Of a DNA stretch of 29,857 nt, positions 1 through 29,857 are shown piece after piece. Made by a program: the position numbers and the translations under genes. The DNA comes from a virus. Taxonomy: Duplodnaviria > Caudoviricetes. Numbering within the stretch: position 1 is the stretch's first letter; each line of letters opens with the position of its first letter. Below the pieces are notes generated by a model. The model saw only the letters and a program-made list of their open reading frames with translations. It ran no database searches and was not told the origin of the DNA. Location of the stretch: the IMG/VR virus record IMGVR_UViG_3300020432_000034, positions 1-29,857 of that record; one strand, 5' to 3'.

Positions 1-363
1 TGGATTTCTTCTGGTAATACTTTGCGTGCTTATTGCAGACAAAAAGGTAAACCTGCTTTTACTACTATTTACAATTGGTTGAATAAAGATAAAGAATTTA
101 ATGAACGCTTCGTGCGTGCGCGCGAGGTTGGATCAGATATGATTGCGGATTCTATTATGGAAATTATGAGCGAAACTCCTGAGATGATTGGAGGAGATAA
201 TCCACGCATAGATCCGGGTTGGGTGGCTCTTCAGAAGGCCAAAAGCGATGTTGCATTGAAACTATTGTCTAAGTGGTTTCCGCAGCGTTATGGAGATCGT
301 GTAGGGGTAGAAGCAAAAGGAGATATTAGTCTGACTATTTCAACAGGCGTTCCACAGGTGTGA
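1..363 (+). CDS. terS: Terminase small subunit (5'-partial; frame is open to base 1)
   Basis: Frame reads WISSGNTLRAYCRQKGKPAFTTIYNWL (HTH-like), then the EFNERFVRAREVGSDMIAD helix and KLLSKWFPQRYGD, typical of Sf6/P22-type TerS. GTGA overlap with TerL. Confidence 0.85.
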   Translation, partial: WISSGNTLRAYCRQKGKPAFTTIYNWLNKDKEFNERFVRAREVGSDMIADSIMEIMSETPEMIGGDNPRIDPGWVALQKAKSDVALKLLSKWFPQRYGDRVGVEAKGDISLTISTGVPQV

Positions 364-1694
364 AACAACCGTTGATCAAACTAGATTACACACCTCGGAC
401 TTGGCAGAGAGAATGCCATATAAAGAAACAAAGGTTTAGCGTCTACGCATTACACAGGCGATCCGGGAAAACAGAATTAGCAATCATGGAGCTAATTGAT
501 AAGGCCATGAAGACAAGCAAGGAACTGGCTATGTTTGTGTACGTTGCACCGTTCCTGAGACAGGCAAAAGCGATTGCATGGGCAAGATTAAAGCAGAAGA
601 TAGAACCACTGCGTAGGACATCTGTAATCGAGATAAACGAGGGTGAGTTATCGGTCAGGTTTAAACATAATGGAGCGATTATCAGATTGTTTGGAGGCGA
701 TAATCCAGATGCGATGCGAGGATTACGACTTGATGGTTGTGTTTTAGATGAAGTGTCTCAGCTAAAGAACGAGCTATGGACAGACATAGTGCAACCTGCA
801 CTTTCTGACCGTCTTGGTTGGTCAATCTTTATTGGTACACCTAGTGGCATTAACTTGTTCTCTGAGTTGTATTACAAGGCCATAGAAGAGAACGATTGGG
901 CAGCAGCTAGGTATACCGTTTACGACACAGACAGCTTGCATCCTGATGAGGTAACTCGTCTTAAACGAGACATGAGTGAGACTAGTTTTGCTCGTGAGTA
1001 TTTATGTGATTTCTCAGCCCAAGGAGATGACCAGTTAATTGCATTAGCAGATACCGAAGATGCAGCCAAACGTATTTACCAGAAAAACCATGTAAAGCTG
1101 TCACCAATAGTCCTTGGAATCGACCCGGCACGTTTTGGAGATGACCGATCAGTAGTGTTTCGTAGGCAAGGCAGACAAGCATATGAACCAGTTGTATATC
1201 GAGGTATAGACAACATGGAGTTAGCAGCGAGAGTAGCCAACCTAATAGAGGAACATGACCCAGATGCAGTGTTTTGTGATGCAGGTGCAGGTAGTGGTGT
1301 AATCGACAGACTAAGACAGTTGTCGTATGACGTAATCGAAATACCGTTTGGTGGTAAAGCAATAAAACCAGAGCAATACATCAACCGTAGAAGTGAGATG
1401 TGGTGGTTAATGAAGCAATGGATAGAAGAAGGTGGTGCAATACCAAACGATGTAGCCCTCAAACAAGAGTTAGCAACACCGATATATTGGTACGACAATG
1501 TAGGTAGGCGTGTATTGGAAAGTAAAGATCAGATAAAAAAGAGATTGCAGGGAGCAGGGTCACCAGATTTAGCTGATGCACTAGCACTAACCTTTGCCCT
1601 CCCGGTAGCCAAAAAAGTACCAGAGGATATATACATCAAAAGACGCAAAGTATCTACACAGAAAGCAGATTATGACCCATACAAAGTACTTTAA
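360..1694 (+). CDS. terL: Terminase large subunit
   Basis: Walker A HRRSGKT, Walker B CVLDE, coupling motif IGTPSG, RNase H-like nuclease motifs LGIDPARFGDD and SPDLADALAL. Confidence 0.97.
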   Translation: MKQPLIKLDYTPRTWQRECHIKKQRFSVYALHRRSGKTELAIMELIDKAMKTSKELAMFVYVAPFLRQAKAIAWARLKQKIEPLRRTSVIEINEGELSVRFKHNGAIIRLFGGDNPDAMRGLRLDGCVLDEVSQLKNELWTDIVQPALSDRLGWSIFIGTPSGINLFSELYYKAIEENDWAAARYTVYDTDSLHPDEVTRLKRDMSETSFAREYLCDFSAQGDDQLIALADTEDAAKRIYQKNHVKLSPIVLGIDPARFGDDRSVVFRRQGRQAYEPVVYRGIDNMELAARVANLIEEHDPDAVFCDAGAGSGVIDRLRQLSYDVIEIPFGGKAIKPEQYINRRSEMWWLMKQWIEEGGAIPNDVALKQELATPIYWYDNVGRRVLESKDQIKKRLQGAGSPDLADALALTFALPVAKKVPEDIYIKRRKVSTQKADYDPYKVL

Positions 1695-2232
1695 ACGTAT
1701 AGCTACAGGTTTAGATGTAGACCCATTACTAAAATTGTTAGACGATAAACCAGAATTGTGGACAGAGATAACAGCACGCCAAGATTTTACAGGCACACCA
1801 CATAAAGATACAGAGTCAATATACGTTAGAGGGCCATTAAAGATGAGCCAATACTATGTTATGTGGGATACAGGATCATACGACTATCCGTGTATGGAAT
1901 ATTTAAAACCTGCGTTAGTGCCATTAATGCAACCAATACTCAAACAGCTAGGTGTTGAAGACATGGGTAGGGTGTTGATTGTTAATCTTAAACCAAGTGG
2001 CCATGTAACCAAACATAACGACCAAGGAACGTATGCAGATCATTACAGTAGGTTTCATATTGTTCTTAAATCTAACCAGTGGTGCAGCCAAACTTGCGGA
2101 GATGAAGAACAAAAGTTTGAGGTAGGTGAGGTCTGGTGGTTTAACCATAAAGAACTACACACAGCACACAATGTTGGCATGACAGACAGAGTGCATATAA
2201 TATTTGATTGTGTAACTAAAAATTCTTTATGA
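1672..2232 (+). CDS. Aspartyl/asparaginyl beta-hydroxylase-like 2OG-Fe(II) oxygenase
   Basis: HxD motif (VTKHND), RFHIVL, GEVWWFNHKELHTAHN and RVHIIFD match the Asp_Arg_Hydrox-type cupin pattern. Confidence 0.85.
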   Translation: MTHTKYFKRIATGLDVDPLLKLLDDKPELWTEITARQDFTGTPHKDTESIYVRGPLKMSQYYVMWDTGSYDYPCMEYLKPALVPLMQPILKQLGVEDMGRVLIVNLKPSGHVTKHNDQGTYADHYSRFHIVLKSNQWCSQTCGDEEQKFEVGEVWWFNHKELHTAHNVGMTDRVHIIFDCVTKNSL

Positions 2233-2738
2233 CGAGTGTGACCGTAAGTCCTGATAGTACAGCTACTGTAGACAAAAGTAGGATATCCAAAACGGAAATC
2301 AAACTTGCCACAGTTAAGGAGATGTTGGCCGAGGCATCCATACTGTTTGACGAGCATTACGAAGAGATTGCTCGCAACAAACAAGTGATGAAGCTAAAGC
2401 CAGACGAAACGACGTACTACCGAATGGAGGACTCTAATCGTATATTCATCCTTTCAGCTAGGCAAGATGATAAGTTAATTGGTTATTCTGTTAATTTTGT
2501 CATTCATCATTTACATTATGCTGATTTAAAACTAGCCCAAAATGATTTGTTGTTTATCAGCAAGGAACACAGGGGTGGCAGAGTCGGTTTAAAGTTAATA
2601 AAGGAGACAGAAAAACACGCAACATCGCTCGGATGCAAACTTATGTTATGGCACGCCAAAGAAAGCACCACCTTGGCTCATATGCTACCGAGATTAAAAT
2701 ATGGTGTACAAGATATTATCTTTTCCAAGGAGCTATGA
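2229..2738 (+). CDS. GNAT-family N-acetyltransferase
   Basis: LIGYS strand, NDLLFISKEHRGGRVGLKLIKETEK (acetyl-CoA-binding motif A) and LPRLKY. ATGA coupling to the hydroxylase. Alternative start ATG at 2322. Confidence 0.8.
   Translation: MTSVTVSPDSTATVDKSRISKTEIKLATVKEMLAEASILFDEHYEEIARNKQVMKLKPDETTYYRMEDSNRIFILSARQDDKLIGYSVNFVIHHLHYADLKLAQNDLLFISKEHRGGRVGLKLIKETEKHATSLGCKLMLWHAKESTTLAHMLPRLKYGVQDIIFSKEL
2236..2269 (+). promoter_or_regulatory. Phage promoter motif copy 1 (GTGTGACCGTAA-N16-TACTGT)
   Basis: Exact 12-mer at 2236-2247 with a -10-like hexamer at 2264-2269; lies upstream of the portal block. Confidence 0.7.
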
Positions 2739-2739
2739 C

Positions 2740-3063
2740 ATGGCAGTTACGACAGCTATAGCAGCGGTTGCTAGTACTGGTTACCAAATTTACTCAGGAA
2801 TGCAACAGAAAAAGGCACAAAAAAAGCAATTAGCATTGCAACGAGAAGCTAATGAAGATGCTAGAAAACAAGCTAAAGCAGAAGCTGATCGTGCCGACAT
2901 AGAGTACAACAAAGCAAACAGGCAAACAGCAGATGTTAATGCTATTACTGACGAAAGTGTACTAGCAGGTAAGGGTGGTGCAGCAGGTACTATGCTTACT
3001 GGCAATATGGGCATAGATCCTAATCAATTAAACTTAGGCAAATCCACCTTATTAGGCGGTTAA
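2740..3063 (+). CDS. Small virion/assembly protein preceding portal (T7 gp7.3-like position)
   Basis: Start revised to ATG 2740 (AAGGAG at 2727-2732). Ala-rich N-terminus, coiled coil, C-terminal GTMLTG...STLLGG typical of pre-portal podovirus proteins. Confidence 0.65.
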   Translation: MAVTTAIAAVASTGYQIYSGMQQKKAQKKQLALQREANEDARKQAKAEADRADIEYNKANRQTADVNAITDESVLAGKGGAAGTMLTGNMGIDPNQLNLGKSTLLGG

Positions 3064-3066
3064 TCA

Positions 3067-4743
3067 ATGTACGAAACCAAGAGAAGTAAATTATTGACAA
3101 GGTGGGGTCACCTTCGATCTGAAAGGGCTACTTGGTGGTCACATTGGCAAGAAGTAACGACATATCTACTGCCAAGAAATGGACGTTATTTTGTACAAGA
3201 TAGAAACAAAGGGCATAGAAGACATAACTCGATATACGACAATACAGGAACAAGAGCGTTAAGAACATTAGGTGCAGGTATGATGGCCGGTGCAACATCC
3301 CCTGCAAGACCTTGGTTTAGATTAGGTACAGTTGATCCAGAACTAAATAAATATCCACCAGTAAAAATGTGGCTAAACGATGTCACAGAACGTATGCAAT
3401 TAGTGTTTACTAAATCAAATACATACAGAACATTACATGGTATATACGAAGAATTAGGAGCATTTGGAACGGCAGGGTCAATTATTTTACCTGACATGAA
3501 AAACGCAATACATCATTACCCGGTAACGTGTGGTGAATATGCAATTGCTACAGATTATCAGGGTAGAGTTAATACATTGTTTAGAGAATTTCAAAAAACG
3601 GTAGGAGAAACAGTAAGAGAGTTTGGATATAACAACTGTTCAACGTCCGTTAAAAACTTGCATGACAGAGGTTCATTGGATCAATGGATAACTATTATTC
3701 ATGCAATAGAACCAAGAGATGATAGAGAGCGTGATTACAGTAAAAAAGACAATATGAACATGGCATACAAATCTTGTTATTTTGAGCAAGGTGGTGAAGG
3801 CGATAAAGTACTAAGAGAAAGCGGATTTAGAGATTTTCCTGTAGTTGTACCAAGATGGGGTATATCTGGTGGCGATATTTATGGTAATTCACCGGGTATG
3901 GAAGCATTAGGTGACATAAAACAGCTACAACACGAGCAATTACGCAAGGCACAAGGCATTGATTACCAAACAAAGCCACCATTACAAGTACCTAGTTACC
4001 TTAAAAACCGTGATGTAGATAGTTTGCCGGGTGGCGTTACCTTTATTGATGGGCAACAAGGCAAGATTGAAACAGCATTTAACGTAAATTTAAACTTGCA
4101 ACACTTGTTAATGGACATACAAGACGTAAGGCAACGCATAAATGGTAGTTTTTATGCTGATTTGTTTCTTATGTTGGCAAATGCTACTGACACACGCATG
4201 ACAGCAACAGAGGTGGCAGAACGTCACGAAGAAAAATTGCTTATGTTAGGGCCTGTTTTAGAAAGATTACATAACGAATTACTAGATCCGTTAATAGATA
4301 TTACGTTCAGCAGAATGATAGAAGCAGATTTAGTGCCACCTGCACCAGAAGAATTGCAAGGTATGGAGTTAAATGTAGAGTTTGTATCTATGTTGGCACA
4401 AGCACAACGTGCTATTGGTACAAATAGTGTTGATAGATATACAAATACAATGGGTGCTATTGCACAAATGAAACCTGATGTACTTGATAAATTTGATTCT
4501 GATGCATGGGCAGATAGTTATGCTGATATGCTAGGCATTGATCCGGGATTAATAGTACCCGGACAAGTCGTAGCTAAGATACGACAGGAAAGAGCAGCAG
4601 CACAACAAGCAGCAGCACAGGCAGAACAACAACAACAAGCAGTAGAAAACATGGCAAAACTTGGTAAAGTAGACTCAGGTAATGCTATGGACATGATAAA
4701 CCAATTTAGTGGTTACAATTCACCATCACCATTGGAGGTATAA
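3067..4743 (+). CDS. Portal / head-to-tail connector (T7 gp8 / BPP-1 Bbp21-like)
   Basis: IYDNTGTRALRTLGAGMMAG, SPARPWFRL, YGNSPGMEALGD, MTATEVAERHEEKLLMLGPVLERL; 558 aa. Confidence 0.95.
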   Translation: MYETKRSKLLTRWGHLRSERATWWSHWQEVTTYLLPRNGRYFVQDRNKGHRRHNSIYDNTGTRALRTLGAGMMAGATSPARPWFRLGTVDPELNKYPPVKMWLNDVTERMQLVFTKSNTYRTLHGIYEELGAFGTAGSIILPDMKNAIHHYPVTCGEYAIATDYQGRVNTLFREFQKTVGETVREFGYNNCSTSVKNLHDRGSLDQWITIIHAIEPRDDRERDYSKKDNMNMAYKSCYFEQGGEGDKVLRESGFRDFPVVVPRWGISGGDIYGNSPGMEALGDIKQLQHEQLRKAQGIDYQTKPPLQVPSYLKNRDVDSLPGGVTFIDGQQGKIETAFNVNLNLQHLLMDIQDVRQRINGSFYADLFLMLANATDTRMTATEVAERHEEKLLMLGPVLERLHNELLDPLIDITFSRMIEADLVPPAPEELQGMELNVEFVSMLAQAQRAIGTNSVDRYTNTMGAIAQMKPDVLDKFDSDAWADSYADMLGIDPGLIVPGQVVAKIRQERAAAQQAAAQAEQQQQAVENMAKLGKVDSGNAMDMINQFSGYNSPSPLEV

Positions 4744-5118
4744 ATGGATTTAATTGATCTAAAAAAAGACCCACAACCTGTTGACAGTAATGAAATGTAT
4801 GACGAACCGATGTATAGCTACGGTTTGTGTATATCGTTAGGTAAAGAAGAACTAGAAAAATTAGGCATAGAAAAATTACCAGAAGCAGGTAGTGAAATGA
4901 TGCTAATGGCAAAAGCATATGTTAAAACAGTTAGGGAAAGTCAAGAAAAAGATGGCGTAGAACAAAATGTAGAGTTACAAATATGTGCAATGGCTATTGA
5001 ACCAATAGATAAAACTGGTGATCAAGCAGATGGATTGTATGGAGATAAGGCATCTGCACCACCAAAAGCACAGCCTGTTACTACACCTACTACAGGTACT
5101 TATCTAACTGGGAGTTAA
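4744..5118 (+). CDS. Capsid staple/decoration-like protein
   Basis: YSYGLCISLGKEELEKLGI..LPEAG and VELQI motifs recalled from the Ralstonia phage GP4 gp10-like staple family; follows portal. Confidence 0.65.
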   Translation: MDLIDLKKDPQPVDSNEMYDEPMYSYGLCISLGKEELEKLGIEKLPEAGSEMMLMAKAYVKTVRESQEKDGVEQNVELQICAMAIEPIDKTGDQADGLYGDKASAPPKAQPVTTPTTGTYLTGS

Positions 5119-5120
5119 TT

Positions 5121-5273
5121 ATGGAAGGATTTAAAGATTTATCACCTGATGCCAAAGTAAGGTATCGCAAAATGATAGAACAACACAATGCAGAAGAAGC
5201 AAACAAAAAGAAAAATAAGAAAAAATCTAAATTACAAGAATTTGCAGAAAAATTATATGGAGGTAATAAATAA
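5121..5273 (+). CDS. Small Lys-rich protein, 50 aa (not in ORF track)
   Basis: MEGFKDLSPDAKVRYRKMIEQHNAEEANKKKNKKKSKLQEFAEKLYGGNK; GGGAG upstream; tightly packed between neighbours. Confidence 0.75.
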   Translation: MEGFKDLSPDAKVRYRKMIEQHNAEEANKKKNKKKSKLQEFAEKLYGGNK

Positions 5274-5428
5274 TGACTACTAAAAAACAAGGTGCGGATC
5301 AAATTATTCCTAACTTTCAAAAAAATAAAATTAAATTAATACAAGCAAAAATAGAAGGTGATATGGCTACTCCAAAAGATCTTAAGGATTTAGAAAAACT
5401 AAAAAAACTTTACCCTTCAATGTTTTAA
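5273..5428 (+). CDS. Small basic protein, 51 aa (not in ORF track)
   Basis: MTTKKQGADQIIPNFQKNKIKLIQAKIEGDMATPKDLKDLEKLKKLYPSMF; TAATG stop/start overlap and GGAGG SD. Confidence 0.75.
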   Translation: MTTKKQGADQIIPNFQKNKIKLIQAKIEGDMATPKDLKDLEKLKKLYPSMF

Positions 5429-5430
5429 TT

Positions 5431-5586
5431 ATGAGTTTATACGAAAACATTCACAAAAAACGCAAAAGAATTAAAGAAGGTTCTGGCGAAAAAATGCGTA
5501 AGAAGGGAGCAAAAGGCGCACCAAGCGATAAAAATTTTAAAAACGCTGCAAAAACTGCAAAAAAAATGTACCCTAATCAAAATTAG
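5431..5586 (+). CDS. Small highly basic protein, 51 aa (not in ORF track)
   Basis: MSLYENIHKKRKRIKEGSGEKMRKKGAKGAPSDKNFKNAAKTAKKMYPNQN; resembles the LYxNIHAKRKRI..GSGEKMRK.G.KGAP small-protein family recalled from marine phages. Confidence 0.8.
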   Translation: MSLYENIHKKRKRIKEGSGEKMRKKGAKGAPSDKNFKNAAKTAKKMYPNQN

Positions 5587-5620
5587 GTGTGACCGTAACC
5601 AAGTTATAACTAGATATATT
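5587..5620 (+). promoter_or_regulatory. Phage promoter motif copy 2 (GTGTGACCGTAA-N16-TATATT)
   Basis: Intergenic. -10 at 5615-5620, 5 nt before ATG 5626, so the transcript may be leaderless; heads the capsid block. Confidence 0.8.
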
Positions 5621-5625
5621 TAAGC

Positions 5626-5970
5626 ATGAGCGAATACAATCCACTCGATCTTAAAAGTCAACAAAAATCTAAAGACAATAAAAAGTTTGAAGATAAAATT
5701 GACCGACAGAACGAGGAAGCAGATATTAAATGGCTCATGAGCAGCAAGAGGGGTCGCAGATTTATCTGGAGACTTCTGGAAATGGCAGGTGTATTTCGAT
5801 CATCGTTCAATACTAACGCAATGGCAATGTCATTTAGCGAAGGTAACAGAAACTATGGTTTGAAACTCTTAGACCAAGTCCACACTCTCTGCCCAGAACT
5901 GTATCCGACAATGATTAAGGAGCAAAAAAATGTCAGAAACGCTGATGACGGAAGCCAACCAAACCAATGA
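5626..5970 (+). CDS. Bbp19-like head morphogenesis protein
   Basis: DIKWLMSSKRGRRFIWRLL...F.EG.RN.GL motif and position just before the scaffold, as in BPP-1-like phages. Confidence 0.75.
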   Translation: MSEYNPLDLKSQQKSKDNKKFEDKIDRQNEEADIKWLMSSKRGRRFIWRLLEMAGVFRSSFNTNAMAMSFSEGNRNYGLKLLDQVHTLCPELYPTMIKEQKNVRNADDGSQPNQ

Positions 5971-6613
5971 AGGCGATACGCAGCAGCCAGTAGACGCATC
6001 AACTGAGCAATCAACTGAAGCAACTACTGACACACAGCAGCAAGCTGAAAGTGTACAGGAACAACAAGTTTCGGATGAAACCGCTGTTGAAAATGAAACT
6101 AGCGAATCAGAAACACCACAAGGTGCGCCTGAGACATACGAGTTCAATACAAAGATTACTGACGAATCTTCTGAACTCGACCCCGAAGTAGTAACTGCAT
6201 TCGGTGAAGTCGCTAAAGAACTTGACCTGCCACAAGATGCTGCACAAAAAGTATTAGACAAAGTTGCACCTGTTATACAGGCAAAACAAGCCAAAGTATT
6301 AGAGCAAGCTAAGACAGATTGGGCTACTGATTCACAAGCTGATAAAGAATTTGGCGGTGAAAATTTAGCTGAAAATCTTAATATTGCTAAAACTGCACTC
6401 GATGCTTTTGGTTCTAAGGCTTTGAAGTCGCTGCTGCATGAAACAGGCTTTGGCAATCATCCTGAGATAATCAGGTTTATGTACAAAGCAGGTAAGGCAA
6501 TTAGTGAAGACAGTTATGTTGGTAACTCAGAAGGTGCTATGTCTCAAGGGGCAGATCCTAAAGATTTTAACAGCATAGCTAACGCACTATATTCAAATCA
6601 GCAAAACAAGTAA
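5930..6613 (+). CDS. Capsid scaffolding protein
   Basis: Acidic low-complexity N-terminus, GAPETYEF, DKEFGGE, TGFGNHPEIIRF..KAGKAISED; AAGGAG SD; directly upstream of the major capsid gene. Confidence 0.85.
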   Translation: MSETLMTEANQTNEGDTQQPVDASTEQSTEATTDTQQQAESVQEQQVSDETAVENETSESETPQGAPETYEFNTKITDESSELDPEVVTAFGEVAKELDLPQDAAQKVLDKVAPVIQAKQAKVLEQAKTDWATDSQADKEFGGENLAENLNIAKTALDAFGSKALKSLLHETGFGNHPEIIRFMYKAGKAISEDSYVGNSEGAMSQGADPKDFNSIANALYSNQQNK

Positions 6614-6624
6614 GGAGTTATTAA

Positions 6625-7644
6625 ATGGCTACACTCTCAACCTCAAATTTAACACTAGCGGATTGGGCAAAAAGATCTGACCCAGACGGTAGAGTTCCAA
6701 TCGTTGCAGAGCTACTATCTCAAACCAACGAAATATTAGATGATTGCGTTTTTAAAGAAGGTAATTTACCTACTGGTGAACGTGTAATTATTAGAACTGG
6801 TTTACCATCAGTTTATTTTCGTGCATTAAACCAAGGTATTCCCGGCAGCAAATCAACAACCGCTCAAGTTGATGAAGCCTGTGCAATTCTTGAAGCACGT
6901 TCTGAAGTAGACAAAGACTTAGCAATGTTAAATGGTAACACTGCACAGTTCCGTTTATCTGAAGACACTGCGTTCTTGGAAGCAATGAACCAGACACAAG
7001 CTGAGACAATGTTCTATGGCAACCCCGGAACAGATCCTAAAAAGTTTTTAGGTCTTGCACCAAGATATGGTGACCTTTCCGCTGATAATGCTGTAAACAT
7101 TCTTGATGCAGGTGGATCAGGTTCTGATAACGCTTCTGTATATTTAGTTGTTTGGGGTGATCAAACTGTATATTGTCCTTTCCCTAAAGGATCTAAAGCA
7201 GGTTTAACTCACGAAGATCTTGGCGAGCAAACTGTATACAACAGTGACGGTACAAGATTACAAGCATTTGCTACTCGTTATCAGTGGAAAAATGGTTTAG
7301 TTGTTAAAGATTGGAGATACGTTGTTCGTATTTGCAATGTTGACATTTCTGACTTGCTTGGTGTTACTGGTACACAATCAGCAACTGCTGCAACTTCTCT
7401 TATCAAATTAATGGCAAGAGCAACTTACAGAATACCAAACATGGCTATGGGTAGAGCAGCATTCTATATGAACAGAACAGTTCATTCTGGATTGTCTATC
7501 GCAGCATTAGATAAATCACAAAATGTTTTAAAAATACAAGAAGGTTTATCACAGTTTGGAACAGCTAAAAGCTACTTATCATTCTTGGGTACTCCAATAA
7601 GACAGGTTGATTCGTTAATTAACAACGAAGCTCGTGTAGTTTAA
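6625..7644 (+). CDS. Major capsid protein (BPP-1 Bbp17-like)
   Basis: LTLADWAKRSDPDG, ELLSQTNEILDD, LEARSEVDKDLA, FRLSED.AFLEAM.Q, GLVVKDWRYVVRICN; strong SD TAAGGAG. Confidence 0.95.
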   Translation: MATLSTSNLTLADWAKRSDPDGRVPIVAELLSQTNEILDDCVFKEGNLPTGERVIIRTGLPSVYFRALNQGIPGSKSTTAQVDEACAILEARSEVDKDLAMLNGNTAQFRLSEDTAFLEAMNQTQAETMFYGNPGTDPKKFLGLAPRYGDLSADNAVNILDAGGSGSDNASVYLVVWGDQTVYCPFPKGSKAGLTHEDLGEQTVYNSDGTRLQAFATRYQWKNGLVVKDWRYVVRICNVDISDLLGVTGTQSATAATSLIKLMARATYRIPNMAMGRAAFYMNRTVHSGLSIAALDKSQNVLKIQEGLSQFGTAKSYLSFLGTPIRQVDSLINNEARVV

Positions 7645-7671
7645 TTTTTATTTTATTAAAGGAGATCTAAA

Positions 7672-8103
7672 ATGATTACAGATGCATTACTCAGAGTAAG
7701 CGAAGATCAAGCAGTTACAACAACTGCTGTATCTACTAACACTGTTGATTTAGGTGTTGCTAGAGACATGGGTGAAGGTACACCTTTGTACATGAACTTT
7801 GCTTTAACAGAAGCATTTGCCAACGGTACTAGCGTAACTTTTGAAGTTATTACTAGTGCTGCTGCAAACTTAGGCACACCTACTGTTATTGGTAGCAGCG
7901 CAGTATTAGCTACAGCAGCACTTACATTAGGTAAGAATATTGTTGTACGTTTAAATCCAGATATTGCCGGTAAAGGCCAAAGATATCTTGGTGCTAGATA
8001 CACTGTTGTAGGTACTATGAATGCAGGTAAAGTTACTGCTGATATAGTAGAAACAATAGGTGATGGTCAAAAGTACTATGCTTCTGGCTTTACCGTAGCT
8101 TAA
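7672..8103 (+). CDS. Capsid cement protein (Bbp16-like)
   Basis: QAVTTTAVSTNTVDLG..RD.G.G.PLY and RYLGARYTV.GT..AGKVTA; immediately after the major capsid gene; AAGGAG SD. Confidence 0.85.
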   Translation: MITDALLRVSEDQAVTTTAVSTNTVDLGVARDMGEGTPLYMNFALTEAFANGTSVTFEVITSAAANLGTPTVIGSSAVLATAALTLGKNIVVRLNPDIAGKGQRYLGARYTVVGTMNAGKVTADIVETIGDGQKYYASGFTVA

Positions 8104-8115
8104 TAAGGAGAATCT

Positions 8116-8424
8116 ATGCCTATTTACAGAGCTAAAATCAAGTGTTTCGTTGGTCAATCCATGCGAGAACCTGATGAAGAGTTTGAATATAATGGAGAGT
8201 TCAATAGTAATATTGAATTAGTTGGTGGAACTGAACCTGATCTACCTGTGGCGTCAAACACAACCGTACCGTCAGAAAATGTTCAGCCAACTACTCAATC
8301 AATTGATTATCAATCAATGACTAAAGCAGAACTCGAAGTGTTTGGTCGTACTATCGGTATTGAACTAGATAGAAGGCAAACTAAAGAAACTCTTATTAGT
8401 CAACTTGTAGAAGCAAATAAATAG
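8116..8424 (+). CDS. Hypothetical head-associated protein with C-terminal HeH/Rho-N-like helical motif
   Basis: AAGGAG SD; C-terminal YQSMTKAELEVFGRTIGIELDRRQTKETLISQL. Confidence 0.6.
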   Translation: MPIYRAKIKCFVGQSMREPDEEFEYNGEFNSNIELVGGTEPDLPVASNTTVPSENVQPTTQSIDYQSMTKAELEVFGRTIGIELDRRQTKETLISQLVEANK

Positions 8425-8449
8425 GCATTGATTATCTTATTTATTTACT

Positions 8450-8487
8450 GGGGGCTAGTAGTAATACTGCTAACCTCCTCTTTTTTT
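8450..8487 (+). terminator. Rho-independent terminator after head genes
   Basis: Stem GGGGGCTAGTAGT / ACTGCTAACCTCC (one mismatch, two G-U pairs), AAT loop, followed by TC and T7. Confidence 0.8.
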
Positions 8488-8497
8488 AGGAGATGTT

Positions 8498-9166
8498 ATG
8501 GCAACTGAAGTAGATATTTGCAACCTTGCCCTAGCTCACTTGGGTGATGATGCAACAATAGCTTCGCTTAATCCACCAGAAGGATCAGCACAAGCAGAAA
8601 AAGCTGCACGGTTTTATCCAATAGCAAGAAACAATCTGCTAGAAATGCATACATGGAATTTTGCAGCAAAACGTGGAAATTTAGCATTAACTACAAATAC
8701 ACTTGATCAATGGGATTATGCATATGTAGCACCTGCGGATATGATGAATCCTGTTGCAGTTATATCTCCTTCGGCACAAAACGATTACGCTACAAGAATG
8801 TCAGCAGGTGACACTCCCGGAGGAATTACATCTAACTATGCACCCACTATTGTGGCAGGGCAATATTCACCACAACAATTTGCAGTAGAAGGATCATATA
8901 TTTATACAAATCAAGAAAATGCAATGTTGAGATATCAAGCCTATGTAACTGACCCATCATTATTTTCTCCTTTATTTGTAACTACATTGTCATGGCATTT
9001 AGCATCAATGCTTGCAGGGCCAATAATAAAAGGTGATCAGGGCATGGCAGAAGCAAAACGTAGTACACAAATGATGCAAGGATACTTAACGCAAGCAAAA
9101 CAATCAGATAATTTACATAGAGATATAACAGTAGAACATATAGTTCCTTGGACATCTGGGAGGTAA
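8498..9166 (+). CDS. Head-tail adaptor / tail tubular protein A (T7 gp11-like)
   Basis: EVDICNLALAHLG, HTWNFA, WDYAY..PAD, FSPLFVTTLSWHLA. Confidence 0.85.
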   Translation: MATEVDICNLALAHLGDDATIASLNPPEGSAQAEKAARFYPIARNNLLEMHTWNFAAKRGNLALTTNTLDQWDYAYVAPADMMNPVAVISPSAQNDYATRMSAGDTPGGITSNYAPTIVAGQYSPQQFAVEGSYIYTNQENAMLRYQAYVTDPSLFSPLFVTTLSWHLASMLAGPIIKGDQGMAEAKRSTQMMQGYLTQAKQSDNLHRDITVEHIVPWTSGR

Positions 9167-9169
9167 TTA

Positions 9170-11635
9170 ATGCCTGTAACACGCAATTTTAAACAAGCGT
9201 TTTCTGGAGGTGAAATATCACCAGAAATGTTTGGACGTATTGATGACAGTAAATATCAACAAGGTGCAGCAACAATGCGTAATTTTATTGCTAAACCACA
9301 AGGCCCTGCCGAAAACAGACCGGGATTTGCATTTGTAAAAGAAGTAAAAGATAGCGCACAAGCAGTAAGATTAATGTCTTTTACTTTTTCTACTGTGCAA
9401 ACAATGGTTATAGAAATGGGTGATCAGTATTTTAGATTTCATACACAAGGTGCAACATTAAATTACAGCAACGGAACAGCATGGAATAGTGCTACTAATT
9501 ATGTAACTGGAGATATAGCTTTATATAACGGTGTTAATTATTACGCTAAAACTGAACATCAAAACCAAGCACCGCCTAGTACAGGTTATTGGTATGCATT
9601 ACCTGCTGATATGACATATGAAATACCATCACCGTATTTAGAAGCAGAATTATTTGATATACATTATGTGCAATCTGCTGACGTTATGACAATTGTGCAT
9701 CCTAGTCACGCACCTAGAGAATTAAGAAGACTTGGTGCAACACAATGGGAACTTAAAACAATAAATTTTGGAAGTCCTATTGCGTCACCAACTGGTGTAT
9801 CTGTAAGTGCCTATATTCCTTCATCATCTAGTACAAATACAGATACATATGAAGATCATGAATATGTAGTAACAGCAATTGGTAGTAACTTAATAGATGA
9901 AAGCGCACAATCTAGTTCTAGTTCAGTTAGTAATAATATTTTTGTAACTGGAGCTAAAAACACTATTTCGTGGAATGCTGTTAGTGGTGCTGCAAGATAT
10001 AGAGTATATAAAGAACAAGCAGGTGTATATGGATTTTTAGGAGAAACGACTAGCACAACAATTGTAGATGCAAACATAGCACCAGATTTTTCTAGAACAC
10101 CTCCTGTTTATGACAATCCATTTCCAAGTTCTAATAATTTTCCGGGTGCTGTATCTTATTTTGAACAACGAAGAGTTTTTGCAGGTACAAATAATGATCC
10201 GCAAACTATTTACATGACCAAATCAGGTACTGAAAGTAATATGTCTTTTGGTATACCTATACGAGATGATGACCGTATTAAATTTAGAGTTGCTGCTCGT
10301 GAAGCAAACACAATACGACACATTGTTCCATTAACACAATTACTATTGCTTACAGGGTCAGCAGAATGGCGTATAGCATCTGTTAATAGTGACGCTATAA
10401 CACCTAGTTCTATATCGGTAAAACCACAATCTTATGTTGGTGCAAACAATGCACAACCAGTAATTGTAAACAACAGTATGGTTTATGCTGCTGCTCGTGG
10501 TGGTCATGTAAGAGAATTAGGTTATAACTGGCAAGCAAATGGATTTATTACAGGTGATTTATCTCTTCGTGCGCCACATTTGTTTGATAATTTTAGAATA
10601 GCAGATATGGCATTAGCTAAAGCACCATTGCCTATTGTATGGATGACAAGTAGTAGTGGTAAATTAATAGGTTTTACATATGTGCCGGAACAACAAGTAG
10701 GTGCATGGCATCAACACGATACAGATGGCACGTTTGAAAGCGTTGCTACTGTTTCTGAAGGTGATGATGATGTTGTTTATTGTGTTATAAAAAGAACTAT
10801 AAATGGTGCATCAAAAAAATACATAGAACGTATGGGTACAAGATTGTACGCCACTCAACGTGATAGTTTTTTTGTAGACGCAGGTGCAACATATAATGGC
10901 ACAAATACAAACACAGGACGTAACGTAACTATATCTGGCGGTACAAACTATACAAAAGGAGAAAGCGTTACTATAACTGCTAATTATAATTTATTTAATG
11001 CACCACCTAGTCTTGATGATGTAGGTGACGCAATTGTATTAGTAGACGGCACAAATTATTATCGTTGCAATATTGTATCTACTACAAGTCAAACAGTAGC
11101 TACAGTAAAACTTGATCGAGATTTACCTGCAAATTTACGCAATACAGCAATTACTACATATGAAGTTGCAAGAAATGTTATATCAGGTATTACATGGCTA
11201 GAGGGCAAAACAGTTAGTATATTAGCTGATGGTGCTGTACATCCACAGAAAGTTGTATCGAGCGGTTCTATTACGTTAGATCGTGCGTCTAGTATTGTTC
11301 ATGTTGGTTTACCTTATGAAAGCGATTTGCAATCATTACCATTAGCTTTGCAAGCAGAAGCATTTGGTCAAGGTCGTGTTAAAAATTTAAACCATGTATG
11401 GGTAAGAGTATTAGAAAGTTCTGGTATTTTTGCAGGGCCGAGTGCAGATAAGCTAGTAGAAGCAAAACAACGTACAACAGAACCATATGGCTCACCACCT
11501 AATTTAAAAACAGAAGATATAAAAATTATGCTTACACCTACATGGCAAGATAATGGACAATTATTTGTACGTCAATCTGATCCATTACCATTAACAATTG
11601 TTGGTTTAACACTAGAAGTAGCTATAGGTGGATAG
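9170..11635 (+). CDS. Tail nozzle / tail tubular protein B (T7 gp12-like)
   Basis: FSGGEISPEMFGRID, YVQSADVM, PGAVSYFEQRRVFAG, AWHQHDT, QSDPLPLTIV; 821 aa. Confidence 0.9.
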   Translation: MPVTRNFKQAFSGGEISPEMFGRIDDSKYQQGAATMRNFIAKPQGPAENRPGFAFVKEVKDSAQAVRLMSFTFSTVQTMVIEMGDQYFRFHTQGATLNYSNGTAWNSATNYVTGDIALYNGVNYYAKTEHQNQAPPSTGYWYALPADMTYEIPSPYLEAELFDIHYVQSADVMTIVHPSHAPRELRRLGATQWELKTINFGSPIASPTGVSVSAYIPSSSSTNTDTYEDHEYVVTAIGSNLIDESAQSSSSSVSNNIFVTGAKNTISWNAVSGAARYRVYKEQAGVYGFLGETTSTTIVDANIAPDFSRTPPVYDNPFPSSNNFPGAVSYFEQRRVFAGTNNDPQTIYMTKSGTESNMSFGIPIRDDDRIKFRVAAREANTIRHIVPLTQLLLLTGSAEWRIASVNSDAITPSSISVKPQSYVGANNAQPVIVNNSMVYAAARGGHVRELGYNWQANGFITGDLSLRAPHLFDNFRIADMALAKAPLPIVWMTSSSGKLIGFTYVPEQQVGAWHQHDTDGTFESVATVSEGDDDVVYCVIKRTINGASKKYIERMGTRLYATQRDSFFVDAGATYNGTNTNTGRNVTISGGTNYTKGESVTITANYNLFNAPPSLDDVGDAIVLVDGTNYYRCNIVSTTSQTVATVKLDRDLPANLRNTAITTYEVARNVISGITWLEGKTVSILADGAVHPQKVVSSGSITLDRASSIVHVGLPYESDLQSLPLALQAEAFGQGRVKNLNHVWVRVLESSGIFAGPSADKLVEAKQRTTEPYGSPPNLKTEDIKIMLTPTWQDNGQLFVRQSDPLPLTIVGLTLEVAIGG

Positions 11636-11668
11636 TGTAACCGTAAGGCGATATAGTGTATGTATATT
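11635..11668 (+). promoter_or_regulatory. Phage promoter motif copy 3 (GTGTAACCGTAA-N16-TATATT)
   Basis: One mismatch to the 12-mer; -10 at 11663-11668; heads the ejection-protein block. Confidence 0.78.
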
Positions 11669-11693
11669 AGAAAAATAAGTAGTTGTTGAGGTT

Positions 11694-12245
11694 ATGGCAA
11701 CAAATTGGGATAAAGTAGGCGGTATTGCATCTATAACAGGAACTGTTCAAGGAATGATCGGTTCTTATTTTGCTGCGGAAACAGAAAAATACAAATATAA
11801 ATCAATGGCTCTTGGCTATGAGCATAAAAAAGATATGGCTAAAATAAATAGCCGTATGTTAGAAAGGCAAGCACAACAGGTAGGTAGAGCATATAACAGA
11901 CAGATAATGATTAAAACTATGCAAGCAGGTCAACGTAGAGGAAGAGCTACAGCAAGTGCTGCTGCAAGAGGTGGTAGTTTAGGTTATGGCAGTACAGCTA
12001 ATCTTTTTGCTAGTGACGAAATAATGAAAGAAATAGACAAAATTACAATGAATACTAATAAAGTACAAGCAATGAATGAAGCAAGAATGCGTAAAGTAAA
12101 TATGGATATTAGAGGAACAATGCTTGGTGTTTCACAAGCCGGGGCATTAGCTAACGCATCAACAGTTAGTCCATTTTTAAACATGAGTAGTACGTTATTA
12201 ACTGGTATTGGTGATGTAATTAAAAACAAATATTTTGAAGGTTAA
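11694..12245 (+). CDS. Internal virion (ejection) protein, T7 gp14-like
   Basis: Gly/Ala-rich hydrophobic termini with a central coiled coil and ASAAARGG..GYGS motif; first of three ejection genes; GAGG SD. Confidence 0.7.
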   Translation: MATNWDKVGGIASITGTVQGMIGSYFAAETEKYKYKSMALGYEHKKDMAKINSRMLERQAQQVGRAYNRQIMIKTMQAGQRRGRATASAAARGGSLGYGSTANLFASDEIMKEIDKITMNTNKVQAMNEARMRKVNMDIRGTMLGVSQAGALANASTVSPFLNMSSTLLTGIGDVIKNKYFEG

Positions 12246-12247
12246 TT

Positions 12248-14635
12248 ATGGCTACAGTACCTTTCCAAACAACACCTACAGAACAAATTAGAGTTGGATC
12301 TGCACCTCAATTAAGTGCTACGGAAGTACGTCCAATGGACGATACAGTTACTGATGATATACAAAGATCTAGCAAAGCATTTAATCAATTTGCACAAATA
12401 GCAAAAGGTTTACAAGATGAAAGAGATGACGCACATTCTAAAGAATTACATACTGAATATCAAACAAAAGCATTAGAAATTGAAAATAATTACCTTTCAT
12501 TAGAACTTGGTAATGCTGTAAAAGTAGTTGGTTATGAAGACGATGGCACTACACCTATTACTGCATATGATCAAAAAGTAAAAGACCTTAATGAGTTAAA
12601 AGAACAAATAGCAGAAAGAACAGAAAATAAAAACCAATTAGCAATATTTAACGAAAAATCAGCAGCAACAATATTATCTTCAACAAACCGAATGAGTAAA
12701 CATTCGATAACTGAAGGATCTAAACACGCAAACAACGAAGCTATTGCTGATATAGATAATTCAATTACACAAACTGGATTGTCTGTAGATGATTTTAATA
12801 TGGGTGAAAATAGTGAATATGTAAAAAATTTAGTTGCTCTTGATGTAAAAATAAAAAATTATGCAGAATCTAAAGGCATAACATTTGTTGGAGATTCGCA
12901 AGGTAGTACAGAAGACAGCGAAACATATATAAATATTAGAAATGGATATTTAAACAAAGTACATGATACATCTATAGGAAAATTATTAATTAATAATGAA
13001 TATCGTAAAGCTGCTGAGTATTTAGAGTTTCATAAAAATAATGGAACTATTGCACAAGGACAAATAAACAAACATATGAAAACAATAAAAACAGGTTTAA
13101 ATAAAGAAAATGGAGAAAATATTGCAAAAAATATAATAGAAGGAAAAAACATTAATTCAAATGACGGTGGTTTTACTAGTTCTGCACAAGTAATAACTTC
13201 ATTAGAAGGTAGCAATAATGCAACTAACAGTAATGGGTTGCCATATGTAGAAGGTAATGGAAAAGAAATTACAATACAAAATTTAGAAAAATTACAAAAA
13301 GAATCTAAATATTATAAAGAAGGTGCAACTGTATCATTACCGCCAGAACATCGCACAACACATTTGTTTTTAACAAAAGAACTAGGAGTAAAAAAAGCAG
13401 ACAATTTATTTACTAAAGCAAATACATTATTAAAAGAAGAAGGTTTTGTTATAGATAAAGAAAAAATGAAAACTGATTCTGTTTATGCAGCAGAAGTAAA
13501 TGCAAAATTAATGGAAAAGGTTGTAGGTTTAGGCAAAGAAGAGTTAGGTAAAAAATATGGCGAAGGTTATGAACTAGATTTATATTCTAAAGATTTAGAT
13601 ACTGTTGTATCAAAAATAGATTACACATATAAAGACACACAACAACCATCAATTCGTGTTGGTGAAGATGGTGTATTTAATTTAGAAGATACTCTTGTTT
13701 TTGCTAGAGAAAATATAAAAGATCCAAGCGTGTTGGAATATGTAGAAGCTAATTTAAAAGCTAAACATACCGAACTTACAGAATTTGCAGAAGAAAACTA
13801 TAAAACAGAGATATTAGGCCCTGCTGAAGAATTGGCATATGCAGAACCCGGTGGTTGGAGAAATATAAAACCAGAAATTTGGGAACAACTTAAAGTTGAA
13901 GACCAAGAAAATTTACAAAAAGGTTTTTCTAAAACAACAGATAGAAATACTATTATTGCTATAGAAACAGGAGAAATAAATATTTTTGATGAAAAAGCAG
14001 AAAATTATCAAAGTTTAGAATCATTAAGGTATTTGATGACAGAAGCTAAATATGAAGAATTAGCGTTAGAAGTTGCAGGTGTAAAATCTGGTAGTAGTAG
14101 TGGCAGTTCTCTTAGTGGCAGCGTATCTGTTGATAAAGAAATGTTTGACAAAAATTTAGCAAATTATAAATTTGAAACTAAGGTAGATTTGTTAAAAAAT
14201 AAAGGTAAAGAAGGAGATGATTATTTAGATATAAAAGATGCTTTAAAAAAAGAAATATTTAGATTTGAAAAAGAAAATGGTGTAAAGCCTAATTACGAAC
14301 AAAAAGAAGCATTATTGCAAAAAATCTTAGCAGATAAAGTATTTCTTGCAGGTAAAGGTAGATTTAGACCAGTACCAATAGTTGCAGTTGACCTTAAAGA
14401 CCAGAAAAAAGTATATGTCAGAGTAGGAGGTAAACGTATTTTTATGAAAGATATACCAGAAAAACAAGAAGAATTTATTATAGAGTCAATTATAAAAGCA
14501 GGTTTACCTGTGACACAACAAAGAATTGCAGAGTATTGGGTAGAAGCAGGTAAACCTAAAGGTGATACAAAAGTAGATGCTACACAAAGCATAGGTGAAA
14601 TTAAAGGGCCAACATACGGATTGATGGCAGGTTAA
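12248..14635 (+). CDS. Internal virion (ejection) protein, T7 gp15-like position
   Basis: 795 aa, charged and helical; synteny between the gp14-like and the giant gp16-like gene. Confidence 0.6.
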   Translation: MATVPFQTTPTEQIRVGSAPQLSATEVRPMDDTVTDDIQRSSKAFNQFAQIAKGLQDERDDAHSKELHTEYQTKALEIENNYLSLELGNAVKVVGYEDDGTTPITAYDQKVKDLNELKEQIAERTENKNQLAIFNEKSAATILSSTNRMSKHSITEGSKHANNEAIADIDNSITQTGLSVDDFNMGENSEYVKNLVALDVKIKNYAESKGITFVGDSQGSTEDSETYINIRNGYLNKVHDTSIGKLLINNEYRKAAEYLEFHKNNGTIAQGQINKHMKTIKTGLNKENGENIAKNIIEGKNINSNDGGFTSSAQVITSLEGSNNATNSNGLPYVEGNGKEITIQNLEKLQKESKYYKEGATVSLPPEHRTTHLFLTKELGVKKADNLFTKANTLLKEEGFVIDKEKMKTDSVYAAEVNAKLMEKVVGLGKEELGKKYGEGYELDLYSKDLDTVVSKIDYTYKDTQQPSIRVGEDGVFNLEDTLVFARENIKDPSVLEYVEANLKAKHTELTEFAEENYKTEILGPAEELAYAEPGGWRNIKPEIWEQLKVEDQENLQKGFSKTTDRNTIIAIETGEINIFDEKAENYQSLESLRYLMTEAKYEELALEVAGVKSGSSSGSSLSGSVSVDKEMFDKNLANYKFETKVDLLKNKGKEGDDYLDIKDALKKEIFRFEKENGVKPNYEQKEALLQKILADKVFLAGKGRFRPVPIVAVDLKDQKKVYVRVGGKRIFMKDIPEKQEEFIIESIIKAGLPVTQQRIAEYWVEAGKPKGDTKVDATQSIGEIKGPTYGLMAG

Positions 14636-14639
14636 TTAC

Positions 14640-17600
14640 ATGACTAATATTTACGATCAATTTGCAGAAAACGAGAAAGAAGAAAAAGACATATTAGAAC
14701 TGGCTCCTAGTCAAAACATTGGTTCTAGTTACGCACCTAGTTACAACCCATATGATGAAATAACTAGACGAAGAGAACAAACTACAAACAATTTAGTAAA
14801 AGCTAATTTGCAAGCTGTAATGAAAAAAGACCCTGAGATGGTAGGAGAAGGATTAAGACTTGCAGAAGAAATAGGTCTAGATAAAAGTTTTGCTTTAGAT
14901 AGCGATGAAGCAATAAAATTAATGCGAGAAAAAAATAAAGCAGATCGTTTGCAAAGTTTAGAACTTGCAAAATATAGTCCTATATTACATAGAAAATTAA
15001 CTGACCCTACGTTTGCAGCTATTGCTTATGACAACATAAAAGATTTACAAGGGCTAGAAAAATTATTTGATGATTTTAAAAGTATTCCAGAAAATGTAGC
15101 CCAAGGTTGGGAAAAAGGAAGGTTAAATGTACGAAGAGGAAAAATAGGTACGATGAAATTATATGGCAATACAGATGAAAATTTAGATTTTGAATTAGCA
15201 GATATTAATAAAAGATTAGAAGAAATAGAAAAAGATGGTACTGGAATATTTGAAGAAGGATTTTCTATAATTGGACAATATTCAAAAACATTACCAGACG
15301 CATTAGAAATAGGTTTATACACAGGTGCTGCTAGTGGTGTGGCAGGTGCTGTTACAGGGCCGGGTTCTATATTCACAGCTAAAGGTGGTTTTATTGTTGG
15401 ATTTTTAGGATCAATGGCATTTGATAGTTATGCCATAGAAGGCGGTTCAATGTATCTTGATTTATTAGAAGAAGGCTTAGATAGTCAAACTTCTAAAAAT
15501 ATTGCTACAGGTGTTGGTTTAGTAAATGCAGGTTTTGAATTTGTAGGTTTGGGTGCAGTTACACAACCTATAAGAAAAGCATTAATTAAAGAAACAACGA
15601 AACAATTAACAAAAAAATTAGCAAAACCTACTGTTAAAACTACATTAACTAATTTTGCTAAAAATTATTTTTTAAATAATATGTTGGCAGAATCATTAAC
15701 TGAAGTAGCACAAGAAGGCACAAATATTTTAGGCCGTGATTTAGCAGTAGCATTAAGCGATACAGATTTAGAATTAAAAATTGCAACTGAAAGTGGTCGG
15801 GCAGAAATAGCAGATAGATTAACAACTACTTTTATAAGAAGTATGCAAGGTATGGCTTTAGTTGGTTTAGCAGGTAGTGGCCCTGTGTTTATTGGCGATA
15901 TACAAAAAGTACGAAAGGCAAAAGAAAATGAAGTATTTTTAAACGAATTATCAACTAATTCTTCAGCAAGTGTTTTAAAAAAAAGAAGTGCTACAGAATA
16001 TCAAAATTTAACACAAGAGTTAGGCAACGATAAAGGTAAGCCAAATGCTTATGTAGATGCACAAACTGTTGTTGAAGTAATGAAACAACAAGGTATTACT
16101 ATGCAAGACATAGAACAAGTGTCACCTAATATTGCAAATCAAATAAAAGAATTAAATAAATCAGGTGCATTAGTTGGACAAGATATTGTTATACCTACAG
16201 GTGAATACGCAGCAAAACTTGCAAATACAGAATTTGATGGATTTTTAAAACAACACATACGTTGGGATAAAGATGATTTTAGTAAAGCAGAAAGCACATA
16301 TTTTGAAGCTAATCGTCAAAAACTATACGAAGAAGCAAGACAAATAACAGAAAAACAAGAAAACAAAACTAATAAATTTACAGAAAGTGTTGGCAAAATA
16401 AAAACTAATTTTGAAAAAATGTTATTAGATACTGGTAAATTTAGAAATAAAGACGCAATTAACGCAGCCACTTTTTATCAAAGTTATGTAATAACACAAT
16501 CTAATAGGTTAGGAATAACACCTGATGAATTTGTACAAAAATATCCATATCAAGTAGTAGGGCCAGAACAAACACAAGTTCTTGCACAGCAAAATATAAA
16601 TGATGTAAATAAAGAAATAAATAATTTTAAACAACAATTAAAAAATTTAGGCACGCAACCACCATTGCCACCAGAAAATGCAAGGTTTGATGAGTCAGGT
16701 AATTCTACGGCTGCATATCAAAATTATTTAGATTGGGAAACAAAAAATAATGAACTTAATAATCAGATTGAAGATTTAGAAAATGAACGTGAAATATTTA
16801 CACAAAGAACAATACAAAGTAAAGGTAAACCAATACCTGTTGAAATATTAGAACTTGGCAAATTAGAAAATAGTTTTGAATTTGCAGGTAAAACTCAATA
16901 TGCAACTAATCGTGACTTTAAAATAGCTATACAAGAACGTATAAATAATGCTGCTAAACAAGCAAAAGTTAATTTATCTGATTTTTCTGTTGAGACAGAA
17001 AAACATCTTGTACAAAATTTACTTGCAGATGCAGAGTTTGCATTAAAAACTAATCCAAATGCAGTTGGTTGGTATAACGAAAAAGTAACAAAAGCATTAG
17101 CCGTATTGTCTCAAGTGCATCCAGAAATAGCTACAGATGCACAAGCAAGATTTGCTTTTATTTGGGCATTAGCTAATACATCTAATGGTTTAAAAGTAGA
17201 TAAAAATTTTGAATTAGCAGAACAAGCATATGCATATTACGCACAAAATAATGCAATGCCAGTTGATATAGGCATAGGTGATGCAAGTGCTGCAATTAAT
17301 AACAACATGAAATTGTTTAATAGATTAATGGAAGAAAAAGGGTTTGAAGAATTTGAACAATTTATGAAAACTATGCACACCGTAAAAGAGGTAGAAGCTT
17401 TTACTGGTAGTACTGTGTCAGGAGAAAACAAAACCGAAATGGTTTATGGTGCTGCGGTAATGGGGCCAAAAATTGGTAATGGATTTTTTGCTAATTTATA
17501 TGGTCAATTTGAACAATTAACTATGGATAGATGGTTAATGCGTACATGGGGTCGAATGACAGGCACATTAATAATTGACTATAAAAAACAAGCAAAGACA

Positions 17601-20600
17601 AAACGTGAACAATTAAAACAATTAATAAAAGGTTTAAGTTTAAAAGATAAAAAAGCTTTTGAAAAAATAATTGGTATAAAAATAAAACTTAGCAATTTAG
17701 ATGAAGTAGCTGTAGCAATACAAAAAGCAAGTATGAAACCTGCTAATAGAAAAGCAATGGCACAAATTGCAACTATTGAAAATACAGCTAACGCAGACCT
17801 TATAACATCTATTTTAGGTACACCTAAGAAAAACATAGAAAGAATAGGTATAGGAGATGAATTGCGTAAAGGCGGTAATGGTTTGGCTAAATTTATTGAC
17901 GGACAAAAAGAAGCACCTACTGGGCCAGTAGAAAGAAGACAAATTAGAAAAGTTTTTAATCAAGCGTTGAACCTATTGCAACAAAACAAAAAATCGCTTA
18001 CAATGGCAGATCTACAGGCGTTAGTTTGGTATCCAGAAAAACGTTTGTATGACACTGCTAAACTAAGTCAAGCAGAGCAAACTACAGGTTATCAAGATAA
18101 TGAAGCACCTGATTACGCCAATGCTGCTGTTAATTTGGCACAGCAACTTGGTGTGTCAGATGTTGACATCCAAACTACATTACAGGAGGTAGACCTTGAA
18201 CTCGAACGTCAGGCCACTATCGGCACAAGAGGAAGTGAATCTGGAGAAGGAACAGGAGGAGTTATACAACGAGATAATATTGAAACAGACGAAGCAACAG
18301 GACTCCCTCTCAACGAAGACGGAACAGTTACCGTCTACCACCACACCAACAAACAAGCAGCAGACAGCATCAGAAAGTCCGGTAAACTTAAAAGTTCTGG
18401 AGAACCTGATGTCTACGTTACCACCAGAAATGTCCCAGATACTGGCTATGGTGATACCTCAGTTGGACTCAGAGTCGACCCTACTAGACTTAGTCTCGAT
18501 GATGAATTCCCAAATGGACGAAGAGATTTCAGACTTTCAGTTGGAAAGCCTAGAGGATCTATTCAAGTAGATGTAATAGATCTTGCAGAACAAAGCAAAA
18601 TATTTTCTCAACAACAAGTACCTAGTGGTTTTGATGATGCAAGAGGTGGTTTTGACCCTAAAACATTAACTGCATTTTTAAATAAAGAAGCAGATATATC
18701 TACGTTTTTCCATGAGACAGCACATTTTATGTTAACTGTTATGGAAGATTTAGTGTTAACAGGGCAAGCAACACCAGACATACAAAATGATTTTAATGCG
18801 TTATTAGATTTCTGGGGTGTAGAAAATCTAGATGCATGGAGCAAATTGTCATTAAAAGAAAAAAGAAAATATCATGAAACATTTGCATATAATTACGAAA
18901 TTTATTTAACAGAAAAAAAAGCAGCACCTAGTGTTGGATTACAAGAAATATTTATTAAGTTTGGAGATTATGTACGCAAGGTTTATAGATTTATTGTTAG
19001 CGAATTAAATGAAACATATAAAAAAGAAAATGGTGTAGATTTGCCTGTTTTAACTGATGAAGTTAGGGCTGTAATGGATCGCATGATAGCTAGTGAGGAC
19101 GCAATACTGCAATCGCAACAAATATACGCAATGAAACCTATGTTTGAAACACAGGAACAAAGTGGTATGGATGATGCTACATGGAACGAATATACAAAAG
19201 CTATACAAGAAACACAGGATGCTGCTATAGATTCATTAACTAAAGCAAGTATGGGTCAACTTAAATGGCTTAGTAGAAAAGGTAAATTAATAGAAAGATT
19301 ACAAAACAGAGAAACAAGAGAAACTCGTAAAAGAGTTATGGCAGAAGAAACTGTTAAGGTAGAAAACGAACCATTGTATAAATTACAAAAGTTTTTAAAA
19401 ACTGGCGAATGGAATAATAAAAAAAATGACCAATTTAAAACAGCAGAAACTAGCAAAATAGATATTGATAGTTTAAAAAACCTTATGCCGTTTTATGACA
19501 TGGCATCAGAAATAAAAAAATTAGGTACAGGTAAAAACGGAATGGTTGGTAAGAACGGTATACCAGTACAAATGGTTGCAGAAATGTTTGGTTTTGATAC
19601 TGCAATAGATATGGTTAATGGTTTAGTAGATTTAGAACCAATTAAAACTGTCGTAACTGAACGTACAGAACAACGTATGTTAGACGAGTTTAGTAATTTA
19701 ACAGACCCAGAACAACGTGAATTACAAATACAAGAAGCATTACATAACGAAGCAAGGGCTAGATTTTTAGCTATTGAATTTAAATTTTTAACAAAGACTA
19801 TGCAACCAGTACGTTTTCAAGTAGCTGCTGCTAGACAAGTTGCAAAAGATATATTAGCTGACAAAAAAGTTGGTGACATTAGACCAACAGAATACGCTCG
19901 TGCAAGTAAAAGAGCAGTTAAAGATGCAGAAAAAGCTATGCGAGAAGGTGATAATTTAAAAGTTATACAAGCAAAAAAAGCAGAGTTATTGCATAACCAA
20001 CTTGCTCGTGAAGCTGCAATAATACAAAAACAATTTATAAAAGCAGAAAAAGATTTTAAAAAGTTTTTTGAAAAATCTGATAAAAAAATTGGCGAATTAA
20101 AAAATAGAAATATTGACTATATAAATGTTGGGCAAGAAATTTTATCTAGTTTTGGTATTGGTAAACCATTAGAACCGGGAGTAACGTATGTTGACAAATT
20201 AAAAGCATACAATGAAGATTTATTTAATCAATTAGATCCAATAATAACTGAACTTAAATTATTACCCGGTAGAGAAGTAAGTGATCTTACATTGCGTGAT
20301 TTTGATACTTTATATGAATCAATACAATCTTTGTGGTATCAATCAAGGCGTGATCAACAAATGAAAATTGGCAATCAATTAATAGAAAGACAAGCAATAG
20401 TTGACGAATTAGTTGGACGTTTAAGCAATATGACAAGTAGATCTTCAATTAATGTAGGTAAAACTAAAGAACCTAGTTTTTTTGAAAAACAAGTTTTAAA
20501 ATTAGAAGGTTTAAAATCAGCATTAAGACGAGTTGAACATTGGGCCGATGGTTTTGATGGAGATGCAGTAAATGCAAGAATAATAAGAGGTGGTGGTGTG

Positions 20601-22643
20601 TTAGGTGGCGGTGTGTTTACCACAAAAGACGGTGATGTAGCAGGGCCATTTACTCAATTTATATGGAGAACATTAAAAGATCCGTTAGTGCAATGGAGAT
20701 CTGAAAGACCAAAATATGTAGGTCGTTATTTGGAAATGTTAAAACAATTAGATTTTGGTAACGACAAAATTAATGCTTACGAATTTGATGACCCTTATAT
20801 ATTTGGTGATAGAAGAGGTAAAGGTAAAGTTGAATTACTTGGAGCTATGCTGCACACAGGTAATAAAAGTAATTTAACTAAATTATTAGTTGGCAGAGGT
20901 TGGGGTAATTTAAAAGAAGACGGTACGTTAGACACAACTAAATGGGATGCTTTTGTTAATCGCATGATTGATGAAGGTTATCTTACTAAAAAAGATTTTG
21001 ATTTTTTACAAGATGTTTGGGATTTAAACGAAGAGTTGTTACCACTTACTCAACAAGCACATAGGGATGTATTTGGATATTATTTTAAAGAAATAGGTGC
21101 AACTCCTACTATTAATAAGTTTGGTACATATAGAGGTGGATATGTACCTGCTAAACCAGATGCGATTTTAAATAAAGATTTAAATTTAAAACAAACATTA
21201 GATGGTGTATTAGAAGAAATGAGATACTCTGTACCTGCTGTGCCTAGAGGTTTTACTAAGGCAAGAACAGAAGTAAATAGAGCGTTATCTATTAGTTTAT
21301 TTGATAATGCAAAACATTTAGATGATGCATTACGTTTTGCATATGTACAACCTGCCGTAACTGATTTATTTAAATTATTTAAAAATAAAGAATTTGCTAG
21401 TGAAATGAATCGTGTTGATGCTAATGCTATTAATGATATGCTTATGCCTTGGTTAGAAAACGCTGCAACACAACGTACAGCTATAAGAACTGGTTCATTT
21501 TTAGATAATTTTTTTACTGCAATTACAAGAAGCACAGGTTTAAATTATATGTTTTTAAGTTTAAAAAACGCAGCACAACAACTTACAGGTGTTTTACCTG
21601 CACGATTAAAAGTAGAACATAAATACATGAGAGATGCATTTAAAAGATACACAAGAGAACCGCAAAAAGTTATTGAAGAAATATCAGCTATGTCAGCTTT
21701 TATGAAAGATCGCCAAACAAACCAGATGTTTGACATACAAGATACTATGAACCAATTAATTTTAGATCCTAATAAATATGAAAAAATACAAAACTGGTCA
21801 GCTAAACACGGATATTTTTTACAACAAGCATTTCAAAATTATGTTGATAGTTTAGTTTGGATTGCTACATATAATCAAACTTCTGCAAACGCTCCAATAA
21901 ATATGTCAGAAGCACAAGTGCAACAAGAAGCAATACAGCAAGCAGATGCCAATGTACGTTTAACACAAGATAGTTTATTACCAGAAGACGTAGCTGCATA
22001 TCAAATAAATCAACCTTTTGTAAAAATGATTATGCAATTTACTAGTTATTTCAATACACAAGCAAACTTAAACGCTACACAATACAAAAAAATAGTTAAG
22101 GAATTAGGATTTAATTCTAAACAATTTAGTGGTCAAATATTTTTTGCAACTATGTTTGGTACGTTTTTACCTGCAATAGTTTCAGAAGGCATACAAGAAA
22201 TGGCAGCAGGTGGTTTAGTAGATGAAGATGAAGATGGTTATTTAGATGAAATTTTTGATTTTATTTTCTTTTCTACTGGTCGATATGGAAGTGCATATAT
22301 ACCTTTAGGCAGTACAGTTTTAATGATGCCATTTAATTTATTTGATGACAAGCCATACAATGATCGTATTACATTAAGTCCATCAATATCATTAATAAAT
22401 TCTACTTTGCAAGGTACAAGCAGATTTATTGTTAATGTTATAGATCCTGATAAAGATGTAAAAGGAAATGATGTAAGAAGTGTTTTAACATTAATGTCGT
22501 TATTTACTAAAATTCCTACATATTTTGCAGCTAAACCTATTGGTAATTTAGTCGACCTTAAAGACGGCAGATGGGTTCCTAGAGGGCCAATTGATTTAAT
22601 AAGAGGTTTAGTAACTGGCCAAAAAGGCCAAGGCAGAAATTAA
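14640..22643 (+). CDS. Large polyvalent internal virion/ejection protein (2667 aa) with HhH-glycosylase-like, ADP-ribosyltransferase-like and zincin metallopeptidase domains
   Basis: Hydrophobic Gly-rich segments in the N-terminal part; GPKIG...TMDRWLMR (about aa 942-968); VYHHT...VYVTT (from aa 1232); FFHETAH (H at aa 1358) with downstream HETFA; last gene before the tail fibre. Confidence 0.85.
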   Translation: MTNIYDQFAENEKEEKDILELAPSQNIGSSYAPSYNPYDEITRRREQTTNNLVKANLQAVMKKDPEMVGEGLRLAEEIGLDKSFALDSDEAIKLMREKNKADRLQSLELAKYSPILHRKLTDPTFAAIAYDNIKDLQGLEKLFDDFKSIPENVAQGWEKGRLNVRRGKIGTMKLYGNTDENLDFELADINKRLEEIEKDGTGIFEEGFSIIGQYSKTLPDALEIGLYTGAASGVAGAVTGPGSIFTAKGGFIVGFLGSMAFDSYAIEGGSMYLDLLEEGLDSQTSKNIATGVGLVNAGFEFVGLGAVTQPIRKALIKETTKQLTKKLAKPTVKTTLTNFAKNYFLNNMLAESLTEVAQEGTNILGRDLAVALSDTDLELKIATESGRAEIADRLTTTFIRSMQGMALVGLAGSGPVFIGDIQKVRKAKENEVFLNELSTNSSASVLKKRSATEYQNLTQELGNDKGKPNAYVDAQTVVEVMKQQGITMQDIEQVSPNIANQIKELNKSGALVGQDIVIPTGEYAAKLANTEFDGFLKQHIRWDKDDFSKAESTYFEANRQKLYEEARQITEKQENKTNKFTESVGKIKTNFEKMLLDTGKFRNKDAINAATFYQSYVITQSNRLGITPDEFVQKYPYQVVGPEQTQVLAQQNINDVNKEINNFKQQLKNLGTQPPLPPENARFDESGNSTAAYQNYLDWETKNNELNNQIEDLENEREIFTQRTIQSKGKPIPVEILELGKLENSFEFAGKTQYATNRDFKIAIQERINNAAKQAKVNLSDFSVETEKHLVQNLLADAEFALKTNPNAVGWYNEKVTKALAVLSQVHPEIATDAQARFAFIWALANTSNGLKVDKNFELAEQAYAYYAQNNAMPVDIGIGDASAAINNNMKLFNRLMEEKGFEEFEQFMKTMHTVKEVEAFTGSTVSGENKTEMVYGAAVMGPKIGNGFFANLYGQFEQLTMDRWLMRTWGRMTGTLIIDYKKQAKTKREQLKQLIKGLSLKDKKAFEKIIGIKIKLSNLDEVAVAIQKASMKPANRKAMAQIATIENTANADLITSILGTPKKNIERIGIGDELRKGGNGLAKFIDGQKEAPTGPVERRQIRKVFNQALNLLQQNKKSLTMADLQALVWYPEKRLYDTAKLSQAEQTTGYQDNEAPDYANAAVNLAQQLGVSDVDIQTTLQEVDLELERQATIGTRGSESGEGTGGVIQRDNIETDEATGLPLNEDGTVTVYHHTNKQAADSIRKSGKLKSSGEPDVYVTTRNVPDTGYGDTSVGLRVDPTRLSLDDEFPNGRRDFRLSVGKPRGSIQVDVIDLAEQSKIFSQQQVPSGFDDARGGFDPKTLTAFLNKEADISTFFHETAHFMLTVMEDLVLTGQATPDIQNDFNALLDFWGVENLDAWSKLSLKEKRKYHETFAYNYEIYLTEKKAAPSVGLQEIFIKFGDYVRKVYRFIVSELNETYKKENGVDLPVLTDEVRAVMDRMIASEDAILQSQQIYAMKPMFETQEQSGMDDATWNEYTKAIQETQDAAIDSLTKASMGQLKWLSRKGKLIERLQNRETRETRKRVMAEETVKVENEPLYKLQKFLKTGEWNNKKNDQFKTAETSKIDIDSLKNLMPFYDMASEIKKLGTGKNGMVGKNGIPVQMVAEMFGFDTAIDMVNGLVDLEPIKTVVTERTEQRMLDEFSNLTDPEQRELQIQEALHNEARARFLAIEFKFLTKTMQPVRFQVAAARQVAKDILADKKVGDIRPTEYARASKRAVKDAEKAMREGDNLKVIQAKKAELLHNQLAREAAIIQKQFIKAEKDFKKFFEKSDKKIGELKNRNIDYINVGQEILSSFGIGKPLEPGVTYVDKLKAYNEDLFNQLDPIITELKLLPGREVSDLTLRDFDTLYESIQSLWYQSRRDQQMKIGNQLIERQAIVDELVGRLSNMTSRSSINVGKTKEPSFFEKQVLKLEGLKSALRRVEHWADGFDGDAVNARIIRGGGVLGGGVFTTKDGDVAGPFTQFIWRTLKDPLVQWRSERPKYVGRYLEMLKQLDFGNDKINAYEFDDPYIFGDRRGKGKVELLGAMLHTGNKSNLTKLLVGRGWGNLKEDGTLDTTKWDAFVNRMIDEGYLTKKDFDFLQDVWDLNEELLPLTQQAHRDVFGYYFKEIGATPTINKFGTYRGGYVPAKPDAILNKDLNLKQTLDGVLEEMRYSVPAVPRGFTKARTEVNRALSISLFDNAKHLDDALRFAYVQPAVTDLFKLFKNKEFASEMNRVDANAINDMLMPWLENAATQRTAIRTGSFLDNFFTAITRSTGLNYMFLSLKNAAQQLTGVLPARLKVEHKYMRDAFKRYTREPQKVIEEISAMSAFMKDRQTNQMFDIQDTMNQLILDPNKYEKIQNWSAKHGYFLQQAFQNYVDSLVWIATYNQTSANAPINMSEAQVQQEAIQQADANVRLTQDSLLPEDVAAYQINQPFVKMIMQFTSYFNTQANLNATQYKKIVKELGFNSKQFSGQIFFATMFGTFLPAIVSEGIQEMAAGGLVDEDEDGYLDEIFDFIFFSTGRYGSAYIPLGSTVLMMPFNLFDDKPYNDRITLSPSISLINSTLQGTSRFIVNVIDPDKDVKGNDVRSVLTLMSLFTKIPTYFAAKPIGNLVDLKDGRWVPRGPIDLIRGLVTGQKGQGRN
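18196..18570 (+). CDS. Putative overprinted acidic protein (124 aa) in the +1 frame of the giant gene
   Basis: TTG start preceded by AGGAGGT (18184-18190, 5-nt spacer); host-frame Leu/Val/Ile codons switch to NTC/NTT over exactly this interval. Confidence 0.65.
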   Translation: MNSNVRPLSAQEEVNLEKEQEELYNEIILKQTKQQDSLSTKTEQLPSTTTPTNKQQTASESPVNLKVLENLMSTLPPEMSQILAMVIPQLDSESTLLDLVSMMNSQMDEEISDFQLESLEDLFK

Positions 22644-22645
22644 AG

Positions 22646-22679
22646 GTGTGACCGTAAAGCAAAGAGTAGTTGGTAACCT
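22646..22679 (+). promoter_or_regulatory. Phage promoter motif copy 4 (GTGTGACCGTAA-N16-TAACCT)
   Basis: Intergenic exact 12-mer at 22646-22657, -10 at 22674-22679; heads the tail-fibre block. Confidence 0.8.
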
Positions 22680-22706
22680 TAATAAGATAGTGAATAAGTC
22701 TAATTA

Positions 22707-25313
22707 ATGACGATCAATTCGACTACAAGAAAGACGAATGCGTTAGTTGGTAATGGTAATACTGCTACATATCCGTTTGCCTTTAAAGTTTTTACAGACG
22801 CAGATGTATTAGTAAAAAAATTAGAAGTAAGTACAAGTATAGAAACTACATTAACTCTTGGTGCAAATAATGATTATATAGTTACTTTAAACTCAGACCA
22901 AAACGGTAACCCCGGTGGAAGCATAACACTTAAGCAAGGTGGAAATGATTTCAATTTACCTAGTGGTTTTCAATTAGTTATTACATCTGCATTAGAACCA
23001 TTACAAGGTACAGACCTTACAAACCAAGGTGGTTTTTATCCAGAAGTTATTAATGACGCTTTAGATAAAGCAGTTATATTACATCAACAACAACAAGATG
23101 AATTAGATAGATCAATTAAATTTTCTTTAACTAATACTATTGGTAGTTTAGAAATTACAGAGAATGCTGCAAATCGTGCTAATAAAGTTTTAGGTTTTGA
23201 TAATTTAGGTGAGTTTGAAATACTCAAAGAATTAGGAACATACCGTGGTGATTGGGCAGCAAGTAGAGCATATGCAGTTAGAGATCTTGTAAAAGATACA
23301 TCTACAAACAATATTTATTTTTGTAATACAGCACACACTTCACAAGGTTCACAACCACTAACAACTAATACTAACTCTGCAAACTGGGATCTTATTGTAG
23401 ATGCAGCAGCAGCTACAACGTCTGCAAACAATGCAGCATCGTCAGCTACAGCAGCAGCAACTAGTGAAACTAACGCAGCTAACAGTGCAACAGCAGCAGC
23501 TACGTCAGAAACAAATGCAGCAACATCAGAAACAAATGCAAACACACATAAAAATGACGCACAAACTGCAAAGACGGCTGCTGAGACAGCACAAACGGCT
23601 GCTGAGACAGCTAAGACAGCAGCAGAAACTGCATTAGATACATTTGATGATAGATATTTAGGTGCAAAAAGTTCTGACCCGGCTACAGATAATGACGGTA
23701 ATGCACTTATAGATGGAGCGTTATATTACAACACAACAGATAACATAACTAAAGTCTATGATTTAGCTACAACATCTTGGTTAGCTTTAAACATAACTGG
23801 AACCGATTTAGCCAATACAAATACAGTTGCAGGTGCAATAGCTAATGTAAACAATGTTGGTGGTTCTATAGCAAACGTCAACACCGTAGCAAGCAACATA
23901 TCAAATGTTAATACGGTTGCAGCAGATATAGCAAAAGTAATTACGGTAGCAAACGATTTAAACGAAACTGTTTCTGAGATAGAAGTAGCAGCAGCAGATC
24001 TACAAGAAACCACATCTGAAATAGATACAGTTGCAAATAGTATTACAAACGTAGATTTAGTTGGAAATAATATCAGCAATATAAATGCGTTAGGTCAAGT
24101 ATTAGCAGGTCAAACAACATACACAGTTACCGTATCAGGCGGTGTATTTTATATTGATGGCGTTTCTGCACCAACTTTAAATTTAATTAGAGGATATACA
24201 TATATATTTAATCAAGCAGACAACACAAATAATAATCATCCACTAGCTTTTAAAGATGCAAGCGGTAATTCATATACAACTGGAGTAACAGTAAATGGTA
24301 CAGCAGGTCAAGCAGGTGCAAACGTAACTTTTGTTGTACCTGCAAATGCACCTGCATCATTACGTTATTACTGTACAGTGCATGGCAATGGCATGGGTAA
24401 TACTATTGCTGTTGGTGATGACAACATTGGAGTTGTAGCAGGTAGCATAGGCAATGTAAATACTGTTGCAGGTGACATTGCAAACGTAAATAATGTTGGC
24501 GGTAGTATTGCTAATGTCAATACTGTTGCAAGCAATATAAGCGGTATAAATGATTTTGCAGCTAGATATAGAGTTGGCCCTACAAACCCAACAACTGATC
24601 TTGATAATGGTGATTTATTTTATAATACAAATTTAGGAAAATTACTTGTATACAACGCAGGTACTAGTGCATGGGAAGAAACACAAACTATTGGTAATTT
24701 CTTTATAAATACTATTAGTCAATTTACTGGTACTGGTGGTAATAGTGCAACGTTTAATGGTGTTGCATACAAGTTTACCTTAAGCAATGCAGGTCAATTT
24801 GCACAACAAATGTTGGTAAGTATCAACGGTGTTGTACAAAAACCTAATAGTGGATCAAGTCAACCGGCAGAAGGTTTTGCTATTAGTGGTAGTGAAATTA
24901 TATTTGCTGCTCCACCTCCTACTGGTGCAGATTATTTCATTATTACAATTGGTGCGACAGTTAGTATTGGAACACCAAGTGCAGGTTCAGTTGGAACTAC
25001 AGAATTAGCAGACGAATCAGTTACGTTAGCTAAATTAGAGCATGGAACACCGTCTACTGATGGCAAGTTTTTAAGGTCTAATAACGGTGCAGATCCAACA
25101 TATGAAGCTGCATCTTCTCCTGAGATATATGGTTTTAATACTGACACAGATCCTACAAGTAATACTTATGGGCATCTAATAGTAACCACCACAAACGGTG
25201 GTGTGGACAATATATCTGGGGCAGTTTATGATGCATTTGAAGATGTAATATATGCTGCTACAGGTTTCACTTTCACCAAAAATGCGAGTGGTAATTTAAT
25301 TGCAACTATTTAA
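22707..25313 (+). CDS. Tail fibre protein (T7 gp17-like N-terminal anchor, coiled coil, NVNTVA repeats, cupredoxin-like insert)
   Basis: N-terminal GNGNTATYPFAFKVF...DY.V...GGSITL and NDALDKAVIL.QQ; Ala/Thr coiled coil; FDDRYLGAK; 10-aa repeats; YYCTVHGNGM. Confidence 0.88.
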   Translation: MTINSTTRKTNALVGNGNTATYPFAFKVFTDADVLVKKLEVSTSIETTLTLGANNDYIVTLNSDQNGNPGGSITLKQGGNDFNLPSGFQLVITSALEPLQGTDLTNQGGFYPEVINDALDKAVILHQQQQDELDRSIKFSLTNTIGSLEITENAANRANKVLGFDNLGEFEILKELGTYRGDWAASRAYAVRDLVKDTSTNNIYFCNTAHTSQGSQPLTTNTNSANWDLIVDAAAATTSANNAASSATAAATSETNAANSATAAATSETNAATSETNANTHKNDAQTAKTAAETAQTAAETAKTAAETALDTFDDRYLGAKSSDPATDNDGNALIDGALYYNTTDNITKVYDLATTSWLALNITGTDLANTNTVAGAIANVNNVGGSIANVNTVASNISNVNTVAADIAKVITVANDLNETVSEIEVAAADLQETTSEIDTVANSITNVDLVGNNISNINALGQVLAGQTTYTVTVSGGVFYIDGVSAPTLNLIRGYTYIFNQADNTNNNHPLAFKDASGNSYTTGVTVNGTAGQAGANVTFVVPANAPASLRYYCTVHGNGMGNTIAVGDDNIGVVAGSIGNVNTVAGDIANVNNVGGSIANVNTVASNISGINDFAARYRVGPTNPTTDLDNGDLFYNTNLGKLLVYNAGTSAWEETQTIGNFFINTISQFTGTGGNSATFNGVAYKFTLSNAGQFAQQMLVSINGVVQKPNSGSSQPAEGFAISGSEIIFAAPPPTGADYFIITIGATVSIGTPSAGSVGTTELADESVTLAKLEHGTPSTDGKFLRSNNGADPTYEAASSPEIYGFNTDTDPTSNTYGHLIVTTTNGGVDNISGAVYDAFEDVIYAATGFTFTKNASGNLIATI
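23400..23640 (+). repeat. Ala/Thr-rich heptad repeats within tail fibre
   Basis: ATAAATSETNAA twice and TAAETA(Q/K) repeats; ACGGCTGCTGAGACAGC at 23574 and 23595 (21-bp period). Confidence 0.8.
23815..24545 (+). repeat. Decameric (I/V)xNVNTVAxx repeats flanking an inserted domain
   Basis: IANVNNVGGSIANVNTVASNIS is identical at 23838-23903 and 24477-24542. Confidence 0.85.
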
Positions 25314-25315
25314 TT

Positions 25316-26014
25316 ATGGCAACTATTGATTTAGGCAAAATTAAACAAGTCTGGCGAGGAACGTACAACAGTGCTAATTCATATACTGCTGACGATCTCG
25401 TTGCCTATACAGACAGTGGTATTACATCCACATATATAGCTATTGCAGCTTCAGATAGTAGCAATCAGCAAGTACCATCAACAAGTGGAACTGCTACTGC
25501 CAACTATTGGGAGTATGTAGCAAAAGGTGTAACTGATCCTATACCTACACAAGATTCTAATACTAACGGTAAATTTTTACAAAGTAATGGGTCGGCATTA
25601 TCTTTTCAAAGTGTAGAAGCATTTGTATCTGGCATGATATTAATTTGGTCAGGTGCTGCAAACGCTATACCAACTGGTTGGGTTTTATGTAATGGTTCAA
25701 ACAGTACACCAGACTTACGAGGTAAGTTTGTTGTTGGTTATCACGATGGTGATAGTGATTACGATGTAGGCGATACAGGTGGAGCAGCATCAGTAACTCT
25801 AACAGTTGATCAAATGCCTGCACACTCACATACAGCAACTACAAAAGGTACTTCTGGAAGTCACTCTTGGACACAATTTGGTGCAGGTAGAAACGATTGG
25901 AACTATCCCGGAGAAAACTCCAGAGGATCTGCAACTACAGCTGATACTGGTGGCGGTCAAGCACACGAAAACAGACCTCCATTCTATGCCCTTTGCTACA
26001 TTATGAAATCTTAA
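25316..26014 (+). CDS. Short tail fibre with phage tail-collar domain
   Basis: GMILIWSG...IPTGWVLCNG...TPDLRGKFVVG, VTLTVDQMPAHSH, GGGQAHENRPPFYALCYIMK. Confidence 0.85.
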   Translation: MATIDLGKIKQVWRGTYNSANSYTADDLVAYTDSGITSTYIAIAASDSSNQQVPSTSGTATANYWEYVAKGVTDPIPTQDSNTNGKFLQSNGSALSFQSVEAFVSGMILIWSGAANAIPTGWVLCNGSNSTPDLRGKFVVGYHDGDSDYDVGDTGGAASVTLTVDQMPAHSHTATTKGTSGSHSWTQFGAGRNDWNYPGENSRGSATTADTGGGQAHENRPPFYALCYIMKS

Positions 26015-26016
26015 TC

Positions 26017-26283
26017 ATGAAATTTAATTGGAAGCTTGCAAGACTTTATCTTTACCCTTGCGGATACGACATTATCGCAGCTAACTATCCTTATGCATCA
26101 GGTGGTGATGCTACAAAAAAAGCTGCAATAGATGCACACATTGCATTAGTAAATACTGCAATACCAGAAGATTCTACTGAGTATACAGAAGCAGAACTTT
26201 ATGCAAAATTTGAATCAATCAAAGATGATGCTGCGTTTATAAAAATGAATGACAACAACTACTGGTACAAAAACATTTATTAA
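26017..26283 (+). CDS. Hypothetical protein (possible fibre chaperone), 88 aa
   Basis: Start revised to ATG 26017, directly after the upstream stop (TAATCATG); fills the gap between fibre genes. Confidence 0.6.
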   Translation: MKFNWKLARLYLYPCGYDIIAANYPYASGGDATKKAAIDAHIALVNTAIPEDSTEYTEAELYAKFESIKDDAAFIKMNDNNYWYKNIY

Positions 26284-26287
26284 TTAA

Positions 26288-27748
26288 ATGGCATTAACTA
26301 AAATTTCTACTGATGGCGTTAAGGATGATGCTATAACAAAAGCAAAAATCCCTGCGGATCAAATAGAAGCTAGTGAACTGGCTAACAATGCCGTAGACAC
26401 TAATGCTATACAAGACGAAGCTGTAACATTAGCTAAGTTAGAACATGGTGATGCTAATAATGATGGCAAGTTTTTACGAGCAAACAATGGAGCAGATCCT
26501 AGTTATGAAGCTATTGCTCAACCTGACTTAACAAATTTAAGTGCTAGTAATCTTACGTCAGGTACAATACCAGACGCACGTTTTCCGTCTGCGTTACCTG
26601 CTGTTAGTGGTGCAAATTTAACTAACCTTCCTCCCGGTGCAATCACTAATCTTATTCAAAATGGTAATATGGCTGTTCATCAAAGATGGGGTGGTTCAGC
26701 AGATACTACTAATGGTTGGGGTTCGGCAGATAGATTTCGTTTAGAATATGTAAATACTGTAAATAGTGTTAGTCAAAATATAGTTCGTTTGTCATCATCT
26801 TCTGGTAATGCTGATGACCCATTTGATGTTGGTATAAAAAATATTTTTCAAATTACTAATGGAAACCAAACCAGTACTGCTACTAATGCAATGGTATCTA
26901 TGGCTTATGGAGCTTTGGCTCGTGACTTGTTACATAGTGGTTGGGATCATACTAGTTCGTCATCTTATTTAACTCTGTCTTATTATGTAAGGTCTAGTGT
27001 TGCAGGTACTTTTTATGGAAGAGTCTATACACCATTAGGTGGTGGTAAACATTTTGCATGGTCTACAGGTGCGTTAACAGCAAATACATGGAAACGAGTT
27101 ACCGTACAAATTCCCGGTGATTCTAGTTTTGATATCGCACTTAATTCAAGTGCTGATCTAACTTCTTTCTTGTTTTATTTTAGCTGTTACGCAGGTACAT
27201 CTACTACTGATTCTTCATCACCTACTACTGCTTGGGGTGCTGTATCAGGAAGCAATCAATATCCTGATTATGCTAACGATAATTGGTACTCAACAAATGG
27301 TGCAACAATGGAGTTTACAGGAGTGCAACTTGAAGCAGGGCAAACTGCAAATCCTTTTGTTCACGAACCTTATGAAACAACTTTGCGTAAGTGCCAACAA
27401 TATTATTTTATAGCTTGTTCAGATAACTATGAAATATTAGGTATTGGTCATCAATATTATTCGGGCAACATTTTTGTTTCAGTACCGTTTCCAATAGAAA
27501 TGATTGCTGAACCTACGCTTATTGCTTTAAGTGCTGCTTCTGGTGCTTATATGTATGAAAAATTGCATAATAATGCAGCAACTTATATTCATCAAATTTC
27601 ACTAGAATCAAGTAAAACTAGCCATAGCCGTGCTTGTATAATAATTTATGGAGATGCCAGTAGAGCAGGTCAATCAGTAAGAGTTGCTGCTCATTGGACA
27701 GCCTCAAATTCACACAAATTTGTAGCTTTTCAAGCAGAATTATCTTAA
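26288..27748 (+). CDS. Tail fibre / receptor-binding protein with carbohydrate-binding-like jelly-roll domain (cyanophage type)
   Basis: SGANLTNLP, NLIQNGNMAVHQR, LTLSYYVRS, NTWKRVT..IPGD, TGVQLEAG..A.PF.H..Y...LRKCQQYY. Confidence 0.75.
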   Translation: MALTKISTDGVKDDAITKAKIPADQIEASELANNAVDTNAIQDEAVTLAKLEHGDANNDGKFLRANNGADPSYEAIAQPDLTNLSASNLTSGTIPDARFPSALPAVSGANLTNLPPGAITNLIQNGNMAVHQRWGGSADTTNGWGSADRFRLEYVNTVNSVSQNIVRLSSSSGNADDPFDVGIKNIFQITNGNQTSTATNAMVSMAYGALARDLLHSGWDHTSSSSYLTLSYYVRSSVAGTFYGRVYTPLGGGKHFAWSTGALTANTWKRVTVQIPGDSSFDIALNSSADLTSFLFYFSCYAGTSTTDSSSPTTAWGAVSGSNQYPDYANDNWYSTNGATMEFTGVQLEAGQTANPFVHEPYETTLRKCQQYYFIACSDNYEILGIGHQYYSGNIFVSVPFPIEMIAEPTLIALSAASGAYMYEKLHNNAATYIHQISLESSKTSHSRACIIIYGDASRAGQSVRVAAHWTASNSHKFVAFQAELS

Positions 27749-27757
27749 ATTAAAATT

Positions 27758-27964
27758 ATGGCATACCCAGAAAATCCAATTTACAAACTTATAAAACCAT
27801 CTGATTCATACGATAAAGACGGAAATCTTTTAACTGAACCCAATGCTGTAGAAAAAATGGAAGGAGATTTTAGATACGTTATACCTTTTAAACCCAATAA
27901 TAACCAGTATAAAAAATATCTTGCATGGATAGCAGAAGGCAATGAGCCAGAAGCTGCTGATTAA
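27758..27964 (+). CDS. Small tail-fibre assembly chaperone-like protein
   Basis: C-terminal IPF.P.N..Y..YLAWIAEGN.PEAAD motif typical of small genes following marine phage fibres. Confidence 0.7.
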   Translation: MAYPENPIYKLIKPSDSYDKDGNLLTEPNAVEKMEGDFRYVIPFKPNNNQYKKYLAWIAEGNEPEAAD

Positions 27965-28096
27965 CTATTTAATTTTTTCTTGTAGCTGCCGTGACATTAT
28001 TGACATAGTGACATAGAGAGGGCTGATTGCTACTATAAGTACCAATACGACTACTGACATAAGTGCTGTAGCTCGTGCTATCTGTTCTTTAATCAT
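27965..28096 (-). CDS. Small single-TM membrane protein, 43 aa (cyanophage type)
   Basis: MIKEQIARATALMSVVVLVLIVAISPLYVTMSIMSRQLQEKIK; exactly fills the gap between two + strand genes; SPLYVT..I..RQ motif recalled from picocyanobacterial phages. Confidence 0.6.
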   Translation of the reverse strand: MIKEQIARATALMSVVVLVLIVAISPLYVTMSIMSRQLQEKIK

Positions 28097-28331
28097 GCGT
28101 AAAATTCTTGATGCTTTAACAATTTTAACCACGGTCTTAGTTTTGGGAATACTAGGCGGTGGTTTTTTTACATACAAATATGTAAGCAGCGAACAGTTTA
28201 AGGCTAAAATTATGAACTCTATACTTGGCGAAGTAAAGGGGCTATTGCCCAACGTATTAGATAAAGGATTGCCTGACATGACAGGGCCATCTATTCCTAC
28301 ACCACCATTACAGAAAGAATTAAAATTTTAA
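28095..28331 (+). CDS. Small membrane-anchored protein (cyanophage type)
   Basis: N-terminal TM helix ILTTVLVLGILGGGFFTY and Pro-rich LPDMTGPSIP tail. Confidence 0.7.
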   Translation: MRKILDALTILTTVLVLGILGGGFFTYKYVSSEQFKAKIMNSILGEVKGLLPNVLDKGLPDMTGPSIPTPPLQKELKF

Positions 28332-28958
28332 TTGGAAATACCTGAGATACATATACCTGATGTTCATATTCCATATACTTATGTGCCTGACTATGGGCAT
28401 TCAAATGTACAAATTATAGGTTGCACTTACTACCACAGAGATACAAAAAATACAGGCAATAGAAATTTAATTATAGAAGACCCTAATGGTGTAATTAGTA
28501 ATTGTCCGTACCCTAGTTTTAACCCATTGGACTATGTACCAGATCAATTAACAATTACAGAAGAAATGCCTAATCTTGCTAATGAAAGTGAGATGCCAAC
28601 AAGTGAACCACCTAAAGCTGAGACAACAAACAATGAAAAGAAAGAAGAAGAGTACGAACCTTGCCCACCAAAGGACGCACCATTTAGGCAAGGAGATTAC
28701 AGAAATGATAAAAAAATTGAAAGATTGGTAAAATGGGAGAGAAATATATCAGATGGTTCTTGTGACCCGATCTGGGAAAACGTACCATACAGAGAAAGTA
28801 TTATCGGAACTCCCGAAATACTTATTAGCACTACTGTTATTGGCTTGGTTGCCGGTGGTTCTGCTGCTCTTGTACCCTTGATACAGGGAGCAGCGAAGTC
28901 AGCTATAAAACAATTAGGTAAACGTCTAGGTAAATCTCATGACAAAGAAAAAGGATAA
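28332..28958 (+). CDS. Conserved cyanophage-type protein with Cys pairs and C-terminal TM segment
   Basis: TTG start abutting the upstream stop; IPEIHIPD repeats, IGCTYYHRD, CPYPSFNP, TTVIGLVAGGSAALVPLI. Confidence 0.7.
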   Translation: MEIPEIHIPDVHIPYTYVPDYGHSNVQIIGCTYYHRDTKNTGNRNLIIEDPNGVISNCPYPSFNPLDYVPDQLTITEEMPNLANESEMPTSEPPKAETTNNEKKEEEYEPCPPKDAPFRQGDYRNDKKIERLVKWERNISDGSCDPIWENVPYRESIIGTPEILISTTVIGLVAGGSAALVPLIQGAAKSAIKQLGKRLGKSHDKEKG

Positions 28959-28966
28959 GGTATAAT
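28939..28966 (+). promoter_or_regulatory. Possible sigma70-type promoter pointing into the convergent intergenic region
   Basis: ATGACA-N16-TATAAT (perfect -10, 5/6 match at -35). Confidence 0.35.
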
Positions 28967-29022
28967 AATAAAGATAGTTAACATGACTATTACGCTTGTG
29001 AACTAAGCCTAAGTAACTAACC

Positions 29023-29055
29023 TAGATGCTGTAACATCTATCTCTTACAGGAGAT
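29023..29055. other. Tandem hairpins with mutually complementary loops
   Basis: TAGATG-CTGTAA-CATCTA and ATCTC-TTACAG-GAGAT; the loops are exact reverse complements. Confidence 0.5.
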
Positions 29056-29060
29056 TATGG

Positions 29061-29777
29061 TTAGTTACTTTTTAATTTGTGTGTATGTGGAATAACTTGA
29101 CCGGGAGGAACAGTAACTGCAATGCCTTCGCATATTGTTGCAAACTTTCCTGTAAATTGAACACCAAGTTTAGCTTGTTCACCACATACTTTTAGCCGAA
29201 ACAGAGCGACCTCTAGCTCAGTTTTCTTATACAATAATTCCTGATTTTTTATATTTATTTCTGTTGCCTTATGACATAGTGCAGGTGCTTTGCCTAGCGG
29301 AATACTAAACTGTGCTGATATACCATAGTTTAAATTGTAGTTATCCTTCTCAAACCTTGGTGTACGCTGATAATATTTAATCTCACCTGTGTCTTCGTTG
29401 TAAATTGGCTGAACAGTTTCTGTTTCTATAGGTCGGTTAAATGACCATGAGTCTGTAAGAAAAGGTGTAATGGTAAGGCTAGGTGAACTACAAACAATAC
29501 CCTGCGACATTCTAAACTGCGGATTAGATTGCGGAGCTATCATAGTGGCATTGTTATTTACCGTTCCCTGTGCGTTGCTAGATGGGCTTGCAACGGTTGT
29601 ATTAGCTAAAACCTTTGTTGGACATAGACAAAGTAAAACTACTGCCCAAACGTGGTTTCTACGGTGGTTGTAGTTGTTGTGTTTATTACCCGGTTGATTG
29701 TGGTTATTGTGTCTAGGCCGGGAGAAATTATTGATTCGACTAAGCTGAAAGGTTGACCTGCATTTACTATTTTCCAT
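29061..29777 (-). CDS. Secreted/outer-membrane protein, cyanophage type (start uncertain)
   Basis: Signal-peptide-like RRNHVWAVVLLCLCPTKVLA/NTT; GIVCSSPSLTITPF, NYGISAQFSIPLG, RLKVCGE, PPGQVIPHTH. Confidence 0.7.
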   Translation of the reverse strand: MENSKCRSTFQLSRINNFSRPRHNNHNQPGNKHNNYNHRRNHVWAVVLLCLCPTKVLANTTVASPSSNAQGTVNNNATMIAPQSNPQFRMSQGIVCSSPSLTITPFLTDSWSFNRPIETETVQPIYNEDTGEIKYYQRTPRFEKDNYNLNYGISAQFSIPLGKAPALCHKATEINIKNQELLYKKTELEVALFRLKVCGEQAKLGVQFTGKFATICEGIAVTVPPGQVIPHTHKLKSN

Positions 29778-29857
29778 CTAGGCACACCTTCCAACGTAGG
29801 ACTTGTATATGAAAAGTTGATTCCATTAACTGTTTGTTCAGCTTCTGCTGTAGGTAT
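29639..29857 (-). CDS. Cyanophage-type outer-membrane protein, C-terminal part (5'-partial, not in ORF track)
   Basis: Open frame from the window end: IPTAEAEQTVNGINFSYTSPTLEGVPRWKIVNAGQPFSLVESIISPGLDTITTINRVINTTTTTTVETTFGQ-stop. Confidence 0.7.
   Translation of the reverse strand: MPTAEAEQTVNGINFSYTSPTLEGVPRWKIVNAGQPFSLVESIISPGLDTITTINRVINTTTTTTVETTFGQ

Follow-up and report, generated by a model that had tools for sequence, protein, structure and literature searches.

What does an acidic reading frame of 124 codons do inside the gene for a giant virion protein, and which part of that protein does it serve? The window examined here, a whole 29,857-nt stretch of caudovirus DNA, encodes on its plus strand (as for all features below) a 2667-aa polyvalent protein of the virion or ejection module (14640..22643). 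This protein is similar to BPP-1 Bbp10, and its gene lies downstream of genes for a portal, a GP7 capsid protein, Bbp16 and a weakly T7 gp14-like product. It matches LPD22 (E 4e-11) and phrog_9880 (E 1e-274), and tblastn searches matched it to Bbp10 (E 1e-77) and also to Limnohabitans phage DC33. Large polyvalent proteins of phages have been predicted to be injected with the DNA (Iyer et al. 2017, PMC5512222). They have in common with ours a multidomain build, LPD22, an ART-type domain and interchangeable cargo. Their ART family is H-Y-D/Tox-ART-HYD2, whereas ours shows only weak HYD1/Tpt1 matches, and the main text contains neither 'glycosylase' nor 'overlap', and no nested partner genes (PMC5512222).

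The small frame occupies 18196..18570 in the +1 register, from a TTG start to a TAG stop, and is preceded at 5 nt by a perfect Shine-Dalgarno sequence, AGGAGGT (18184..18190), made from the rare main-frame codons CAG GAG and present only twice in the window. Its product is acidic (22 D/E versus 8 K/R). The first-pass annotation had reported this ORF, its perfect AGGAGGT and its acidity together with an unusual codon choice, and the counts bear it out: within the nested span the main frame never uses TTA, CTA, TTG, CTG or GTG, uses ATA once (with C next) and uses GTA once, creating the ORF's own stop. Elsewhere the giant gene uses TTA 175, ATA 95 and GTA 62 times, and its second-longest +1 stop-free run is 41 codons. 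Given the protein sequence, the exact probability of an open +1 frame is 2.2e-8 with the codon use of the rest of the gene, 3e-8 to 6e-5 with that of seven other window genes, and 3e-4 under uniform synonymous use. None of 3000 whole-gene resamples reached 125 open codons (maximum 89). Shuffling only the region's own codons left the +1 frame open in 18% of cases, and the signal is therefore the codon choice itself. A candidate internal sigma70-type promoter (TTGCAA-17-TACAAT, 17976..18004), ~180 nt 5' of the Shine-Dalgarno sequence, is tentative: it is the sole site in 17500-18800, where the shuffle mean is higher (3.4), and its codons are over-used at non-ART loci (TTG 11/13, expected 1.5; CTT 10/15, expected 2.2; ACA 17/28, expected 4.7) in counts uncorrected for kinship. 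No strong RNA structure was found across the nested Shine-Dalgarno sequence and start (z 1.15). Family searches with the nested protein and seven related +1 peptides gave no significant match; its 62 database homologues are nameless gene calls of the same frame, and the gene is absent from the annotation of PQ492659 and MW202722. In the single metatranscriptome retrieved (word share 0.05), no contig covers the ORF.

In the main frame, this ORF overlaps a predicted minimal ADP-ribosyltransferase (ART)-fold domain (aa 1216-1312, 18285..18575) carrying YHHT, DVYVTT and DDEFP. Its AF2 model (pLDDT 93.5) aligns in VIA-align with TreTu (Z 7.0, rmsd 2.6, 79 aligned) and KptA (Z 6.4), at modest Z values, and nearly all of the 50 rows are ART-fold. 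The model thus places the domain in the ART fold, as had been proposed, and the nested stop coincides with the domain's last predicted strand. We found 482 relatives at E<=1e-3; across 30 sequences the candidate catalytic positions H19, H20 and D73 are invariant and Y44 and E74 nearly so. Searches returned no ART-PolyVal row, and Tox-ART-HYD1 matched 9 of 30 sequences at a best E of 0.013, so that the domain is assigned to neither family. A tblastn search of the region against cultured phages gave no match.

Upstream lies a DUF7178-like domain (giant aa ~785-1190, 16992..18209) predicted to adopt the HhH-GPD DNA-glycosylase fold (AF2 pLDDT 87). The best VIA-align match is Tm1821 OGG (Z 10.6, rmsd 4.7, 202 aligned), followed by QNG1, NTHL1, AGOG, MagIII and EndoIII, and the best 20 rows are all glycosylases or their kin. 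The modelled domain can accordingly be placed in the HhH-GPD fold, which is also that of an enzyme of queuine salvage and of a transferase that modifies bases. The same predicted fold is found in Ogg2/AGOG-type glycosylases (Tm1821 3n0u, MjOgg 3fhf) and Pfam DUF7178; compared with these enzymes, our domain has 8% identity, contains a ~110-residue helical insertion and sits within a virion polyprotein. Lys944 of a GPK motif (17469) and Asp963 of a TMD motif (17526) are putatively catalytic by motif analogy, and their 19-residue spacing is presumably comparable to that of Ogg2/AGOG-type enzymes. Both residues were found in 121 of 126 stretches (the remaining five were not parsed), and K160 and D179 are invariant in our domain alignment (A1). 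DUF7178 (PF23802) matched weakly in 15 of 32 sequences (best E 1.2e-4) and makes up 33% of the domain's Atlas neighbour cluster; the window scores 14.2 bits against a curated cut-off of 27, below membership. Nothing on DUF7178 was found in the literature searched. Foldseek comparison of the HhH-like and ART models with the PDB found no match at E<=0.001, and PDB sequence searches with both domains found no real match.

Across relatives, it is the HhH-like domain that the ORF follows. In the 19 codons after this domain the +1 frame is open in all 126 distinct stretches, compared with 36/386 and 106/236 in control windows inside the domain. The nested ORF lies directly 3' of the domain at 15 of 16 genome-contig loci, co-occurrence of the kind that sequence comparison would be expected to reveal for a cognate inhibitor. 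The sixteenth locus (L407) keeps the Lys/Asp domain intact without the +1 ORF, so a partner gene is not obligatory; at locus L441 the host ORF stops after the HhH-like domain and the small ORF is kept as a downstream gene. Two truncated loci (L417, L419) were dropped. Among 80 related ART loci the ORF is open in 75, with a start codon conserved at Shine-Dalgarno distance (ATG 57, TTG 11, GTG 7). In the +1 frame a Shine-Dalgarno sequence plus start is present at 20/20 ART and 24/43 non-ART loci, versus 0/63 in the +2 frame and 14/306 inside the HhH-like domain; of the 19/43 non-ART loci without a proximal Shine-Dalgarno sequence, 13 are open to an upstream start. At-risk codons make a +1 stop in 1/896 cases over the ART domain and 0/227 in the linker, against 1588/2366 upstream and 639/886 downstream.

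The three parts of the nested protein are constrained differently. An N-terminal acidic motif (residues ~4-30, 18205..18285; consensus PxSAQQExNE, also PxSAQQE..N/DE) lies beneath a main-frame linker, has a mean net charge of -3.8, and includes Q11, invariant in an alignment (A5) of 37 sequences. Its +1 pN/pS is 0.25 (17 pairs) and 0.17 (23 pairs), against 1.3 and 2.3 for the main-frame linker, and inside the HhH-like domain the pattern between frames is reversed. The regular expression missed 30 of the 126 stretches, all from the ART clade and with motif variants visible, and these did not enter the pair test. An S/T/Q-rich spacer follows (residues 31-62, 18286..18381), which is stop-free and about neutral in its amino acids (+1 pN/pS 1.08, CI 0.69-1.98, taken over ART codons 1-30, i.e. 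nested residues 36-65). The C-terminal part (residues 63-124, 18382..18567) is acidic (net charge -10), Leu/Met-rich and overlaps the ART core. In the marine clade its +1 pN/pS is 0.57 (CI 0.36-0.91), compared with 1.68 (1.31-2.31) for non-overprinted ART pairs. This selection on the C-terminal half indicates that both frames code over the marine-clade ART fold, and the claim that dual coding is under selection has therefore held. Taken together, an open frame beyond chance, conserved Shine-Dalgarno sequence, start and stop, and purifying selection in the second frame mark this as a gene, so far as sequence comparison can tell. The selection pattern further indicates a cassette in mid-polyprotein whose partner gene the main frame reads as a G/R/S/D-rich linker, and which in the marine clade extends over an inserted ART-fold domain with both frames constrained.

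A second HhH-like group has the same layout, with the +1 frame open in 52/52 stretches and pN/pS of 0.25 versus 1.36 (6 of 58 stretches could not be anchored and were left out). Its peptides are not acidic and have no clear motif in common with the first group, so DNA mimicry is not general. A distant third group carries, as judged by eye, an acidic +1 ORF of ~50 aa with a Shine-Dalgarno sequence and ATG at codon 46-50 in 18/20 cases. Compared by HHalign, the first and second HhH-like groups did not match significantly (probability 0.6%), and their grouping therefore rests on weak Ogg-HhH matches.

We propose that a selected small gene follows the HhH-glycosylase-fold domain and that its acidic N-terminal segment may bind and inhibit that domain, a reading to which we give an even chance. 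The giant protein would be synthesised late, packaged and then ejected with the DNA, as its position and homology suggest; the glycosylase-like domain, which retains its Lys/Asp pair, would on the strength of its fold excise bases from the DNA of the new host. In a lysogen or a producing cell, the separately initiated small protein would prevent the enzyme from acting on phage DNA, and it would itself stay behind. Enzyme and downstream partner gene would thus form one cassette, and in toxin-immunity loci the gene of the small partner ordinarily comes after that of the enzyme. TreTu/TriTu and RhsP2/RhsI2 are polymorphic toxin-immunity pairs in which a small, fast-evolving partner gene comes after the enzyme domain. 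Our locus resembles them in this order and in its minimal ART fold; unlike them, it has the enzyme in the middle of a polyprotein and the candidate partner out of frame within the same gene. Ugi and p56 are phage DNA-mimic inhibitors of a host UDG-family enzyme encoded by ordinary genes, and share with the nested protein the pairing of a small acidic phage protein with a glycosylase; family searches found no sequence or family match between them. Within the literature searched, which excluded most subscription journals, we found no phage glycosylase domain described as having a nested inhibitor.

The small protein might instead work with the glycosylase-like domain, or with the giant protein, in a role other than inhibition (e.g. 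as an activator, a folding or packaging chaperone, or an accessory subunit), which we consider unlikely but to be taken seriously. The strict linkage and selection data fit such a partner equally, linkage alone suiting inhibitor, activator or chaperone alike, and the second-group peptides look less like DNA mimics than like neutral amphipathic helices. In the first and third groups, however, the peptides are acidic. Cognate inhibitors turn over fast, and such turnover fits the finding that three groups sharing one fold are each followed by peptides unrelated to those of the others.

The first-pass annotation had proposed the ORF as a candidate immunity protein of the overlapped ART domain, the two moving as one cassette. 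The marine clade taken alone speaks for this: the ORF runs open over the full domain, 75 of 77 stretches have their first stop where the domain ends, synonymous changes at at-risk codons on the tree made a stop in 1/47 cases versus 21/22 in a control, and +1 amino-acid selection acts on the C-terminal half. Furthermore, where an ART domain follows the second HhH group (L315, counted apart), the +1 frame is open for 78 codons over it; P0212, a protein from the databases, seems to be another such case. Conservation at related loci stood, but did not extend to ART domains at large: in all 17 without an HhH-like neighbour the +1 frame stops by codon 40 (L032, truncated within its HhH domain, was left out), so none keeps the ORF, and of the 99 50%-cluster representatives that have an ART domain, only 5 carry the family-1 HhH domain. 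Conversely, the ORF's conserved core, its N-terminal ~25 residues, precedes the ART domain, and the motif is present in 48/48 stretches without ART (GC 0.41-0.69). The ART domain is thus probably the wrong target, and we regard this immunity reading as rather improbable.

Somewhat less probable still is that the small phage gene is real but works independently, with an unconstrained linker serving it as free coding space. Embedded out-of-frame genes are familiar from lambda Rz/Rz1. In ShiLan, an HNH gene is embedded out of frame within a methylase gene, an example of a low-constraint linker holding such a gene (PMC11855218). As there and in lambda, the nested gene is a full gene in another frame, read by its host as loop or linker and missed by annotation. 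Unlike those genes, ours encodes neither homing nuclease nor spanin and is linked to an adjacent enzyme domain; where it overlaps a predicted globular domain in the marine clade, selection acts on both frames. As independence would allow, the +1 proteins do vary freely in their C-terminal parts with the downstream domain, but the motif stays with the HhH-like domain through changing downstream domains and across GC 0.31-0.69. In 76 marine giant ORFs, moreover, only one of 77 other off-frame stop-free runs of at least 55 codons has a strong Shine-Dalgarno sequence and start.

A +1 ribosomal frameshift, stimulated by the Shine-Dalgarno sequence and yielding a shorter isoform with the glycosylase domain and an acidic tail, is very unlikely: the database protein P0162 does join main-frame residues straight to the +1 motif, and some loci lack a proximal Shine-Dalgarno sequence and start, but start codons are conserved at the appropriate distance, no slippery sequence is held in common and an in-frame fusion occurs in 0/126 stretches. 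That there is no gene, and that the open frame simply came along with an ART segment acquired from a donor of differing codon use, is scarcely credible and, for a GC-rich donor, rejected: GC3 is indeed 0.26-0.34 over the nested region versus ~0.12 elsewhere, but ART relatives at GC3 0.28-0.92, the GC-richer ones included, all have +1 stops, at-risk codons avoid stops, and +1 pN/pS is well under 1.

To return to the proposed inhibitor of the HhH-like domain, the C-terminal half of the marine-clade protein might form a second module directed at the ART domain. Extended further, every glycosylase cargo domain would carry a +1 inhibitor as its 'linker', and the marine clade would hold a two-module antidote, with an N-terminal helix against the glycosylase and a de novo C-terminal half against ART; we offer this as a speculation with a modest chance of being right.

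More generally, some floppy-looking linkers of giant phage virion proteins may be the shadows of unannotated partner genes, which for this reason escape annotation, in the cultured Limnohabitans phage DC33 as well. The HhH/DUF7178-like cargo domain is widespread, and the pairing suggests that it acts as a self-harmful DNA enzyme which is active and delivered together with the genome; the nested protein, as a candidate inhibitor, would permit cloning and assay of that domain. Finally, the marine clade (77 stretches) displays amino-acid selection in two frames across a predicted globular enzyme domain, and this well-sampled dual-frame selection makes it usable as a model of how overprinted genes are extended.

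The 124-codon ORF in the +1 frame of the giant gene (18196-18570, plus strand), opening with an AGGAGGT Shine-Dalgarno (SD) sequence and a TTG start, is a real overlapping gene. The details of its sequence recorded in the first-pass annotation were all confirmed on re-inspection. For a gene that encodes this main protein with its own codon usage, a +1 frame would stay open over 124 codons with a probability of 2.2e-8; if synonymous codons were drawn uniformly, the figure rises to 3e-4. The synonymous-codon resampling suggested in that annotation yielded a run longer than 89 codons in 0 of 3000 whole-gene resamples.

The ORF lies in a 29.9-kb virus record in which family and profile searches found terminase, portal, GP7-type capsid, Bbp16 and tail genes, a gene set by which we assign the virus to the BPP-1-like podoviruses. 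Its capsid is 83-85% identical to those of freshwater phages, among them Limnohabitans phage DC33, which is classed under Inoviridae (PQ492659.1) although its genome is 39 kb long and encodes a BPP-1-like capsid and a giant virion protein. The segment at 1672-2738 of the window, between terminase and portal, codes for an Asp/Asn beta-hydroxylase-like protein and a GNAT acetyltransferase. The giant gene (14640-22643) encodes a 2667-aa product with an LPD22 domain, homologous to BPP-1 Bbp10, and its position and homology suggest that the protein is packaged and ejected.

Conservation was assessed in the best 80 of 130 relatives from a viral-contig scan with the overlapped domain (68-100% identity, the window itself counted among them). 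Across this domain the +1 frame is stop-free in 75 of the best 80; in L046 the frame closes ten codons before the end, and the remaining four contain 2-4 stops each. A start codon preceded by an SD is likewise present in 75 of the 80 (ATG 57, TTG 11, GTG 7). In 75 loci with sufficient flank, Leu/Val/Ile codons before a purine, which are at risk of creating a +1 stop, do so in 1588/2366 cases upstream, 0/227 in the linker, 1/896 in the overlapped domain and 639/886 downstream, and third-position parsimony steps per column drop from 7.97 to 3.67. Because these counts share ancestry, changes were also counted on the tree: 1 of 47 synonymous changes at at-risk codons in the overlapped domain produced a stop, compared with 21 of 22 changes from the non-stop state in an 88-codon control. 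Loci L012, L066, L067, L069 and L071-L074 carry some 110-510 aa of extra cargo directly after this domain, with the +1 stop position kept.

Two main-frame domains could be the partner of the nested protein. The overlapped domain (aa 1216-1312; pLDDT 93.5) is predicted to be a minimal ART fold, with TreTu (Z 7.0) and KptA (Z 6.4) among its VIA-align matches and ART folds in nearly all 50 rows. The upstream domain (aa 785-1190; pLDDT 87) had no Foldseek match among solved structures, and its DUF7178 matches are weak. The top 20 VIA-align rows are HhH-GPD glycosylases and their kin, including Tm1821 (Z 10.6, rmsd 4.7, 202 aligned), a queuine salvage enzyme (Z 8.9), NTHL1 (Z 8.8), AGOG (Z 8.2) and the PaMx11 gp46 transferase (Z 7.5); these Z-scores are modest for a helical protein, and the predicted HhH-GPD fold takes its weight from the uniformity of the list. 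GPK Lys944 and TMD Asp963 are invariant, and predicted viral relatives are polyvalent proteins. The activity of both domains is putative. Relatives show unusual synonymous codon choice in a second cluster at 17460-17580 (-185 to -147 from QALVW; GPKIGNG, TMDRW region), which may mark another nucleotide-level element.

The first-pass annotation had made the nested ORF the partner of the ART domain. The four broken loci are those with this domain in another context. Widening the set yielded 18 distinct ART domains that lack the upstream domain of the window. A +1 stop occurs by codon 40 in 17 of them (GC3 0.28-0.92); in the remaining one, L315, which follows another kind of HhH-like domain, the frame runs open for 78 codons. 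Of 99 ART-bearing cluster representatives whose upstream sequence is long, just 5 contain the window's upstream domain. Scans with that domain recovered 126 distinct stretches, 78 with and 48 without ART, and the 19 codons following it are open in +1 in all 126. Control +1 windows within the domain are open in 36/386 (ART clade) and 106/236 (others), and the +2 frame behind it in 9/78 and 23/48. A variant of the N-terminal motif PxSAQQExNE is found in 48/48 non-ART stretches, irrespective of the following domain. The more probable partner is the glycosylase-like domain upstream, in place of the ART domain first proposed.

DC33 and MW202722 also carry the nested ORF, which their records leave unannotated, and it occurs in a Polynucleobacter isolate genome. 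Of 16 genome-contig loci only L407 lacks it, and there the Lys/Asp pair is intact; at L407:2501-3910 the main frame opens a short LSAEE-type helix at that position, possibly by chance. A stand-alone protein of about 305 aa (L052:1705-2620, AT-rich) ends in the ART domain (73% identity) with only 2 +1 stops at 10 at-risk codons, and may derive from the dual-coded lineage. Database protein P0162 is a gene call fusing the last main-frame residues of the HhH domain to the nested motif, as the result either of an indel in the assembly or of a genuine fusion.

That dual coding is under selection, as first proposed, is upheld by frame-specific rates. On non-overlapping pairs, pN/pS across the 18 motif codons is 0.25 in +1 and 1.3 in the main frame for 17 non-ART pairs, and 0.17 and 2.3 for 23 ART pairs. 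Anchoring on the +1 motif may somewhat depress the +1 values, and the ART pairs come from stretches matched by the motif regex, which passed over 30 of that clade. Within the upstream domain the main frame is the conserved one (0.07 and 0.14, against 1.6 and 0.9 in +1). Over 37 ART-domain pairs, nested residues 36-65 are near neutral in +1 (1.08, CI 0.69-1.98), and residues 66-123 are constrained in both frames (+1 0.57, 0.36-0.91; main 0.43); in 8 more divergent ART pairs that are not overprinted, the +1 shadow gives 1.68 (1.31-2.31). The nested protein thus comprises a conserved N-terminal motif, a spacer merely kept open and a constrained C-terminal half. SD and start occur at the expected site in 20/20 ART and 24/43 non-ART loci, compared with 0/63 in +2 and 14/306 within the upstream domain. 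Loci without them are more often open to an upstream start (13/19 versus 6/24; p 0.006, confounded by GC).

Similar arrangements accompany other HhH-like domains. The L315-type group has weak Ogg-HhH and MjOgg matches, and its profile does not match that of the first group significantly. Among its 58 distinct stretches, 52 were anchored and analysed: all 52 keep 28 linker codons free of +1 stops (0 stops in 1456 codons versus 137 in 4680 upstream), SD and start are present in 34/52, and 19 pairs give pN/pS of 0.25 in +1 versus 1.36 in the main frame. The host ORF terminates within 80 codons in 10/52; in L441 it stops directly after the domain, and a small ORF overlaps that end and spans the gap to the next gene, like an ordinary downstream partner gene. 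L315 (2700-3290), where the same ART domain follows, is the sole ART case among L421-L519. A third group (about 30% identity to the first) has an acidic +1 ORF of about 50 aa with SD and ATG in 18/20 loci, read by eye. No clear motif is common to the peptides of the three groups, and those of the second are non-acidic. In DC33 (L160:2804-3016), L139, L146, L158, L379, L388, L405, L406 and L409, the +1 protein has another conserved C-terminal module, DP...NPGLT..A.EMA..FGF, just before a main-frame domain labelled GNAT-like by eye, for which it is possibly a second partner module.

A selected +1 gene is thus tied to the HhH-fold domain and extended over the ART-fold domain. It is very probably translated from its own SD; at a candidate internal promoter (17976-18004) codons are over-used in relatives and the promoter motif count is at chance level. 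The nested protein is probably a functional partner of the HhH domain, and the chances that it acts as an inhibitor of that domain are, overall, about even. Carrying the immunity logic of the first-pass annotation over to this neighbouring domain, a base-excising enzyme produced in quantity while virions assemble would put the DNA of the phage itself at risk, a risk that a free inhibitor remaining behind at ejection would remove. In the marine clade a further 89 codons stay open, half of them conserved, and the C-terminal half may act there as a second module, directed at the ART domain; L315 and database protein P0212 are similar cases.

Rz/Rz1, Ugi/p56 and toxin-immunity gene order offer comparison systems. 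Polyvalent proteins that contain ART domains have been described in a paper whose main text mentions neither a glycosylase nor an overlapping gene (PMC5512222), and an out-of-frame gene that its host gene reads as a loop has been described (PMC11855218). Our literature search found no description of a nested partner gene paired with a phage glycosylase-like domain; the nested ORF combines two known kinds, the embedded gene and the enzyme-partner cassette.
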